Source: an uncultured bacterium (GTDB lineage Bacteria > CSSED10-310 > CAZUFC01). Taken from it: a stretch of 64,000 bases of DNA. Position 1 is the first letter of the stretch; every line of letters starts with the position of its first letter. Of this stretch, positions 1 to 64,000 are shown one piece after another. The stretch spans positions 16,963 to 80,962 of the forward strand of contig CAZUFC010000021.1 of the NCBI GenBank assembly GCA_964619725.1, read 5' to 3'. The notes beneath the pieces were generated by a model. The model saw only the letters and a list, made by a program, of their open reading frames with translations. It was not told the DNA's origin and made no database searches. A program made the position numbers and the translations under genes.

Positions 1-529
1 TGGCGAAATAAGTGAAGGTTATGACATAGGCATCCATTCGCAGAAATCGAGTGAAATAGGTAATGCTGGGGGACAATGTCATGAAGATTCCTGCTGTCAC
101 TGCAGCGGTCGCTCCGAAAATGGGAGTCATAAGCATGCATCCGGCGACCGTGAGAACTCCCAGGAAAGCGGGTACGACCCTGGCGGTATAATCCGAATCC
201 CCGATATATCGCATCAGGGTGCCGTTAAGCTGAAAGAGCAAGGGACCGTGCATTAGCGGATCATATATATGTTTTCCGCCTTTTGAGTAATCCCACACAT
301 ATTTTGCATAGAGGCTTTCATCATGATGAAAAACTTTGTAGTCAAGATGATAGAACCTCGTCAAAACGGCAAGAGCGATCAGAACGATGAAAATGATCTT
401 ATAATTTTTTTCGATCCACTCTCTAAGGTCAAACATTGTTTTCTGTTCCTGCTCCGTTTTCTTATTCGTTTGTGGGGCAGTTTTTACAGGTTTTTTTCGA
501 GGACTTTGTCCTTCGGTTCTCTTGGTCAT
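1..529 (-). CDS. GT-C fold membrane glycosyltransferase-like protein, TIGR03663/Agl23 family (runs off the window edge)
   Basis: Not in the ORF track. Manual translation from ATG at 529 (GGAGG at 536-540): MTKRTEG...IIFIVLIALAVLTRFYHLDYKVFHHDESLYAKYVWDY...YDPLMHGPLLF...GDSDYTARVVPAFLG; the HHDE and YDP..HGP motifs fit this family. Confidence 0.75.
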   Translation of the reverse strand, partial: MTKRTEGQSPRKKPVKTAPQTNKKTEQEQKTMFDLREWIEKNYKIIFIVLIALAVLTRFYHLDYKVFHHDESLYAKYVWDYSKGGKHIYDPLMHGPLLFQLNGTLMRYIGDSDYTARVVPAFLGVLTVAGCMLMTPIFGATAAVTAGIFMTLSPSITYFTRFLRMDAYVITFTYFA

Positions 530-806
530 GGTCATCCTCCGCTGCAGGCCTGATATTTATGAGTTACTCACAATTTCGCATGGCGGTGAAATGGGCCATT
601 TCAAAAACGCCAAAGAGGAACATAGCATATTTCTGTAAATTGATCATCAGAAAAAATCCTTTTTTTACTCATATAAAGATAAAAAATTAAAAAGAATGAC
701 TTTTTTCCTTGATCCGAAGTGAAGTTTTTCCTATGATTGCATTTTCATGGGGGCAAGCGGAGATTTTCCGTTGTTCCCGACAGAATTGGAGAATGGAGGC
801 AGAAAA

Positions 807-2816
807 ATGGCAAATTACCAGACAACTGATTTGAGAAACGTGGTGCTCGCCGGGCATGGATCATCGGGAAAGACGACTCTGATGGAAGGGATGCTTTATA
901 AGGCTGGAGTAACGAATCGACTGGGTCGCGTGGAGGACAAGAACACGATCAGCGATTACGAACCGGAAGAAAAGGAACGCACTCATTCCATCAATTCTTC
1001 TGTTTGCCATATTAATTATAAGGGCAAAGAAATAAATTTCATCGACGTGCCCGGTTACCAGGATTTTTACGGCAGCGCCATCGGGCCGTTTCGGGCGGCG
1101 GATTTAGCCGTAATAACGATTGATGCATCGAAGGGCATCGAATTCGGGACCCGTCGGTTTTGGGACCTGGCGATCCAGAATGACTTGCCGACGGTTTTTG
1201 TTCTGACCAAGAGCGATCACGAACATGCAAAGTTTGATGAGGTAGTAAGTGCAATAAAGGACCTTTTCGGGAATGAATGTCAGCCTTATGCGGCTCCGGA
1301 TTCTTCCGGCGGAGGATTGACGAAGATCGTCTCTGTTCTGGACCCTGCGGCTGCAGACGAAATGGAAGAGTATAAGGGAGAATTTTTGGAGTCGGCGGTT
1401 GAGGCGGACGACGAATTGCTGGAGAAATATCTTGAGGGTGAGGAGCTGACGCTGGATATTTTGGGCGACCTTGTTCCCAAGGCATTGACAGCCAAGACGG
1501 TCATACCTGTTATACCTGTTTCCGCGATAAAAGACATCGGACTCGATGTTTTACTCGATTTTCTGGCCTCATACGGACCTTCGCCCGTCAGAAGAGAGCG
1601 AACAGCTATAAAAGATGAAGAAGAAATCACGCTGGAGCAGAGTTCTGATGGACCTGCATCGGCATTCGTTTTCAAAACCATAGTCGATCCGTTTGTAGGA
1701 AAGATTAATATATTCCGCGTATTTTCCGGAGTAATAAAATCGAATTCGACCGTATGGTTATCGGCAACGGACAAGACGGAAAAAATAAGTCAGTTGACCA
1801 AACTGAACGGGAAAGAGATGACCAATGTGGATGAATTAATCTGCGGCGATATCGGAGCGGTATCGAAGGTGGATAATCTGGGCATTGGGGATTCTTTTGG
1901 GAGTGATGCGGAGAAATTGAGGTTTCCAGAATTACGGTTCCCCAATCCTATGATATCGCTGGCTATCGAACCGAAAACGAGGGGCGACGAACAGAAGATG
2001 ACGACGGCCTTAAAGCGTCTGTCCGATGAGGACGTGACGTTCCAGGCCGAAAGAAATCGTCAGACGAAGGAACTGGTGATGAGCGGTCTCGGAACGTTGC
2101 ATTTGGATGTTATGCTCCAGAAAATGAAAAGGAAATATGATGTGGAAGTGACGACCAAACCGCCGAAGATTCCTTATCTTGAAACGATAACGAGCGGAAG
2201 CGAGGCCCGGTATCGTCATAAGAAGCAGAGCGGCGGCGCCGGACAATTCGCTGAGGTAGCCATTAGGATTGAGCCGAATGAACGGGGAGAGGGCTTTGAA
2301 TTTCTGGATGAGATCGTGGGCGGAGTCATACCCAATCAGTTCATACCGTCCTGCGAAAAAGGAATTGTAAATATAATGGAAGAAGGAATTCTGGGCCGTT
2401 ACCCTATTGTGGACGTAAAGGTGCATTTATGGGATGGAAAGCATCATCCTGTGGATTCAAAGGACATAGCTTTTCAGATCGCTGCCAGGGATGCTTTCAA
2501 AGATGCTTTCATGAGAGCCTCGCCCACGTTCCTGGAACCTCTGGCTATCATCGAAGTTTCCGTACCCAGCAAATATATGGGCGACATCATTTCGGATTTG
2601 AACAGCAGACGAGGAAGGATCAGCGGTTCGGAACAGGTCGGAGACATATCCATCATTAAAGCCATAGTTCCTTATGCCGACGTTTCAAGTTACACGAACG
2701 ATCTGCGTTCCATTACCGGAGGCGAAGGCACTTTTACTCTTGAATTTTCCCACTATGACACAGTTCCTGCGCATGTTAGGGAGCAACTGATCGACAAAGC
2801 GAAAAAGTCCGACTGA
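807..2816 (+). CDS. Elongation factor G-like protein (EF-G2 type)
   Basis: GHGSSGKTT, DVPG and TKSD G-motifs; HKKQSGGAGQFA and HPVDS EF-G motifs. GGAGG precedes ATG at 807 (ORF track starts at 747). Confidence 0.9.
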   Translation: MANYQTTDLRNVVLAGHGSSGKTTLMEGMLYKAGVTNRLGRVEDKNTISDYEPEEKERTHSINSSVCHINYKGKEINFIDVPGYQDFYGSAIGPFRAADLAVITIDASKGIEFGTRRFWDLAIQNDLPTVFVLTKSDHEHAKFDEVVSAIKDLFGNECQPYAAPDSSGGGLTKIVSVLDPAAADEMEEYKGEFLESAVEADDELLEKYLEGEELTLDILGDLVPKALTAKTVIPVIPVSAIKDIGLDVLLDFLASYGPSPVRRERTAIKDEEEITLEQSSDGPASAFVFKTIVDPFVGKINIFRVFSGVIKSNSTVWLSATDKTEKISQLTKLNGKEMTNVDELICGDIGAVSKVDNLGIGDSFGSDAEKLRFPELRFPNPMISLAIEPKTRGDEQKMTTALKRLSDEDVTFQAERNRQTKELVMSGLGTLHLDVMLQKMKRKYDVEVTTKPPKIPYLETITSGSEARYRHKKQSGGAGQFAEVAIRIEPNERGEGFEFLDEIVGGVIPNQFIPSCEKGIVNIMEEGILGRYPIVDVKVHLWDGKHHPVDSKDIAFQIAARDAFKDAFMRASPTFLEPLAIIEVSVPSKYMGDIISDLNSRRGRISGSEQVGDISIIKAIVPYADVSSYTNDLRSITGGEGTFTLEFSHYDTVPAHVREQLIDKAKKSD

Positions 2817-2836
2817 TATTTTCTGATTGAAATTAT

Positions 2837-2888
2837 ACCCGAACGGCGCCTTCAAGACGGGAAGGCAGCCGGTTCGGGTTTTCTTTTA
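2837..2888 (+). terminator. Intrinsic terminator after the EF-G-like gene
   Basis: acccgaac-ggc-gccttc...gaaggc-a-gcc-g-gttcgggt hairpin followed by a T-rich run. Confidence 0.75.
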
Positions 2889-3061
2889 CCGGCTGCTGAG
2901 TGCAGGAAGAATTTTGATTTATAAGGCAACCAACAGGGTCGTCAGGTTATTCCCTTTTCGATTCTGAAGCTCAGGATTTGAAGAATTCAGCATTAGAATA
3001 GAACATAAAAGTTCGTCGGATATTGTGTTATGTATGCTCTGCGTAAGAGGAGAAAGGCGTG

Positions 3062-3910
3062 CTAGAGATTCGTCAGAATGCCGTTTATTCCTTCACGGGC
3101 GCCTGACGGCAGCGAGATATGCTTTGCGGAAGGAACGGAAAAGTCACGCGGATTAATTCTGATGAGGAGAGCGTCGAGATTTTGAGCGAGACGTTCGGAT
3201 TCCCAGCGGACCGTAGGAACGGCCAGACCGGCTCCGATTTCGATTATGACAGGTTGCCGACCGGAACGAGTCAGAGAACTTATCCAGGCTTTTTTACGCG
3301 TGCTCTGCCTGTGACTGCGCTCCGGCAGCCATAACCAATCGCCGAACATCAGAACGTTAGGTCTGGCTGTTTTTCCGCAGGTCGGACAACGGGGAAGAGG
3401 CGGGCGAGCGACGAATTTTTCTTTATTGACGATTACTTCCGTATCGGAGGCATCCCAGATATCATCATTACAAGGTTCGACGCATTGCAAATGATGAATG
3501 GAACCGTGGCATTCCTCTACTCTTTCGTCTTTATAACCGGCTTTCTGAAATTGTCCGTCGACATTGGAAGTGAAGACGAAATAGCCGCCCGGTTTTTGTT
3601 TTCCCAGTTCCAGCAAATGATAAAAGCCCTCGTGAGGTATGGTACGGCGATAAAGGTTCAGTCTGTGTCCATAAAAAGCCCAGGCCAGTTCGGGATTACG
3701 ATGGAACCAAACGGGCGAAGCCATTTGTTCAAATGATAATCCAAGCCTGGCGATGGGCGGATACGCTCGCCAGAATCCGTGTTTCCCGCGAAAATCGGGC
3801 AATCCCGAGTCTACGCCGATGCCGGCGCCGGCCGTAATATAAAGCGCGTCGGAATTTTTTATCGCTTCTGCCGCCTTTTCAAACGACTCCTTCATTTCCT
3901 TGTCCGTCAT
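3062..3910 (-). CDS. Sir2-family NAD-dependent deacylase
   Basis: AGAGIGVDSGLPDFRG, SNVDG, HGS and CxxxC..CxxC zinc ribbon. Start uncertain (3910 or 3982). Confidence 0.9.
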   Translation of the reverse strand: MTDKEMKESFEKAAEAIKNSDALYITAGAGIGVDSGLPDFRGKHGFWRAYPPIARLGLSFEQMASPVWFHRNPELAWAFYGHRLNLYRRTIPHEGFYHLLELGKQKPGGYFVFTSNVDGQFQKAGYKDERVEECHGSIHHLQCVEPCNDDIWDASDTEVIVNKEKFVARPPLPRCPTCGKTARPNVLMFGDWLWLPERSHRQSTRKKAWISSLTRSGRQPVIIEIGAGLAVPTVRWESERLAQNLDALLIRINPRDFSVPSAKHISLPSGAREGINGILTNL

Positions 3911-4061
3911 CTTCGCAATCCTCCCGCCTTTAAGTTTTTTCCTCTCATATAGCCCTTCGACGGATCGATGCCTATGCAGCATATGCTCTCCACTCGAAGA
4001 CAGCTCCTTTTGTCAGGATAAAAAATAATCCGACTCTCCGCAAGACAGAAGTTTGATCAAT

Positions 4062-4180
4062 GCCGATTTTTCTTATTGCAATGAAGGCAAGGATTTACGA
4101 AGGAGCGCCTATTGCTGAAACGTTGAATGAGCTAATCCAGAGACTGATGCAGCATCAGGGAAAAATCGCCGGTTATAGAC
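4062..4180 (+). mobile_element. Degenerate copy of MITE-like family 3
   Basis: Aligns by eye with 58630-58743 (gaaggcaaggattt...ctga.gcag...gggaaaa.tcgcc..ttat.ga); overlaps the larA-like stop codon. Confidence 0.6.
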
Positions 4181-5477
4181 TGGAATGGGGCAAACGAGGA
4201 ACCAGGGCGCTTGCTGAGGGTATAAAAAGTATACGGGCGTCTGGTTTTTCCAGGATAGCGGCATTGACTGCGGCCTGCAGCGTATTGAAGGGGCGGAAGA
4301 ATATGGACTTGAGAATTTCAGGGGGCAATTCAGAGACGGTCCAGATTTGCGCATATTGGAGAAGGGAAGCTAATTTCATCGATTTATGATAACCCAGGGC
4401 ATACTTTTTAGTGATTCGGCGCTTAACGGCTTCAGGATTAGAGGCTTCAGCGAGCAGTCGAACAAACGTGTCTGGTCCGATACCTTTTTCGCAGGCCGCT
4501 GCCAGGATCATTATTCCGTCGTCGGCCAGAACATGCCTGGTATTTTCAATCGATTTATGAGCCTGATAAAGGTCTCTGTCCAGTGGAGGAGCCGCTCCGG
4601 CTACAATGACGTCGGGTTTTTCTTTGATCTTAACGGTCCAGATTTCCTCCGTTTTCCGAACCGCTGCCGAGAAGGATTCCCTGATGCCGCCGGAATATGC
4701 TGCATAAATGTTTTCATCGGCATCCAGGGTCGTCATGAATGAAAAAATCTTCCTCTCCTCAAGAAATCTCAATGCCTCATCCATATCTTCATGAACAGGA
4801 TTCCCTTTCAAGGCTAAAACACGCGAATTTTCGCTCAGAGCAAGTTTGTGATTCTGTTCGATCGTTTCAAATCCAGCCGTCCCCGGCAAAAAAGCTTTAC
4901 GGCCTCCAGTATGACCCGCAAAGTAGTGAGGTTCCACTGACCCGATGACAATGATTTTATCGGCTTCAGTCACCATTTTGTTCAACAAAACGGGCGTTCC
5001 GAGTCGAGTCACTCCCATCTTGACCAGGTTTTTCGGGTTATAACAATCATGGAAGAAAATTCGATCATGATAAGCGCTCAACAAATCTCCGAAAATAAAA
5101 CGAAGCGCCGCTTCATCCGGTTTTGGGTGAGTCCCGGATGCCGCCAGGAAGCGGACGGAGGATACGGACAACCGGCTGTGGAGAAGACGGAGTATTTTTG
5201 CGGTGGGCGTGGAGCGCTGGCCGTCGTTGACTAGGACGAGAGTTCTACCCGGTGTTTTTAAAAAGTTATGAAAAGAAGGACCGGAAACGGGTGTTTGCAA
5301 TGCTTCCTTTAAGATTGTGTTTTCGCTGCGGAGCGGGGTTTTATTTGCGGAGATCATGCCGGCAAAATTTTTAGCTGGAATGATAACTTCAGCCGCACCG
5401 GCGTTGTAGGGGAAAACTATCCTCTTTATTTTAGAACGATCTAAAGGCTTGCCGTCTTTATTTCCTATTATGTTCAT
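4173..5477 (-). CDS. larA: Nickel-pincer-dependent lactate racemase/epimerase family protein
   Basis: NDGQR, SGTH, EPHYFAGHTGGRK, QNH and YQAHK motifs match LarA catalytic segments. Confidence 0.85.
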   Translation of the reverse strand: MNIIGNKDGKPLDRSKIKRIVFPYNAGAAEVIIPAKNFAGMISANKTPLRSENTILKEALQTPVSGPSFHNFLKTPGRTLVLVNDGQRSTPTAKILRLLHSRLSVSSVRFLAASGTHPKPDEAALRFIFGDLLSAYHDRIFFHDCYNPKNLVKMGVTRLGTPVLLNKMVTEADKIIVIGSVEPHYFAGHTGGRKAFLPGTAGFETIEQNHKLALSENSRVLALKGNPVHEDMDEALRFLEERKIFSFMTTLDADENIYAAYSGGIRESFSAAVRKTEEIWTVKIKEKPDVIVAGAAPPLDRDLYQAHKSIENTRHVLADDGIMILAAACEKGIGPDTFVRLLAEASNPEAVKRRITKKYALGYHKSMKLASLLQYAQIWTVSELPPEILKSIFFRPFNTLQAAVNAAILEKPDARILFIPSASALVPRLPHSSL

Positions 5478-6014
5478 CTACTTTGCGGGAGTTCTGAGCT
5501 CCTGACGTTTCGTGAGAAAAAATTTTGAATGGTTTGATGAAGCTGAAATCGGACAATCGAGCAGAGTTTTTATTGAATAAAGTCTCACTGCATGCAGGAT
5601 AACTCAGGAGCGGCAGAAAATGCTTATTTTTCATGCCGGGATGTGCTGAAAAGAAAATAAACAGATTAAATAATTTATCTGACCCTTGTCGGGCATTCAT
5701 GAGATTCTCTGTCTTATGAACTTGCTTCAGGCGAAAGGTGAGTCTGGGGCTAGAAGGGTTAAACATGTAAAAATTTAATGTTAATATCACGTTCATGGTA
5801 TTGGGACAGTCAAAGCATCAAATATGCGGTAAAAGGTGAAAGCGTATAAGCGTGAGTTTGCCGCTTTCAAGTTGATATTAGGCGTTTCTTGACGAAAAAT
5901 CAAACGGCGTATTATTTGAGCCGAGCATTTGGGGGAAAGCCGGCTGCCGTCCTGGATTAAATTTTGTTCGTTGAGAGAGTTACTGACGGGAGGTGGTTGG
6001 GGATAGAAATAATC

Positions 6015-6320
6015 GGCATTGATCGAAAATGCCTCTTTTGAGGTTACGATTCTACAGAATTTCCCATCATTTTGTTTTGATTGCGATTGCGATACCGACT
6101 GCGATATCGACCCCGACCCCGATACCGATACCGGCGCCGATGCCGATACCGATACCGATACCGATACCGATATCGATACCGATACCGAAACAGCCGGTCA
6201 TTGATGAAAAAACGGCGGTTCATTCTTCAAGGAGATAGTTTTGGGTCAGGAGCGGTTTTTACGGGAATTTCATACAGTCAAAAATTTTATGAAACAGTGT
6301 AACCCCGGTTTGATCCGTCC
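6015..6320 (+). mobile_element. MITE-like family 1, copy 1, with internal GATACC-type hexamer array
   Basis: Starts ggcattgatcgaaa, ends tttgatccgtcc; first ~65 nt shared with the copies at 16127 and 59146. Confidence 0.7.
6079..6189 (+). repeat. Degenerate hexamer tandem repeat (GATACC/GATTGC/GACCCC)n
   Basis: Directly visible: gattgc gattgc gatacc gactgc gatatc gacccc gacccc gatacc... Confidence 0.95.
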
Positions 6321-6499
6321 TGAATTATCTCATAGGAGTTTTGGGAATTTCCTGTTTTCCTGGAGGTTAAAAAGACGTACAATAGGGCGGTTAATTATCG
6401 GATTGCGATAATGGGGCACGAGGTTCAATTAAGTCGGGAGAGGGATTTGAGCGATTGAACGGTAAAGATGAGTTTTAAATTGTATTCAAGGGAGGTTCA

Positions 6500-8554
6500 A
6501 TGAAGAAGATGGGAGGCGTAGGACGAGGGATCAAGGGAATGTTGCCGGTCATAATTCTGCTTGCGGCAGGAATGGTTGGAGGGGCGGAAGGACCGCCGCC
6601 TTACGCAGCGCCGGAAATTTCCGCCGGCTCTTTAACGGGTGAGGAAATCCGGGTGTGGGAGGCGGCGCTTCATTCCATACTGCTGGAATGGGAGGATATG
6701 CGATTCAAGAAGGATTATGTGGATGATCCTTACAGGCTTGATGCGGTACAGAGGGCTTTGGACGATCCTGTATCGCTGATTGAGTGGAATTACGGATGGG
6801 ATGCGTTTTTACTGGAAGGCAAAGCGACAAGCGACATTTTGTTTCGGGCTGCCGGGGACTTGGATTGCGGCATAACGAAGAAGAAAGCCGGGAAGATTAT
6901 TCCTGACGACCATACGATAAGTTCCTGGACGAGATACGGTTTTACTGCTGAATGGAGCCGCAATTTTTCGTTGACCGAGCATGCCGTTTCAAATGCTTCG
7001 GAGGCGGTGAAGGCGGAAGCTCTTGGGAGTCTGACGGACGAGGAATTGGCGTTTTTACGGAGTTATCTGTTGTGCCGGTTCGAAGAGGAGGAAAAATTAG
7101 AGGGAGTGGAATGTCCGGAAGAGGAGGAGTACGGAGCGGATGAGATGTTTCTGGAGTCGATGGAACATTATGATATAGAGGCTTTGTTGAAAGCTGCCGT
7201 GAAGCTGGTCGGTGCGTTGGAGGAGCTGCTGCCCGGAATAGAGGAGTATGGAGAACAATGGGGAGTAGAGACTCAGACGATGATAGAGCGTGATTACGGC
7301 AACATTTTAATGGGGACGGAGGGAGATGACGTTTGGTTGATGGAAGAATGGGGGCCTGCTGCGATACTGATCGATCCGGGGGGAAACGATATTTATCGAG
7401 GTCAGGTCTGTGCTGCCGGAAATTTTATCGGGGAGAAGAATCCGCTGATAAGCCTGTTGATCGATATTTCCGGAGACGACACGTATATCGCCGAGGGAAA
7501 ACGCGCTGCAGGATCGGGCGTATTAGGCATAGCGGTTCATTATGATCTGGATGGGGACGATATCTACCGTTCGGGCAAATTCAGTCAGGGGTGTGGTCTT
7601 TTCGGCGTCGGCATACTGGATGATCGCCGGGGAGACGATATTTACTATGCCGATCTGCTGGTCCAGGGAGCAGGCGCTGCAGGCATCGGGCTGCTTCAGG
7701 ACTCTGCCGGCAGGGATAATTACCAGGCTGCTTTTTATGCTCAGGGTTTCGGTTACACCCTGGGATGGGGTATGCTGACGGACCGTGACGGGTACGATCA
7801 TTATTACGCAGCCGGGAAATACGACGCGTGGCCGACCTGGGGGACCTGGATGCTGAGTTGTTCTCAGGGGTATGCATTCGGAATACGCCCTGTCGCAAGC
7901 GGCGGCATTGGAATATTGCATGACCGGAACGGAAAAGATTTTTATTCGGCGGAAGTTTTCAGCCAGGGAGGCAGTTACTGGTACGGCATTGGAGCGCTGA
8001 TCGACGACAATGATAATGATCAATATACTGCAGGAGTATATTCGCAGGCAGCGGGAGTTCACCTTTCTGCGGGCATTCTGCTTGATCGGTCGGGTAATGA
8101 TGATTACACATGCGATCATCAGGCCCAGGGTTTCGCTCACGATTTCTCCGTCGGCTGGCTGATTGATGAAGCGGGAAACGACAATTACAGCGCCAAAACC
8201 AACGCACAGGGCTGCGCGGTTACAAACAGCACCGCGGGAATAATCGACAGAGAGGGCGACGACGGCTATCTGTGCCGGGATGCGAAAAAAGGATCGAGTT
8301 ACGGGGAAACGACGAGAGGATACGGCAATATTGGGATACAGATCGATATGAAGGGTAGGGACAGCTACTCTTATCCGGAAGCGGGCGACGGAAAATGGTG
8401 GACCTTGCAATCATGGTATGCCGGCATTGATGTCGGTGATGACTGGTATGTTGTGGAAGATTCAAAGCAAAAAACAGATGAAGAGACCGGCGTTAAAGTG
8501 GAACCGCCTCGCCGGCTTATTATCCCGGGAATTGACGATCAGGGAGGTGAATAA
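6500..8554 (+). CDS. Secreted protein with tandem DxxGxDxY...QG repeats (possible Ca-binding beta-solenoid)
   Basis: Signal-peptide-like N-terminus; many D..GDD.Y/D..GND.Y...QG.G repeats; GGAGG RBS. Confidence 0.75.
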   Translation: MKKMGGVGRGIKGMLPVIILLAAGMVGGAEGPPPYAAPEISAGSLTGEEIRVWEAALHSILLEWEDMRFKKDYVDDPYRLDAVQRALDDPVSLIEWNYGWDAFLLEGKATSDILFRAAGDLDCGITKKKAGKIIPDDHTISSWTRYGFTAEWSRNFSLTEHAVSNASEAVKAEALGSLTDEELAFLRSYLLCRFEEEEKLEGVECPEEEEYGADEMFLESMEHYDIEALLKAAVKLVGALEELLPGIEEYGEQWGVETQTMIERDYGNILMGTEGDDVWLMEEWGPAAILIDPGGNDIYRGQVCAAGNFIGEKNPLISLLIDISGDDTYIAEGKRAAGSGVLGIAVHYDLDGDDIYRSGKFSQGCGLFGVGILDDRRGDDIYYADLLVQGAGAAGIGLLQDSAGRDNYQAAFYAQGFGYTLGWGMLTDRDGYDHYYAAGKYDAWPTWGTWMLSCSQGYAFGIRPVASGGIGILHDRNGKDFYSAEVFSQGGSYWYGIGALIDDNDNDQYTAGVYSQAAGVHLSAGILLDRSGNDDYTCDHQAQGFAHDFSVGWLIDEAGNDNYSAKTNAQGCAVTNSTAGIIDREGDDGYLCRDAKKGSSYGETTRGYGNIGIQIDMKGRDSYSYPEAGDGKWWTLQSWYAGIDVGDDWYVVEDSKQKTDEETGVKVEPPRRLIIPGIDDQGGE

Positions 8555-9681
8555 TGCGCCGAAAAGCCGTTATCCTGTTTTTATGCAGCGCCGTTGCGGT
8601 ATACATGAGCGTTGTTTTTGCCGGATCGGAAAGTGAAGGGCGTAAGTCGGAAATAGAAGATGAGGTCCGATCTCCGGATCAAATAGAGGTCATTCGTGAC
8701 GGGGAAATCGTCGAAGATGCCGTATTGGAACTATTCATCAATGCCAGCGAATGGGACGACGAGCATCAGGACGTGAGGTACGAAAGCGAAGAGAAACTAG
8801 TTGAGCTGGGAGCTCGGATATTGCCTGTCATCCTGGAAAAATATCTGTCGTCCAGGGACCTCAGAAGACGTATTACGCTGGATTCCATCGTTAGTGAAAT
8901 AGGCAGTCCTGCTGCAGATTCTCTGCTGGAATATCTGAACAGTGAAGATATAACTGCCCGGCGGCATGCCGTTTATCTGCTTGGTGAGTGTACCTTTGTC
9001 GAAACGATGGAAAACGATGCCTTGTTGGGCCCCCTCCAGGAAGACTTGAAAATTAGAGATGCGCTTTTGAAAACCTTGAATTCAGAAAATGATCACAAGG
9101 TGATCAGGTCTCTGTTGAATTCACTCGCACGAATCAGAGACCCGGACCTTATTGAAGTGATTGCGGGTTATCTCAATCATGAAGATCAAACGCTGAGATT
9201 ATCCGCTGCTGTCGCCTTAAAATATATTCCGCACATCGATACCGTTAAACGGCTCCTCAATGCCCTTGATGATCCGCTGGGCACCGTTCGTCAGGCTGCG
9301 GCAGTCAGTTTATCCGCTGATGCCGTCGCAGATGCAGGATTCGATTTGATAATAGACCTGGAAAATGGAAGAGAAATCAATTCTGCGGCAAACGCCTTTC
9401 GCTTTGAAATCCTTACGGATTATCTGAAAAAAAACAGCGATAAAGATTCAGAGAATCTGCGATGCCAAAAAAACAAAATATGCCGGAAGGCTGAAAGCGT
9501 TTTACATCCGAATTCAAATGCCGGCTGGAGACTCAAGGCATATGCCGCACGCGCCGCAGCATTCTGCGAAAACAGGCAGAACGCTCTTAATATGCTTCAG
9601 GGTTTGTTGAAAAAAGAGTCTCATCCGTTTTTGACCGGCGCCGTGAGACAGACTCTTGAATATCTGGAACAGGAAAATTAA
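8554..9681 (+). CDS. Exported HEAT-repeat protein
   Basis: Signal peptide; repeats such as ARRHAVYLLGE, LRLSAAVALKY, VRQAAAVSL; TAATG coupling to the upstream gene. Confidence 0.8.
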   Translation: MRRKAVILFLCSAVAVYMSVVFAGSESEGRKSEIEDEVRSPDQIEVIRDGEIVEDAVLELFINASEWDDEHQDVRYESEEKLVELGARILPVILEKYLSSRDLRRRITLDSIVSEIGSPAADSLLEYLNSEDITARRHAVYLLGECTFVETMENDALLGPLQEDLKIRDALLKTLNSENDHKVIRSLLNSLARIRDPDLIEVIAGYLNHEDQTLRLSAAVALKYIPHIDTVKRLLNALDDPLGTVRQAAAVSLSADAVADAGFDLIIDLENGREINSAANAFRFEILTDYLKKNSDKDSENLRCQKNKICRKAESVLHPNSNAGWRLKAYAARAAAFCENRQNALNMLQGLLKKESHPFLTGAVRQTLEYLEQEN

Positions 9682-9693
9682 AAACGTTTTATC

Positions 9694-9722
9694 TTGACTT
9701 GCTATTGCTTTGATGATATTCA
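9694..9722 (+). promoter_or_regulatory. Putative sigma70 promoter of the DHH-Sm-Clp1 unit
   Basis: TTGACT-17 nt-TATTCA with an extended -10 TGn. Confidence 0.45.
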
Positions 9723-9753
9723 TTCCTGCTCATTTGGAAAGGATTGAGCGACA

Positions 9754-11043
9754 ATGAAAATAAAAAAAGAAAAAAATGAAAACGACGACTTTAAAACAAT
9801 AACAAAGAAGATTGAGAATTCAGGGAATAAAAAAGTTGTTATCTTTTCGCATGATGATCCTGACGGAATAACTAGCGCCATAATGTTGAATCGCCTGTTG
9901 AAAAAAATCGGGGCTGTGGTGGAAGTTAAATTCCCCGAAGGTTTTGTATTGACGAGTGAGCAGGCGGCAGAAATGGGTGAGAATACGGATTTAATGTTCA
10001 TATTGGATAAAGGGACATTCAAGTCTTACGATCAATTTTCCGGGTCTGCAAAAAAGGTGATTATTATAGATCATCATCCGCCGGGAGATTTGCCTGAAAA
10101 AGCGTTGTTTTATAATCCGTCGAAGTATGAATATACTCGATGTTCCAATTCGGCAGTGATTCGGCGTTTTATAGAAACGATAAATACGGCGGACGTCTGG
10201 GATGATTTTTACAGTTTGATGGGACTGACGGGCGATTTTGCGGTTAACTCTGTAACGGAAGAATATGCTGAATTTGATAGTGAATTCGTGAAGCGGATGC
10301 GGGAAAATTTTAAAAATTTATTTCAGCCGACCGTCCAGCGTCCGACTATGTTTGAAGTTGAGCAGCGGGAAAAGACGAGTCTGCTGCATCAATTGACGGA
10401 GGTTGTTCATGCTGTGAGCGGCGGAGGATTCCAGTTTTTTTATTCCGAGCGTGATCCCCGACTGCAGGATATTGATCCGCCAACCTACATATTCAAGCAA
10501 TTGAGCAGTTTGATGAATTCCGGCGAAGACCCCAAATCATGGGAATCGGTTGATCAGTTTATCGCTGCCTTACCGAATCCTGAACCGGGTCGTCTTATGT
10601 ATGATTTTTACCTTCAGGATTGGGATTATTACAGCCAGTTGATTGATGCCGTTATTCCGCTTGCGAAGATCAGGGATGAGGAGATTTTTCTTTTCTGCTG
10701 CGAAAACTTCAAGTTGGGGCCGATGATAGCTCCGGTGAAGCTGCATGAACTGCATCGGAACAGGCAATTCAAAGAAGCTTTGATCATCATGTATAACATC
10801 AAAGCCGATCAGGATCGTTTTTCATTCCGGACATTCCCGGGCTCTAAAACTGTAGATGCGGACCTGCTGGCCAGGCAGTTGACGCAAAATCTTAAACAGA
10901 TCGATTCTTCGGGTAATATTGCAGGAGGAGGGCATCCGGTAGCTTCGGAATGCACTGTCGTTTCCGATAAGCTTACTCCTAAAGACACATTGAAGGCATT
11001 GTTTGAAGAGATAGAGAAGTTAAAAAGCGCATTAGAAAAATAA
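9754..11043 (+). CDS. DHH-family phosphoesterase (DHH + DHHA1-like)
   Basis: Motifs HDDPDG, ILDKG, IIDHH, GLTGD and C-terminal GGGH. Confidence 0.85.
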   Translation: MKIKKEKNENDDFKTITKKIENSGNKKVVIFSHDDPDGITSAIMLNRLLKKIGAVVEVKFPEGFVLTSEQAAEMGENTDLMFILDKGTFKSYDQFSGSAKKVIIIDHHPPGDLPEKALFYNPSKYEYTRCSNSAVIRRFIETINTADVWDDFYSLMGLTGDFAVNSVTEEYAEFDSEFVKRMRENFKNLFQPTVQRPTMFEVEQREKTSLLHQLTEVVHAVSGGGFQFFYSERDPRLQDIDPPTYIFKQLSSLMNSGEDPKSWESVDQFIAALPNPEPGRLMYDFYLQDWDYYSQLIDAVIPLAKIRDEEIFLFCCENFKLGPMIAPVKLHELHRNRQFKEALIIMYNIKADQDRFSFRTFPGSKTVDADLLARQLTQNLKQIDSSGNIAGGGHPVASECTVVSDKLTPKDTLKALFEEIEKLKSALEK

Positions 11044-11119
11044 AGAAAATTTTAAAAAGCATCAGACGATTCTACAGCAATTTGTCGGATGGCGAACCAG
11101 AAAGTGATGAGGTTGAACG

Positions 11120-11527
11120 ATGACATGGAGCGAATCTGATTTTCCAAAACTTTTGGATGAGTTTTTGCGAATAATAAAAAGCGATCATTCAAATTCGTTT
11201 AAAACAGGATATATTGAACTGGCCCTGAATTGGCAAAACATTGCGCCGATTTATCCTGCGATTATTTCCGAGGTGGCGGCTAAAGCTGAAAAGCATGTTA
11301 GTGTCAATGATTTGAAGAAGGGGTGTATCGTTTCCGTAAAAAGGGGAGATGTCAAGATCACGGGTAAGTTTGAAGGTCTGGAAGAGGGTAAGATGAAATT
11401 ATCTGAGGTTACTGAAGAGAAGCGTCATGATTCTTATTTTGTCGATGCGGACGACGACGTTTTGATGTTGGACAGGGATGCATTTTATGAAGATTGGTCC
11501 ACTCTCGAACCCAAAGAAATAGAATAG
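11120..11527 (+). CDS. Small protein with a possible Sm/LSm- or SH3-like beta-barrel
   Basis: LKKGCIVSVKRGDVKITGKFEGLEEGKMKLSEV resembles the Sm1 pattern; GAGG RBS. Fold call is inference. Confidence 0.6.
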   Translation: MTWSESDFPKLLDEFLRIIKSDHSNSFKTGYIELALNWQNIAPIYPAIISEVAAKAEKHVSVNDLKKGCIVSVKRGDVKITGKFEGLEEGKMKLSEVTEEKRHDSYFVDADDDVLMLDRDAFYEDWSTLEPKEIE

Positions 11528-11550
11528 TGAAAGCAGATGGTGTGAATACA

Positions 11551-12792
11551 ATGAACAAAAAATATTTAAAACAGATTAAAGGCCCTGCGGAAATAGAAAT
11601 ACTCAAAGGAAAAGTTGAGATAATAGGATATCCTCATGAGCGCGGATACCGCTTATCGATTCCCCCCGGAAAATCAATCCCGTTAGCGCTGGATTCAGAA
11701 GATCAGATAAGATGCGAAACGGAAAACGAAGAGAACATAACGAATTTAAAGAGTTTTACTATTCCCCAGACCTGGCTTGAGATAGTAAAACGGATAAAAG
11801 AGCAGAAGCTTCGCAAGATATTGGTATTAGGCGAAATGGACACGGGAAAATCGTTTTTTTGTACCTATCTGGCCAATTCTCTGCTCTATTCGGGGCTGGA
11901 ACCTGGAATTCTGGATTGCGATCTGGGGCAATCGGATATCGGACCTCCCGGAACTCTCGGTTTCCTGAAAGTCGTCCGTCCCCTGACTTTTATTAATGAA
12001 TCAGACCCGACGCTCCTGGGCTTCATCGGCGCTCATTCTGCCGGTTTGCACATGCTAAAGGTCATAACGAGTTTTCACGGGTTGGTGACCAAGGCCATGA
12101 AGATGTGCAGTACGCTGATCGTCAATACTTCAGGCTGGGTCAACGAAAGCGGAAGGGCTTTAAAATGGGCGAAAATAGAATTTATGGACCCGGATTTAAC
12201 TGTCTTTCTGCAGAGGGAAAACGAGTTGGAGCACCTTTATAAAATGGTTCCAGAGGAGAAAGCCTTCAAACTGCATGTAAAAATCAAAAAAGGTTTAATC
12301 GCTACCAAGGCGGAAAGAAAAAATCTCAGAGAAACGGCATCCAAAGCTTACTTCAAAGATAGCGGGGAAAAGAGCTTTTCCTTTTCAGAGTTTACTGCGG
12401 TCGGAGCTTTTTTAGGGTCCGGAACCTTTCGAAGCGATCTTGAGAGGCGGCCGGAAATAGTTCATGCTGAAATACTGCCGAGTTTCGAAGGCGCTTATAT
12501 CGTGGTGAAAAAGGATACGGACCCGGAAACGATCCAGAAAATCAAAAAAGAATTCAGGACGACCAAGGTAATTGAAGAAGGATACGAAAAGGGGACGCTG
12601 ATAGGGCTGGCGAACTCGCAAAACGTATGTTCAGCTTTGGGCATAATAAAGAAAATTGACTGGAACGCCAAGGTTCTGCATTGCGTTACTCCTTTGAAAA
12701 GCTCTGAACCTATAAAATTTGTTCATTTCGGTTCTTTGAAATACAATTTTGCAGGTGAAGAAGCAGGCTTCCTGGCTCCGGGTTCCATTTGA
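11551..12792 (+). CDS. Clp1/Grc3/Nol9-family polynucleotide 5'-hydroxyl kinase
   Basis: Walker A GEMDTGKS, DCDLGQSDIGPPG, NTSGW, lid ERKNLR; N-terminal KGPAEIEILKGKVEIIG segment like archaeal/eukaryotic members. Start placed at 11551 (track: 11494). Confidence 0.88.
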   Translation: MNKKYLKQIKGPAEIEILKGKVEIIGYPHERGYRLSIPPGKSIPLALDSEDQIRCETENEENITNLKSFTIPQTWLEIVKRIKEQKLRKILVLGEMDTGKSFFCTYLANSLLYSGLEPGILDCDLGQSDIGPPGTLGFLKVVRPLTFINESDPTLLGFIGAHSAGLHMLKVITSFHGLVTKAMKMCSTLIVNTSGWVNESGRALKWAKIEFMDPDLTVFLQRENELEHLYKMVPEEKAFKLHVKIKKGLIATKAERKNLRETASKAYFKDSGEKSFSFSEFTAVGAFLGSGTFRSDLERRPEIVHAEILPSFEGAYIVVKKDTDPETIQKIKKEFRTTKVIEEGYEKGTLIGLANSQNVCSALGIIKKIDWNAKVLHCVTPLKSSEPIKFVHFGSLKYNFAGEEAGFLAPGSI

Positions 12793-12820
12793 CCGGGAAA
12801 GATGTACGGAGCATCCTTAC

Positions 12821-12987
12821 ATTTCTCATTCAAAACCTGTTACGAGCGTCTATATCCCGGCGCCTTCAAGCGCTGCTCCCTAAGGACTTGCTCAACATAG
12901 CGCTGCTGTTTCTCTGCAGTCCTGCAGTCCGCCACGCTTGAATTTACGGGAATCTGAACGCTCTCACTACGATTTTGTATGCGAAAT
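12821..12987 (+). mobile_element. MITE-like family 2, copy A
   Basis: Imperfect terminal inverted repeats atttctcattcaaaa / ttttgtatgcgaaat; homologous to 47268-47440. Confidence 0.7.
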
Positions 12988-13323
12988 CCGGAGTAGCGGT
13001 TCGGTTATATTTGTGTGATGAGTTTCCTTCATCCTCACCGATTCGGCGGTGGACAGATTGAGGTTGAAAACAGATTCGTTCTGGGTTTTCTTAACGGCCG
13101 AAGCGTAACTTCAAATGAGCAGAAGATTTTTAATTTGTCGAAAAATTAAAAATTTCCTGTTCGCGATTACAATTTTCAAGCTAAAGGAGGAAGGAGATTT
13201 CAACCGTATACCCGTCGAAGAAGCGAAAACGGCAGCTTGTGGATCAAAAAGGGACGTATACAAAAATAAGGTCAGACGGGGCTTCCTGCAGGCGTCTGCG
13301 GTTCACTGCGCAGAACATCATAT

Positions 13324-14838
13324 TTATTCAATCATAAATGCGGCGACATTCAGATCACCCAGCGCTTTGTAAGTTTCCGGCTCCGTCAGTAATGCATAAA
13401 AGTGGAAAGGACCTCCTGCCGCAACATCGCCGGGCATTTCGAAATCCAGCAGCGTCATCCTTTGCGGGGTTTTCTCTTCCAGGTGTACGCTTGTGGTCTG
13501 AGGAGTCTGAGTATAATCAGGATGGAAGAAAAAGGAGCCGTTTGCTTCAAAAAGGAGGTATAAATCGGCTGATCGGTCGGGGTAATAATTTGACAGTACG
13601 ATATCCAACCGGAAGTAATCCCCGGCCCTGTAGACGGTCCGGTTTAAATGCAGGTGAGGCGTCAATCGCCTGTCCGCTTCAGGGCCGCCGTACGCTCCGA
13701 TATCGCTGCGGCTGCCGTCGGGGTCTTCAAATTCAGGGTCTCCCGCATCCACAAGAACACTGTCTCTTTGGGGATGAAAATCAGTTGCCGGAGTAAAACC
13801 GGGATGCTCGAACAAATTATGCTCGCCCAGAGAAACGCCTTTGTTGTCCTCTTCATTATCATAAAATAAATTAAAATCGATCGAACTCGAATAGAACCCC
13901 GCTCGAAAGGCTCCGACCTCCGAACATTCCGTTATAGCGTTATTGACGATGCATATCGAGGAACCTGGAATAGGAATCAGATTGTCGGTGTAATAGATGC
14001 CGCGACTGCACCTGTTAATGACATTATTGATTATATCTGCCTGAACGACCATTTCCAGTCTTACTCCTTCATGCGCAGGGCCGGCTGCGTCTGCGGCCCT
14101 GGTTATAACGTTGTTCGTGAAGTTGAAATACGGTACGCCGATGTTTTGTATCGCCGCTTCACCGTTGTTTTCAAAAAGGTTCCGTACCGCTTCGACTTCA
14201 GCCGAAGGATAACCGAAGACGCTAACTGTTTTAATGCCGTCTGCGCCGTTGTCAGCTATTGTGTTGTCGTGGAAAGAAGCCTGTTCGACATTATATGTGT
14301 CTATGCCTGTGTTGCCGTTGTTCAGAATGCGATTTTCATGCATTCGGACTGATGCGCCCGTGCTTAAGACTCCATTGCTTCCGTTCCGTGCGACGGTATT
14401 ACGGATCATCACCAGGCTTCCTTCTCCCAGGCAATCGACTCCGTCATCATCGTTTTCGTATATGTAATTATCGATAAGCATAACATCCGAATTTTCAGCA
14501 TCTACCCCATCGTCTGACGAACCCGTTATATTGAATCCGGTCAACTCCAGCTCCGCGTTTCTTATGCTGATTACGTCATCAGCGGTATTCTCTCCGTCAA
14601 TCACCGTGGTCCCGTAACCTTCGCCTTTTATTGTCAGCTCCTTCTCCTCAACGGTCACCCCGCGACCGTAAGACCCTGCCGCTACATGAATCGTATCGCC
14701 GTCTTCTGCAGCATCCACAGCGGCCTGAATCGTTGGATACTCATCAGGCACATAACGGTCCGCCGAATGAACAGAAAAAGCCAGGGCAATAATCGATGAC
14801 CCAAAAAACAGTTTCCGCAGTATAATATAAGCCTTCAT
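13324..14838 (-). CDS. Secreted right-handed parallel beta-helix protein with C-terminal beta-sandwich-like domain
   Basis: VPDEYPTIQAAVDAA start, N..DG repeats, DPDGSRSDIGAYGG; GGAGG RBS. Confidence 0.85.
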   Translation of the reverse strand: MKAYIILRKLFFGSSIIALAFSVHSADRYVPDEYPTIQAAVDAAEDGDTIHVAAGSYGRGVTVEEKELTIKGEGYGTTVIDGENTADDVISIRNAELELTGFNITGSSDDGVDAENSDVMLIDNYIYENDDDGVDCLGEGSLVMIRNTVARNGSNGVLSTGASVRMHENRILNNGNTGIDTYNVEQASFHDNTIADNGADGIKTVSVFGYPSAEVEAVRNLFENNGEAAIQNIGVPYFNFTNNVITRAADAAGPAHEGVRLEMVVQADIINNVINRCSRGIYYTDNLIPIPGSSICIVNNAITECSEVGAFRAGFYSSSIDFNLFYDNEEDNKGVSLGEHNLFEHPGFTPATDFHPQRDSVLVDAGDPEFEDPDGSRSDIGAYGGPEADRRLTPHLHLNRTVYRAGDYFRLDIVLSNYYPDRSADLYLLFEANGSFFFHPDYTQTPQTTSVHLEEKTPQRMTLLDFEMPGDVAAGGPFHFYALLTEPETYKALGDLNVAAFMIE

Positions 14839-14938
14839 TTTTTATCCTCCTCCAAAATATCCGGTTTCTCATTATATTATAACGGGAAACTGCGGTAAAT
14901 TCCGCCGTTTCCCGCTGGTTTTTCGTTGTTGTCGATGA

Positions 14939-15811
14939 TTACTCTGTCGTAGCATCGTACCATATCTGGGCCATCATAATATGCCCCTGACAGTTCAAAT
15001 GCAGGCAGTCGCAACAAACAGAACATGGTCCGGGGGCTTCAGGGAATTCATGAAAGTGATCGGCAAAATATATGCCTTCTTCAGCGCCGCCCATTGCTTC
15101 CGTCATATCCTCCAATACAAATGAAAAATATTCCAGCAACTCATTTAAACATAAATGACAACCCTGACCGCTGCATGCCTGGAACATCTCCTTGCACGAT
15201 AATCCGTGAACAGCGGTTTCTTCAATCGGATGAACTGAGCCGATCACAACTTCAGGAATCTCATGAAAATATCTGTAACGCTCCGCAATCAACCTGACGT
15301 TCTCAGTTATCTCCACCATTTTGACCGCCAGAGCATCGCTGATAAAACAATCATCAGCAGGCACAGGAGCTTCAGCAGGATTCTGCCTGAGAAAATATTG
15401 CAGATCATTGCCGCCAATGTGCATGTAAACCCTCCTGGCTCCAGGATTCTTCTCAACGGACAAATCCACTCGGGCGAACGGCTCGAAATTGCCGCGCTTT
15501 TTATGCTTCCAACCTCCCACTTCCTTATCAGCCGTATGTCCCCCTATGCCGAAGTTGGCGATTTCAGTATCAGTCAACCTTTCCAGCTCCTCTATGAAAC
15601 CGCATGTCGACGAGCACCAGCCGCCTACGGCAATGCTGTCGCCGAAGCATATGTGGTCTTTGTTGGAGTTTTCAACGGGATTGAAATCAAAGATGCATTG
15701 CTGAAATTGCGACGTATCCAAATTCTTGCATTCAGGTTGCGGACAACAGCCGTTGATCAGAAATAACGATGTTGCCGCCAATGCTGCCGAAATCCAGGAT
15801 ATTGTTTTCAT
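14939..15811 (-). CDS. Cys-rich SGNH/GDSL hydrolase, probable lipoprotein
   Basis: LINGC lipobox-like; FGDSI, NFGIGG, GGND and DCLH blocks. Confidence 0.8.
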   Translation of the reverse strand: MKTISWISAALAATSLFLINGCCPQPECKNLDTSQFQQCIFDFNPVENSNKDHICFGDSIAVGGWCSSTCGFIEELERLTDTEIANFGIGGHTADKEVGGWKHKKRGNFEPFARVDLSVEKNPGARRVYMHIGGNDLQYFLRQNPAEAPVPADDCFISDALAVKMVEITENVRLIAERYRYFHEIPEVVIGSVHPIEETAVHGLSCKEMFQACSGQGCHLCLNELLEYFSFVLEDMTEAMGGAEEGIYFADHFHEFPEAPGPCSVCCDCLHLNCQGHIMMAQIWYDATTE

Positions 15812-16126
15812 CTTTTCCCTCCGTAATGATCGTAATTAAGTTGTTCAATAACGAGAGCGACCTCGATTTCTGATCAGCAATTTCTATGCCGTAATACAAA
15901 ATTCCGTCCAGCTTATGATACGGAGGATAAACGAAAATTCCGCTCTGAACTCCAAACACACTGTGAAATTATACAACGCCTTTCGGCAGACTTTCGTGCC
16001 TTATAAAAGTTCATCGGAGCAATACTGCTCGCCCGATGCATGCGTTTTACCGCTCAGAGGGTTTACTAGCAGGGGGTAGTGCAAACCGGCGTCTGTCGTC
16101 CCGGGTACTTGTAATTCTCATTTTTA

Positions 16127-16289
16127 GGAATCGATCAAAGATACGTCTTTTGAGGTTATAATTCGACAGAATATCCCATCATTTTGTTTCGATTACGATT
16201 ATCCGCTTTCGCCAATGCTTCAGCGGGACAGGCAGAGCGCCGCTTCGCTGAGTACGAGCACGAAGCCATAACGCCTGTTTGATCAGTCC
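16127..16289 (+). mobile_element. MITE-like family 1, copy 2
   Basis: Starts ggaatcgatcaaagatacgtcttttgaggttataattcgacagaat; ends tttgatcagtcc. Confidence 0.7.
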
Positions 16290-16439
16290 GCATTTTAACC
16301 TCCTCATCCTAAAATTCAGACAATCGGAAAAAGCCTTGCCGCTTATAAAAATATTCTCTAAAATTAACGATAACTCATTCTCTTTCCGTTCAGCAAGGAG
16401 GGCGGACATTAATTTAAATTTTTTTAAGGGGGGAGGAAA

Positions 16440-17726
16440 ATGAAAAATTTGCATAAGGGCTTACGGCGTCTCACAGGACTGTTTTCAGTATCAGGAATCA
16501 TTGTGTTCGTATTAATTTTACAGGGTATTGCGGCATCGACATGCAGAGCGGGAGGTTTCTCGGTGCTCAGCATAGGTGTGCGGCGAAGCGGGATGATGAC
16601 GGTCATGTCCGATGCTGACGATCCTACGGCGGTATTTCATAATCCGGCCTGTCTGGCGGATCAGGAGGGAACCGAATTGTACCTCTACAACAAATACGTT
16701 CACGTGGAAACGACGTTCCGGCTCAGACAGGAAAACGGGGAATTATCGGAAGAGGTTAAACCGACTCTTTCTGACGGATTGACGCCGTTTATAGGGATAA
16801 GCAGCGACCTGGGCCTGGAAAGATGGCATTTCGGATCAGCGTTGTATCTGCCTAATTGTTACGGCGCTGCGCTTCCGGAGGATGCGGTAACGAGATATCA
16901 CGGTCACAAGGCTTTATTCCTGACAGGTTATTATACTCTGGGAGCGTCGTATGAATTGACGGGGGACATTTCCCTGGGCGCTTCTTGTCATTTTATTTAC
17001 GTTTATCTGAACATGGAGCGTAAATACGATCTTTTTCAGTACAATGATCCGGACCAGGATTACAACATCGTTATTGACGCTGACGATTCGATTTTGAGCT
17101 GGTCTTTAGGCATGCGCTGGCAGATTACGGATAAAATGAGATTCGGGATAGGTTTTTATCCTCGTGAGGATGTAGAGCCGGAAGGCGATCTGGATGTGGA
17201 AGCGCCGAACGGATCGACGTTTATTGAAACTGATGTGACGACATCGATGCTGATCCCTATGAGCATTCGGATGGGTTTAAGTTATTGGTTTACGCCGAGG
17301 CTGCAGGCTGCGATGGACCTGAATTACTGGAAATATTCCGACTACAAGGAACAGAAGGTCGAAACGGGCGTTGATGAATTTTTCGGGGATTTCAGTTCTG
17401 AGAAGAATTATGATGATTCCTACGGGATTGGATTGGGTTTGCTGTTCCAAAGAAACGCACGTACGCAATACCTTTTCGGAATTCTCAGGGATTGGTCTCC
17501 CATTCCAGAGGAGTACTATACGCTTGACAGTCCCAATGCTGATGCGTTCCTTTTTTCTGCGGGTATTCAACATGACCTGGGTCCCAGGATGCAGTTGGGC
17601 GCTGCGGCTGTTGCGACCATATACGACAAAGTGGAAGTGACCGACTCAAAAACGAGTCCTCCGACCGACGGGAAGGCTACAGCTTATGCGGGAGAATTGA
17701 ACCTGGGACTTTTATACCGGTTCTGA
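16440..17726 (+). CDS. OmpP1/FadL/TodX-family outer-membrane transporter
   Basis: AGGF after signal peptide, ADDPTAVFHNPA motif, C-terminal YRF. Confidence 0.88.
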   Translation: MKNLHKGLRRLTGLFSVSGIIVFVLILQGIAASTCRAGGFSVLSIGVRRSGMMTVMSDADDPTAVFHNPACLADQEGTELYLYNKYVHVETTFRLRQENGELSEEVKPTLSDGLTPFIGISSDLGLERWHFGSALYLPNCYGAALPEDAVTRYHGHKALFLTGYYTLGASYELTGDISLGASCHFIYVYLNMERKYDLFQYNDPDQDYNIVIDADDSILSWSLGMRWQITDKMRFGIGFYPREDVEPEGDLDVEAPNGSTFIETDVTTSMLIPMSIRMGLSYWFTPRLQAAMDLNYWKYSDYKEQKVETGVDEFFGDFSSEKNYDDSYGIGLGLLFQRNARTQYLFGILRDWSPIPEEYYTLDSPNADAFLFSAGIQHDLGPRMQLGAAAVATIYDKVEVTDSKTSPPTDGKATAYAGELNLGLLYRF

Positions 17727-19817
17727 ACCGGTCGCTGCATTTATCCAGACTGGTCCGGCCCAACCCTGGTTTCCGTCGGTCTGTGTCGTTCTGAGGTAAT
17801 AGAATCCTTTTCCTTTGAATTCGTAATCATTGAATTCAAATTCATAGTATTCTTTTTCCGGATACTCGCAAAACGCTGTATCGTATTTATTCTGATGATA
17901 GCGAACGACTTCGACCGTTTTTAAAGGAAGCGTACCGATGACTTTTCCTTTCAAGGGAAGGGGAGAGACGAGTTCCAGTTCCGAACCCATGGGACGGCCG
18001 GCGACATAAAATTCCATGATGATCCTGGGTCCGGTGGTTCCGTAAACCAGTCCGGCATCCATGGCGTTCCACAGGTTTTCGGATTTGAGCGCTTGCATCC
18101 AGGCTGCCATGCGGCCGTTGGGATAAGACATTTTATAGTAACTGGCGTAATGGGCATCGCTTCCGCAAATGAGGGTGAATTTTCTGCCTTTGGCCAGTAT
18201 TTCCTGGGCGTAGCTGTCGATCCCGGGTTCAGCGGCATCCGTGGGTTGATAACCCTTTATGGGGATGTACCACGGCGGTTTTCTGCTGGGATTCCCGTCA
18301 TCGTCGGTCCCCCTGGGCAACGCCAGGAACATAATGGACCGGGCGTGGATGGGAAAAGGGTTCCCATGGAATTCGTCCGCTCCGTGCTGCGAATATATTT
18401 CCAGTAATTTCTGGTTTTTATGTTCGGCTTTTCCCCATTCGATTTTATCGCCCATTTCTTCGCCGCCCCGCCAGGCCGTATGATGAGGAATAATGATTAC
18501 AGGCGCATCCTTATAAGAATCCAGCAGCTTATCCGCGTTTAAACCCCGTTCGTCCAGATGATCGATGAAATGCCTGGCGGTTCCGGGTTTAAAATATATA
18601 TTCCTGTGGCCCTGTTCGTGATGAGTCCATTCATAAGCGACCAGGGTGACGAATTGACCGGGGCTGTCGAATGCTTCCGCTGTCCTTTCCATGCAGCGCC
18701 ATTTATAAAGTTCATGTCTGACCTTCGGAATGCGGCTCAAATCTCTGTCCTTAACCATATAATATGTTACCAAATTAAGGTCATGATCGGTGACGGCCGC
18801 AAAATCGAGATGCTCATGATCGCGCATGTGAGTGAATACGGTTTCGGGTTTCCATTCGCCGTCGCTGAGAATGCTTTGAGTATGGATATCGCCCCAGTAA
18901 AGCCTGGGGCCTTCTTTTCTGCACTCTATGGGATTGCTTCGAGCCTGGAATCCGCCGGCTTCGTCGCGAACCGTTATCCAATACAGGCCATCCCGGGGCG
19001 CCGAAGCCTTGAAACTTTTTTGTCCGCCGTCTCCTTTCCCGATATTTACTGAGGAAGGCAATTGCAATCCGTTCGATTCAATTTGTATTTTCGCCGTATA
19101 GGTGGGGTCGGGTTCAGGATAAATATCTACGCTGCCGCTCATTACTTTGACCTGGAATTTTTCGCCGGGACGAGGCGTTGAAGGAGCAAAAACAAGCAAT
19201 TCCCGGACCCTGCCGTAAGTTTTTAAAGCAGGCGATTTTTCAATCAATTGATAATCGCCGCTGCCGTCGGCATCGGTTTCAACGGCTACGTCAATTACGG
19301 TAGGATAATGGGGCGTTTTGAGCCTGTCGCCGGCGCCTACCTGAATCGCTATTTCTTGCCCAGGAGCTAATTCTCCCTTAACCACTCGAATGCCAACCGC
19401 AGAAACGGCATGGTGCATATCTTTTAAATTGAATACGGGCTTGCCTCGCCAGGTGGTATAAAGAAATCTTCCCGTCCATTTCGCTGATTTAATCAGTCCC
19501 GTTTCCTCAATCTTTACTTTGACGCCGGCGGGGCTCTCCGTCCCATAGAATTTTTTCGTATACATCCAGGGATTCAGCGTATACCACCAGTTATTGAAGA
19601 CTGGAACTTCAATCCTCTTTTTATCCTCATAATTAATGACCTGGCACGGAAACAGAAAACGGATGCCTCCGCCTTTCCTTATGCCCGGTCCGCCGACTGT
19701 GTAAATCAGTTTAAAACTGCAATGAGAGGAGTTGGCCGGAAGCAACGAAGGTTCCAGACGCGCCTGTCCATGCCGACCCTTTTTATTTTCACTTGTCGTT
19801 TTGGCCTTCTCATTCAT
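17712..19817 (-). CDS. PHP-like metallohydrolase (DUF3604/CehA-McbA-like)
   Basis: YWGDIHTQS..SDG, VTDHD, YEWT..GHRN, IPHH, GSDAH, YGTTGPRI motifs. Confidence 0.8.
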   Translation of the reverse strand: MNEKAKTTSENKKGRHGQARLEPSLLPANSSHCSFKLIYTVGGPGIRKGGGIRFLFPCQVINYEDKKRIEVPVFNNWWYTLNPWMYTKKFYGTESPAGVKVKIEETGLIKSAKWTGRFLYTTWRGKPVFNLKDMHHAVSAVGIRVVKGELAPGQEIAIQVGAGDRLKTPHYPTVIDVAVETDADGSGDYQLIEKSPALKTYGRVRELLVFAPSTPRPGEKFQVKVMSGSVDIYPEPDPTYTAKIQIESNGLQLPSSVNIGKGDGGQKSFKASAPRDGLYWITVRDEAGGFQARSNPIECRKEGPRLYWGDIHTQSILSDGEWKPETVFTHMRDHEHLDFAAVTDHDLNLVTYYMVKDRDLSRIPKVRHELYKWRCMERTAEAFDSPGQFVTLVAYEWTHHEQGHRNIYFKPGTARHFIDHLDERGLNADKLLDSYKDAPVIIIPHHTAWRGGEEMGDKIEWGKAEHKNQKLLEIYSQHGADEFHGNPFPIHARSIMFLALPRGTDDDGNPSRKPPWYIPIKGYQPTDAAEPGIDSYAQEILAKGRKFTLICGSDAHYASYYKMSYPNGRMAAWMQALKSENLWNAMDAGLVYGTTGPRIIMEFYVAGRPMGSELELVSPLPLKGKVIGTLPLKTVEVVRYHQNKYDTAFCEYPEKEYYEFEFNDYEFKGKGFYYLRTTQTDGNQGWAGPVWINAATGSEPV

Positions 19818-19841
19818 GAATTTTCCGTCACGGGCATGGTA

Positions 19842-21335
19842 TCAGCGATAGAAAATGCGGGTCAGCAGAAATCTCAGGACGTTCACCGGGACCATAAAGG
19901 TTTCAAGCAACAGGGCTATCCATCGTTGAATCAATCCCAGCCCGGCCCACAGGGTAGTCTGAATGGTCGGTCTGATTGACGTGAAAGCCCGTTTCCATTC
20001 TTTTGCGTCGATTTTAATCTTTTTGCCGCGGGTGTTATAAGCATAAAGGTTTTTAATGCCGCAGCGTTTCAGGTATAGAGCTGCGGCCGTATCGAATTCA
20101 GGGCTTCCTTCGATGAAGACGGCCGTGCGGCAATTGAGTTTTTTAATTTCGTGTGCCAGTTGAGGCTCCGTGACAATGGGTTTTAACATGCCGGGATTGA
20201 GCAGGAACCAGTCGATCGATGGGTGTTTCAATCTGACACGGGTGCAAAATTCGTCTTTCCCGAGCAATACTATGGATTGCGCGGGAAAATCATTTCTGAC
20301 GTCTGAAATATGACGGTAAAACGTGTCCATGTCATCACAGGGAATAACCAGAACACATTCACCCGAAGGCTTTTCTTTGCCTCTTCGGTATAAATTTTCC
20401 AGCCCCTTTTTTATTCCCTGATTTTTATAGTAAAAATGGTATATGCGAAAGATGCGCTTCAGAATAAACCGGCGGTATTTTAACGGTAAACCCCTGATGG
20501 CAGGCCTCAGCGCCGTATCAAGTATAAAAGTCAAACGGTAAACGAAACGACGGTAAACCTCCTGGTGATAGCTGGAGAAATTATGGAGTTTCGGCCATTT
20601 TTCCTCCTGAAGGACCATCATTTCTCCCAGAAGCAGGTCCCGTTTCCTGCTGTCCTCTTCCGATGTGGGATGATAATGATAAGCGACAGCCCTGCTGTTG
20701 TAATAGAACCTCATTCCGTTCAGGGCCAGTTGAAGACCCAGGTCGGTATCCTCGCCCATGGCCGACGGATATCGCTCGTCGAACGGACCGTATTTTTCGA
20801 AAAAGGAGCGCTTAAAGGAAATATTGCATGTGATGAATTGAAAGAAGGATATTTCTTCGCCGTGTTTCAGCGTGTGATAATAGAACTGAGGTCCCCCGTT
20901 TTCCACCCAATACATTATGTCGTTAATTTCCAGGTCAGGATGCCAGGTCGAATATCCCAGCACGACGGTTTCTTCGGCTGGAAAGCGTTCTTCCTGCCAT
21001 TGGAGATGCTCGTACAGGCAGTTTTTTTCAGCAATGTAATCGTCTCCCGTGATCCAAACGATGCGGCCGGAAGCTTTCCTGATCCCCGTGTTGCGCGCTG
21101 CAGCAGGACCCTGATTCGGCTGACGGATGTAATGGACAGGAAAATCGCCGTTTTTTAAAAAAGTTTCAACGGTTTTCGGGGTATCGTCTGTTGAGCCGTC
21201 ATCTACGATTATTATTTCATAATCAGTCAGGGGGATGTCTTGCGATATGAGGGCGTTCAAACATTTAGGCAGGATATCGGACCTGTTGTAAGTCGGAATG
21301 ATGACGCTGAGTCTCGGTTGCTTTTGTTCGTTCAT
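19842..21335 (-). CDS. GT2 glycosyltransferase with C-terminal extension
   Basis: SVIIPTYNR, VDDGSTD, GPAAARN, GEDTDL. Confidence 0.9.
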   Translation of the reverse strand: MNEQKQPRLSVIIPTYNRSDILPKCLNALISQDIPLTDYEIIIVDDGSTDDTPKTVETFLKNGDFPVHYIRQPNQGPAAARNTGIRKASGRIVWITGDDYIAEKNCLYEHLQWQEERFPAEETVVLGYSTWHPDLEINDIMYWVENGGPQFYYHTLKHGEEISFFQFITCNISFKRSFFEKYGPFDERYPSAMGEDTDLGLQLALNGMRFYYNSRAVAYHYHPTSEEDSRKRDLLLGEMMVLQEEKWPKLHNFSSYHQEVYRRFVYRLTFILDTALRPAIRGLPLKYRRFILKRIFRIYHFYYKNQGIKKGLENLYRRGKEKPSGECVLVIPCDDMDTFYRHISDVRNDFPAQSIVLLGKDEFCTRVRLKHPSIDWFLLNPGMLKPIVTEPQLAHEIKKLNCRTAVFIEGSPEFDTAAALYLKRCGIKNLYAYNTRGKKIKIDAKEWKRAFTSIRPTIQTTLWAGLGLIQRWIALLLETFMVPVNVLRFLLTRIFYR

Positions 21336-21361
21336 TTTTTTGCAATTCCTGTTAGGAAGTT

Positions 21362-22309
21362 TTACGAAATATTCCTGGGACCGGGAGCTGCTGTTTCACG
21401 GACGGAATAATCGCCGCTTTTTGATGCTTGTCCCTGTGATGGACTGGACATACGGTCCAGCCTGGCGGCGAGTATTCCCCTGATTCCCATAAATAAAAAA
21501 ACGAGGTTGACGGGAATCAGTTTCCAATCCCTGTCGTTCAGGGAGGTTTTCATAATCCAGCGGAACATCATGATTGTTTGTTTCAGATGTAGTCGCAGGT
21601 AAGGGACTTTATTCTTCAGATGGGCGTAATGACCCCAGCGCCACCAGCGATAAATCATGGCGGCCAGCGTGACGATGGAGTCATTGCGGTGATGGCGCAC
21701 CTCGGCATAGGGGGTATAAACGAGCGTGTAACCTTTCTGACGCACTCTGATGCTGAGATCGACGTCCTCGCCGTTAGTCGCGAACAGCGGATCGAATCCT
21801 CCCAATTCCTGCAGAACCGATTTCCTGTATGAAGAACATATCCCGTAAAGGAATTCCGGATTCTCCACGCGTTCTGGACCGAGATTCTGGGACAGATACT
21901 TGCCCCGCCAGAGGTTGGGAGCATTATCGCTTCTGACTTCGTATCCTGCGCCTCCGACGCCGCCTATTTTTTCGGAAGTATACTCAGCCAGAATATTTTC
22001 TATTAATCCGCTTTCGGCATAAGCATCCACGTCCACATAGACGATAATGTCGCCGCGGGCTGCCTGCCAGGCGTTATTTCGGGCTGCAGGCAAACCGAGG
22101 TTCCTGGTATGACGAATAACTTTAACTTGAGTATATCCGCGAATTATTTCGTAACTGCCGTCCGTAGAACCGTCATCAACAACGATCACCTCGTCCGGCG
22201 CACGGGTCTGATTCAGCATATGTTCAATCGCTTCTCCGATAAAGCGGCTTCCGTTATAGCAAGGTATCACTGCAGTAACGCTCAAATCTTCAGTTTTTAC
22301 ATTCATCAT
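21362..22309 (-). CDS. GT2 glycosyltransferase
   Basis: VIPCYNG, VDDGSTD, DVD, GEDVDL. Confidence 0.9.
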   Translation of the reverse strand: MMNVKTEDLSVTAVIPCYNGSRFIGEAIEHMLNQTRAPDEVIVVDDGSTDGSYEIIRGYTQVKVIRHTRNLGLPAARNNAWQAARGDIIVYVDVDAYAESGLIENILAEYTSEKIGGVGGAGYEVRSDNAPNLWRGKYLSQNLGPERVENPEFLYGICSSYRKSVLQELGGFDPLFATNGEDVDLSIRVRQKGYTLVYTPYAEVRHHRNDSIVTLAAMIYRWWRWGHYAHLKNKVPYLRLHLKQTIMMFRWIMKTSLNDRDWKLIPVNLVFLFMGIRGILAARLDRMSSPSQGQASKSGDYSVRETAAPGPRNIS

Positions 22310-22429
22310 CGCCTCTTTCTGCTTTGCACCCTACATCCTGATGATCTCTCAGATCGAAGATTACATTGATGTTGCAAAAAAAGTCAATTCGTCTTCAGAC
22401 AAAAGTTCGATATGCCTCCGGCCGCCGAT

Positions 22430-23548
22430 TTATCGCCTGAGCAATTCCCGGCATTTTTTCTTGTGCGTGTTCAATAAATCCTGAATCCCGGACAATGATT
22501 TCGAATCCTTTGAATCAATGAGCATCTTCTGACGGTTTTCACGAAGCAGTCCGCTGCCGGAAAGGACTTCGTATATGGTCTCAGCATAAATGTGCGCTCC
22601 CTGTCTGTTTACGTGGATGTCGTCGATGAATAAAGAAGCGGCCCGATGAGGATGCGTCAGTTCAATTCTTTTATAGCGCCGGACGACATCAGCTTTGGGA
22701 ACGCCCAGTTCTTCCGCCGCCTTAATCAAATTCGGAAGATAATAATCATAGGAAATATCCCGCATGTTGAATCCCGACTTGATTGCCTGCGTAACCAGGA
22801 TAGGTTCAATGCCCTCTCGCCTGATCATTTCAACCATGGTTCTTATATTACTGTAATATTCCTCTGGTGAAACCCTGCGTCTGACATGACCGGGATTCAT
22901 TCCGTGAATTTTTAATCTGATGTTCAAAATCAGTCTTTCCAGTAAGTTGTAAAAATGCAGGCGATGAAGATAATGACTCGCTTTCGTCAGGCTGCTGGTG
23001 TTAAGTTTTCCCCGTTTTTCGTCGGTAATCGAGGATTCCAGGTAGTCGTTCAAGCCGTAAGCCAGTGTGATTATTTCGGGCTTGAGCTTCATAATATCAG
23101 GTAAATACATCATTCCCTGATAGGAAGTATGACCGGGAACGCCCGCGTTTATCACTTCCCATTTAAGGCCGTCGCCATTTTGATCAAGGATAAATTGCAA
23201 TTGAGCAGGATAAGAATCCTCCCATTCGACTTTCACTCCGTAAGTCACCGAATCTCCCATGCAGACGATCGTGCGGCGTTCGCTGTTCCTGTTCCGTTCA
23301 GGACCGCGGAAACCCTCGGTATTGATGCTTTGAACGACTGAGCCACGCCCTCCTCCATAGTTGAACTCATGGAAATAACCGGGTTTTAAACGCCAGAAAA
23401 GTCTGTCGTCTTCCATGAAACGGGCGCCGCTGGGAAACCTCGGCGGCGAAGGCGCTGCCGCTCCCATCAGGCGTAACGTCAGTTCTACGGCCAAAAGGAA
23501 GCCGATCGGCAGCAGAAGCGCTGTAATTTTTTTTCTTCCGTTCGTCAT
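22430..23548 (-). CDS. Membrane-anchored SGNH/GDSL hydrolase-family protein
   Basis: N-terminal TM helix, INTEGFRG, MGDSVT, NAGVPG, GLND, DDIH. Confidence 0.88.
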   Translation of the reverse strand: MTNGRKKITALLLPIGFLLAVELTLRLMGAAAPSPPRFPSGARFMEDDRLFWRLKPGYFHEFNYGGGRGSVVQSINTEGFRGPERNRNSERRTIVCMGDSVTYGVKVEWEDSYPAQLQFILDQNGDGLKWEVINAGVPGHTSYQGMMYLPDIMKLKPEIITLAYGLNDYLESSITDEKRGKLNTSSLTKASHYLHRLHFYNLLERLILNIRLKIHGMNPGHVRRRVSPEEYYSNIRTMVEMIRREGIEPILVTQAIKSGFNMRDISYDYYLPNLIKAAEELGVPKADVVRRYKRIELTHPHRAASLFIDDIHVNRQGAHIYAETIYEVLSGSGLLRENRQKMLIDSKDSKSLSGIQDLLNTHKKKCRELLRR

Positions 23549-23658
23549 GGCGGATGTTTTTCGTTCATTGCCCGAAAAAAATTCAATTCGGCGGGAAGAC
23601 TTCAGTAAGAATATAACCAGAAAAGCATTTTCGCTTTTTCATGATGTCCGTGCCCGAC

Positions 23659-24168
23659 TCATTTCCGGCTGTTAAGATAAAAATCAAGATAAAGTTCTCC
23701 TTTGGGCGTCAATTCATAATAGGTGTGGTTTCGATGCTTGATCCATTTGTTTTTCACTATTTTTTTACGGTATTGAATCATCAGCTTTTCAACGCGGGAC
23801 AACAAGCCCAGACCGCGGAGTTTGCCGTGCCGGTCGAAAACCGTTTTTCGTTTAAGTTTGAGCATGCTCGAAACCGTGATGGAATAATCGATGCCATATT
23901 CGCGATGATGCTTCAGTATGCGAAAATCGGTTTTATCCAGCGAGGCGTAATCCGGACCGGGTTTTTCAGGTTCCTCCGCCGTTATCTGATTCCATTCCAG
24001 GTCCAGGAGACGCCCGGCTTCAACTTTTTCAAGATTGGGACAGGAAGAACGGTGAGCGACAACGATGTTGTCATAATTGATATACCCTTTCAGGCGGTCT
24101 TCGGGTCCCGGATTGCAACATTTGGCTGTCTTGTAATTTTCCTTGAGTCGTAAAGATTTCCCGCCCAT
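23659..24168 (-). CDS. RelA/SpoT zinc-finger-like domain fused to a DUF2250-like winged-helix domain
   Basis: AKCCNP...GYI....VVAHRSSCPNL, then ILKHH..YGIDY...KHRNHTYYELT. Start placed at ATG 24168. Confidence 0.75.
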   Translation of the reverse strand: MGGKSLRLKENYKTAKCCNPGPEDRLKGYINYDNIVVAHRSSCPNLEKVEAGRLLDLEWNQITAEEPEKPGPDYASLDKTDFRILKHHREYGIDYSITVSSMLKLKRKTVFDRHGKLRGLGLLSRVEKLMIQYRKKIVKNKWIKHRNHTYYELTPKGELYLDFYLNSRK

Positions 24169-24230
24169 CTGGACTTCTCTCCCATCACTTAAAAATAATG
24201 AAAAGTAAAGAAAAGTCAAAGAGAAAAGGT

Positions 24231-24278
24231 CTAAAATTCGGATACGGAAAAGGCCGTTTTTCCGTATCCGAATTTTAG
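24231..24278. terminator. Perfect 21-bp inverted repeat (bidirectional terminator-like)
   Basis: ctaaaattcggatacggaaaa / ttttccgtatccgaattttag with a 6-nt loop. Confidence 0.7.
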
Positions 24279-24642
24279 TCAGCGCTCGTCTTGACTTGAA
24301 ATGAGGAGGGATTTAAACTGAAAATAAACCTCCTTTTTATAAGGAGTGAGAAGGAAGTGAGCTGGATTGGCGATGAGTTGTCGGTGTTTGGTGAAAAAGG
24401 GTGAATTATGCAGATGAGGAGCGTTTTGAAAAGCGACTGAAGATTTTGCCGGGGAATTACTCGTCCGAGAGGGTAAAAGCAAAAATATCCAGTAAACATA
24501 AACTGAATTTGAATATTGAATTATGAGAATCGAAGAGGCTGATGTGGAATCATGTCGAAGAAAAGAATACGAGTTAATTTCGAGAGCGGCTGATGACCGT
24601 CGCCTGCGAGCGGCGAACATGGCCGGCATCCGAAAAAGATCG

Positions 24643-27600
24643 ATGAAAGTTTTTCCTGTGTGGGTTGTTTTGTCGATGATTTTTTCGATGGAGGTTCTTT
24701 GTGGCGGAGCGGGAGAGATAGTGACGATTGAGACGAAAGACGGCGGAATGATTCAGGGCGAGATACTGAAAAGGAATGAAGAGGGAGTTTTTATCTTTGT
24801 GGGAGGGTCTGTTACGGCGCTGGACCGGAAGAACATTAAGTCGATCAGGAACGCTGAAGTAAAGGAAACGGAAGCAAAGAACGGAACCGGGGAAAATTTA
24901 CAAGGCGAATTTAAGCCTGACGATCCCCTGGTAAAAGACCCTCAAAAGTATGCGGATGAACTGATTAAGGCTGTCGTGACGGTAAAGACGCCTGTGGGCG
25001 CCGGAGCCGGTTGGTTCATTGATCGCGGCGGCTACATCATAACGAATAATCATGTGATTGAGGGCGAGCGATCCATTACGGTAACGATGTATCAGAAAGA
25101 AAACGATTGGGTGCGAAAACAGTCTTTCAAAAAGGTGCGGATAATCGCGGTAAGTCATAATCTTGACCTGGCTTTGCTTAAAATAGAGGAAGATATAGAA
25201 TTGCCTTACAAGACGTTGCGATTGGGTAATTCCGAAGCGGTCAGCGTGGGCGATCAAGTATTCGTTGTAGGCAATCCCATGGGATTGGAACGGTCTACAT
25301 CGGAGGGAATAATCAGCAAAAAAGCCCGTAATTTCGGCGGAAGGCTTTTCATGCAGATAACCGCGCCGGTTGCCCCGGGAAATTCCGGCGGTCCCGTATT
25401 CAATCGAAAAGGAGAAGTCATCGGCGTCGTCACGATGGGATATTTGCTTCTGGACGGGTTGGTGTTCGTTCTGCCGGCGAAATATGTGGAAGAATTCATA
25501 GAAAATGTGGAAGCCTTCGCCTATGATGAGGATAATCCCAATTCAGGCATCAAATACATGGAAGCGCCCATAATGTCGATGGACGACAGTTTTCAGTTCG
25601 TCTCATCGGATTTTATAAAAACAGGCGCCGGAGCCTCCTGTTTAACCCCTGCAGATATCGACGGAGACGGCAGGGAAGAAATCATCTACGCCGACAACAT
25701 AAAATCGGAAATAGGGATAATCAGGCAGAAAACGCCTGATCAGATAACAAAAAAGGCGCTCCCGGAATTCCATGACGTCAACGAACTCAAGGGCAGCGAT
25801 TATTTGCAAAGAGATTCCATACCGGTTTCCAATCTTATAATTTCTCTCGTAGTTGAGGATTTGAACGGCGACGGATATTCCGACATAGTATTTCTCGGCG
25901 ATATGGACGGACTGGCCGTTTTGGAAGGAAACGAAAACGGTTCGTTCAATCCGGTTCGAAAAATAGATGAAGTGGAAATGAGCGAACGTAAAGATGCTTT
26001 AAGGTTGATTGACTTTGACGGTGATGGAATGAAAGAGGTTTTCATACTGGGCAATGACTATTTCACGATATTCCGGCAGGATGCTGAACGGATGGAATAT
26101 CCTTTGGGCGCATCCTACAAGAATAAAATAAAATATATCGATTTTTTCGATGCGGATGAGGACGGATTAAAAGACATAGTCTTCTTTGCGGAGGATGATA
26201 ATTTTGCAGTTTACGTCAGGCTCCAGAACAGGGAAGGCGATTTTTTAATCGATTATCCCGTAAGGTCGCAAATATCAGGGATGACTCGGTTTAACAATCT
26301 TGATCAGAAACGGAGATATCTGACCTTGGATAAAGGTTTAAATCGTATCAGAGAGTTGATCCTGGTTCCCGGTGGAGTTAATGAAAGGAAAGAAAAGAAA
26401 ACCTGTTCGATGTTTTCGGTCCCGGTTCAACCCGGTCAAAGCATGGAAGGAAAAATTCAGGCAGGCCGCTTGTCGAAAAACAGCGATGAGTTCGTGCTGT
26501 TGACCTCGGAAAGACAAAAAAACGAATTTTTACTCTATTATTTTAAAAACGGCGATTTGAAGCTCAGAAAATCTCCTTCTCCTTCTGATCTCGATCAGTG
26601 CATTCTTTACACTGGAGTCGGCAAACCCGCTGTATTCAGTCTGTCGCGAAAAGATAAAATATTCGGCGTGAGCCGGATTGAAAATGAAAGAGTCGCTTAC
26701 CCCAGACCTATAGATACGGCGGGACAGGTGGAATATATCGCGCTTGACGCAATCGATAATGAGGAATCCAAACCTCGATTATTCTGGCTGGAAAAGGCGG
26801 ATTCAGATTACTTTATCCGCTCCACGTCTCTGGAGAAAATCGTTGATGAAATTTACCGGGATCGTACAGGCTCTATAAATGTGCAGACGGATACCATAAC
26901 TTTTACCTATGAAAACAGCGAAACAGACTCTCTCCGGGACAGACCGTCAGCTTTTGAATTCGCAGATTTTAACCGGGATGAATTGAAAGACCTTCTGATC
27001 TATTGGACTTATTCCGGTAAAGAAAGCCTGTTTATGGCACGGAAAGACGGTAAATATCGAGAAATAGTGAATCAGGAAAACCTCTTCGATCAAAATGAGG
27101 GTCAAAGGCTTATTACCGCAGATATGAACAATTCGGGAAAAAAAGACGTGATACTCGTTAAACCGGGTTTCCTGCGGATATTGAGAGTGGACGACCGAGA
27201 CAAAATTTACGTTGAAAAACAGTTCAACTGGAAGTTCGGAGAAATCTCCGGTATGGCTCTCCTCAACGCTGATCAGGATAAACCTCAATTCATAGTCATG
27301 TCTGAAAAGCAGGCTTATGTCGTTCAGTTGAATCAGCTCGACAACAAATTCGATCTCATCGACAGTTTTGACTTGAACGGCTTGAACGTTAAAAACGTCA
27401 TGGTCGGAGATGTGGCGGAGAATAAGGGTAATGAGATGCTTTTCAGCGGCAAAGGCGCTGTTTTTATCTTTAAAGAGGGATTGCCTGGATTAGAAGTTCA
27501 TGAATCCATACGGCTGAATGCCAGGCAAAACTACTTTCAATACTGGAAAATTCACTGCGCAGACCTGGATGGAAACGGAGGGGATGAAATTTTGCTTTTC

Positions 27601-27858
27601 GACTCCAAAGAAGCCGTTTTTGAAGTCTATAAGCAGCTAAATGAGAAGGAAACCCTGGCCGTTTTGAGACACAGATTGTTTGATAAAAAACGATCAAAAT
27701 ACGACAAAATGGAATATGTCCGGTCTCCGGATGAAATTGCCGTCGCTGATATGGACGCAGATGGTAAAAATGATCTGATTTTCATGCTGGATGATCGAAT
27801 CGCCGTTTATCTGCAAAAAGAATTTTCCTCAATGAATGATGAAATGCGCAATAATTAG
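24643..27858 (+). CDS. Secreted trypsin-like (S1C) serine protease fused to FG-GAP/VCBS repeats
   Basis: TNNHV, DLALL, GNSGGP triad; repeated DIDGDG/DLNGDG/DFDGDG/DMDADG; signal peptide from ATG 24643. Confidence 0.88.
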   Translation: MKVFPVWVVLSMIFSMEVLCGGAGEIVTIETKDGGMIQGEILKRNEEGVFIFVGGSVTALDRKNIKSIRNAEVKETEAKNGTGENLQGEFKPDDPLVKDPQKYADELIKAVVTVKTPVGAGAGWFIDRGGYIITNNHVIEGERSITVTMYQKENDWVRKQSFKKVRIIAVSHNLDLALLKIEEDIELPYKTLRLGNSEAVSVGDQVFVVGNPMGLERSTSEGIISKKARNFGGRLFMQITAPVAPGNSGGPVFNRKGEVIGVVTMGYLLLDGLVFVLPAKYVEEFIENVEAFAYDEDNPNSGIKYMEAPIMSMDDSFQFVSSDFIKTGAGASCLTPADIDGDGREEIIYADNIKSEIGIIRQKTPDQITKKALPEFHDVNELKGSDYLQRDSIPVSNLIISLVVEDLNGDGYSDIVFLGDMDGLAVLEGNENGSFNPVRKIDEVEMSERKDALRLIDFDGDGMKEVFILGNDYFTIFRQDAERMEYPLGASYKNKIKYIDFFDADEDGLKDIVFFAEDDNFAVYVRLQNREGDFLIDYPVRSQISGMTRFNNLDQKRRYLTLDKGLNRIRELILVPGGVNERKEKKTCSMFSVPVQPGQSMEGKIQAGRLSKNSDEFVLLTSERQKNEFLLYYFKNGDLKLRKSPSPSDLDQCILYTGVGKPAVFSLSRKDKIFGVSRIENERVAYPRPIDTAGQVEYIALDAIDNEESKPRLFWLEKADSDYFIRSTSLEKIVDEIYRDRTGSINVQTDTITFTYENSETDSLRDRPSAFEFADFNRDELKDLLIYWTYSGKESLFMARKDGKYREIVNQENLFDQNEGQRLITADMNNSGKKDVILVKPGFLRILRVDDRDKIYVEKQFNWKFGEISGMALLNADQDKPQFIVMSEKQAYVVQLNQLDNKFDLIDSFDLNGLNVKNVMVGDVAENKGNEMLFSGKGAVFIFKEGLPGLEVHESIRLNARQNYFQYWKIHCADLDGNGGDEILLFDSKEAVFEVYKQLNEKETLAVLRHRLFDKKRSKYDKMEYVRSPDEIAVADMDADGKNDLIFMLDDRIAVYLQKEFSSMNDEMRNN

Positions 27859-27900
27859 TGAAGCCCTGCTTCTTAGTAAACAAAAACAAATAAGTAAAGG

Positions 27901-29901
27901 ATGGCTGTCGTGAAAAAAAACAGAATTGTCCGAGTCTCGGTTTTTACGGTTCTGATCTGGTGCTGCTGCGCTCAGGCCGGGTCCTCCTTCATGCAAAAAG
28001 CGCCTGAAGATGTTTTGATACTCGCTGAGTTTGATTTTGAGGTTTTCCTCAAAACCAGCGAAAAAACGCTGAGGAAAATAGACGAAAAATCGACTGACAA
28101 AATTGCATTTCATTTGAACAAGATGACCGAATGCTTGAAAGAACTCGGCAAACGCTATGATTTCAGTCCTCTGATGTTTGATTCTCTCGAAAAAATGAAA
28201 GTTTATTACCTCTTGATGCATGCTGTTGAGACTAAGGGCGGCGTTTCTAAAGATCGTCGCCTTCCTGAAGACAAGGGCGATTATGAAGCGCTTTCCGTCC
28301 TTGTATTGGAGACTGATGAGAAGATTTCGGCTGATTTCATTGAGCAATCCAAAAAATTTGCTGTAAAGTTGAATGAAAAAAGTAACGGTCAGGAGCAGCC
28401 GGCATACAGGTCCGTCGACATGGAAAAAGGAGAAATGATTTATATTACGAAAAGCGATTTCTATATGGGCAGAGTTGAAAAATACATCATTTTTTCAAAT
28501 GGAATTCCTACAGAAATCATAAATAACATAACGGCTCCTCCAGAAAAAAATATGACTCAAAATGAAGTTTATCGACGGTTGGAAGAGGAGCCTCTCAAAG
28601 ATCAGCGATATATTAAAATCATGATGAATTTCAATCAAATCCTCGTTGCTATTGAGGATATTCTGAGAGAAGACCTGGAAAAGTCTCAGGAAGAACTCAA
28701 GAATGCGGAGGTATCGGAGGAATTCCGGAAAAAAAGTGATGAAGAAAAGGCTATCGCACACCAGCAATACATGGCAGAAGTCGAAGAATCGAAGAAAACG
28801 CTGGATTATTTTTTGCTCTGCAGAAAACATCTGGAACTGGATAAACTGCGAACCATAGGAATCAATGCTTACCTGGTACAGAAAAACCAGAGTTACCTGG
28901 CTGAGTATAAGGTTATCTGCAAGTTCGATGAACCTGTTCCGCCCTTCTATAAAATGCTGCTGGACTCCGGTAAAAAATTGCAGGCTCCGGGAGTGCAAAC
29001 GGACGAAGGATATCTTTATATGACAAGAATAGATGTTGCCGGGCTCTGGAATCTTCTGACGGGGATTCTTCCTCAGGAGATGAATCAACAGCTTATGATG
29101 GTTCTCGAAATGATCAGGATGCAGTTCGGTTACCGTCCTGCGGAAGTATTCAGCGGTCTGTCCAACGACATCTATTGTTTTATCGATGCTTATGAAACTG
29201 AACTCGATTTACCTTCCTTTGATGAGGAAACCGGGGAAATGACTTTTCAAAAACAGAAAACCGGTCTTCCTCGTTTTCTGTTTCTTCTGGGAATAAAGAA
29301 TCCGGACTCTTTTTCAACTATTCTGTCGGAAATTTTCAGCAAAGCATCAGCCAATCCGATTATCAGCGTCATGTACGAAAAGCGAAACTACCAGGGGAAA
29401 GATGTTCATGTTATGACCTACAAGAGTGAAGCAGCCCCGGGAATGCCGCTCGCCGAGGTGAATATTGCCGCGACCATATTAAAGAAGCAGGTTGTATTGG
29501 GGTCCTGGGGCTCTGTAACGGAATATATCAGGAGAGCGAAAGAGCGCCGGGGAGACGAGAGAAACATCGCCGACCGGATACTTTCTCGCAATCCCAATGC
29601 CGGGTTCGTAATGATTCAACCCCTTGAATACAAGAAACGAATGCAAAAAATGTCGGGAGCAGACCCTTCCCTGATTCTGAAAGAAGATTTTGTAGGAGAA
29701 TACTTCAGAGAGGAAGGAATAACATTTCCTGATGAAGAAACAGAGGAATGCATCGTCGGTTCCTTAACCGTTATCTTTAGAGAAATTTACAAATTGTCGG
29801 AATCGGGGGACGAAAACAAACCGGGTTATCTGGTGTTCAAGGGAGAACAAAAAGGTCAGTTTTATGAAATTGTGGGAAAAAATGAATTTTTTATCAAATA
29901 A
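27901..29901 (+). CDS. Exported hypothetical protein (possibly DUF3352-like)
   Basis: 666-aa ORF with signal peptide, co-oriented with the protease; family call is weak. Confidence 0.65.
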   Translation: MAVVKKNRIVRVSVFTVLIWCCCAQAGSSFMQKAPEDVLILAEFDFEVFLKTSEKTLRKIDEKSTDKIAFHLNKMTECLKELGKRYDFSPLMFDSLEKMKVYYLLMHAVETKGGVSKDRRLPEDKGDYEALSVLVLETDEKISADFIEQSKKFAVKLNEKSNGQEQPAYRSVDMEKGEMIYITKSDFYMGRVEKYIIFSNGIPTEIINNITAPPEKNMTQNEVYRRLEEEPLKDQRYIKIMMNFNQILVAIEDILREDLEKSQEELKNAEVSEEFRKKSDEEKAIAHQQYMAEVEESKKTLDYFLLCRKHLELDKLRTIGINAYLVQKNQSYLAEYKVICKFDEPVPPFYKMLLDSGKKLQAPGVQTDEGYLYMTRIDVAGLWNLLTGILPQEMNQQLMMVLEMIRMQFGYRPAEVFSGLSNDIYCFIDAYETELDLPSFDEETGEMTFQKQKTGLPRFLFLLGIKNPDSFSTILSEIFSKASANPIISVMYEKRNYQGKDVHVMTYKSEAAPGMPLAEVNIAATILKKQVVLGSWGSVTEYIRRAKERRGDERNIADRILSRNPNAGFVMIQPLEYKKRMQKMSGADPSLILKEDFVGEYFREEGITFPDEETEECIVGSLTVIFREIYKLSESGDENKPGYLVFKGEQKGQFYEIVGKNEFFIK

Positions 29902-29983
29902 TTACAGGTTTGGAATCCTGACATTGTTTGATGAAAAATTGTGAATTGTTTGGAACATATTTCGAGCATGGAGGCTTCATCGT

Positions 29984-30478
29984 ATGGGCAGCTTACAGGA
30001 TCAATTGCTGAAAGCTAAGCTTGTCAGCAAGAAAAAATATGTCAAGACAAAGCAGAAACAGAGGATGAAACAGAAGGAACTGGGAGCGGAGAAGCTGCGG
30101 GAAGAAAAACAGAGAAAAAAGCAGGAATACGAGCGGAAACTGGAGGAGCAGAGGAAGAGAAGTCAGGAACTTGAGGAGAAAAAGAAACGAGTCGAGACAG
30201 AAAGTGATTATAAAAGAAGGATTCAGGAGACGGTTCGCTCAGGAGAAATACTGAAAGGCGCCCGGGGAAAAGAACGGTTCTATATAACGGCGCAATCCGG
30301 AAAGATAGTTCTGACCTCCATATCGGAGAATCTCGCTTCTAAACTGAAAAGGGGAGAAGCCGCATTCGTCGAGTATGAAGAAAACAAAAAAAGGAAATTC
30401 GTTCCCGTCACCGCCTCGGCAGCACGTAAGCTCCTCGATTTAAATAAAGAAACCGTGAGATTTTTTATCCAGATATGA
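29984..30478 (+). CDS. DUF2058/YaiL-family protein
   Basis: N-terminal SLQDQLLKAKLV followed by a charged coiled coil; GGAGG RBS. Confidence 0.75.
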   Translation: MGSLQDQLLKAKLVSKKKYVKTKQKQRMKQKELGAEKLREEKQRKKQEYERKLEEQRKRSQELEEKKKRVETESDYKRRIQETVRSGEILKGARGKERFYITAQSGKIVLTSISENLASKLKRGEAAFVEYEENKKRKFVPVTASAARKLLDLNKETVRFFIQI

Positions 30479-30643
30479 AGATATGAACTCCTGACGGCAT
30501 ACGCGGGAATTTACCGTCGGATGAATGCAGAACGGGTAAAGCGCGTGCGACGGGTTCGGTGTTGATTTGACTTTTTCGGATCGACCATACAACATGAGGG
30601 GCGATTCTTCCGCAGCGTTTATCGGATTCAGGAGAAGGTTACT

Positions 30644-32440
30644 GTGAATTTAAAGAATAATAGGGCGCCGAAAAACAGAAAAAACGAAATTGACCGGAAA
30701 TTCCTGTTTTTTTTCCTGGGTATAATTCTTTTATCCGTGGTTCTTCGCTTTTATCAGTTATCGGCCGATCCGCCGCCTTCTGTGGGTTTGCATTTTATTT
30801 CCGATGAAGGATGGTGGGTTCACAATGCCAGAAATAAAGTGTTGTTCGGAGAATGGGTGCTTGATGAATTCAACCAGTCGCTGCTGATAAGTCCGTTGTT
30901 CTGTTTCAGCGCTGCGTTTTTCTTTTCCATAATGGGAGTTGGTTTTACCTCGGCCAGGATGACGTCCGCCCTGGCCGGCACGGTTTTCGTGTTATGGAGT
31001 TCTTTATGGGCCGGAAAAAAGTGGGGAGCTAAAACCGGACTCATAGTAGGACTTATGACTGGACTGGATTTCGTTTTAATCAGCATAAACCGGATTGCTT
31101 TCGTGGACTCGCTCATGCTTGTTTTTGTCTGGGGCGTTTACGCGTTCTGGGAGAGTTCCCGGAAACGCACTCTTTTTTCGTTCATTTCCGGTCTGTGTCT
31201 GGGCCTGGCATACGTAACCAAGTCTTACAGCCTGTTTTTCGGCCCTCTTCTGCTGCTGATCGCAGCAGCGGAAGGTTTCATAAATAAAAAGGCAATCCTT
31301 ACGATCCTCAAACGTCTTTTTCTGTTCGGCGCCGGATTCCTTCTCATTATTATTGCCTGGATTCTGCTCCTGCTGATCCCCTATTGGTCCGATTTTAAAA
31401 TAATGTATCATTTATGGACCGACGGCAATTTTCCTCGATCAGGAAAAGAGGCTCTAAAAAACATCGTCAATACCTTCTTTTTTATTTCAGACGGCAAAGT
31501 TCACCCGAGAAAATTCTTCCATCTGGGTTTCTTTTATCCGCTGCTTTTCAGCCTGTTCTGGTGTAAAATGCTCCTGAAAGCGAAAAACCTGAAAAAAACC
31601 TTTACAAACCTGAACATAGAAAAACTGGATTTCCTTATCTGGTTCCTCTGGGCTATTCTTTTCATTTTACCCCTTACCGCCAAACCTCTGCGAAGATATC
31701 TAATTCTCATATCGCCTTCCGTCATGTTGGGAGCGACCTTTCTAATCGGCAGAAAAGAATATGAAGAAAAAGGCCTGATGCGTCATTCAGAGAACAGGGT
31801 TAAAATGATCCTGGCGCTGCTCCCCCTGGGGATTACTCTGGGGACCATTTTTTCTGTTTTGCCGGCTAATCTGATTTTAAATATGATCTCACGGAATGCG
31901 CCTTTGCCCCCGCCGCATATGCACATCATGGCAATTGCCGCTGGCTCCCTTGCGGCTGCATCAGCTTTCTTCCTGTTAGTGGGTTCTCTTTTCAGAATCC
32001 AGGTGATCAGGTTTTTGCTTCATCCCCATAAAACAAAGGTCTTGATTTTGCTTTTCTTGGCCTATGTCGCAACACTGCACGGCCATGGATTCTATTACAG
32101 AACTCATTCGTTGCGTGACGTTTCCCGGGAATTGCGCGCTATTTTTAATGAATCGGTCACCGTACTGGGCGGTACCGCAGATACCCTGTGCCTTGAAAAC
32201 AAGGCCAGGACTATAGCCATCTGGGGGAGGGAAGAAGCTGACAGGGTTTTGAATGAGAATCCTGTGAAGAGATTCGATCCCGATTATCTGATGATCCCGG
32301 TTAAAATGGACGGTCCCTGGATCAGAGAAGAAAGATACGCCAGATACGCCAGGAAAGATTTGCCGGCGGATTTGATAAAAGTATTGCCTGAACCCGGGGG
32401 CGGTTACAGAGTTGAAGTGGAACTTTATCGGCTGGAATGA
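30644..32440 (+). CDS. ArnT/PMT-like (GT-C) membrane glycosyltransferase
   Basis: LRFYQL...SDEGWW..NARN, multiple TM helices, TK motif. Confidence 0.85.
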   Translation: MNLKNNRAPKNRKNEIDRKFLFFFLGIILLSVVLRFYQLSADPPPSVGLHFISDEGWWVHNARNKVLFGEWVLDEFNQSLLISPLFCFSAAFFFSIMGVGFTSARMTSALAGTVFVLWSSLWAGKKWGAKTGLIVGLMTGLDFVLISINRIAFVDSLMLVFVWGVYAFWESSRKRTLFSFISGLCLGLAYVTKSYSLFFGPLLLLIAAAEGFINKKAILTILKRLFLFGAGFLLIIIAWILLLLIPYWSDFKIMYHLWTDGNFPRSGKEALKNIVNTFFFISDGKVHPRKFFHLGFFYPLLFSLFWCKMLLKAKNLKKTFTNLNIEKLDFLIWFLWAILFILPLTAKPLRRYLILISPSVMLGATFLIGRKEYEEKGLMRHSENRVKMILALLPLGITLGTIFSVLPANLILNMISRNAPLPPPHMHIMAIAAGSLAAASAFFLLVGSLFRIQVIRFLLHPHKTKVLILLFLAYVATLHGHGFYYRTHSLRDVSRELRAIFNESVTVLGGTADTLCLENKARTIAIWGREEADRVLNENPVKRFDPDYLMIPVKMDGPWIREERYARYARKDLPADLIKVLPEPGGGYRVEVELYRLE

Positions 32441-33714
32441 CCGGTTTGGATTGCTTTCCGCTTCGACCCACAGGAGTTTTCGCTTGCATGAAATGGACAT
32501 CATTTTTAAAATTTCATAAATATAGACAGGAGCGTTATCTAAAAGATGCGCCAAGCGGAATCTCGACCTTCATTAAAATGGGAAGGATCGAAGAGGGCTT
32601 GCTTGATGGTTGGCATCAGGTCGAATATTTTCACGATGCTTACCACGGCGTTCGATGGACGAGCGCAAAAGCTTCCTGCCTGCTGAAAAACGATCCGCAG
32701 GAGAGAAACTCGGTCCTCCAGTTGTTCGCCTACAATCCGCTTTTTGATCAGCCCGACAGGAAAATAACGGTAAGGGTTAACGGGAAACCCGCGGGTTCAA
32801 GTTCAGTTGATTCATCCCTGGTGCGCCGGTTTTATCCGATTGAAACACGTAAAAAAACGATCCGAGTCGATATTGAAGTTCATAACCCCTTTACGAAAAA
32901 GACCACCGGCGACCCAAGGGAACTCGGAATAGCCGTATTTGAAATTTCCGCTCTGGGGCGCAAAGCGTCGCATGATCCCAGGATCATTGAATTGGAAACG
33001 ACTCATCGATGCAATATTAATCCTCCATGCGTCATGTGCTACCCCAGGATTCTCGCCTCTGAACAGGAACTCGCCGGCGAACTCCATGATAACATTTTAA
33101 ATCAAGTCCGCCCCTTCCTTAAGAAAGCGGACGCCGTATCCTTGCACGGCAGGGGAGACCCGCTGGCCTATTCACGGATTGAGGAAATCATCAACTCAAT
33201 CGATACCGGAAAAACCAGACTCTACTTCTGCACCAACGGTCTGCTGCTGTACGATTCCCTGATTCGCGCGATGATACGAAAAAAAATCGAAATATTGAAT
33301 GTCTCAGTCGATGCCGCTACAGCCGATACTTATGCAAAATTGAGAAAGAATCGCTTGAATGTTCTGATCAGAAAATTGAAAAGAGTGCAGAAAATCAAAA
33401 AAGAAATGAAAGCTCAAAGACCCAGGCTTTCTTTAAGCTTCATCCTCATGAAGGAAAACGCTCATGAAGCAGCCGACTTCATCGACCTCGCTCAGGATGT
33501 CGGCGCTTATATGGTTCGCTTCAGTCGGCTCAATCCCTTGCCCCGGCACCACAAAAACATTATTCAGGATTACGGAGACTTCCTTTTCGATTATAACAGC
33601 CAAATTATTCCCGACACGCCCAAAAACTTCCAGGCATACCTGGCTTCTGCTGTCGAAAAAGCTCGAACAGCAGGAATTGAAATAACTTTGCCCAGCGAGG
33701 AACTCGATCTGTGA
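32437..33714 (+). CDS. Radical SAM protein with N-terminal beta-sandwich domain
   Basis: THRCNINPPCVMC, GRGDPL, TNG, VSVDA; N-terminal GWHQVE..RWT..DPRELGI. Confidence 0.85.
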   Translation: MTGLDCFPLRPTGVFACMKWTSFLKFHKYRQERYLKDAPSGISTFIKMGRIEEGLLDGWHQVEYFHDAYHGVRWTSAKASCLLKNDPQERNSVLQLFAYNPLFDQPDRKITVRVNGKPAGSSSVDSSLVRRFYPIETRKKTIRVDIEVHNPFTKKTTGDPRELGIAVFEISALGRKASHDPRIIELETTHRCNINPPCVMCYPRILASEQELAGELHDNILNQVRPFLKKADAVSLHGRGDPLAYSRIEEIINSIDTGKTRLYFCTNGLLLYDSLIRAMIRKKIEILNVSVDAATADTYAKLRKNRLNVLIRKLKRVQKIKKEMKAQRPRLSLSFILMKENAHEAADFIDLAQDVGAYMVRFSRLNPLPRHHKNIIQDYGDFLFDYNSQIIPDTPKNFQAYLASAVEKARTAGIEITLPSEELDL

Positions 33715-33977
33715 AACACAATACTCAAAAAAAAAGAAGAATCCTGTGCACCAAACCCTGGACCTCGCTTATGATCACCGTAGACGGTAAAGTATCCTTC
33801 TGCTGCTATATGAGAGACCCGGAATATATCCTGGGAGACCTGCAAAAATCAGATTTAAACGCCGTCTGGAACGGCCAAAAAGCACAAATCATACGAAAAA
33901 CTATGCTGCAAAACGAATTGCCCGAGTGCTGCAGGAACTGCCCTCGATATAATGAAAGAGCCGCTGAACTCAAATAA
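33711..33977 (+). CDS. Stand-alone SPASM/twitch domain protein
   Basis: CTKPW..ITVDGKVSFCC...LGDL...VWNG...CRNC; GTGA overlap with the upstream gene. Confidence 0.8.
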   Translation: MKHNTQKKRRILCTKPWTSLMITVDGKVSFCCYMRDPEYILGDLQKSDLNAVWNGQKAQIIRKTMLQNELPECCRNCPRYNERAAELK

Positions 33978-34160
33978 TCTCTATGCGCAGGAAATTTATT
34001 ACTGATTCATTCTATTAGCAGAATCTAAATATGCGGGGTCGGGAGATGATTGTTCTTCCTGGAGCTATCCTGAGCTTATGACTCGCTGCTGATGTTATCC
34101 AAACTCCTTAAAATCTCGTAACCGACAGCGAAATCTACAATACCCGTGCCCGGTTAATTA

Positions 34161-34901
34161 TCACATCGGCGCCGACGGCAAATCGAAGGTCGAAAAATTC
34201 CACGGCGGCCAGGGCGTCGTGATCACGAAGGACCTTATTCCCTTCGACTTGAATTCCTGCTCCAGCGATTCTACGAAATTTTGAGCATCCTGCTTCCGGC
34301 ATAATATGTTTATATTCCCCATTACCTGACCGCCGGACTTCGAAAAATCCCAGTTGAAATCAACCAGCTTTCCGTTGCCCGCCTTCCGGATTACAGGCAA
34401 CAAATTCTTTAATCCCGAATCGCTGCCTGATTCCCTCCCTTCATGTGACTTCAAATATAAAGTCCCGGGACCGAATCTCAATGATATGTCGCGGGATGAT
34501 GAGGAATCCGCAAATAAAAATGAATCCCCGTTCATACGGCCTAAACGTATCTTTATCCCGAACTCCACCATGCCGTGCAAACGGTCCAGACTCTCCTGGA
34601 TTATCTCGCTCTGATGCTTCAACGTCTCACGCAATGAAGACGATGAACCGAATTTTAATCCGAATCGTACCGGTATCATCTCGTTCGTCTGATTAAATAT
34701 CTCTCGAACAACTCGATGATGCTGAAACTCCGCCATCGAATTATCCGGGTCCAACTCCTCCTCGGTATGCTCGGAAACAATCGCCTGAAAACGGTCAACT
34801 GATACTGATACTACTCGCCTGTTCGCTATACCCGTTATTGCGCCGTTTTTCATCGGAAATGCTCGCGTTATCCCGTAAAGGTGTATCCATAGCCCGCCCA
34901 T
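34161..34901 (-). CDS. GvpL/GvpF-family protein
   Basis: LYGI, HHRVV, IPVRFG, G.VEFGIK, GPGTLYL and PWPPWNF motifs. Confidence 0.82.
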   Translation of the reverse strand: MGGLWIHLYGITRAFPMKNGAITGIANRRVVSVSVDRFQAIVSEHTEEELDPDNSMAEFQHHRVVREIFNQTNEMIPVRFGLKFGSSSSLRETLKHQSEIIQESLDRLHGMVEFGIKIRLGRMNGDSFLFADSSSSRDISLRFGPGTLYLKSHEGRESGSDSGLKNLLPVIRKAGNGKLVDFNWDFSKSGGQVMGNINILCRKQDAQNFVESLEQEFKSKGIRSFVITTPWPPWNFSTFDLPSAPM

Positions 34902-35114
34902 TTTTCCGTCCTTTCTACAAATGTTTCCGCTTTCAGCCGGCAGCCCCTCTGCCGACCTTGATCCTCAATTCAATCATTCGTTTCTTGCTGCTTTTATCGG
35001 GTTTTGTGTCTGTTCGGCGGGATTGTCCTTTCGCAATGGCGTTTCGGTATCTCTGGTTGCCGCTTCCTTCCGCCTGCGAAAATTAATGAGCCCCTGGCCC
35101 TCCCCACTTCCTTC

Positions 35115-35143
35115 AATATAGCGCCACAAAAACGGTAAATCAA
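35115..35143 (-). promoter_or_regulatory. Putative sigma70 promoter upstream of gvpL/F
   Basis: Minus strand TTGATT-17 nt-TATATT. Confidence 0.55.
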
Positions 35144-35275
35144 GCAAAAATGTAAAAAAAAGTAATTTTCGCAATTATGGCATTTGAGTCGGCCGAAAGC
35201 GCACGGCATCGGCGAGCGACGATTTTTAGTTGAACTTCACGCATCAAGAAGCTAATTTTGAGGAAGGAGGTATCG

Positions 35276-35587
35276 ATGGAAGAAAAAATAAAAAGTTCAT
35301 GGGAAATAGCGATGGAGAAGCTTGGGATGGATAAGGAGCGAGAAGGTAAGCTGACGGAGGAGCAGCGAAGGAATCTGGAAGAGTTGAGGAAGGAGTACAA
35401 GGCGAAGCGAGCAGAATTGGAGATAATGTTGAAGGCGAAGCTGGGGAAGTTGGCTGACCGGACGCGTCCTGAGGAGATACACATGAAGCGGGAGCAGATG
35501 AAGAAGGAGTATAGTGAGGAGCTGGAGAGGCTGAGAGAGGAAGAGGAAGCGAAGCGGAAGCGGATAAGGATGGGCGAGCGGGATTGA
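35276..35587 (+). CDS. Small coiled-coil hypothetical protein
   Basis: AAGGAGGT RBS before ATG 35276; IKSSWEIAMEK N-terminus; overlaps the next gene by TTGA. Confidence 0.75.
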   Translation: MEEKIKSSWEIAMEKLGMDKEREGKLTEEQRRNLEELRKEYKAKRAELEIMLKAKLGKLADRTRPEEIHMKREQMKKEYSEELERLREEEEAKRKRIRMGERD

Positions 35588-36558
35588 GGCGTTGTATATT
35601 AGACATAGGTCGCTGGTTTTTCTGGTTTCCGGTAAGGGAAGTATTATCGAGGCTGCCGATCCGTTATATACCGAAGGCGGCGCGTGTGATGGGGATGTTG
35701 CGCGGCGGCATATCGATTCGTAAGAAGAATGCGGCGCGATCTGAATTCAGGCGGGTAACGGGGGAGGAATTGAGCGAAGGGGAGATGGACGAGATAGTGC
35801 GAAGGAGTTCGGTATTATCGATGGAGTCATTAATGCTGAGTTTCGTATATCCGCGTTTGACGGAGCGTAATATCTGCCGGGTGATAACGACGGAAGGGAC
35901 GGAGTTATTGGACAGGGCTCTTGAGGGTGGGAACGGCGTCATTCTGTTATTGGCGCATTTTGGAGCGAACCAGTTATGCATGCCGGCATTGGGGTATGCC
36001 GGATATCGGATCAATCAGTTGGCTGGAGCGCCTGAGGACTGGCATAAGCTGACGCGGGTAGTACCGCGGAAGATAGAGCGAAAGATTTTCGACGTGAGAT
36101 TTCGTCTGGAGAGTCATCTGCCGGTAAATTTCATATTTGTCCGATCTACGATGAGGCCGGCGCTGGAATGTTTACGCAGGGGCGAGATATTAATCATGGC
36201 GTTTGACGGAAGGGCGGGAACGCAATGGTTGGAAACGCGATTTTTCCGTCGGAAGTTGAATATTTCGACGGGACCATTTTCGTTATCCAGGATTTCCGGT
36301 GCGCCCATTCTTCCTTTGTTCGTAATAAGAAGGCCGTCCGGCGGATTCCTGTGCAGGATTGAACCGGCTATTGAAAAGATTCCTGCAGATTCGGGACGCA
36401 AAGGCCTGTCGAAGGCGGCCAGAGAGTTTGCTTCCATACTGGAACGATATGTGAAAATTTACCCCTGTCATTATATACAGTTACTGGCGGAGGCGAGGTT
36501 AAGGGCGAATTTTGATCCGGTTCCCCTGTTTATTGACAATCAGGAAGGAATGTCTTAA
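35584..36558 (+). CDS. Lysophospholipid/LpxL-family acyltransferase
   Basis: GNGVILLLAHFGA, MAFDG, FF, GAPILP motifs. Confidence 0.8.
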   Translation: MRRCILDIGRWFFWFPVREVLSRLPIRYIPKAARVMGMLRGGISIRKKNAARSEFRRVTGEELSEGEMDEIVRRSSVLSMESLMLSFVYPRLTERNICRVITTEGTELLDRALEGGNGVILLLAHFGANQLCMPALGYAGYRINQLAGAPEDWHKLTRVVPRKIERKIFDVRFRLESHLPVNFIFVRSTMRPALECLRRGEILIMAFDGRAGTQWLETRFFRRKLNISTGPFSLSRISGAPILPLFVIRRPSGGFLCRIEPAIEKIPADSGRKGLSKAAREFASILERYVKIYPCHYIQLLAEARLRANFDPVPLFIDNQEGMS

Positions 36559-36570
36559 TCTGAGAAGGCT

Positions 36571-37416
36571 ATGAAGTCTCCAACCCACAGAGCCAAGCCG
36601 GATTATTCGATAGCAGTTTTTTTCTCGTTGGAAAAAGAAGCGCAAGGCATGATCAAGGCGGCCGGTTTGAAGAAATCGGATTCGCTGGTCGGATTAAAGG
36701 TTTATGAAGGGATATATGAAGGCTTGAAGTTGTTCGTTATTTTGACGGGAGTCGGAGAACGCCGGGCGGAAAAATCGGCAAGAAAATTTCTGAACGCCAT
36801 CAGGCCGTCGTTCGTTATCTCATCAGGATGGGCCGGCGCCCTCAATGAAAATTTCAGGGTAGGAGACCTGCTTATTCCGACTAGAATCACCCGATGCGCG
36901 GACGGAGTTTCCCTGGTTCTGGACGACCGTATCATTGAACTGATTAAACCCTGCTTGAAGGAGTTGCCCATTCATTATCCCCATTCCGGGCTGACGGTCG
37001 ACCGGGTTTTCGACAAGGAGCAGAAGGTTTCAATCAAAAAAAAATATCCTTATGCGGGTATGGTCGACATGGAGTCTTGCGCGGTTTTGAATGTTTTGAA
37101 CTCTCAGGGGATTCCCATATTGATTCTTCGTTCTGTCTCCGATTCTTATCATGCAAAACTGCCGAAAATAGTAACGCAATTTAGTTATTATCGCGGAAAA
37201 AAGAAATGGCTGCAGCTAGCCGCTTTAATTCTTAATCCTCTTGAAGCGATGAGGATACTGAGGATTACTTTTAATTGCTGGAAAGCCGAAAGAAACCACA
37301 CTCAAGCATTGCTGCGGCTGATAAAAGAATTTCCGCTCACCGACATGGACAAAAGAAGCGCCCGTTTTCAAACGGGGTCTCAGTTTTCTGCTGGAGAAAC
37401 TCCCGAAAAATATTGA
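36571..37416 (+). CDS. Nucleoside phosphorylase/MTA-SAH nucleosidase-like protein
   Basis: TGVG, SGWAGAL, GDL, VDMES, RSVSD. Confidence 0.82.
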   Translation: MKSPTHRAKPDYSIAVFFSLEKEAQGMIKAAGLKKSDSLVGLKVYEGIYEGLKLFVILTGVGERRAEKSARKFLNAIRPSFVISSGWAGALNENFRVGDLLIPTRITRCADGVSLVLDDRIIELIKPCLKELPIHYPHSGLTVDRVFDKEQKVSIKKKYPYAGMVDMESCAVLNVLNSQGIPILILRSVSDSYHAKLPKIVTQFSYYRGKKKWLQLAALILNPLEAMRILRITFNCWKAERNHTQALLRLIKEFPLTDMDKRSARFQTGSQFSAGETPEKY

Positions 37417-37429
37417 AGACATTTTTCTC

Positions 37430-37459
37430 TTGACATTTTTGACTCAGAAAGAGTAAAGT
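37430..37459 (+). promoter_or_regulatory. Putative promoter for tRNA-Val/infC
   Basis: TTGACA-18 nt-TAAAGT. Confidence 0.45.
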
Positions 37460-37490
37460 CGCCTTACCGGTTTACTTTTTACCGGTTTTC

Positions 37491-37562
37491 AGGCACGTAG
37501 CTCAGGGGGAGAGCGCTACCTTGACGCGGTAGAAGTCGACGGTTCGAAACCGTCCGTGCCTA
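37491..37562 (+). tRNA. tRNA-Val(GAC), CCA not encoded
   Basis: Cloverleaf; anticodon arm CTACC-TTGACGC-GGTAG; GGTTCGAAAC T-arm. Confidence 0.95.
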
Positions 37563-37703
37563 TAGAGAAAAGGAAATCATGGGGCCGAAAGCCGAGTGAT
37601 TTCGCGGATGATTGAAAAGGTCATCGGATGTTTTCATGACGACGAGTAAAGCATGAAGGCGCTGAGTTTTAAGGCCTGTAACTCAATTAAGAAAGGTGGT
37701 ACT

Positions 37704-38249
37704 TTGAGAAGAAGGAGGAGAATTGGAGGCAGAAGGAAACCTCCGGAACCTGACGTACGGATCAACGATATGATCAAAGCGAAGGAAGTCAGGCTTATTG
37801 ACAGTGAAGGCAATCAATTGGGAGTAACGAATATTGATGAGGCTTTGAGGATAGCTTCCGAGCAGAAGCTTGATTTAGTGGAAGTAGCGCCTCAGGCAGA
37901 CCCGCCTGTTTGCCGGATAATGAACTATGGGAAATATAAATTTCAGAAAAGCAAAAGAGATCAGGCCGCAAAAAAACGACAGAAGACTTTTCAGGTCAAG
38001 GAAGTCAAATTTCGACCCAAGACGGAAGAGCATGATTATCAGTTTAAGTTAAAGCATGTACAGAGATTTCTGAAAAGCGGCAACAAAGTGAAAGCAACCA
38101 TAATGTTTCGAGGCAGAGAAATGGCTTACACTGATTTCGGCCGGCAGATACTCCAGCGAGTAACGGAAGAAGTGGAGGAACTGGGACAGGTTGAATCTCC
38201 GCCCAAGTTGGAAGGCCGAAACATGAGCATGATTCTGGCGCCGAAATAG
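37704..38249 (+). CDS. infC: Translation initiation factor IF-3
   Basis: [36 protein letters not shown]. Likely non-ATG start (TTG 37704 or ATT 37722). Confidence 0.95.
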
Positions 38250-38286
38250 GACTGAACGGATACTTACAGGAGCAAAGGGTAAAGAA

Positions 38287-38484
38287 ATGCCGAAAATGAA
38301 AACGAGCCGAAGTGCGGCTAAACGATTCAAAATAACGAGCAAGGGACGGGTTCGTTGTCAGAAAGCGTATCACAGGCATATATTGACGAAAAAGTCATCC
38401 AACAGGAAAAGGAAGTTGAGGAAAACGACGGTCCTTCACAAGGTGGATGAAAAGAGGATAAAAAAGTTATTGCCTTATAATTAG
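38287..38484 (+). CDS. rpmI: 50S ribosomal protein L35
   Basis: [21 protein letters not shown]. Confidence 0.97.
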
Positions 38485-38629
38485 TCCCTTCAACGGGGAT
38501 TTGTCTGCCGGTCGTTAATTGAGGTTCGGCTGCGAGAAATCCCGCGTTGAGATATATTCATATTAAAACAGGATTGAAAATACGCTGGCGAATGATCGCT
38601 ATGTCGGATATTGAACGAAGGAGGAATTC

Positions 38630-38995
38630 ATGGCGCGAGTGAAAGGAGCGCCGGCATCACGGCGCCGCAAAAAGAAAATCATCAAGCAGGCGAAAGGATT
38701 TACAGGATCAAGGAGACGACTGTATAAAACTGCAAAGGAGTCTGTCTGGAGGGCCAGGCAATACGCTTATATTCATCGCAAACAGAAGAAACGTAATTTC
38801 AGAAGGCTTTGGATAATCAGGATAAATGCCGCAGCCAGGCAGAACGGCATCTCTTATTCAGCTTTCATGAACGGAATGAAAGAACTCGGAATAGAAATTG
38901 ATCGAAAAGTGCTGGCAGATTTATCCGTAAATGAACCGCAAGCCTTTTCAGAACTCGTTCAGCGAGTCAGAACGACGTCTTCAGCCGCCGAATGA
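38630..38995 (+). CDS. rplT: 50S ribosomal protein L20
   Basis: MARVK...KKRNFRRLWIIRINAAAR. Confidence 0.97.
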   Translation: MARVKGAPASRRRKKKIIKQAKGFTGSRRRLYKTAKESVWRARQYAYIHRKQKKRNFRRLWIIRINAAARQNGISYSAFMNGMKELGIEIDRKVLADLSVNEPQAFSELVQRVRTTSSAAE

Positions 38996-39693
38996 CTCAG
39001 TATGCCGTGATAGGGTTAGGCGCTTTCGGAATGAGCGTGGCGGTCAGTCTGGCCAAGGAGCGCTGCCAGGTGCTCGGCATCGATATGAATGAAGAGAAGG
39101 TGAATGCCGTCGAAGATGCTTTGACTCAGGCCGTCCAGCTTGATGCCACCAATGCCAAGGCTTTAAAGGAAGTGGGACTGGCCATGTTCGATTACGCTGT
39201 GGTCGGCGTAGGCACAAACCTGGAAGCTTCCATTATGGCGACTCTGAATCTCAAGGAATTAGGCGTTAATCACGTCATCAGCAAGGCGACTTCGGAACAT
39301 CACGGTAAAATTCTGGAAAGAGTGGGCGCAGATCGCGTGGTCTATCCGGAAAGAGATATGGGAAGACGCATTGCGCAGACACTCGCTTCGCCTACCATTT
39401 TCGATCATATACAACTCTCCAAAGAATACAGCATCGAAGAGGTCATCCCGCCGCCTCAATTTTTATCCAAAACTCTAAGGGACCTCGATTTGAGAGCTCG
39501 CTTCGGCATCAACGTCATCGGAATCAGGCATGAACCCTCCAAGGGGCTTTCCAAAACTTTTTCAAAAGGCGAAATCAACATCGCTCCGATGGCCGACGAG
39601 AGGATTGAAGCGGGCGACAAGCTGCTTGTCATCGGCAGGAACGTCAATTTTCAGGAGTTCGATAAAGAATTAAAGAGGCTGAAAAGCGCCTGA
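38992..39693 (+). CDS. KtrA/TrkA-family RCK protein
   Basis: VIGLGAFG, GADRVVYPERDMG, TrkA-C domain. Confidence 0.9.
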   Translation: MTQYAVIGLGAFGMSVAVSLAKERCQVLGIDMNEEKVNAVEDALTQAVQLDATNAKALKEVGLAMFDYAVVGVGTNLEASIMATLNLKELGVNHVISKATSEHHGKILERVGADRVVYPERDMGRRIAQTLASPTIFDHIQLSKEYSIEEVIPPPQFLSKTLRDLDLRARFGINVIGIRHEPSKGLSKTFSKGEINIAPMADERIEAGDKLLVIGRNVNFQEFDKELKRLKSA

Positions 39694-39842
39694 GCAAGCT
39701 GAGCGATCGACGAAATTAATCATTTCCGGAAAAATTTTACTTATTGCAAAGCTTGCATTATTATGAAAAAGGAAGCGTGGGAAACGCTTGAAGACATGAG
39801 TTTCTTTCACATGTTGTTTGATATTGACAGTGAGGTCGAAAC

Positions 39843-40121
39843 GTGGCGATAGAGAGTTTAAAAACATTAAAAGAGAAAGTGATCGAATTGGTCGAGCGCC
39901 ATAAAGAGCTTCAAATGGAAAACGAAAAATTGAAAACCGACATTGAAGAATTGTCTGAAACGAAGAATAAACAGGATGAATTGTTGAAGAAATTTGAATC
40001 TGATAATGAAGAGCTCGAACGATTTCGGGAGAAAGAAGAGGAATGGCGGAAAGAAAGGGAGGAATTGAGGCAAAACATTGAGGAAATGTTGGAGGATTTG
40101 AATAGATCAGGTTTATTCTGA
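39843..40121 (+). CDS. zapB: Cell division protein ZapB-like
   Basis: Short coiled coil directly upstream of zapA. Confidence 0.7.
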   Translation: MAIESLKTLKEKVIELVERHKELQMENEKLKTDIEELSETKNKQDELLKKFESDNEELERFREKEEEWRKEREELRQNIEEMLEDLNRSGLF

Positions 40122-40131
40122 GGTTAAAAAG

Positions 40132-40461
40132 ATGAGCATGAACGGAGACAAAGCGGAAGTGGAAATATTCGGAAAGCGGTATATGCTTACGGGAGAAGGA
40201 ATGGATCAGTTGAAAGTAGCGGCTGCGCTTGTTGATGACAGATTGAAGAAGACGTCTCAGATTCTGAAAAACAAACCCAGAGAAGACCTGGCGGTACTGG
40301 TTGCCCTTAACCTGGCAAGCGAGATGCTTGAATTGGAAAGGGAGACGAAAAGAACAGAGAATTTTATTGAGGATACGAGTTCAGATTTAATACAATTGAT
40401 AGAGGACGGAACCGGGTCAAGAATCCGCGATTCCAAACCGTTGGATAATGGCGGCGGATAA
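40132..40461 (+). CDS. zapA: Cell division protein ZapA
   Basis: VEIFGKRY, VDDRL, LAVLVALNLA. Confidence 0.85.
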   Translation: MSMNGDKAEVEIFGKRYMLTGEGMDQLKVAAALVDDRLKKTSQILKNKPREDLAVLVALNLASEMLELERETKRTENFIEDTSSDLIQLIEDGTGSRIRDSKPLDNGGG

Positions 40462-40534
40462 ACTGAAAATTTTTTATAAACGTATTTCATCACCGTTTCT
40501 GCTTGACGGAAGATGAAAGTGAGAATGACTTGAA

Positions 40535-40714
40535 GATTCCCCTGCTGAGTTCGTGATGAGCTGGAAAATATTGAGCCAACACTTAATAAAAGGGAGCTTG
40601 AGTTTGAAAACAGCGGACATGCCTCTTTCGGGAGGACTTCCAAAATTTTCAACAGGGCGCCCACCTGGTTTTCCAGGTTCAATGACTCCGTTCACACGGC
40701 TCAAGCGGGGGATT
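40535..40714 (+). ncRNA. ssrS: 6S RNA
   Basis: Between zapA and rny; closing stem tcccctgctgag / ctcaagcggggga, central bubble, ttgagcc...cccacc...ggttcaa elements. Confidence 0.85.
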
Positions 40715-40962
40715 TATTCTATCTTATATTCGCTTTTTCCTTTGACGGAAAGCTGAGACTCTTCATTTTTTTCTCATAGACTGGTCGAAGATACTTAAGT
40801 AAATCCGCCTCCCAAAGTTGTCTGGACGATGATAATGACCGCAGTTAATTCAAGAGGTTGGATTCATAGTTGTATATTTTTTATTTCATCAAGCAAAGAA
40901 AGAATAATAACTGGAAGGCCGGAGGAATCGGAATTATTCCAACTCTAAGGAGGTGACTTCAG

Positions 40963-42525
40963 TTGAATTATGTCTTACCGTCGATAGTGTTCATAGTAGT
41001 TACAGCGGTAAGTTTTCTATTAGGACAGGTGATAAGCCGCAGGAAGACTTCGAAAATAATCGATAAAACTGAGGAGGAGCGCGGCAAAATACTGTCCAGG
41101 GCTGAGCATAAAGCTGAAACTATGATTAAAGAAGCCAAATTGGAAGCAAAAGAGAAGTTTTTCACGATGAAGTCAGATTTTGAGAAGCAGACGAAGGATC
41201 GTCGTGAGGAGCTTCAGGCGATGGAGAAGCGATTTCATCAGAAGGAAGAGAACATAGATCGCAAATTATGTCTTCTGGAGCAGAAGGATCATAACTTACA
41301 CAAGAGAAAAAATGATCTGGATCGCCGGCAGCGCAAGCTGGAGAACAAGGAGAAAGAGGTAGATCGGATATTGAAGGAGCATCAGACGACGCTTGAGCGG
41401 ATAAGCAGTTTAACGGCTCAGGATGCCAAGAAGATGTTGATGGATTCCATGGAAGAGGAAGCCCGGAGGGATGTGGCGGTATCGATCAAGCGCATAATTG
41501 ACCGAGCGTCAGACGAATCGGATAAAAAGGCGAAAGAGATAATCAGCCAGGCGATTCAGAGGTGTGCATCGGAGCATGTTGTAGAGACGACGGTTTCGGT
41601 GGTTGATTTGCCGAACGACGAGATGAAGGGCCGGATAATCGGCCGAGAAGGACGCAACATAAGGGCATTGGAAATAGCGACAGGTATTGATCTTATCATT
41701 GACGACACTCCCGAAGCGGTTATCCTTTCGGGTTTTGATGCTATAAGAAGGGAGATAGCGGCTATATCCTTGAGGCGCCTGGTTGCGGACGGACGCATTC
41801 ATCCTGCGCGGATCGAAGAGATCGTCAAGAAGGTTGAAAAGGAGATGGAGTCGAACATAAAGGAATTAGGCGAGCAGGCCGTTTTTGAAGTCGGAATACA
41901 GGGTCTGCATCCTGATGCGGTGAAGCTGCTGGGGCGACTGCGGTACCGGACCAGTTACGCGCAAAATGTTCTGCATCATTCCATCGAAGTCGCTTTTTTA
42001 TCGGGCATAATGGCTGACGAACTGGGAGTGGATTCTCCCGTGGCGAGGCGAGCGGGTTTGCTTCATGATATCGGAAAAGCCATGGACCACGAAGTTGAGG
42101 GTTCGCATGCCAAGATCGGGGCTGATCTGGCCAGAAAATTCAATGAATCTCCGGCAGTTATCGAGGCGATAGCGTGTCATCACGGAGAAAAACAGCCGCA
42201 TTCCATCGAAGCGGTGCTGGTGCAGGCCGCTGATGCGCTTTCAGCAGCGCGTCCCGGGGCTCGACGTGAGATACTTGAGACTTACATCAAGCGGCTTGAA
42301 AAGTTGGAGTCTCTGGCGGATTCGTTCAAAGGGGTCGATAAGTCCTATGCCATTCAAGCGGGGAGAGAAATCAGGATCATCGTCAAACCGGATGAAATAA
42401 ACGACCCCGAAATGTCTGTATTGGCCAAGGACATAGCGAACAAGATTGAAGACGACCTGGAATATCCTGGAGAAGTTCGCGTTACCTGCATAAGGGAAAC
42501 CAGGACGGTTGAATATGCAAAATGA
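40963..42525 (+). CDS. rny: Ribonuclease Y
   Basis: TM + coiled coil + KH ([12 protein letters not shown]) + HD (LLHDIGK). Confidence 0.97.
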
Positions 42526-42763
42526 TTCCTCGAAAAAGACAGACAAGGAGGACATAAGCAGGTTAAGGTTTGAACTGGAAACTTGCGCCAGGGAATTGGA
42601 AGCGGAGGATTTATCTCTGGAAAAGGGAATAGAGATTTACCGGCGTGGAATGACGGTGTTCGGAAAACTCAAGAGCATACTATCCCGGGATGACGGAAAA
42701 ATTTACCTGGAAAAGATCGATCCCGACGGCGCCTGGACCTCGGAATCTTTCGATGCCGTTTAG
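42509..42763 (+). CDS. xseB: Exodeoxyribonuclease VII small subunit-like
   Basis: [17 protein letters not shown] pattern. Confidence 0.65.
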
Positions 42764-42802
42764 ACTCAGCGACGAAAAACGACAGCGTATTTTGGGAGCG
42801 GA

Positions 42803-43651
42803 ATGATGGGCCTGGACTTGATCAAACCATGCTTGTACGTCGTGGGAACCCCTATCGGGAATCTGGGTGACATGACGCCCAGGGCGATTGAGGCGCTTAA
42901 GCTGGTGGATTGCGTGGCGGCCGAGGATACGCGAAGAACGAGAAAGTTATTCTCAAAATTCAACATTCATTCGAAAATTATCGCTTATCACGACCATAAT
43001 AAAACAAAGTGCGCCGGCGCTATCATCAGGATGCTGAAAAAAGGCGATAATGCGGCCCTCGTAACGGACAGCGGAACCCCCAATATTTCCGATCCGGGTT
43101 TCCATATCATCCGGGAAGCCTGCGCGGAAAATATAGAGGTTAGGCCGATTCCGGGAGTATCGGCTTTGACTGCGGCCTTGAGCGTCAGTCATGTTCCTGT
43201 TGACCGATTTATCTTTGAAGGTTTTCTTCCCAGAACGCGCGGCAAAAGAATGAAACGGCTTGCTCAATTGGCGACTCAGGGCCTTACCGCGGTCTTCTTT
43301 GAAGCTCCTCATCGACTGGAGGCGTTTCTGGATGATTTGACGGAGGCGTTTAACGATCGTGAGGCGATTATTGCCGGCGAGTTGACCAAGATGCATGAGA
43401 AGTTTTACCGGGGACGGTTGAGCGGAGCGAGGAAGCATCTGAAGGATGTTCCGCCGCAAGGTGAATACGTCGTCATCGTGGAAGGAGGAAAAAAGAGGGA
43501 GGAAAGGGAAATCCCCGAGGAAAACCTGATAGAGGAAGCGAATATGCTTATTCAGAATTACAGGTTGAACATTAAAGAGGCTTGTGGTTTAATAGCGAAA
43601 CGTTACGGCTTGCGAACCGGAGACGTTTATCGCATTTATGTGAAACAATGA
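42803..43651 (+). CDS. rsmI: 16S rRNA C1402 2'-O-methyltransferase
   Basis: LYVVGTPIGNLGD, AAEDTR, DSGTP.ISDPG, ELTKMHE. Confidence 0.95.
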   Translation: MMGLDLIKPCLYVVGTPIGNLGDMTPRAIEALKLVDCVAAEDTRRTRKLFSKFNIHSKIIAYHDHNKTKCAGAIIRMLKKGDNAALVTDSGTPNISDPGFHIIREACAENIEVRPIPGVSALTAALSVSHVPVDRFIFEGFLPRTRGKRMKRLAQLATQGLTAVFFEAPHRLEAFLDDLTEAFNDREAIIAGELTKMHEKFYRGRLSGARKHLKDVPPQGEYVVIVEGGKKREEREIPEENLIEEANMLIQNYRLNIKEACGLIAKRYGLRTGDVYRIYVKQ

Positions 43652-43671
43652 GAGGAAAAGAGTAAAAATAC

Positions 43672-43768
43672 GGAAGCGGAAGAGTCCTGGTGGGCTCTCT
43701 GGACTTCAAATCCAGTAACGGGCTCTAGAAAAGTCCGTGGTGGGTTCGATTCCCACACGCTTCCGCCA
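43672..43768 (+). tRNA. selC: tRNA-Sec(TCA)
   Basis: 6-bp D stem with 4-nt loop, CTTCAAA anticodon loop, long variable arm, GCCA end. Confidence 0.95.
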
Positions 43769-43786
43769 TTTTTTCAGGCTTATTAA

Positions 43787-45307
43787 ATGAATGCTTCCGA
43801 AAATCTTTTGCCTTTCAAATGGCTGAATCCTCAATACAAAAATAGAGAATGCATCATCAGCGATTCCCTGGACGAACAAACCTCTCTTAAATCGAAAAAT
43901 TATACCTATGGAGAACTCAAAAACAATATCCTTTCCTGCGCCTCCTATTTCAAAAGCCTGGATTTCCGGGATCGTGAAAAGATTCCCATAGTCCTGAAGG
44001 ATCGTTTCCAGTTTATGGCTGTATTTTTCGCCCTGTTGCAGAACGGCGCATTGCCCGTATTGCTCGATCCTGCAGGAAAATCGGAACTGGATTCCGTCCT
44101 CCGTGCGGTGGAGCCTCGCTATGTCATAGCGGATTCGACCAATCGGCAAATTTTTGAGGAATCAGCAGGAAATTTCGATTTTCGTATTATAGACCCCGAT
44201 GATATCGGGATAAAAGAGGGGGGAGGATTTCATTTAAGCGGGACCTATGAGGCCGACGAGCCGATGTGCGTGCTTTTTACTTCCGGTTCCACGGGTGAGC
44301 AGAGCGGCATCGTCAAGACATACGGCAATATTATTTCGGAACTGGAGGTGTTGATTCGAATATTGAAGATCAGCGACCGGCATATCTTCCTGGGTCTGGT
44401 TCCATGGCACCATATTTACGGACTCTTGTTCACTGTTTTTTTACCTTTGCGGGTCGGCGGGGCCGTCCATTCGAAAACGCCTTTGTTGCCGCAGGAAATC
44501 ATATCCGCGTTGCGAAAACGGAGAGATTTTCCGACAATCCTGGTGGGAGTCCCGGTTCACTATGCGGCTTTAAGCAGGCTGGGGAACAAGGGGAAGGTGA
44601 GCGACTTCAGCCAATTGTCCCCCATCAGTTCCGGAGCTGCTCTGTCTAATGATATATTCCGGGATTTCTTTGTAACATACGGAAGGGGAGTACTGGAGAT
44701 ATACGGTTCAACGGAAACAGGCGGAATCGCCTGGCGGATTCAGGATGATGAAGCGGGTGAAATGACGTCATGGTCCGCTTTCCCTTATACGGAGTGGAAA
44801 ATTAAGTCCGGAGGCGCCGAAGGTTCCTTGATCGTTCGTTCTCCGGCCGTTTCTCATGCGCAGCTCATCCGCAACCATACCGTCAGAATAGTTTCAGACG
44901 ACGGATGGTTCATCATGGGAGATATAATACGGCGCAACGACAAGGATGAATCGCGTTTCATTTTTCTGGGTCGCGATCTGCAGATCATGAAGGTCGGGGG
45001 CAGGAGGATATCGGCCCGGGAGATCGAACAGGTGATACTTCAAATCGATTGGGTGAAGGATTGCGCTGTCGTTGCCGAGTGTCTGGGCGGAAGCGCGGGA
45101 ACAGAGCTGTTCGCCGTCATTCAAAAAAGCCGGCAGGTTGATGACGTCTCTCTGAAAACAAGGATACGTGCCTATTGCAAAGAAAAACTGGCGCAATACA
45201 AGGTACCCAAGAGAATAGCCGTCATGGAACGCATTCCCCGGAATCGAAACGGTAAAATAATTTACCCGGAAATAAAAAAATCGTTGTCTTCAGTGTGGAA
45301 AAGCTGA
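43787..45307 (+). CDS. AMP-binding acyl/aryl-CoA (or -ACP) ligase
   Basis: FTSGSTG, HIYG, YGSTETGG, GD, GR, YKVPK, NGK. Confidence 0.9.
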   Translation: MNASENLLPFKWLNPQYKNRECIISDSLDEQTSLKSKNYTYGELKNNILSCASYFKSLDFRDREKIPIVLKDRFQFMAVFFALLQNGALPVLLDPAGKSELDSVLRAVEPRYVIADSTNRQIFEESAGNFDFRIIDPDDIGIKEGGGFHLSGTYEADEPMCVLFTSGSTGEQSGIVKTYGNIISELEVLIRILKISDRHIFLGLVPWHHIYGLLFTVFLPLRVGGAVHSKTPLLPQEIISALRKRRDFPTILVGVPVHYAALSRLGNKGKVSDFSQLSPISSGAALSNDIFRDFFVTYGRGVLEIYGSTETGGIAWRIQDDEAGEMTSWSAFPYTEWKIKSGGAEGSLIVRSPAVSHAQLIRNHTVRIVSDDGWFIMGDIIRRNDKDESRFIFLGRDLQIMKVGGRRISAREIEQVILQIDWVKDCAVVAECLGGSAGTELFAVIQKSRQVDDVSLKTRIRAYCKEKLAQYKVPKRIAVMERIPRNRNGKIIYPEIKKSLSSVWKS

Positions 45308-46866
45308 TCTTTCAGTTTTTCCATATCTTCGTCCAACGGTCTGTCTTTATCCAGGAACGGGACTGTAGAACGTATTTTTTCAAAGAATTTCGTCGATTCC
45401 GCTGATAAAAGCCGCCTGTTCCTTAATTCTGTAGCCTGACAGCTTATCATGGCGTGAATCGAGGCTGTTTTTCTGCAAAGTTCCAGTATGGCGGCGGCTT
45501 CTCTTGCCGCAATAGTGCCCATGCTGACTTTATCCTGGTTATGGCATTCCGTGGAACGGGAAAAAGCGGAAATGGGCGCGGCCGTTTTCAACGCTTCGGC
45601 GGCAAGCGCTGATGCAGTAATCTGCAGCCCCTTGAAACCGTGATGAGAAAAATCTGTGGATCCTTGCTCATGCGAAGGAATGAGATTATGGGGGAGGCCC
45701 CTGTTGAATCGAGAATCAACGAGCAGCGCTATCTGGCGGTCGAGGAGGTCCGCTACGTTGGCCAAGGCTGGTTTAAGGCTGTCCATGGCCTGAGCGATAT
45801 GACCGCCGTAAAAGTTGCCTCCATTGTATATTTTCTCTTGAAGCGGATCGATGATGGGATTGTCGTTGACAGAATTGATTTCTGTCGTGGTAATGCGGTC
45901 CGTCCATTCGAGCACATCGCGCAGAACGCCGATGACCTGAGGCGCGCATCGAACGGAATAGGGGTCCTGCAATTGAACGTCGCATTTGTTTTGTTTGCTT
46001 TCGCTTTTCAGGCGCTGAATCAGTTCATCCTGGTTAAGAGCCAGTCTGCTGCCTTTCAGATAAGAAAATATGTTACGGGCTGAGATTATCTGGCCGGGAT
46101 GAGATTTAAGTTCGTGAATTCTGGGCTCAAAAGGAATTTTACTGCCGTAAAGGGCTTCAATGCACAGGGCCGTCGAACGTTCAGCAATTTCCGCCAGTCT
46201 CCGGGAATCATAAACGGCCAGGGTCGCGAGCGCTGTCATGACGGATGTCCCGTTTATCAGTGCCAGGCCTTCCTTGGGTTCCAGAACAACAGGTTCAAGG
46301 TTCGCTGCTTGCAGTGCAATTGCCGCATCGGTCACACCGGTTTCGGCATATACACGGCCTGTGCCGGTCAAAGCCGCTGCAATGTAAGCCAAAGGCGTCA
46401 AATCGCCGCTCGCTCCCACCGAACCCTGGGAAGGAATAACAGGGATTATCCGATTGTTGATCAGGTCCTTCAGCGCTTTCAGCAATAGGTAGCGAATGCC
46501 CGAATATCCCTGACTGTTTGAATTCAGACGGATAAGCATGGTCGAAATGACTGCCTCCTCTGGAAATGGTGGTCCCGTGCCGCAAAGATGATATTTAATT
46601 AAGTTGCTCTGCAGATTCCTCATGTCTGTCTGACTTACGTTAAAACGGCATGAATCCCCGAAACCCGTGGATACTCCGTATACCGGAACTCCGGCTTCAA
46701 GGCTCCGCATTAAAAAGCGATGACCGCTGTTGATGAAATCGACATACTCTTGCGTTTCGCGTAGCTCTACCTGGTAACCGCTGCGAGCGACGCTCACCAC
46801 CTGGTCGAGCGTCAAACGAGAAGAGTCCAGAAACAGTTTTTTACGTGAGTGATCCAAAACGCCCAT
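45262..46866 (-). CDS. MIO-dependent aromatic amino acid ammonia-lyase (HAL/PAL/TAL family)
   Basis: VYGVSTGFG, GSVGASGDL (MIO-forming ASG), KEGLALINGT, QDPYSVRC, HNQDKVSMG. Confidence 0.93.
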   Translation of the reverse strand: MGVLDHSRKKLFLDSSRLTLDQVVSVARSGYQVELRETQEYVDFINSGHRFLMRSLEAGVPVYGVSTGFGDSCRFNVSQTDMRNLQSNLIKYHLCGTGPPFPEEAVISTMLIRLNSNSQGYSGIRYLLLKALKDLINNRIIPVIPSQGSVGASGDLTPLAYIAAALTGTGRVYAETGVTDAAIALQAANLEPVVLEPKEGLALINGTSVMTALATLAVYDSRRLAEIAERSTALCIEALYGSKIPFEPRIHELKSHPGQIISARNIFSYLKGSRLALNQDELIQRLKSESKQNKCDVQLQDPYSVRCAPQVIGVLRDVLEWTDRITTTEINSVNDNPIIDPLQEKIYNGGNFYGGHIAQAMDSLKPALANVADLLDRQIALLVDSRFNRGLPHNLIPSHEQGSTDFSHHGFKGLQITASALAAEALKTAAPISAFSRSTECHNQDKVSMGTIAAREAAAILELCRKTASIHAMISCQATELRNRRLLSAESTKFFEKIRSTVPFLDKDRPLDEDMEKLKDQLFHTEDNDFFISG

Positions 46867-47267
46867 TTAATCTCATCCCGTCCTTCCGACGCTGAAAATG
46901 CGCTGTAATTTGTCCGGTCAGGAAAACGACAAGGCCCTTGATTGCACTTCACATACAATCAAAATCGTTTACCGGCTTTCATATATCACTCAATCCGAAA
47001 CGATGCAACCTGGACCGCAAGTCTCAAATTCCAGGCGGGATTGATCAGAAGGGAGTTACAATTTTTCCGAATCACATCGTCTCTTATACGCAACAATTTT
47101 TACTATCCATGTTTGAATAACCTGTGCAATGGATTCCAGTCGCCTGGGTGTTCTGATTCTAGACTTCCATAAATTTTTCAAAGTTTGACAATATACACTG
47201 ATGAGTTATTTCAAGTATATTCATGATGCCGAAAACCGGAAGGACATGCGATTCAGGATAATATCAA

Positions 47268-47440
47268 CCCTCTTATTCGAAAGATACGTTTTACGAATGT
47301 CCATATCCCCGTTCCTTCAAGCGTCGCTACCTACGGACTTGCTAAAGATAGCGCTGGTATGCTTCCGTAATCCTCAGGTCCCCGCGACGCCCAAATATGA
47401 GGGAATCTGAAAGCTCTCACTACGATTTTGTATGAGAAAT
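47268..47440 (+). mobile_element. MITE-like family 2, copy B
   Basis: Shares ccttcaagcg...ggacttgct.aa.atagcgctg...gggaatctgaa.gctctcactacgattttgtatg.gaaat with 12821-12987. Confidence 0.7.
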
Positions 47441-47466
47441 CAGGGCCAAGAGACGTAAAAAGTAAT

Positions 47467-47603
47467 CCCTCTTCTCTTTTCGAGTAAATTCGCGTGATTT
47501 CGCGGATAAAATATCCTGAAAACCGTTTAAATATTAGCAGATGCCGGAATTGTGTTTATATATCATCCGCGAAACTTCACGAATTCACACGAAAAAGAAG
47601 GGT
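47467..47603. repeat. Imperfect inverted pair of CGAA-rich short repeats
   Basis: cccttctcttttcgagtaaattcgcgtgatttcgcggat versus atccgcgaaacttcacgaattcacacgaaaaagaaggg; similar units at 58803 and 59067. Confidence 0.6.
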
Positions 47604-47940
47604 TGTCTTAATGGTCGGAGTCGAAGACGCTCCGCTGTTGTCATTGACGGATGACGCGGAAAAATTACTTGCCCCGTATTTTGTGGCTTATTGCTCGTGT
47701 CGCAGCGCTGTCCCTTGATGAATTATTTCACGGATATGTCAGTTATGTCGAAAACTCGGACGACATGCTATTTACGCCAATTCAGTCCCTCTTATTCGTT
47801 GGATTCGTCTGGATTCCGCGTCATTGGCCTAACCCGCGTTTACTAAAGGCCGCAACCGCGCATTCTGCTATGGACAGGAAAAAATAGGTCGTTTTCTGCT
47901 TGACAAAATGAAAAATTGATTTAATATGATGTGGAAGCGA

Positions 47941-48016
47941 GCGGGAATAGCTCAGCTGGTAGAGCCCTACGTTGCCAACGTAGTTGTCGCGGGTTCGAAT
48001 CCCGTTTCCCGCTCCA
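47941..48016 (+). tRNA. tRNA-Gly(GCC)
   Basis: Cloverleaf with TTGCCAA loop and encoded CCA; TTGACA at 47900 upstream. Confidence 0.96.
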
Positions 48017-48023
48017 TCGTAAC

Positions 48024-48096
48024 GGCGGCGTACCCAAGTGGCTAAGGGAGAGGTCTGCAAAACCTCCATTCACCGGTTCGAATCCGGTCGCCGCCT
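48024..48096 (+). tRNA. tRNA-Cys(GCA), CCA not encoded
   Basis: GAGGT-CTGCAAA-ACCTC anticodon arm; U discriminator. Confidence 0.95.
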
Positions 48097-48114
48097 TTTA
48101 TTTAAGATAAAAAT

Positions 48115-48200
48115 GCCGGGGTGGCGGAACTGGGAGACGCAAGGGACTTAAAATCCCTCGAGATTTTGATCTCGTGCCGGTTCGATTCCGGCCCTCGGCA
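48115..48200 (+). tRNA. tRNA-Leu(TAA), CCA not encoded
   Basis: AGGGA-CTTAAAA-TCCCT anticodon arm; long variable arm. Confidence 0.95.
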
Positions 48201-48299
48201 TTTCCCGCCTCTTTTGCTAATTCCCAAAAATTCCTTAATTGTAATTGCATAAACAGCGAATTTTTCCTGAAACTGATTATTTCCGGACACCCGGTCAGT

Positions 48300-49574
48300 T
48301 TAATCTTTGCGTAAATTTTCGTTTCCGGGAAGAAGATCGAAAAGAATTGTCAGGATGGATGTGATGGGCAATAAATCGGATGATATATAGCATTCTGCAG
48401 AGTCTGGATATCCTGTCGTGCTGACGGCGCTGCTGGGGTCTGCGTCCCTGATTTTATTTTCTAGAGCTGTCGCCAATCTGTCGGAAAACAATTTGTTGTT
48501 TGGCCCAGGGCTTCTGAAAGAAAATTTGGCGGCTTTATCGGTAAGGTTGAGTAAAATATAAAGTATGCTCGTCAGCTCAGACTCACGTTTCAGCTCATGG
48601 GCTTTGACCGTCGCCAGCATGGGGCCTAATTTAATGTTTTCGCAACAGAAGAAATAATTTTCAGCCGTTTCGTTTTTGTTCAATCTGACGGATGCATCCA
48701 TTAATTTCTGATAATGCGACCAGTCCGCTAGAAAAAAATCGTACATTAATCGTCCGGGTTCGGGATTCGGCAGAGAGCAGATAAAATCATCCAGAACGTC
48801 CCAGGATTTGGGGTCTACGCCTGATTCAGACAACCGGTCCAGTTGATTGAAGATATAGGTTGGCGGATCCAGTTCGTGAAGTCGGGGATCGCGTTCCTTG
48901 TAAAAGAACTGGTAACCGCCCCCGGCTACGGCATGAATGAATTCCGTAATTCTGTGAAGCAAGGAACTGCGTTTTCTCTGATTGAGGTCGAAGACGGTGG
49001 CTTTTTCGCAATCGGGCTCGAACAGGTTCTCATATCTTTGACGGCTTTCATTGACGAAGTTCCTGGCGAATTCGGTATAATCGTCGGTAACGGTATTTAA
49101 ATTGAAGTCGCCGGTCAGGCCTACCAGGTTCAGGAAATCGTCAAAAATATCGTTTACTTCCAGGTGCTTGAGCAGTTTATGAACTATTGTCGAAACGGAA
49201 CAACGGCAGGAACCTGATGCATTCGGGTTCAAGATGATAGCCTTGTCGTAATCCGCTGCAGGCGTGTGATTGTCAATGACTACCACTTCTCCCGCCAGCG
49301 GCTGCAATTCATTATATTCGGAAAAGGACCCTTTGCCCACAATGAACAGCAGGTCGGGTTTATAACCCAGCGCCGCTATTTCCTTGGGCGTCAAAATGAA
49401 CTGAGGAGGAAGGCTCACTCTAACGAAGCTGTCGAAATTTTTCAATGCCTTCTTCAGCAAAATGCCGCTGATTATGCCGTCCGGATTGTCGCTTAGAAAT
49501 AAAGATATCTTCTTGTGTTGCGCATTTTTGATTATCTTGCTGACTCGCTCCAGCTCAGGAAATGTTTCGCTCAT
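48300..49574 (-). CDS. DHH-family paralog with degenerate catalytic motifs
   Basis: Shares GLTGDF, ERDPRL, DPPTYIF, LPNPEPGRLMYDF with 9754-11043 but has SDNPDG, VGKG, IDNH and TTGY. Start placed at ATG 49574. Confidence 0.82.
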   Translation of the reverse strand: MSETFPELERVSKIIKNAQHKKISLFLSDNPDGIISGILLKKALKNFDSFVRVSLPPQFILTPKEIAALGYKPDLLFIVGKGSFSEYNELQPLAGEVVVIDNHTPAADYDKAIILNPNASGSCRCSVSTIVHKLLKHLEVNDIFDDFLNLVGLTGDFNLNTVTDDYTEFARNFVNESRQRYENLFEPDCEKATVFDLNQRKRSSLLHRITEFIHAVAGGGYQFFYKERDPRLHELDPPTYIFNQLDRLSESGVDPKSWDVLDDFICSLPNPEPGRLMYDFFLADWSHYQKLMDASVRLNKNETAENYFFCCENIKLGPMLATVKAHELKRESELTSILYILLNLTDKAAKFSFRSPGPNNKLFSDRLATALENKIRDADPSSAVSTTGYPDSAECYISSDLLPITSILTILFDLLPGNENLRKD

Positions 49575-49697
49575 AATATCCACCGCCTTGATTCTAATCC
49601 TAAGCGCCGGAAACGATTCGCCCGGCGTTCGGCGCAAGGGCTTTTCATCATCCCTCTTCCTGCCGTTCTCCTGTCGATAAAAAGCCGGGATAAAAAA

Positions 49698-50027
49698 TCA
49701 TCTCTTTTTAACATGGCAGTCGCTGCATTTTGATATTCTTTCTGCCGACAGTCCTTTTTTGTGACATTTCCAGCATACATCGTGCATGTTCTTCACATTA
49801 TTGGACGGATGATCGATCTTTTTTTTGATCGAATCGTGGCAGAAACTGCATTGGGTTTTTTCTGAGTGATTATTATGATTCAATTTCACAACGGTCGGGC
49901 GTCCGTTTTCCGTTTTACGCGACGTTTCCAGCACTATTTCCTTAATGTCGACCGCGTTTTCTGAGAATGCTGAAATACCGGAAAACAGCAGCAAAATAAT
50001 CAAAAAAAGAATTCTTTTGCTCAACAT
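49698..50027 (-). CDS. Small periplasmic triheme cytochrome c (c3/c7-like)
   Basis: Signal peptide; HNNH; three CxxCH (CSFCH, CWKCH, CSDCH). Confidence 0.88.
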   Translation of the reverse strand: MLSKRILFLIILLLFSGISAFSENAVDIKEIVLETSRKTENGRPTVVKLNHNNHSEKTQCSFCHDSIKKKIDHPSNNVKNMHDVCWKCHKKGLSAERISKCSDCHVKKR

Positions 50028-50260
50028 GGGAGACCTCTTTTCAAGACGGTCGGGGTTCATTCCGTCATTCTCCGTTACTGCGGACCGGCCGCAATATTAA
50101 TGACGACGGTCGTCGCCTCATTCCCAATCAAGTTTTGCATTTCATGTTTCATAGGTTGCGCAACCTTTAGACTTTCACTATAACGGCAATCAAGCGATTT
50201 GTCACATGTGTTGAGCATTGTTCGGACGCTTGTTTTCATGCGTAGCTTTTTCTTTAATTA

Positions 50261-52678
50261 TCAGTCGTTTAAATCCGCTTCTCGCGATGTGGTCGTAATA
50301 TCCGGTTTCTGCTGCTCTTCTTTTTTCTCGGTTTCCCGGGTTTCCTGTTCGCTTTTTTCCTGCTTTTCTTTTTCTTTCTCTTTTTCTTTTCGTTTCCTGG
50401 CTTTTTCTTTTTCAGCTTCTTCTTTTTGCTTTCTCTTTTCCATAGAACGGAAAGCTAAAGGATCGATTTTTTCCAGGTCGAAAAAGGTGATTTTGTTCAG
50501 GAAATAATCGGAAACGACTAATTCCTGGCCGTCACCAGTAACGGCAATGCCTATGGGGCGGGAAAGTTCTTCCGTCAAGCGAACGGGTCTGACGGAAGTG
50601 CGGCGTTCGTCATAAGGGTCCAGAGCCAGGATGTTTCCGCGGTAGGGATCGGTGATGTAGAAGGTATCGGTTTTTTCAGAATAAGCGATATGAGGATGAT
50701 ACCTTTTCTGTCCGCGTCTTATTCTTTGAGGCCAGTAAGGAACTCGCCAGTACCTGACATATTCGCCGTCGGGAGAGAATTGTTGAATCCGTGTATTTCC
50801 CAGGTCGACGACGAACATGTTGCCTTTGTTATCCAGGGCGATGCTCGTAGGCCATCTCAGTTCGCCTGTTTTTTCTCCCGGCTTGCTGAAAGCGGTGAGA
50901 AAATCGCCGTCAGGATTAAATTTCAGAATTCGGCTGTTTCCTGCGCTGCATATATAGAGGTTATCGTTTCTGTCGACAGTCAGTCCCGCAGGCGAGATAA
51001 GGGGATAATCAATGGCTTTAACGACATTCGCGTAGGATTTGAGGTCCGGCGAGAGTTTGAAGACCTGGTTCACGGCGCTGTTCGATACGTAAAGACAACG
51101 GTTGGAGTCCATGGTTATACCTTCCGGTTGCCTTAAATCAACTCCGTCTTCGTCCACGGAGAAGCCTTTTCCCAGTATCTTCTGGACCTCTCCGTCCCTG
51201 GTCATTATTTTGACCATATGATTATTATAATCGGCTACGTACAACATTTCATCGTCGCCTGTCAGCAAAGAACCCGGGCCGTTCAGCTTTTCCCTCGACA
51301 TCTGTTCTACACCCGCAAAAGCGTAACCGATCGCCTGTAACTGCTCAATCTCTTCCAGACTCAATTCAGCCGGCTGCGTCTGTCCCCGCAACATATAATT
51401 CTCCGCTATATAATTGCCCATGTCCTCATAAAGCCTCTTCCGCTCGTCAGGGTGCGTCTTATACAAGTTTTTCTGCTCCTGCGGGTCCTCTTTCATATCA
51501 AATAACAGAGACCTCGTTTCATATTTCGGTTCATATATGAATTTATACTTGTCATCCTGAACCATCTTGATGGGGTCTCTCATCCTGAATGTCTCAGCGT
51601 ATGCCTTCTCAGAATGAGTGTAGGTCAATTTCTGAATCAGGGTCGGCTTCATCAGGGGTTTCAGTGATTTGCCCTGCAGTTCCGGGTTCAACTGGAAATC
51701 GCATATTTCCAGTATTGTAGGCGGTATGTCGATAGTCTGAACCATGTCCGGCACCACCATGTTCACTTCTTTCACATAATCAGGCAAGGATATGATAAGC
51801 GGCACCAGTACCTGTTCTTCATAAAGCGTGCGTCCGTGATCCATCCCGCCATGTTCCTTGAATTCCTCCCCGTGGTCGGAAAAAATGATGATCATCGTCC
51901 GGTCGAATACTCCCTTTTCAATTAATTTCTGAATTATTTTGCCGAAAGAGGCGTCCACTCGTCTTATTTCGCCGTCATACAGCGCTATCAAATGCTCCAG
52001 GTCCTCCGGGTTTTCAAAATCCACGTTTCTTCGGAAATACTTGTGGAAGTCCTTGGGCCAGCCCGTCATCGTACCGGTATAATCCGGATCATAGATTTCG
52101 GATAAAGGCGCCGGCGGATCATAAGGGGTATGAGGATCAAGATAATGCAGAAACAGGAGAAAAGGTTCGTCCGAAGCGTTTTTATCCAACCAGTCCAGTC
52201 CGAATTGCGTGATCTTTTCCGTACCCTGCTCCAGGGGCTTGGCTATTTTTTCAAAGTCATCAAAGCCGCGTTTAAAACCGAAAGCCGCTCCTACATAAGC
52301 AGAACTCACTACAGCCCCGGTCTTGTAACCTCGTTTATTAAGCATTTCGCCCAGAGTTTCATTTTCTTCGGGCAACTTGGTACCGTCGGTTTCGACTCCA
52401 TGAGCGGAGGGATACAACGAAGTGAAAATAGACATATGAGAGGGCAGCGTCCAGGAACATTGAACGATGGGATATTGGAAGACGACGCCTTTTTTGCATA
52501 GCTTATCGAGCGTCGGGGATGTGTGCCGGGGATATCCGTAAACGGAGAGATGATCCGCTCTAAGAGTATCGATGGACACCAGTAATATATTGTACTGCCT
52601 TGAGGCTCCGTCAGCCGTCGCATAGTAACCGGTCAAAAGCGACATGACGATGATTGCGAAAAAGTATTTTCTGACCAT
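50261..52678 (-). CDS. Secreted sulfatase-like hydrolase fused to NHL repeats
   Basis: SIDTLRADHL, WTLPSH, DPH, SDHGEEF; NHL repeats (YVAD..NH, P.GI..D); charged tail. Confidence 0.88.
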   Translation of the reverse strand: MVRKYFFAIIVMSLLTGYYATADGASRQYNILLVSIDTLRADHLSVYGYPRHTSPTLDKLCKKGVVFQYPIVQCSWTLPSHMSIFTSLYPSAHGVETDGTKLPEENETLGEMLNKRGYKTGAVVSSAYVGAAFGFKRGFDDFEKIAKPLEQGTEKITQFGLDWLDKNASDEPFLLFLHYLDPHTPYDPPAPLSEIYDPDYTGTMTGWPKDFHKYFRRNVDFENPEDLEHLIALYDGEIRRVDASFGKIIQKLIEKGVFDRTMIIIFSDHGEEFKEHGGMDHGRTLYEEQVLVPLIISLPDYVKEVNMVVPDMVQTIDIPPTILEICDFQLNPELQGKSLKPLMKPTLIQKLTYTHSEKAYAETFRMRDPIKMVQDDKYKFIYEPKYETRSLLFDMKEDPQEQKNLYKTHPDERKRLYEDMGNYIAENYMLRGQTQPAELSLEEIEQLQAIGYAFAGVEQMSREKLNGPGSLLTGDDEMLYVADYNNHMVKIMTRDGEVQKILGKGFSVDEDGVDLRQPEGITMDSNRCLYVSNSAVNQVFKLSPDLKSYANVVKAIDYPLISPAGLTVDRNDNLYICSAGNSRILKFNPDGDFLTAFSKPGEKTGELRWPTSIALDNKGNMFVVDLGNTRIQQFSPDGEYVRYWRVPYWPQRIRRGQKRYHPHIAYSEKTDTFYITDPYRGNILALDPYDERRTSVRPVRLTEELSRPIGIAVTGDGQELVVSDYFLNKITFFDLEKIDPLAFRSMEKRKQKEEAEKEKARKRKEKEKEKEKQEKSEQETRETEKKEEQQKPDITTTSREADLND

Positions 52679-52792
52679 TTAGCTTCCTCCAGAGAAAATA
52701 ACTTCCGTCGACAATGCTATCACTGATTAAAAATATTTCAACCAGACGACGGATGCTTTTCATAATAATCCAGGACTGAGGCGTTTGTTGCG

Positions 52793-53860
52793 TCAGCCCA
52801 ATATGAATTCTATACCAGGACCCCAGGTTACTTCAATTTTTTTGTCCGTATAATAAATTTCGCCGTCAAGCGTGTAGGTTGTTTTTTCCTTAACGTCGAT
52901 CTCGACTCGTTCGGCAAGCTTGTCCAAAAGCGGATTCGTTTTGAGAGGAAGTCCGAAATAGAATTTGGGGAATTGATGAGCCATGTATTTTATCGGCCGG
53001 GGCGTACACCACACATGAAAACGATCAAAGTCGTCCTGGAGTCTGTAGCCGATATGAAGACCGAAGCCGGTTTTTTTTATCGTAGTGGCGATGAGGACGG
53101 TGTGTTTTTCGAATGACGTTTTTTCTCCGTCTACCGCGACTTTTGCGTTCATAGGACGAAAAAGTTTTCTGGATGATGTTTTGAAAAAGAGGGAAAAGGC
53201 CAGTTTGCCGATCAGGCGGATGACGGCTCCCTGTCCATAATGACCGCTCTCATTATATACACGGATAAATTCAGCAATGGAACCCATCCCCAGAACGAAT
53301 CCATAACTGTCGCCGACTTGCAACAGCTTATGCTTCTTTATCCTGGAAAACGACCTCGTTTCATAGCATTCCAGAAAGCGCTGCAGATGGCGGTCCGGCT
53401 CCAGATTAACTCCCAGAGCTTGTGCCAGGCTGTTAATTGTCCCGCCTTTCAGGGGAATTATCCCGGGAATCGCCCTTTTTCGGGCGCGACACTGGCTGAT
53501 CAGTTCGGAAAGGCTGACCTGCATGGTGCCGTCGCCGCCGCAAATGACCAGATATTCGATTCCTGCATTCAGCATTTTGTCGATCTCTGAAGGCACTTGT
53601 TTCGGACGTTTGGTTACCGCTGCCAGTTCATTGTTCCCGAACAGGTCAGGAAAGGCACGCCTTAACCGGGTCTCCCAACTTTTGCGTCTGCCCGCCAGTT
53701 CATTGATTAGAACGCCAAACACGACTGAAATCCTTTCGGGGAGGGTAAATGACGACGGGTAATAATAAAAAGCGTCCGCTTGCCTGTCAACAGATTTATC
53801 TCTCAGCTTCGGACCGGCATTAATTTTATACGCTGAAGAAAAGTCTGGCCTTAGATTCAT
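52793..53860 (-). CDS. Diacylglycerol kinase-family protein
   Basis: CGGDGT, PLKGGTINSLA, TLDGE. Start uncertain. Confidence 0.85.
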   Translation of the reverse strand: MNLRPDFSSAYKINAGPKLRDKSVDRQADAFYYYPSSFTLPERISVVFGVLINELAGRRKSWETRLRRAFPDLFGNNELAAVTKRPKQVPSEIDKMLNAGIEYLVICGGDGTMQVSLSELISQCRARKRAIPGIIPLKGGTINSLAQALGVNLEPDRHLQRFLECYETRSFSRIKKHKLLQVGDSYGFVLGMGSIAEFIRVYNESGHYGQGAVIRLIGKLAFSLFFKTSSRKLFRPMNAKVAVDGEKTSFEKHTVLIATTIKKTGFGLHIGYRLQDDFDRFHVWCTPRPIKYMAHQFPKFYFGLPLKTNPLLDKLAERVEIDVKEKTTYTLDGEIYYTDKKIEVTWGPGIEFILG

Positions 53861-53866
53861 TTTTAA

Positions 53867-54127
53867 GGACTGATCAAATGTGGGTTACAATTCGGATCGA
53901 TCCAAAAATCTCTTAAGCGCCCAAGGCGCAGTGTATCAAAGCCCATGATTAAGCGAAGCGGAGCGCAACCCTGAGTCAGGACAGAAAAAATGAAAACTCT
54001 GAAGGAGCGCAGTACATTTCCGTTTCGACGGCTATAACAGAGTATCTGGCGTCATGGCTGTTCGTAAATACTCTGAATCAATTCAGCAAAAATTGTAATC
54101 TTGAAATGTGCGCTTTTGATCAATGCC
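53867..54127 (-). mobile_element. MITE-like family 1, copy 4 (inverted)
   Basis: Minus strand starts ggcattgatcaaaagcgcacatttcaagattacaatt and ends gtaacccacatttgatcagtcc. Confidence 0.65.
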
Positions 54128-54243
54128 CATTTTTACTTCGGGAGGCTCGGACTGCCGGCCGCTGTGGATTTTCGGACTGGCGCATGATAGTTTGCCTTGA
54201 CATATCCGGCTTTCAAACGTAATCATCATGCCTGGAGGAAGCG

Positions 54244-54993
54244 ATGACCCTGCCGGAACAAATTGATGCCTGGAAGGTTAAATTGTCCGTTTTTGAAGGA
54301 CCTATGGAGCTTCTTCTGCACCTGGTGCGCGACAATAAAATGGATATTTATGATATCCCTATCGCTGAAATCACCCGACAGTATATGGAATACCTTAATT
54401 TTATGAAAGAAATGAACTTGCAGATCGCCGGCGATTTCCTGGTGACCGCGGCGGATTTGCTCATCATTAAATCGAAATCTCTGCTGCCCAGGCACGAAAT
54501 TGAAGAAGACGATGAAGGCGAAGACCCCAGGCATGAACTGGCTGAGCGGTTGCTCGAATATGAGCGATACCGGAGTGCAGCCGAAAAACTCAAGTCTTAT
54601 AAAGATATGGCGGATAAATTGTGGGGCAGGGGAAAATTATATGACGAAGAACCGGATGAAGAATATGTCTTCGATGTCGGATTGTACGATCTTATTCAAG
54701 CCTTCCAGAGTCTTCTGAAAGAGAAATCCACGGAAGAATTTCATGAAGTTGAAGTCAATCAGTTTTCCATCAAGGAAAAGATATCGGAAATAATGAATTA
54801 CCTGGCTGAAAAAAGACGCGTCAAATTTTCGTCCCTTTTTGAAGATATTTCCGGAAAGCAGGAGATGATAGCGCTTTTTCTGGCTTTGCTGGAACTTGTT
54901 CGTTTGAGAATGGTTAAAGTATCCCAGAAAAGACACGACGGCGACATTTGGGTTCGCGCTGCCGTGAAGGAGGTTCAGGAGTATGATTACTGA
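54244..54993 (+). CDS. scpA: Segregation and condensation protein A
   Basis: FEGPMELLLHLV, DIYDIPI, IKSKSLLP, FLALLEL. Confidence 0.95.
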   Translation: MTLPEQIDAWKVKLSVFEGPMELLLHLVRDNKMDIYDIPIAEITRQYMEYLNFMKEMNLQIAGDFLVTAADLLIIKSKSLLPRHEIEEDDEGEDPRHELAERLLEYERYRSAAEKLKSYKDMADKLWGRGKLYDEEPDEEYVFDVGLYDLIQAFQSLLKEKSTEEFHEVEVNQFSIKEKISEIMNYLAEKRRVKFSSLFEDISGKQEMIALFLALLELVRLRMVKVSQKRHDGDIWVRAAVKEVQEYDY

Positions 54994-55711
54994 TCAACGC
55001 TGGTCAATTTTTGAGGCGCTGTTGTTTATTGCGGACGGACCTCTTACTTTTGAACGAATAACGGAAGTGATGGAAGAGGCGAATCTGGAAGATTTGCTGC
55101 TGGATTGGGAGACTTTCGTTCATCAATATAATGAGCGAATGGGGGGATTGAAAATAGTCGAAATTGCCGGGGGATATCAGCTTCGATCGAGGGAAGAGTT
55201 TGATGAGTGGGTGCGCCGATATAAAACGAGGATAAAAAAAATCCGTTTGAGCCAGGCGGCTCTGGAGACGTTGGCGGTGATAGCCTACCGGCAACCTATC
55301 ATTCGGTCCGAGATTGAGGATATCCGGGGCGTGGACGCGACGGGCGTGTTGAAGAATCTCCTTGAAAAAGGACTAGTAAAGGTGCTGGGCAGAAGCGATG
55401 TGCCTGGAAAACCCATCATGTACGGGACCAGTGAAGCGTTCCTGGAACATTTCGGATTGAAAGACCTCTCAAGCCTCCCGACTCTCAAGGAAATGGAAGA
55501 GTATTTCCTGGAAGAAAAAAATGAAGGCGCCGGCGGGGACGAGGAAGGCCTGGAGAAGGTTGAGGAAGCAGGAGAATCGGAAGCGGCGTCAGAGGATTCG
55601 GAGAAAACGGATTCAGGCGATGCCGTCCGCCAGGCTGATGCATGCGAGAGGGAATATGAACCGGAGGTTGACGGCGAGTCGACGTATGATGAAAAGGGTG
55701 ATGACGCATGA
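54983..55711 (+). CDS. scpB: Segregation and condensation protein B
   Basis: EALLF, LSQAALETLAVIAYRQP, IEDIRGV, FLEHFGL. Confidence 0.95.
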   Translation: MITDQRWSIFEALLFIADGPLTFERITEVMEEANLEDLLLDWETFVHQYNERMGGLKIVEIAGGYQLRSREEFDEWVRRYKTRIKKIRLSQAALETLAVIAYRQPIIRSEIEDIRGVDATGVLKNLLEKGLVKVLGRSDVPGKPIMYGTSEAFLEHFGLKDLSSLPTLKEMEEYFLEEKNEGAGGDEEGLEKVEEAGESEAASEDSEKTDSGDAVRQADACEREYEPEVDGESTYDEKGDDA

Positions 55712-56430
55712 AGTTACAGAAATTCATGGCTTATGCGGGAGCGGGATCGAGAAGAGCCTGCGAAAGGATGATCAGACAGGGGCGAGTCACAGTTAACGGA
55801 AGAATAATCCGTAAGCCCGGACCATCCGTGAATCCCAGTGAGGATGCCGTTAAACTCGACGGCAAAATATTGATCCTCAAGAAACCATCTGTTTACCTTC
55901 TGTTGAATAAACCGCGGGGCTATATTTCCAGCCGTAAAGATGAAAAAGGAAGAAAAACCGTCTTTGAATTGCTGCCTCCCAAATACGGCCGATTGTTTAC
56001 CGTCGGACGTCTCGACTTCAATACGGAAGGGTTAATCATTTTGACCGACGACGGAGAATGGGCGGAAAAAATTATTCATCCTCGCTCGCAGCTTCCTCGA
56101 ACCTACATGGTTAAAATAAGAGGTAAAATTTCGCCCGATCAAATACGCAGGCTTGAAAACGGAGTATTGTTGAACGATAAAAAGAGGATTTCCGCAGCGG
56201 TGAATTTCAGGAAATTTACCGGTAAAAACGCCTGGATAAAAATGACCATCAGGGAAGGACTTAACCGGCAGATTCATCGCATGTGCAAAGCCGTAGGCAA
56301 AGATGTCCTTAAAATTAAAAGAATCGCCCTGGGGCCTGTTAAACTGGGAAAACTGCCCCCGGCGAAATATCGCTTCCTCAGAAAAGACGAACTGGAAACC
56401 CTGGAAAAATCGACTGTTAATACGGGATGA
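55708..56430 (+). CDS. rluB: rRNA pseudouridine synthase (RluB-like)
   Basis: S4 domain, NKPRG, GRLDFNTEGL; scpAB synteny. Confidence 0.88.
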   Translation: MKLQKFMAYAGAGSRRACERMIRQGRVTVNGRIIRKPGPSVNPSEDAVKLDGKILILKKPSVYLLLNKPRGYISSRKDEKGRKTVFELLPPKYGRLFTVGRLDFNTEGLIILTDDGEWAEKIIHPRSQLPRTYMVKIRGKISPDQIRRLENGVLLNDKKRISAAVNFRKFTGKNAWIKMTIREGLNRQIHRMCKAVGKDVLKIKRIALGPVKLGKLPPAKYRFLRKDELETLEKSTVNTG

Positions 56431-56481
56431 AATTGACTAAAATAGTCTGAATTTCTCAATTCCGCAACTGGAGACGATGGG

Positions 56482-56850
56482 ATGAGCGAAATGAAAAAAG
56501 AGAATAAGAAAAGCGAATATAAAATAGGACAGGTCAGTCGTATGCTGGACCTGGAATCCTATGTGCTGCGCTATTGGGAAACGGAATTTCCCCAGTTGAA
56601 ACCTGAAAAAAGTCCCAAGGGCCAGCGAATATACAGAAAAAAAGACATTGAACTCCTGGAAAAAATAAAGCATCTGCTGTATGAAAGGAAATTCACCATA
56701 TCCGGGGCCAGGGAGGCCCTGGGCAGTTCACATGATAAACAAACAATAACGGCGAAACAGGATGACGAAGAGGTTATAGAACTGCTCAAAAATCTGAAAA
56801 GTAAACTGGAAAGCTTGCAATCGGCGTTGCGGAAGTATGAGCGGAACTGA
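56482..56850 (+). CDS. MerR-family transcriptional regulator
   Basis: YKIGQVS...VLRYWETEFPQLKP...RIY; precedes tRNA-Pro. Confidence 0.9.
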   Translation: MSEMKKENKKSEYKIGQVSRMLDLESYVLRYWETEFPQLKPEKSPKGQRIYRKKDIELLEKIKHLLYERKFTISGAREALGSSHDKQTITAKQDDEEVIELLKNLKSKLESLQSALRKYERN

Positions 56851-56915
56851 AGCGGCATGCGAAAAAAAATCTTGCATTATCTCGTGGAATGGTGTATTAG
56901 TAGTTCAGTTTTAGT

Positions 56916-56993
<78 letters not shown>

Positions 56994-57030
56994 TTTTTTT
57001 ATCATTTCAAATTGCTGTATGGGCTGATTA

Positions 57031-57795
57031 TTGACGTCGCAACTTCCACTGCCGTTCACCGCGCTGTCTGATTTGAACTGGTTTTCCATTCAGGAAAAAG
57101 TTGTTGCAGGGAGGAAAGGAGTATTGTTCAGATTGAACTTGAATGAGCGCAAGGACCCATATTTGGAGATGCGACGGCTTATGGTTGAAACGCAGTTGAG
57201 AAGACGCGGCATCAGAAACGAACGGGTTCTGAATGCGATGATGAGTGCTCCCAGGCACAGTTTCGTACCTCCCCACGACAGAAACCGAGCTTACGGCGAT
57301 TTTCCGCTTCCTGTAGGAAACGGACAGACTATTTCTCAGCCCTACATCGTTGCGATGATGACCGAACTTCTGGACCCTCAGCCCGAAGACAGGGTCCTGG
57401 AAATCGGGACAGGCTCAGGTTATCAGGCTGCGGTCCTGGCGGAAATCGTGAAAGAGGTCATCACGGTCGAAAGAATAGAAAACTTGATGAATAAAGCACA
57501 AGAGGCTTTGACGAGACTGGGGTACGACAATATTTCATTTCATCTGGGAGACGGAACCGAAGGATGGCCTGAAGAAAGTCCTTACGATAAAATACTTGTG
57601 ACCGCAGCAGCCCCTGAAATTCCTGAACCTCTGGTCGATCAACTGAGAATCGGCGGAAGAATTGTCCTCCCCATCGGAACGCAATGGTCACAGGAACTCA
57701 CTTTGCTGGTCAAACACGAAGATGAAAATCGAGTCACTTACCATGGAGGTTGCGCCTTTGTCAAACTCTACGGAAAATACGGCTGGAAAGATTGA
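57031..57795 (+). CDS. pcm: Protein-L-isoaspartate O-methyltransferase
   Basis: GQTISQPYIVA, LEIGTGSGYQAA, VTAAA. True start probably near 57139-57169. Confidence 0.93.
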   Translation: MTSQLPLPFTALSDLNWFSIQEKVVAGRKGVLFRLNLNERKDPYLEMRRLMVETQLRRRGIRNERVLNAMMSAPRHSFVPPHDRNRAYGDFPLPVGNGQTISQPYIVAMMTELLDPQPEDRVLEIGTGSGYQAAVLAEIVKEVITVERIENLMNKAQEALTRLGYDNISFHLGDGTEGWPEESPYDKILVTAAAPEIPEPLVDQLRIGGRIVLPIGTQWSQELTLLVKHEDENRVTYHGGCAFVKLYGKYGWKD

Positions 57796-58414
57796 AAAAA
57801 AGGGTATAGTAAGAAGGTTATACGACTGGGTTCTTCATTGGGCTGAAACGCCTTACGGAGTGCCCGCTCTTTTTATACTGGCTTTCGCTGAATCTTCATT
57901 TTTTCCCATCCCTCCCGATGTGCTCCTGATCGCACTGGCCATTTCCATACCGGTAAGAGCTTTCCGGTATGCCCTGGTTTGCTCTGTGGGGTCTCTCCTC
58001 GGCGGCATGTTCGGTTACGGAATCGGATATTTCTTATGGTGGGATGCCGCAGGCGCTTACAGCGGCGTGGCGAATTTCTTCTTCGCTCACATCCCCGGTT
58101 TCACCGAAGAGGTCTTCCAGAAAGTCCAGACTGGTTACGAGAACTGGAATTTCTGGCTGGTCTTTACAGCAGGATTTACGCCTTTGCCCTACAAAGTCAT
58201 TACTATTTCCGCCGGCGTCTGCTCAATCAAGTTTCCCGTTTTCCTGTTAGCTTCAGTTATCAGCCGTTCCGCAAGATTCTTCCTGCTGGGCATCCTGATT
58301 TACAAATTCGGGCCCCCTATAAAATCCTTCATCGACAAGTATTTCAATCTGCTCGCCTTCGCCTTCGTAGTCCTCTTGATCGTAGGATTCGTCGTGCTGA
58401 AATACATGCTTTAA
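57743..58414 (+). CDS. YqaA/DedA-family membrane protein
   Basis: FAESSFFPIPPD, GFTPLPYKV. Start uncertain. Confidence 0.9.
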   Translation: MEVAPLSNSTENTAGKIEKKGIVRRLYDWVLHWAETPYGVPALFILAFAESSFFPIPPDVLLIALAISIPVRAFRYALVCSVGSLLGGMFGYGIGYFLWWDAAGAYSGVANFFFAHIPGFTEEVFQKVQTGYENWNFWLVFTAGFTPLPYKVITISAGVCSIKFPVFLLASVISRSARFFLLGILIYKFGPPIKSFIDKYFNLLAFAFVVLLIVGFVVLKYML

Positions 58415-58608
58415 AATTTCAGAAAAATCACTTTAATATTCAATAAAATCAAAAAAAATCTGGTCAAGGTTTTGATCACACTATAGTTGCATCGCTCAGT
58501 CATTCTGTAGTAAAACGGCTAGCCGAAAAATCTTATTTCCTAGAATTAGTTAGTGTCTGTCCACAAAATCGAAGCCCGATTTAAAATTTAATGCTGGACA
58601 GCCACTTG

Positions 58609-58753
58609 GGTTTTTGATCCATAAACGGACGAATTTATCTTAAGGCAAGGAAGGCAAGGATTTGCGAGGTAGGGGTATTTATTATACGATGATTGAGTAG
58701 AGCCGCAGCCTGACGCAGTTTGGGGAAAATTCGCCGTTTATGGATCAAAAACC
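58609..58753. mobile_element. MITE-like family 3 with perfect 20-bp terminal inverted repeats
   Basis: ggtttttgatccataaacgg / ccgtttatggatcaaaaacc; no ORF. Confidence 0.8.
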
Positions 58754-59145
58754 GCGGTGACTGTCCGGTACCTGTAAATGATTTAACTATTTCTACAGAA
58801 TTATCATCCGCGAATTCACGCGAAAAGAAAAGAAGAAATAATTTTTGCGTTTTGATGCCGTTACGAGCGACGCGTTCAATAAGGAAGGCATCGATGAACG
58901 CTTAAGCGGTGATCCCTCATGACGAAAACACGATCAACGTGCGGTTCGCGGTCATGAAGAACCTCTTATTCGTCCGATTCGAGGTTAAAAAAATAAAACT
59001 TCAACAGTTCAAAAACAGTCCTGAAGTTTTGAAGCCGTTTCATTTACGATCTTTTCAGAAATGCAAACACGAATCACCCGAATCTCACGAATACGAAGGA
59101 TAATAAAATTTTACGTCGACATCCGCGTAAGCGGCTGCAAACCTC

Positions 59146-59353
59146 GGCATTGATCAAAAATACGTCTTTCGAGGTTACAATTCGACAGAATGTCCCATCA
59201 TTTTGTCTCGATTTCGATCCCGATTGCGACCCCGATCCCGATACCGTTTGCGACCCCGATACCGATCCCGTTTGCGATTTCGATCCCGATTGCGATTGCT
59301 GAAACAAAGCGTCAAAAGCTATGAAAGCAGCGTAAACCCGATTTGATCAGTCC
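59146..59353 (+). mobile_element. MITE-like family 1, copy 3, with GATCCC-type hexamer array
   Basis: ggcattgatcaaaaa ... tttgatcagtcc; hexamers at about 59210-59299. Confidence 0.75.
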
Positions 59354-59524
59354 CCAAACTTCAATACTTTTCGAAGGACCCAACAACCACCTAATCAACC
59401 GGGTTAATTGAATCATATTCGTATTATCCGCCTTCACTTCCCTGTCTTTCCACAAAAAATCGTCCCTGACCCGAAAAAACAGTTGATTTTTTAAATTCGA
59501 GCAGTAAAATAGTGTCAGCATAAT

Positions 59525-59599
<75 letters not shown>

Positions 59600-59689
59600 T
59601 TTATTTTTCGAAAAACTCGATATGAAGAAGAAATCCCCCCAATATTATTCATACGGCAACATTTCGCTTATATTTGAGGAGTAGCGATT

Positions 59690-62026
59690 ATGCTGGCAGG
59701 CAAGCTGGAAGATATTCCATTGACCGCCGTCATGCAGGCTCTTTTCGGCAGCGGTTTGACGGGCGTTTTAATGGTTAATTCTGAAGAATCAGCCAAAAAA
59801 ATCATTTTTAAGGATGGAATGCTTATAAGCGTGACATCTATGGATTATGAAGATTCCATAGCCGAACTGGCGGTCAGCTCGGACAAAATAGACCGGGAAA
59901 AGCTTGATAAAGTGCGGGAGACTGCAGTTTCGAGCGGCTGGGAGCTGGAGAAGGCGCTGGTGAGTGAAGGATATATCAGTGAAGAGGATATTGATGAGCT
60001 GGCTCAGCGGTATATGGAGCGTTGTTTATTTGAATTGGTTATTCGTCCTGAAGGGGCATTTCAATTCAGGCAGAAGGATATCGGTGAGGTTGAATACCGT
60101 GAGATTGGACCAGGCGTTCGTAATTTATTATTACAGGGAAACAGGGATATTTCCGTTTTAAAGAATATGCTGGAAAAAATTGAGAAATTGGATAAGCGTC
60201 CGGGATTCAGGGGCAACATGGATGAGCGTGCGCTGGCGGATAATTTTGAATTGGATGACCTTTTTCTTTTAGGAATGGCAGGTCAAAGGCTTAATTTGCG
60301 TAAGATGCTGAACGCGTGCGGGGAGTATGCGTTTGATTTTCTGTCGGCGTTAACGGAATGGGCGGACCGTGGTGTTCTGGAATTCAGGGATGAATCGGAA
60401 GCGGACAGGGGAGATTCTTGTCCGGAGGGATTTATGCTTGTGCCCCGGATTTTGATGAAGGCAGCGCTAAAGGGTGTGCGTTCTGAGAGGACATTACCCG
60501 TTTTTCTTCGGGCTGTGAGCGCTGAGGATTCGGCATTGGAGGAGGAAGAATGGGAAGCGGACCAGGCTGCTGGTCATGCTGCTGAAGGTTCTGATGAATT
60601 TATTGGCCCTGATTTTGACGATTTTTTCAAAGATATGTCTGATGCTGAAGTCAGCGAGTTGGACGAATTATCCGTAAAGGATGAGCCGGCTCATCAGGGA
60701 GTTGAACCGGAAGGTGAAAATGCGGAGCAGACGGCTGATGAAGGACGGGATGAAGAGCCGGAAGAAGAAGTGAAGGATGAGGTGATCGGCGGAACGGAAG
60801 ACCCGTTTCCGTGGGTCAGACGCAAACAGTCCGCGTCGAAACAGAAGGAGGGTATGCCTGCTGAGCCGCCTACGGATCAGAAAGAGGAAGAGCCGGCTGC
60901 CCGAAAGCAGGAAGAAAAAGCGCCGGCAGGCGGTCCGGAGAAACAGGATGAAGAATTTGAGGATTATTCGGACGAGGAATTCAGCCTGGATGACGAAGAG
61001 GATGAAAAAATGAAACCCGCTCCTCCGCCGAGGAGAAGCAGGGAAAGAAGAGCAGCGCCGAGGAAAAGGTTTAGTGATGATGACAAGGAATTTTCATACG
61101 AGGATGATTTTCTGGAAGAGAAGGTAGCTCGCGAATTGCGCTACAAGAAATACTGTTCGAACATCAAGATGGCTTACAACAGGATAAAAAGAAGAAGGTT
61201 GAATTATTTTGAGATTCTCGATATTCCCATCAAAGCGCCGATGAAGAAAGTGCGTCAAAAATATTTAATGTTGAAAAAGAGATACGATCCCAGGGGGGTG
61301 CTGAAGCCTAACGACCGATCGGAGCACGAACAGGCGTCTTTTGTCCTGAAGAAAATAGAAGAAGCTTATCAGGCGTTGATTGATCCGGACACGCGCCGGG
61401 AATATATGAGGAATATCAAGAGCAAAACGCAAGAGACGTCCAAGAAAAAAGAGCAGGCTTTGCAATTGTTCCATCAGGGCATGAAGCTTCATCATGACAA
61501 AAAATTCAAACAGGCCCGGGAGAAATTCAAAGAAGCTATAGCGTTGGACCCGAACAATCCTGTTTTTTACAATATGCTGGCAAGCATGGGCGATGAAGAG
61601 AAGGAAACACAGGCTTATTATTATTATCGTACGGGATTGGAGGCGAAGCGGAGAGGCAATTTGGACGAAGCGGTATTAAGGATTAAAAAGGCGATATGGT
61701 ACAATCCGCAAGTGATTTATTACCTGGAACTGGCGGAAATACTCTCTTCGGACCGAGAAAAAATTCCTGAAGCGATCCGTTTTTACCAGGAAGTTCTCAA
61801 GCGCGATCCCGGTTCGGTCAAAACGCACTTGGCCTTAGGTAACCTTTATTTAAGAACGGGTTCCAAGCAGGAAGCCGCCGATCACTTTAATGATGTTTTA
61901 AAATGGACCGAAGGAAATCATGGGGAAGCCGAGTCGGCATTGAATGCGTTGAAAAAGGAAGGCGTATTACCGAGAAAGAAGAAGGACCAGAAAGATGATC
62001 AACCCCGTCCGACTTTTGGGAAATAG
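59690..62026 (+). CDS. DUF4388-like + acidic linker + J-like domain + TPR protein
   Basis: GKLEDIPL..TGVL..FKDG; NYFEIL...YDPR...IEEAYQALIDPDTRREY; C-terminal TPRs. Confidence 0.82.
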   Translation: MLAGKLEDIPLTAVMQALFGSGLTGVLMVNSEESAKKIIFKDGMLISVTSMDYEDSIAELAVSSDKIDREKLDKVRETAVSSGWELEKALVSEGYISEEDIDELAQRYMERCLFELVIRPEGAFQFRQKDIGEVEYREIGPGVRNLLLQGNRDISVLKNMLEKIEKLDKRPGFRGNMDERALADNFELDDLFLLGMAGQRLNLRKMLNACGEYAFDFLSALTEWADRGVLEFRDESEADRGDSCPEGFMLVPRILMKAALKGVRSERTLPVFLRAVSAEDSALEEEEWEADQAAGHAAEGSDEFIGPDFDDFFKDMSDAEVSELDELSVKDEPAHQGVEPEGENAEQTADEGRDEEPEEEVKDEVIGGTEDPFPWVRRKQSASKQKEGMPAEPPTDQKEEEPAARKQEEKAPAGGPEKQDEEFEDYSDEEFSLDDEEDEKMKPAPPPRRSRERRAAPRKRFSDDDKEFSYEDDFLEEKVARELRYKKYCSNIKMAYNRIKRRRLNYFEILDIPIKAPMKKVRQKYLMLKKRYDPRGVLKPNDRSEHEQASFVLKKIEEAYQALIDPDTRREYMRNIKSKTQETSKKKEQALQLFHQGMKLHHDKKFKQAREKFKEAIALDPNNPVFYNMLASMGDEEKETQAYYYYRTGLEAKRRGNLDEAVLRIKKAIWYNPQVIYYLELAEILSSDREKIPEAIRFYQEVLKRDPGSVKTHLALGNLYLRTGSKQEAADHFNDVLKWTEGNHGEAESALNALKKEGVLPRKKKDQKDDQPRPTFGK

Positions 62027-62510
62027 AGGTCCGTTTGTTACGATAGGAGTAAGCGGAGCGGGAACCTGCGACGGAGAATCGGCGGAAAGCGCCTCGGAAG
62101 TGGGGCGTTGCATTGCGGAAAGCGGCGCGGTTCTGGTTTGCGGAGGCAGAGGGGGCATAATGGAAGCTGCCGCGAAAGGCGCTTCGGAAGCCGGCGGCAT
62201 CACGATGGGCATTCTTCCGGGCGATAATGCGCTGAGCGGCAATACCTATCTCGATATAGTCATTCCGACGGATTTTGGTCACGGCAGGAATTATCTGCTG
62301 GTGAGAGCTTCCCAGGCTCTGGTGGCTCTGCCGGGCTCCTGGGGTACCCTTTCAGAAATAGCCCTGGCAATAAAATCCGGCATACCCGTCATAGGACTGA
62401 ACACTTGGGAATTGAAACTGGGAATCATATGGGCCGGGTCGCCGGAAGATGCCGTGAATATGGCGATGACGGAAATACAAAAAAGATACGGAAGCAGGCG
62501 GAGCGAATGA
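61995..62510 (+). CDS. LOG/SLOG-family protein (TIGR00725-like)
   Basis: CGGRGGIMEAA, GHGRN, PGSWGTLSEIA. Confidence 0.88.
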   Translation: MINPVRLLGNRGPFVTIGVSGAGTCDGESAESASEVGRCIAESGAVLVCGGRGGIMEAAAKGASEAGGITMGILPGDNALSGNTYLDIVIPTDFGHGRNYLLVRASQALVALPGSWGTLSEIALAIKSGIPVIGLNTWELKLGIIWAGSPEDAVNMAMTEIQKRYGSRRSE

Positions 62511-62779
62511 AAAAAATGAAGGCGAATATTTCAGGTGTCGTTCAGGGAGTCGGTTTCAGGCATTTCGTTTATAGAAAAGCACAGGCTCTGGGTGTAAAAG
62601 GTTACGTCAGGAATTTATATAACGGCGACGTGGAAGTTGTAGCCGAAGGTGATGAACAGGAACTTAAGGAAATGTTGAAGGATTTGAGAAAAGGACCCAT
62701 GGGCGCTCATGTCCGCAACGTGGACAGCGAATGGACGGAAACAAAAAATGAATTCTCAGACTTCTCAGTTAAATTTTAA
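62507..62779 (+). CDS. acyP: Acylphosphatase
   Basis: SGVVQGVGFR, GYVRN; ATGA overlap at 62507. Confidence 0.93.
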   Translation: MKKMKANISGVVQGVGFRHFVYRKAQALGVKGYVRNLYNGDVEVVAEGDEQELKEMLKDLRKGPMGAHVRNVDSEWTETKNEFSDFSVKF

Positions 62780-62831
62780 TTGATACGGATAACTGCGGCT
62801 TTTAACAGGCGGTTGGAAAGGAGAGCCAGGA

Positions 62832-63344
62832 ATGGACTTGAAAACTTACATAAGAGATATCCCCGATTTTCCCAAAAAAGGCATTATTTTTAAGGACGTA
62901 TCTACGCTGTTCAAAGACGGAAAAGCTTTCAAATACGCCATGGAAAAAATGGCCGAACCCTTCAAAAATCAGAAAATAGACCAGATAGTAGGAGTAGAAG
63001 CCAGGGGTTTCGCTGTGGCCGCTCCCATAGCGTGCCTGCTGGATGCCGGACTCACATTGGTCAGAAAGCCGGGAAAGTTACCCTGGAAAACATTCAGCCA
63101 GACCTACGAGTTGGAATACGGCACCGACACCCTGGAAATTCACCAGGATGCCGTTAAAAAAGGCGACCGCGTGGTCATAGCCGACGACCTGCTGGCGACA
63201 GGCGGCACCGTTAAAGCCGTGGCCGACATGCTGGAAAAAATGGAAGTGGAAATTGCAGGCATTACCTTCCTGATTGAACTGGAATTTCTGCAGGGAATGG
63301 AAAAAATTAAAAAATACCCCTGTTACGCATTGATTAAAGATTAA
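62832..63344 (+). CDS. apt: Adenine phosphoribosyltransferase
   Basis: IPDFPKKGIIFKD, RKPGKLP, LEYG, DDLLATGGT. Confidence 0.96.
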   Translation: MDLKTYIRDIPDFPKKGIIFKDVSTLFKDGKAFKYAMEKMAEPFKNQKIDQIVGVEARGFAVAAPIACLLDAGLTLVRKPGKLPWKTFSQTYELEYGTDTLEIHQDAVKKGDRVVIADDLLATGGTVKAVADMLEKMEVEIAGITFLIELEFLQGMEKIKKYPCYALIKD

Positions 63345-63376
63345 ACAAAGGCTATACTGTTCCAGCCTTTTTCAAG

Positions 63377-63450
63377 GCGCCTGTAGCTCAGTTGGATAGA
63401 GCATCGGATTCCTAATCCGGGGGTCGCAGGTTCGAATCCTGCCAGGCGCA
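63377..63450 (+). tRNA. tRNA-Arg(CCT), CCA not encoded
   Basis: GCGCCTG/CAGGCGC acceptor stem; TTCCTAA loop. Confidence 0.95.
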
Positions 63451-63496
63451 TTAATTTTCGCATTGTTTCTCGTGCGAGAAACAATGCGAAAATTAA
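63451..63496. repeat. Perfect 22-bp inverted repeat abutting the tRNA-Arg 3' end
   Basis: ttaattttcgcattgtttctcg-tg-cgagaaacaatgcgaaaattaa. Confidence 0.9.
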
Positions 63497-64000
63497 CAAG
63501 CCCGCTTCGCGGGCGAGAGAAATTGAGCGGAATTTGACGATTCAGAGCTTTACCGTTGTTTTTAGGGTTACAGGTTTGCTTTTGATAAATCCTGGACAAT
63601 GCCTGATTTGAAATAGTCATCGTCGCACCAGCGTCGCATGGTAGATGATTTTAACTTCTCTGTCCATAACGGCCAATTTTTTCCTCAATGTTGAGTCAGA
63701 CTCCGGCTTCGCTCAGTTAATGCATACGCAATGCGCTTACACCAAGGCTTCGGCGGGACGGGTTATGCCTCCTTCGAAAGTATTTTCCTTCCTTGTATTA
63801 ATCAAATCCATCCGGTTATACATTACCTGCTCGAAGCGCCTGTCCGCCCCGGCATACCGGATTAAAAATGAATTTGTGAACAGGCGCTGTCTGGTTTAAG
63901 GACTGGAGATTATTGCGGATTCGAATGAAATGATGAGGAAATATTACGTGTCTTTCCGGCAAGCGTGCTTAACAATCCCTGCCCGCCGTGGCTATCATTG

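Follow-up and report, generated by a model that had tools for sequence, protein, structure and literature searches.

The closest described counterparts of the locus analysed here are eukaryotic: phosphorylation by Grc3 primes pre-rRNA for Rat1 (PMC5900568), and the Rlg1 kinase cooperates with Xrn1 in tRNA intron decay (PMC4102763). For prokaryotes, a broad survey described Clp1-type kinases as rare and scattered and gave their activity in vitro only (PMC6777427); according to the same source, most bacterial Clp1 proteins are of a short form without the archaeal C-terminal domain, Ts-Clp1 of Thermus scotoductus yields 5'-phosphate ends and favours RNA over DNA, and kinase-dependent pathways are contrasted with RtcB pathways. 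As for archaeal RecJ nucleases, a 5'-phosphate favours the 5' exonuclease of MjaRecJ1, the 5' exonuclease activity of MjaRecJ2 is limited to 5'-phosphorylated strands, and a 3'-phosphate inhibits both enzymes, as reported in PMC5615345, which is also among the sources that put both polarities on record for archaeal RecJ relatives.

The 64,000-nt stretch of DNA analysed here (the window) carried three co-oriented open reading frames in the order DHH gene, 135-aa gene (named MID here), and Clp1 gene. The initial annotation knew of no described system with this combination, and no description of the triad was found in the literature compared, to which the RNA-repair survey of Burroughs and Aravind 2016 and the supplementary tables of PMC6777427 did not belong.

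Locus organization and gene boundaries

The DHH gene (9754..11043, + strand) encoded a DHH/DHHA1 phosphoesterase of 429 aa that resembles archaeal RecJ, the MID gene (11120..11527, + strand) encoded a member of a small unnamed family, and the Clp1 gene (11527..12792, + strand) encoded a predicted Clp1/Nol9/Grc3-type polynucleotide 5'-hydroxyl kinase of 421 aa from GTG 11527. There were three candidate starts for the Clp1 gene: (i) TTG 11494, giving the longest ORF, (ii) GTG 11527, giving the 421-aa database form (P0115), and (iii) ATG 11551. DHH and MID were separated by 76 nt, and MID and Clp1 lay between a 1-nt overlap and a 23-nt gap, so the shared orientation and close spacing claimed for the three genes were borne out by the ORF map.

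The leader 5' of the DHH gene (9694..9753, + strand) contained a -35-like TTGACT (9694-9699), but the hexamer 17 nt 3' of it, at the place of a -10, was TATTCA, which made the leader a weak promoter candidate without a convincing -10; a consensus promoter scan detected nothing on the + strand from 9600 to 9760, and the promoter of its own that had been ascribed to the unit could not be upheld. Two co-directional genes (6500-8554 and 8554-9681) ended 72 nt before the DHH gene, and read-through from them into the DHH gene is therefore possible. A terminator-like hairpin with a T-rich tail (12988..13014, + strand), a consensus match only, was located about 200 nt past the Clp1 stop, and the next gene (13324-14838) was convergent on the opposite strand in the ORF map. 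A search for sequencing runs returned four DNA runs from a single study and no RNA run. The two upstream genes (one encoding 684 aa without a family, the other HEAT repeats) and the downstream beta-helix gene were considered as members of the unit and rejected, homologues of them being found in 0 of the 80 loci compared (the best 80 of 547; see below).

Clp1-type kinase and RecJ-like DHH protein

Clp1 proteins are marked by Walker A GxxxxGK[ST], Walker B with a DxxQ clasp, TxGW, and the lid RxxxR. The kinase of the window carried the whole set, as had been claimed (GEMDTGKS, DLGQ, NTSGW, and RxxxR): G102, D105, G107, and K108 in Walker A; D130, D132, G134, and Q135 in Walker B/clasp; T201, G203, and W204 in TxGW; and R264 and R268 in the lid, all of them invariant or nearly so among 30 homologues. 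It matched Pfam CLP1_P at 114.9 bits (5.3e-33; cut-off 26.6) over profile positions 1-187 of 188, and Cupin_NOL9 (21.4 bits; cut-off 27) and NOL9_C (13.5 bits; cut-off 31.6) stayed under their cut-offs. Profile matches in the PDB were NOL9 (4e-23), human CLP1 8hmy (from residue 18), Caenorhabditis elegans 4ohv (from residue 21), and GRC3; the start of the 4ohv alignment was compatible with the archaeal/eukaryote-like N-terminal segment noticed earlier, the Cupin_NOL9 score of which was low. The kinase of the window is predicted from its alignments to be of the long three-part Clp1 form.

The DHH protein matched Pfam DHH at 47 bits (4e-12; cut-off 28.1) and DHHA1 at 18.8 bits, under the cut-off of 25.9. 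Its catalytic motifs (HDDPDG, LDKG, IDHH, and GGGH) were intact, as the initial annotation had stated, with H33, D34, D35, D37, D85, D106, H107, H108, and D161 covering DHH motifs I-IV (DxD, D, DHH, and D), K86, G87, G391-G393, and H394 likewise present, and the motif positions invariant or nearly so across its family; in the DHHA1 part, G391-G393, H394, and also S357/R359 were conserved, and the structural model (pLDDT 92.9) included a C-terminal alpha/beta domain. In a Foldseek search with this model, archaeal RecJ/Cdc45 proteins came on top (7bjq at 4.2e-15 and TM 0.60, then MjaRecJ2 and PfuRecJ), and these together with DrRecJ outranked NrnA/GdpP (1e-9); NrnA and the PAP phosphatase 8a8k were among the lower matches. 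The best NCBIfam model was RecJ_archaeal (58.3 bits; cut-off 360), and bacterial recJ TIGR00644 (50.1 bits; cut-off 396.9) and GAN_nuclease (23.9 bits; cut-off 850) were matched too. The modelled fold thus appears to be of the archaeal RecJ/Cdc45 nuclease type and not of the NrnA type. The identities of the two enzyme genes and their intact motifs were directly established. The genome of the window gave eight DHH matches, including some other DHH genes of RecJ size and NrnA-size ORFs of 335 and 350 aa.

MID, the 135-aa partner protein

MID had no family match in Pfam (E ≤ 1) or NCBIfam, a word-based protein search returned only MID itself, and an ESM Atlas look-up reached a best score of 0.82, under the tool's meaningful level; its relatives were detected by phmmer/HMM on ORFs neighbouring Clp1 and by a full HMMER scan, which gave 101 cluster representatives among 1.84 billion proteins. 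MID thus defines a small unnamed protein family of about 90 clusters whose sole known property is its position beside Clp1. The MID of the window was a divergent and very acidic member (pI 4.8), and its model (pLDDT 80) showed three helices, a meander of three strands, and a short helix at the C-terminus.

The Sm1-like pattern reported at first was not confirmed as stated and came down to a weak fold likeness: Foldseek gave no match at E ≤ 0.001 (best E 0.4 or worse), the best VIA matches were LSm proteins at Z ≤ 4.3 over residues 61-105, inside the noise range of the tool, and the model had three strands vs. the five-stranded bent beta-barrel of Sm/LSm proteins. Taken as a whole, the earlier observation thus held for the genes and motifs, and was not confirmed as worded for the promoter and for the Sm1-like pattern.

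Three further ideas were rejected: (i) a conserved basic RNA-binding surface on MID, since pI ranged from 4.2 to 10.5 over 53 members (31 under 6 and 19 over 8) and charge was inconsistent; (ii) a conserved C-terminal WPxLxF motif acting as a Las1/Pcf11-tail mimic docking on the kinase, the Grc3/Las1 paper (PMC5900568) citing, where it treats this point, the C-terminal tail of Grc3 and no tryptophan; and (iii) a true MID–Clp1 fusion in the 456-aa protein P0196 (the first ~49 residues of MID plus Clp1 from about residue 79), which came from a single contig and looked like a deletion or assembly join. Complex prediction for Clp1 plus MID, with own alignments and without controls, scored 0.00 and spoke neither for nor against binding.

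Conservation of the three-gene unit

A gene-neighbourhood survey of Clp1 homologues, as had been suggested, was applied to 80 loci, i.e., the best 80 of 547 confirmed Clp1 relatives, and recovered a recurring DHH–MID–Clp1 order; about 31 of the 80 rows came from one phylum, and raw locus counts therefore overstate independence. In 71 of these best 80 loci a MID homologue directly preceded Clp1 in the same orientation, and at 65 of the 71 the longest Clp1 ORF overlapped the MID stop or started within 20 nt of it. The DHH subfamily of the window was present in 50 of the best 80 loci: (i) next to MID in 41, comprising 36 direct cases plus L015, L036, L043, L079, and L081, where the MID ORF had been called too long and ran into the DHH end; (ii) 2.7-4.7 kb upstream within the same tightly packed operon in eight; and (iii) downstream on the opposite strand in one. 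Still within the best 80, DHH was absent from all nine loci without MID, and no DHH gene was near 13 MID–Clp1 loci for which 2 kb or more of sequence on the upstream side was available. The conserved core is therefore the MID gene plus the Clp1 kinase gene, and the DHH nuclease is a frequent, not an obligate, neighbour of it, because of these 13 assessable loci.

Of 87 genomes in the phylum of G041, 43 had MID, 44 had Clp1, and 45 had DHH; 40 had the full set, 39 had no gene of the three, and eight had one or two, these eight being mostly fragments at contig ends, and the coordinates gave the order DHH–MID–Clp1. Among 66 genomes of the archaeal phylum of G042, MID was found in 21 and Clp1 in 24, and all 21 MID genes abutted Clp1. 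The closest relative within the phylum of the window (G001) had Clp1 alone. The same gene order appeared in at least five separate clades, archaea included, of a Clp1 tree built by a quick method.

The linkage and the phyletic co-occurrence were thus directly established: the unit was maintained in many bacterial phyla as well as in one archaeal phylum, and the conservation counts place the grouping far beyond chance. The claim that the triad forms a unit was exposed to failure had it not been conserved elsewhere, and it stood, the triad recurring in at least five clades and co-occurring in the genomes of one phylum. That its genes are neighbours by descent alone, with no joint function, is very unlikely: the DHH gene is missing at the 13 assessable MID–Clp1 loci, but the order persists in separate clades including archaea, presence and absence are matched across the 87 genomes of one phylum, and the flanking genes differ among clades.

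Neighbouring genes in related loci

The flanking genes varied from clade to clade. Salvage genes were found in 27 of the best 80 loci, and eight of the 80 displayed the organization DHH–MTAP/PNP–(PfkB)–TIM barrel–dNK-like–(adenosine deaminase)–MID–Clp1, in which the TIM-barrel gene had a weak likeness to deoxyribonuclease IV (32 bits; cut-off 333). Clostridia-type loci contained two PNP genes, Clp1, a HAD phosphatase, and a PLD-like nuclease. In a Riflebacteria-type clade (29 of the best 80 loci), the triad was preceded, in the same orientation, by genes for ComEC, ComEA, and a stand-alone ComEC metallo-beta-lactamase domain. The flanking genes of the window recurred in 0 of the best 80 loci and no salvage genes lay beside its triad, so that the salvage-context argument is borrowed from relatives that are just 30-42% identical. 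The MTAP-type phosphorylase plus adenosine deaminase could instead salvage methylthioadenosine or 5'-deoxyadenosine.

RtcB, the ligase family searched for at the related loci, had homologues in 0 of the best 80, and no ligase-like family was seen among their annotated recurrent neighbours. Pfam and NCBIfam revealed no ligase domain, and Pfam no methyltransferase domain, in the three triad proteins. The genome search for Rnl/RtcB ligases that had been called for gave a divided answer: RtcB and RtcA were present on other contigs, and an Rnl-type ligase (PF09414) was not found in the genome, which was 90.9% complete.

Proposed function and alternatives

We propose, with as much doubt as conviction, that the triad deals with single-stranded nucleic-acid fragments as a 'phosphorylate, then degrade' module and not as a heal-and-seal repair system, with RNA a more likely substrate than DNA. 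Free 5'-OH ends arise from metal-independent RNases, toxins, and some nucleases. The Clp1-type kinase would convert such ends into 5'-phosphate ends at the cost of ATP, and the RecJ-like DHH exonuclease would degrade the phosphorylated strand to 5'-mononucleotides. MID may be a dedicated partner of the kinase, as an adaptor or regulator, whose synthesis the overlapping or abutting reading frames would couple to that of the kinase, and in other lineages the same operons would pass the products to an MTAP-type nucleoside phosphorylase, adenosine deaminase, and PfkB and dNK-like kinases. We infer the substrates, the order of action, the nuclease polarity, and any physical complex of the triad from (i) the MID–Clp1 linkage, the DHH linkage, the phyletic co-occurrence, and the catabolic/salvage context in relatives and (ii) the RecJ-type fold of the DHH protein, the response of archaeal RecJs to 5'-phosphate, the Grc3–Rat1 precedent, and the lack of RtcB at the best 80 loci. 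A 3'-to-5' DHH enzyme would have no need of a 5'-kinase, and this counts against the proposal, as do the 13 MID–Clp1 loci with no DHH gene nearby, the Clp1 that stands alone in G001, the missing salvage genes in the window, and the other salvage roles open to the MTAP-type phosphorylase and adenosine deaminase.

The kinase and the RecJ-like nuclease might instead process DNA ends, acting on single-stranded DNA (e.g., imported by competence) or on 5'-OH repair intermediates. RecJ relatives are classically single-stranded DNA exonucleases, and the ComEC/ComEA genes ahead of the triad in 29 of the best 80 loci and the TIM-barrel gene with its weak likeness to deoxyribonuclease IV point the same way; however, the competence link is limited to one Clp1-tree clade, may be inherited gene order, and is absent from the window, Ts-Clp1 favours RNA (PMC6777427), and other RecJ-size DHH genes are available in the genome, making this alternative unlikely.

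Mononucleotide and nanoRNA recycling, with the kinase acting on 3'-NMPs and di-/trinucleotides and the DHH protein acting as a nanoRNase or pNp 3'-phosphatase that releases 5'-NMPs for salvage, would suit the salvage genes of related loci, and DHH enzymes of the NrnA and PAP-phosphatase types, seen among the lower fold matches, do such chemistry. It is nevertheless improbable: the top fold matches and the 429-aa length with an inserted helical region are RecJ-type and not of the ~320-aa NrnA type, and the genome already has NrnA-size DHH ORFs.

RNA repair is more doubtful still. The kinase would supply the 5'-phosphate, the DHH protein would clear 2',3'-cyclic or 3'-phosphate, and sealing would fall to a ligase from another locus; Clp1-type kinases such as Ts-Clp1 do produce 5'-phosphate ends (PMC6777427), and certain DHH enzymes remove the 3'-phosphate of pAp. 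The ligase results above argue against it, as does the RecJ-like rather than NrnA-like fold. RtcB joins 3'-P to 5'-OH ends, and a 5'-kinase would remove the 5'-OH that it needs. The idea favoured in the initial annotation, that the triad replaces Pnkp/Hen1 by healing ends for a ligase, was therefore left unsupported; the gene identities and the unit stood, and the other option given there, in which fragments with 5'-OH ends are primed for decay, agrees better with the evidence.

Comparison with known systems

A wider claim is put forward more tentatively, namely that many candidate phyla and Hadarchaeota may possess a dedicated and hitherto unrecognised kinase-licensed decay pathway for 5'-OH RNA fragments, leading from a Clp1 bound to MID as a new obligate partner through a RecJ-like 5'-to-3' exonuclease to nucleoside catabolism. 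If true, such a pathway would correspond in prokaryotes to Grc3–Rat1, of which it might even be the evolutionary forerunner, and it would give prokaryotic Clp1 a first physiological role. What Clp1-type kinases do in bacteria and many archaea becomes testable at the bench through the RecJ-like nuclease/MID module, which suggests how uncultivated fermentative lineages may harvest 5'-OH-ended nucleic-acid fragments.

Ts-Clp1 and Pyrococcus horikoshii Clp1 share the CLP1_P domain, Walker A, Walker B, clasp, and lid with the kinase of the window; they phosphorylate 5'-OH oligonucleotides in vitro (PMC6777427), an activity predicted for the kinase of the window, and the main text of that paper gives no gene neighbourhood analysis.

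Archaeal RecJ/GAN/Cdc45-like proteins (PfuRecJ 5x4h, MjaRecJ1/2, and Methanothermobacter thermautotrophicus RecJCdc45 7bjq) are the best sequence and fold matches of the DHH protein and share its DHH plus DHHA1 motifs and comparable size. The DHH protein belongs to a separate subfamily and is not an orthologue of archaeal RecJ/GAN, because identity is ~14-18% in structural alignments, the RecJ_archaeal score is far under its cut-off, and the host is a bacterium, bacteria being without GINS/MCM.

Pnkp/Hen1 and RtcA/RtcB comprise, as the triad may, enzymes remodelling RNA ends of the kind made by ribotoxins, and Pnkp also has a 5'-kinase; the kinase of the triad is from another family than Pnkp, the triad has no ligase or methyltransferase domain in Pfam, and RtcB is encoded neither at the triad nor at the loci of its 80 best relatives, RtcA and RtcB lying elsewhere in the genome.

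The triad is most readily likened to Grc3/Nol9–Rat1/Xrn2 and Trl1/Rlg1–Xrn1, in which the 5'-phosphate made by a 5'-OH kinase, of the Clp1 family or another, licenses a 5'-to-3' exonuclease (PMC5900568, PMC4102763, and PMC2948184), and its kinase matches the NOL9, CLP1, and GRC3 structures by profile. The nucleases of those systems are of the XRN family, whereas that of the triad is DHH/RecJ-type; no Las1-like HEPN endonuclease is present in the triad, and its partner protein is a new one of 135 aa; and both known systems are eukaryotic, whereas the host of the triad is bacterial and the coupling of its kinase and nuclease is one that we infer from gene linkage alone.

Conservation of the triad in related loci

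The genes for a DHH phosphoesterase, a 135-aa partner (MID), and a Clp1-type 5'-kinase at 9694-12792 made up a real conserved unit spanning both prokaryotic domains. Database searches with the DHH and Clp1 proteins returned matches that shared candidate phyla and, in some cases, contigs (for example HQM09_18735 and HQM09_18725, with one gene between them), and the word-based search with the 135-aa protein found no relative. The ORFs of 80 loci, the best 80 of 547 confirmed Clp1 relatives and a sample biased toward close relatives, were searched, and the recurrence across genomes that the initial annotation had put forward for a neighbourhood survey was found: single-sequence phmmer detected a MID homologue in 54 of the 80 loci, a number that rose to 71 with one round of profile searching, and all 71 copies were co-oriented with Clp1 and immediately upstream of it. 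The longest Clp1 ORF overlapped the MID stop or began at most 20 nt from it in 65 of these 71 loci (4-nt overlap in 18), these overlaps depending on longest-ORF start calls and possibly being exaggerated. Two (L064 and L076) of the nine loci without MID had less than 100 nt of upstream sequence.

The window's DHH subfamily, called at a profile score above 100 bits, was present in 50/80 loci: (i) adjoining MID in 41 (36 scored directly, plus L015, L036, L043, L079, and L081, in which MID ORFs called too long ran into the end of the DHH gene); (ii) co-oriented and 2.7-4.7 kb upstream in 8; and (iii) downstream in reverse orientation in 1 (L010). Thirteen MID-positive loci whose upstream sequence reached 2 kb or more lacked it, as did all nine MID-negative loci; another 8 MID-positive loci, each with under 2 kb upstream, were left out of this presence scoring.

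Phyletic distribution

A quick maximum-likelihood kinase tree put adjacent triads into at least five separate groups, namely Hadarchaeota, Hydrogenedentota, Mcinerneyibacteriota plus unclassified, a large clade of Riflebacteria type, and the window, with the archaeal Hadarchaeota basal to the bacterial rows and the window kinase on a long branch (best identity 40%). Whole-genome search of 87 genomes without stated completeness from one bacterial phylum (that of genome G041) found MID in 43, Clp1 in 44, and DHH in 45, with the full set in 40 genomes, a partial set of one or two genes in 8, and no gene of the three in 39; the partial sets were mostly fragments at contig ends, and coordinates gave the gene order DHH-MID-Clp1. 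Among 66 Hadarchaeota genomes (the phylum of G042), likewise without stated completeness, MID was present in 21 and Clp1 in 24, and all 21 MID genes abutted a Clp1 gene. The module was rare in the window's own phylum, Clp1 being found in one (G001, the closest same-phylum relative) of 13 other genomes, with neither MID nor an adjacent DHH gene there.

Organization of the window

The ORF map placed the DHH gene at 9754-11043 (+, 429 aa) and the 135-aa gene at 11120-11527 (+); the Clp1-type gene (+) ended at 12792 and had candidate starts TTG at 11494, GTG at 11527, and ATG at 11551, of which the GTG shared one base with the 135-aa gene's stop codon and yielded the 421-aa database form P0115. 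The initial annotation had described three co-oriented ORFs with listed motifs, all of which were found, each at an invariant or near-invariant family position, and its observation was borne out for the most part. The promoter-like sequence that it had also given the triad was weaker than described: TTGACT was present at 9694, but the spaced hexamer was TATTCA and the consensus scan gave no + strand site there. The same kind of scan placed a terminator-like hairpin at 12988, downstream of Clp1, and the gene after it was convergent on the opposite strand. Pfam assigned DHH (47 bits) and, below the cut-off, DHHA1 (18.8 bits) to the first protein and CLP1_P (114.9 bits) with a sub-threshold Cupin_NOL9 match to the kinase; the 135-aa protein matched no family in Pfam or NCBIfam.

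Two co-directional genes lay upstream of the DHH gene and ended 72 nt before its start. The stretch 6500-8554 (+) encoded a 684-aa protein with a signal-peptide-like start, many short Gly/Asp/Tyr-rich repeats, and no Pfam/NCBIfam family; its stop codon ran into the start of the next gene (8554-9681, +), which encoded a HEAT-repeat protein of 375 aa. Neither gene had a homologue in the 80 related loci, and the window's own flanking genes recurred in 0/80. The window carried a 6S RNA gene (40536-40715, +, 112.7 bits), and its host was thus a bacterium; a selenocysteine tRNA (43672-43768, +) makes the use of selenoproteins probable. The assembly, 9.17 Mb long and split over 344 contigs, was 90.9% complete and 6.5% contaminated.

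Gene contexts in relatives

Among relatives only 30-42% identical, a DNA-uptake context was seen in 29/80 loci and salvage genes in 27/80. In the former, belonging to a Riflebacteria-type clade, ComEC, ComEA, and a detached ComEC beta-lactamase-fold domain preceded the triad; DNA end processing by the triad is considered unlikely. The salvage operons were tightly packed in Elusimicrobiota, Caldisericota, UBP18, and unclassified MAGs, with the order (TIM barrel, dNK-like)-DHH-MTAP-type nucleoside phosphorylase-(PfkB kinase)-TIM barrel-dNK-like kinase-adenosine deaminase-MID-Clp1. Lindowbacteria, Spirochaetota, and Endomicrobia MAGs had salvage genes followed by MID-Clp1 with no DHH in view. Clostridia-type MAG loci (L038, L047, L054, L058, and L089) contained Clp1 without MID, preceded by a transketolase fragment, a DUF47 (PhoU-like) gene, and two genes for nucleoside phosphorylases and followed by HAD phosphatase and PLD-like nuclease genes. 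Three UBP18-type operons (L013, L014, and L017) had a sensor diguanylate cyclase gene (sCache-HAMP-GAF-GGDEF, about 590 aa) directly after Clp1.

Triad proteins

The DHH model (pLDDT 92.9) had archaeal RecJ/Cdc45-type proteins as top fold matches (7bjq at 4e-15, MjaRecJ2, and PfuRecJ, then bacterial RecJ cores), with NrnA and GdpP about 5 orders of magnitude behind, and sequence searches agreed. Mononucleotide or nanoRNA recycling by the triad is rated as no more likely than DNA end processing. The window DHH was not an archaeal RecJ/GAN orthologue (NCBIfam 58 bits versus a cut-off of 360). The window's genome contained eight DHH genes, some of RecJ and NrnA size, and the triad's DHH is thus, as judged from gene content, an extra, specialised enzyme.

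Other DHH genes were also observed. A paralogue at 48300-49637 (-), an isolated gene flanked by a tRNA cluster and a sulfatase gene, was 44% identical to the triad's DHH, closer than any database protein; since most of its catalytic residues were lost (H33S, D35N, D85G, H107N, and GGGH to TTGY), it is probably an inactive pseudo-enzyme. In Hadarchaeota the triad's DHH was immediately preceded by another DHH/DHHA1 gene, more distantly related, about 470-490 aa long, and arranged in tandem with it (L062, 320-1798; L067, 4759-6165; L070, 4561-6039).

The kinase profile matched NOL9, human CLP1, C. elegans Clp1, and GRC3, and the C. elegans Clp1 alignment began at residue 21 and therefore covered the N-terminal domain. 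A scan of 1.84 billion proteins gave 101 MID family representatives at E <= 0.001, the full-length ones nearly all of 120-150 aa and standing alone. The N-terminus was conserved in the family, as were the motifs PLYPGI and, at the C-terminus, WPxLxF, in place of which the divergent window copy had PIYPAI and WSTLEP. The MID model (pLDDT 80) displayed three helices and a meander of three strands, with a short helix at the C-terminus. An Sm-like RNA binder is unproven, because the LSm proteins heading the structural list reached Z <=4.3 over residues 61-105, inside the tool's noise range, Foldseek gave no match at E <= 0.001, and charge was not conserved across the family (window copy pI 4.8); an adaptor between proteins is no less probable. 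In P0196 (456 aa, one contig of 9631 bases), the N-terminal ~49 residues of MID were joined to Clp1 without its first ~78 residues, to be explained by a deletion, by an assembly join, or by a rare fusion.

Repair versus decay

The initial annotation had offered two functions, healing of RNA ends for ligation or priming of 5'-OH fragments for decay; the former was left unsupported by the absence of RtcB homologues from all 80 loci and of any ligase among the annotated recurrent neighbour families, and the latter was the best fit. RtcB and RtcA were encoded on other contigs of the window's genome, and a search of that genome gave no RNA ligase of PF09414. The ends sealed by RtcB are 3'-phosphate and 5'-OH, and a 5'-kinase would therefore work against it; heal-and-seal repair by the triad is accordingly rated as quite improbable. 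The main survey of prokaryotic Clp1 contrasts RtcB-type joining with the other pathway (PMC6777427). That the three genes have no joint function is the least credible of the readings.

For decay, the kinase would open the sole usable end of RNA fragments for the RecJ-like nuclease, since fragments from metal-independent RNases carry 5'-OH and 3'-phosphate ends. For archaeal RecJ relatives, PMC5615345 describes MjaRecJ1 as a 5' exonuclease promoted by 5'-phosphate and MjaRecJ2 as having 5' exonuclease activity only on 5'-phosphorylated strands, with both inhibited by 3'-phosphate.

Comparison with known systems

The literature searched yielded no paper linking prokaryotic Clp1 to a DHH/RecJ-like nuclease or a small partner gene, and prior mention is possible; the main survey (PMC6777427) contained no neighbourhood analysis ('neighbor' and 'gene cluster', 0 occurrences each). 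Kinase-licensed degradation feeding salvage is our favoured reading of the triad, with about an even chance of being correct, given the lack of RtcB/ligase linkage, the effect of a 5'-phosphate on archaeal RecJ relatives, and two eukaryotic precedents: Grc3 primes Rat1 (PMC5900568), and Rlg1 primes Xrn1 (PMC4102763). The enzyme families are known and the mechanism is known from eukaryotes; what is new is the prokaryotic combination with a new partner family.
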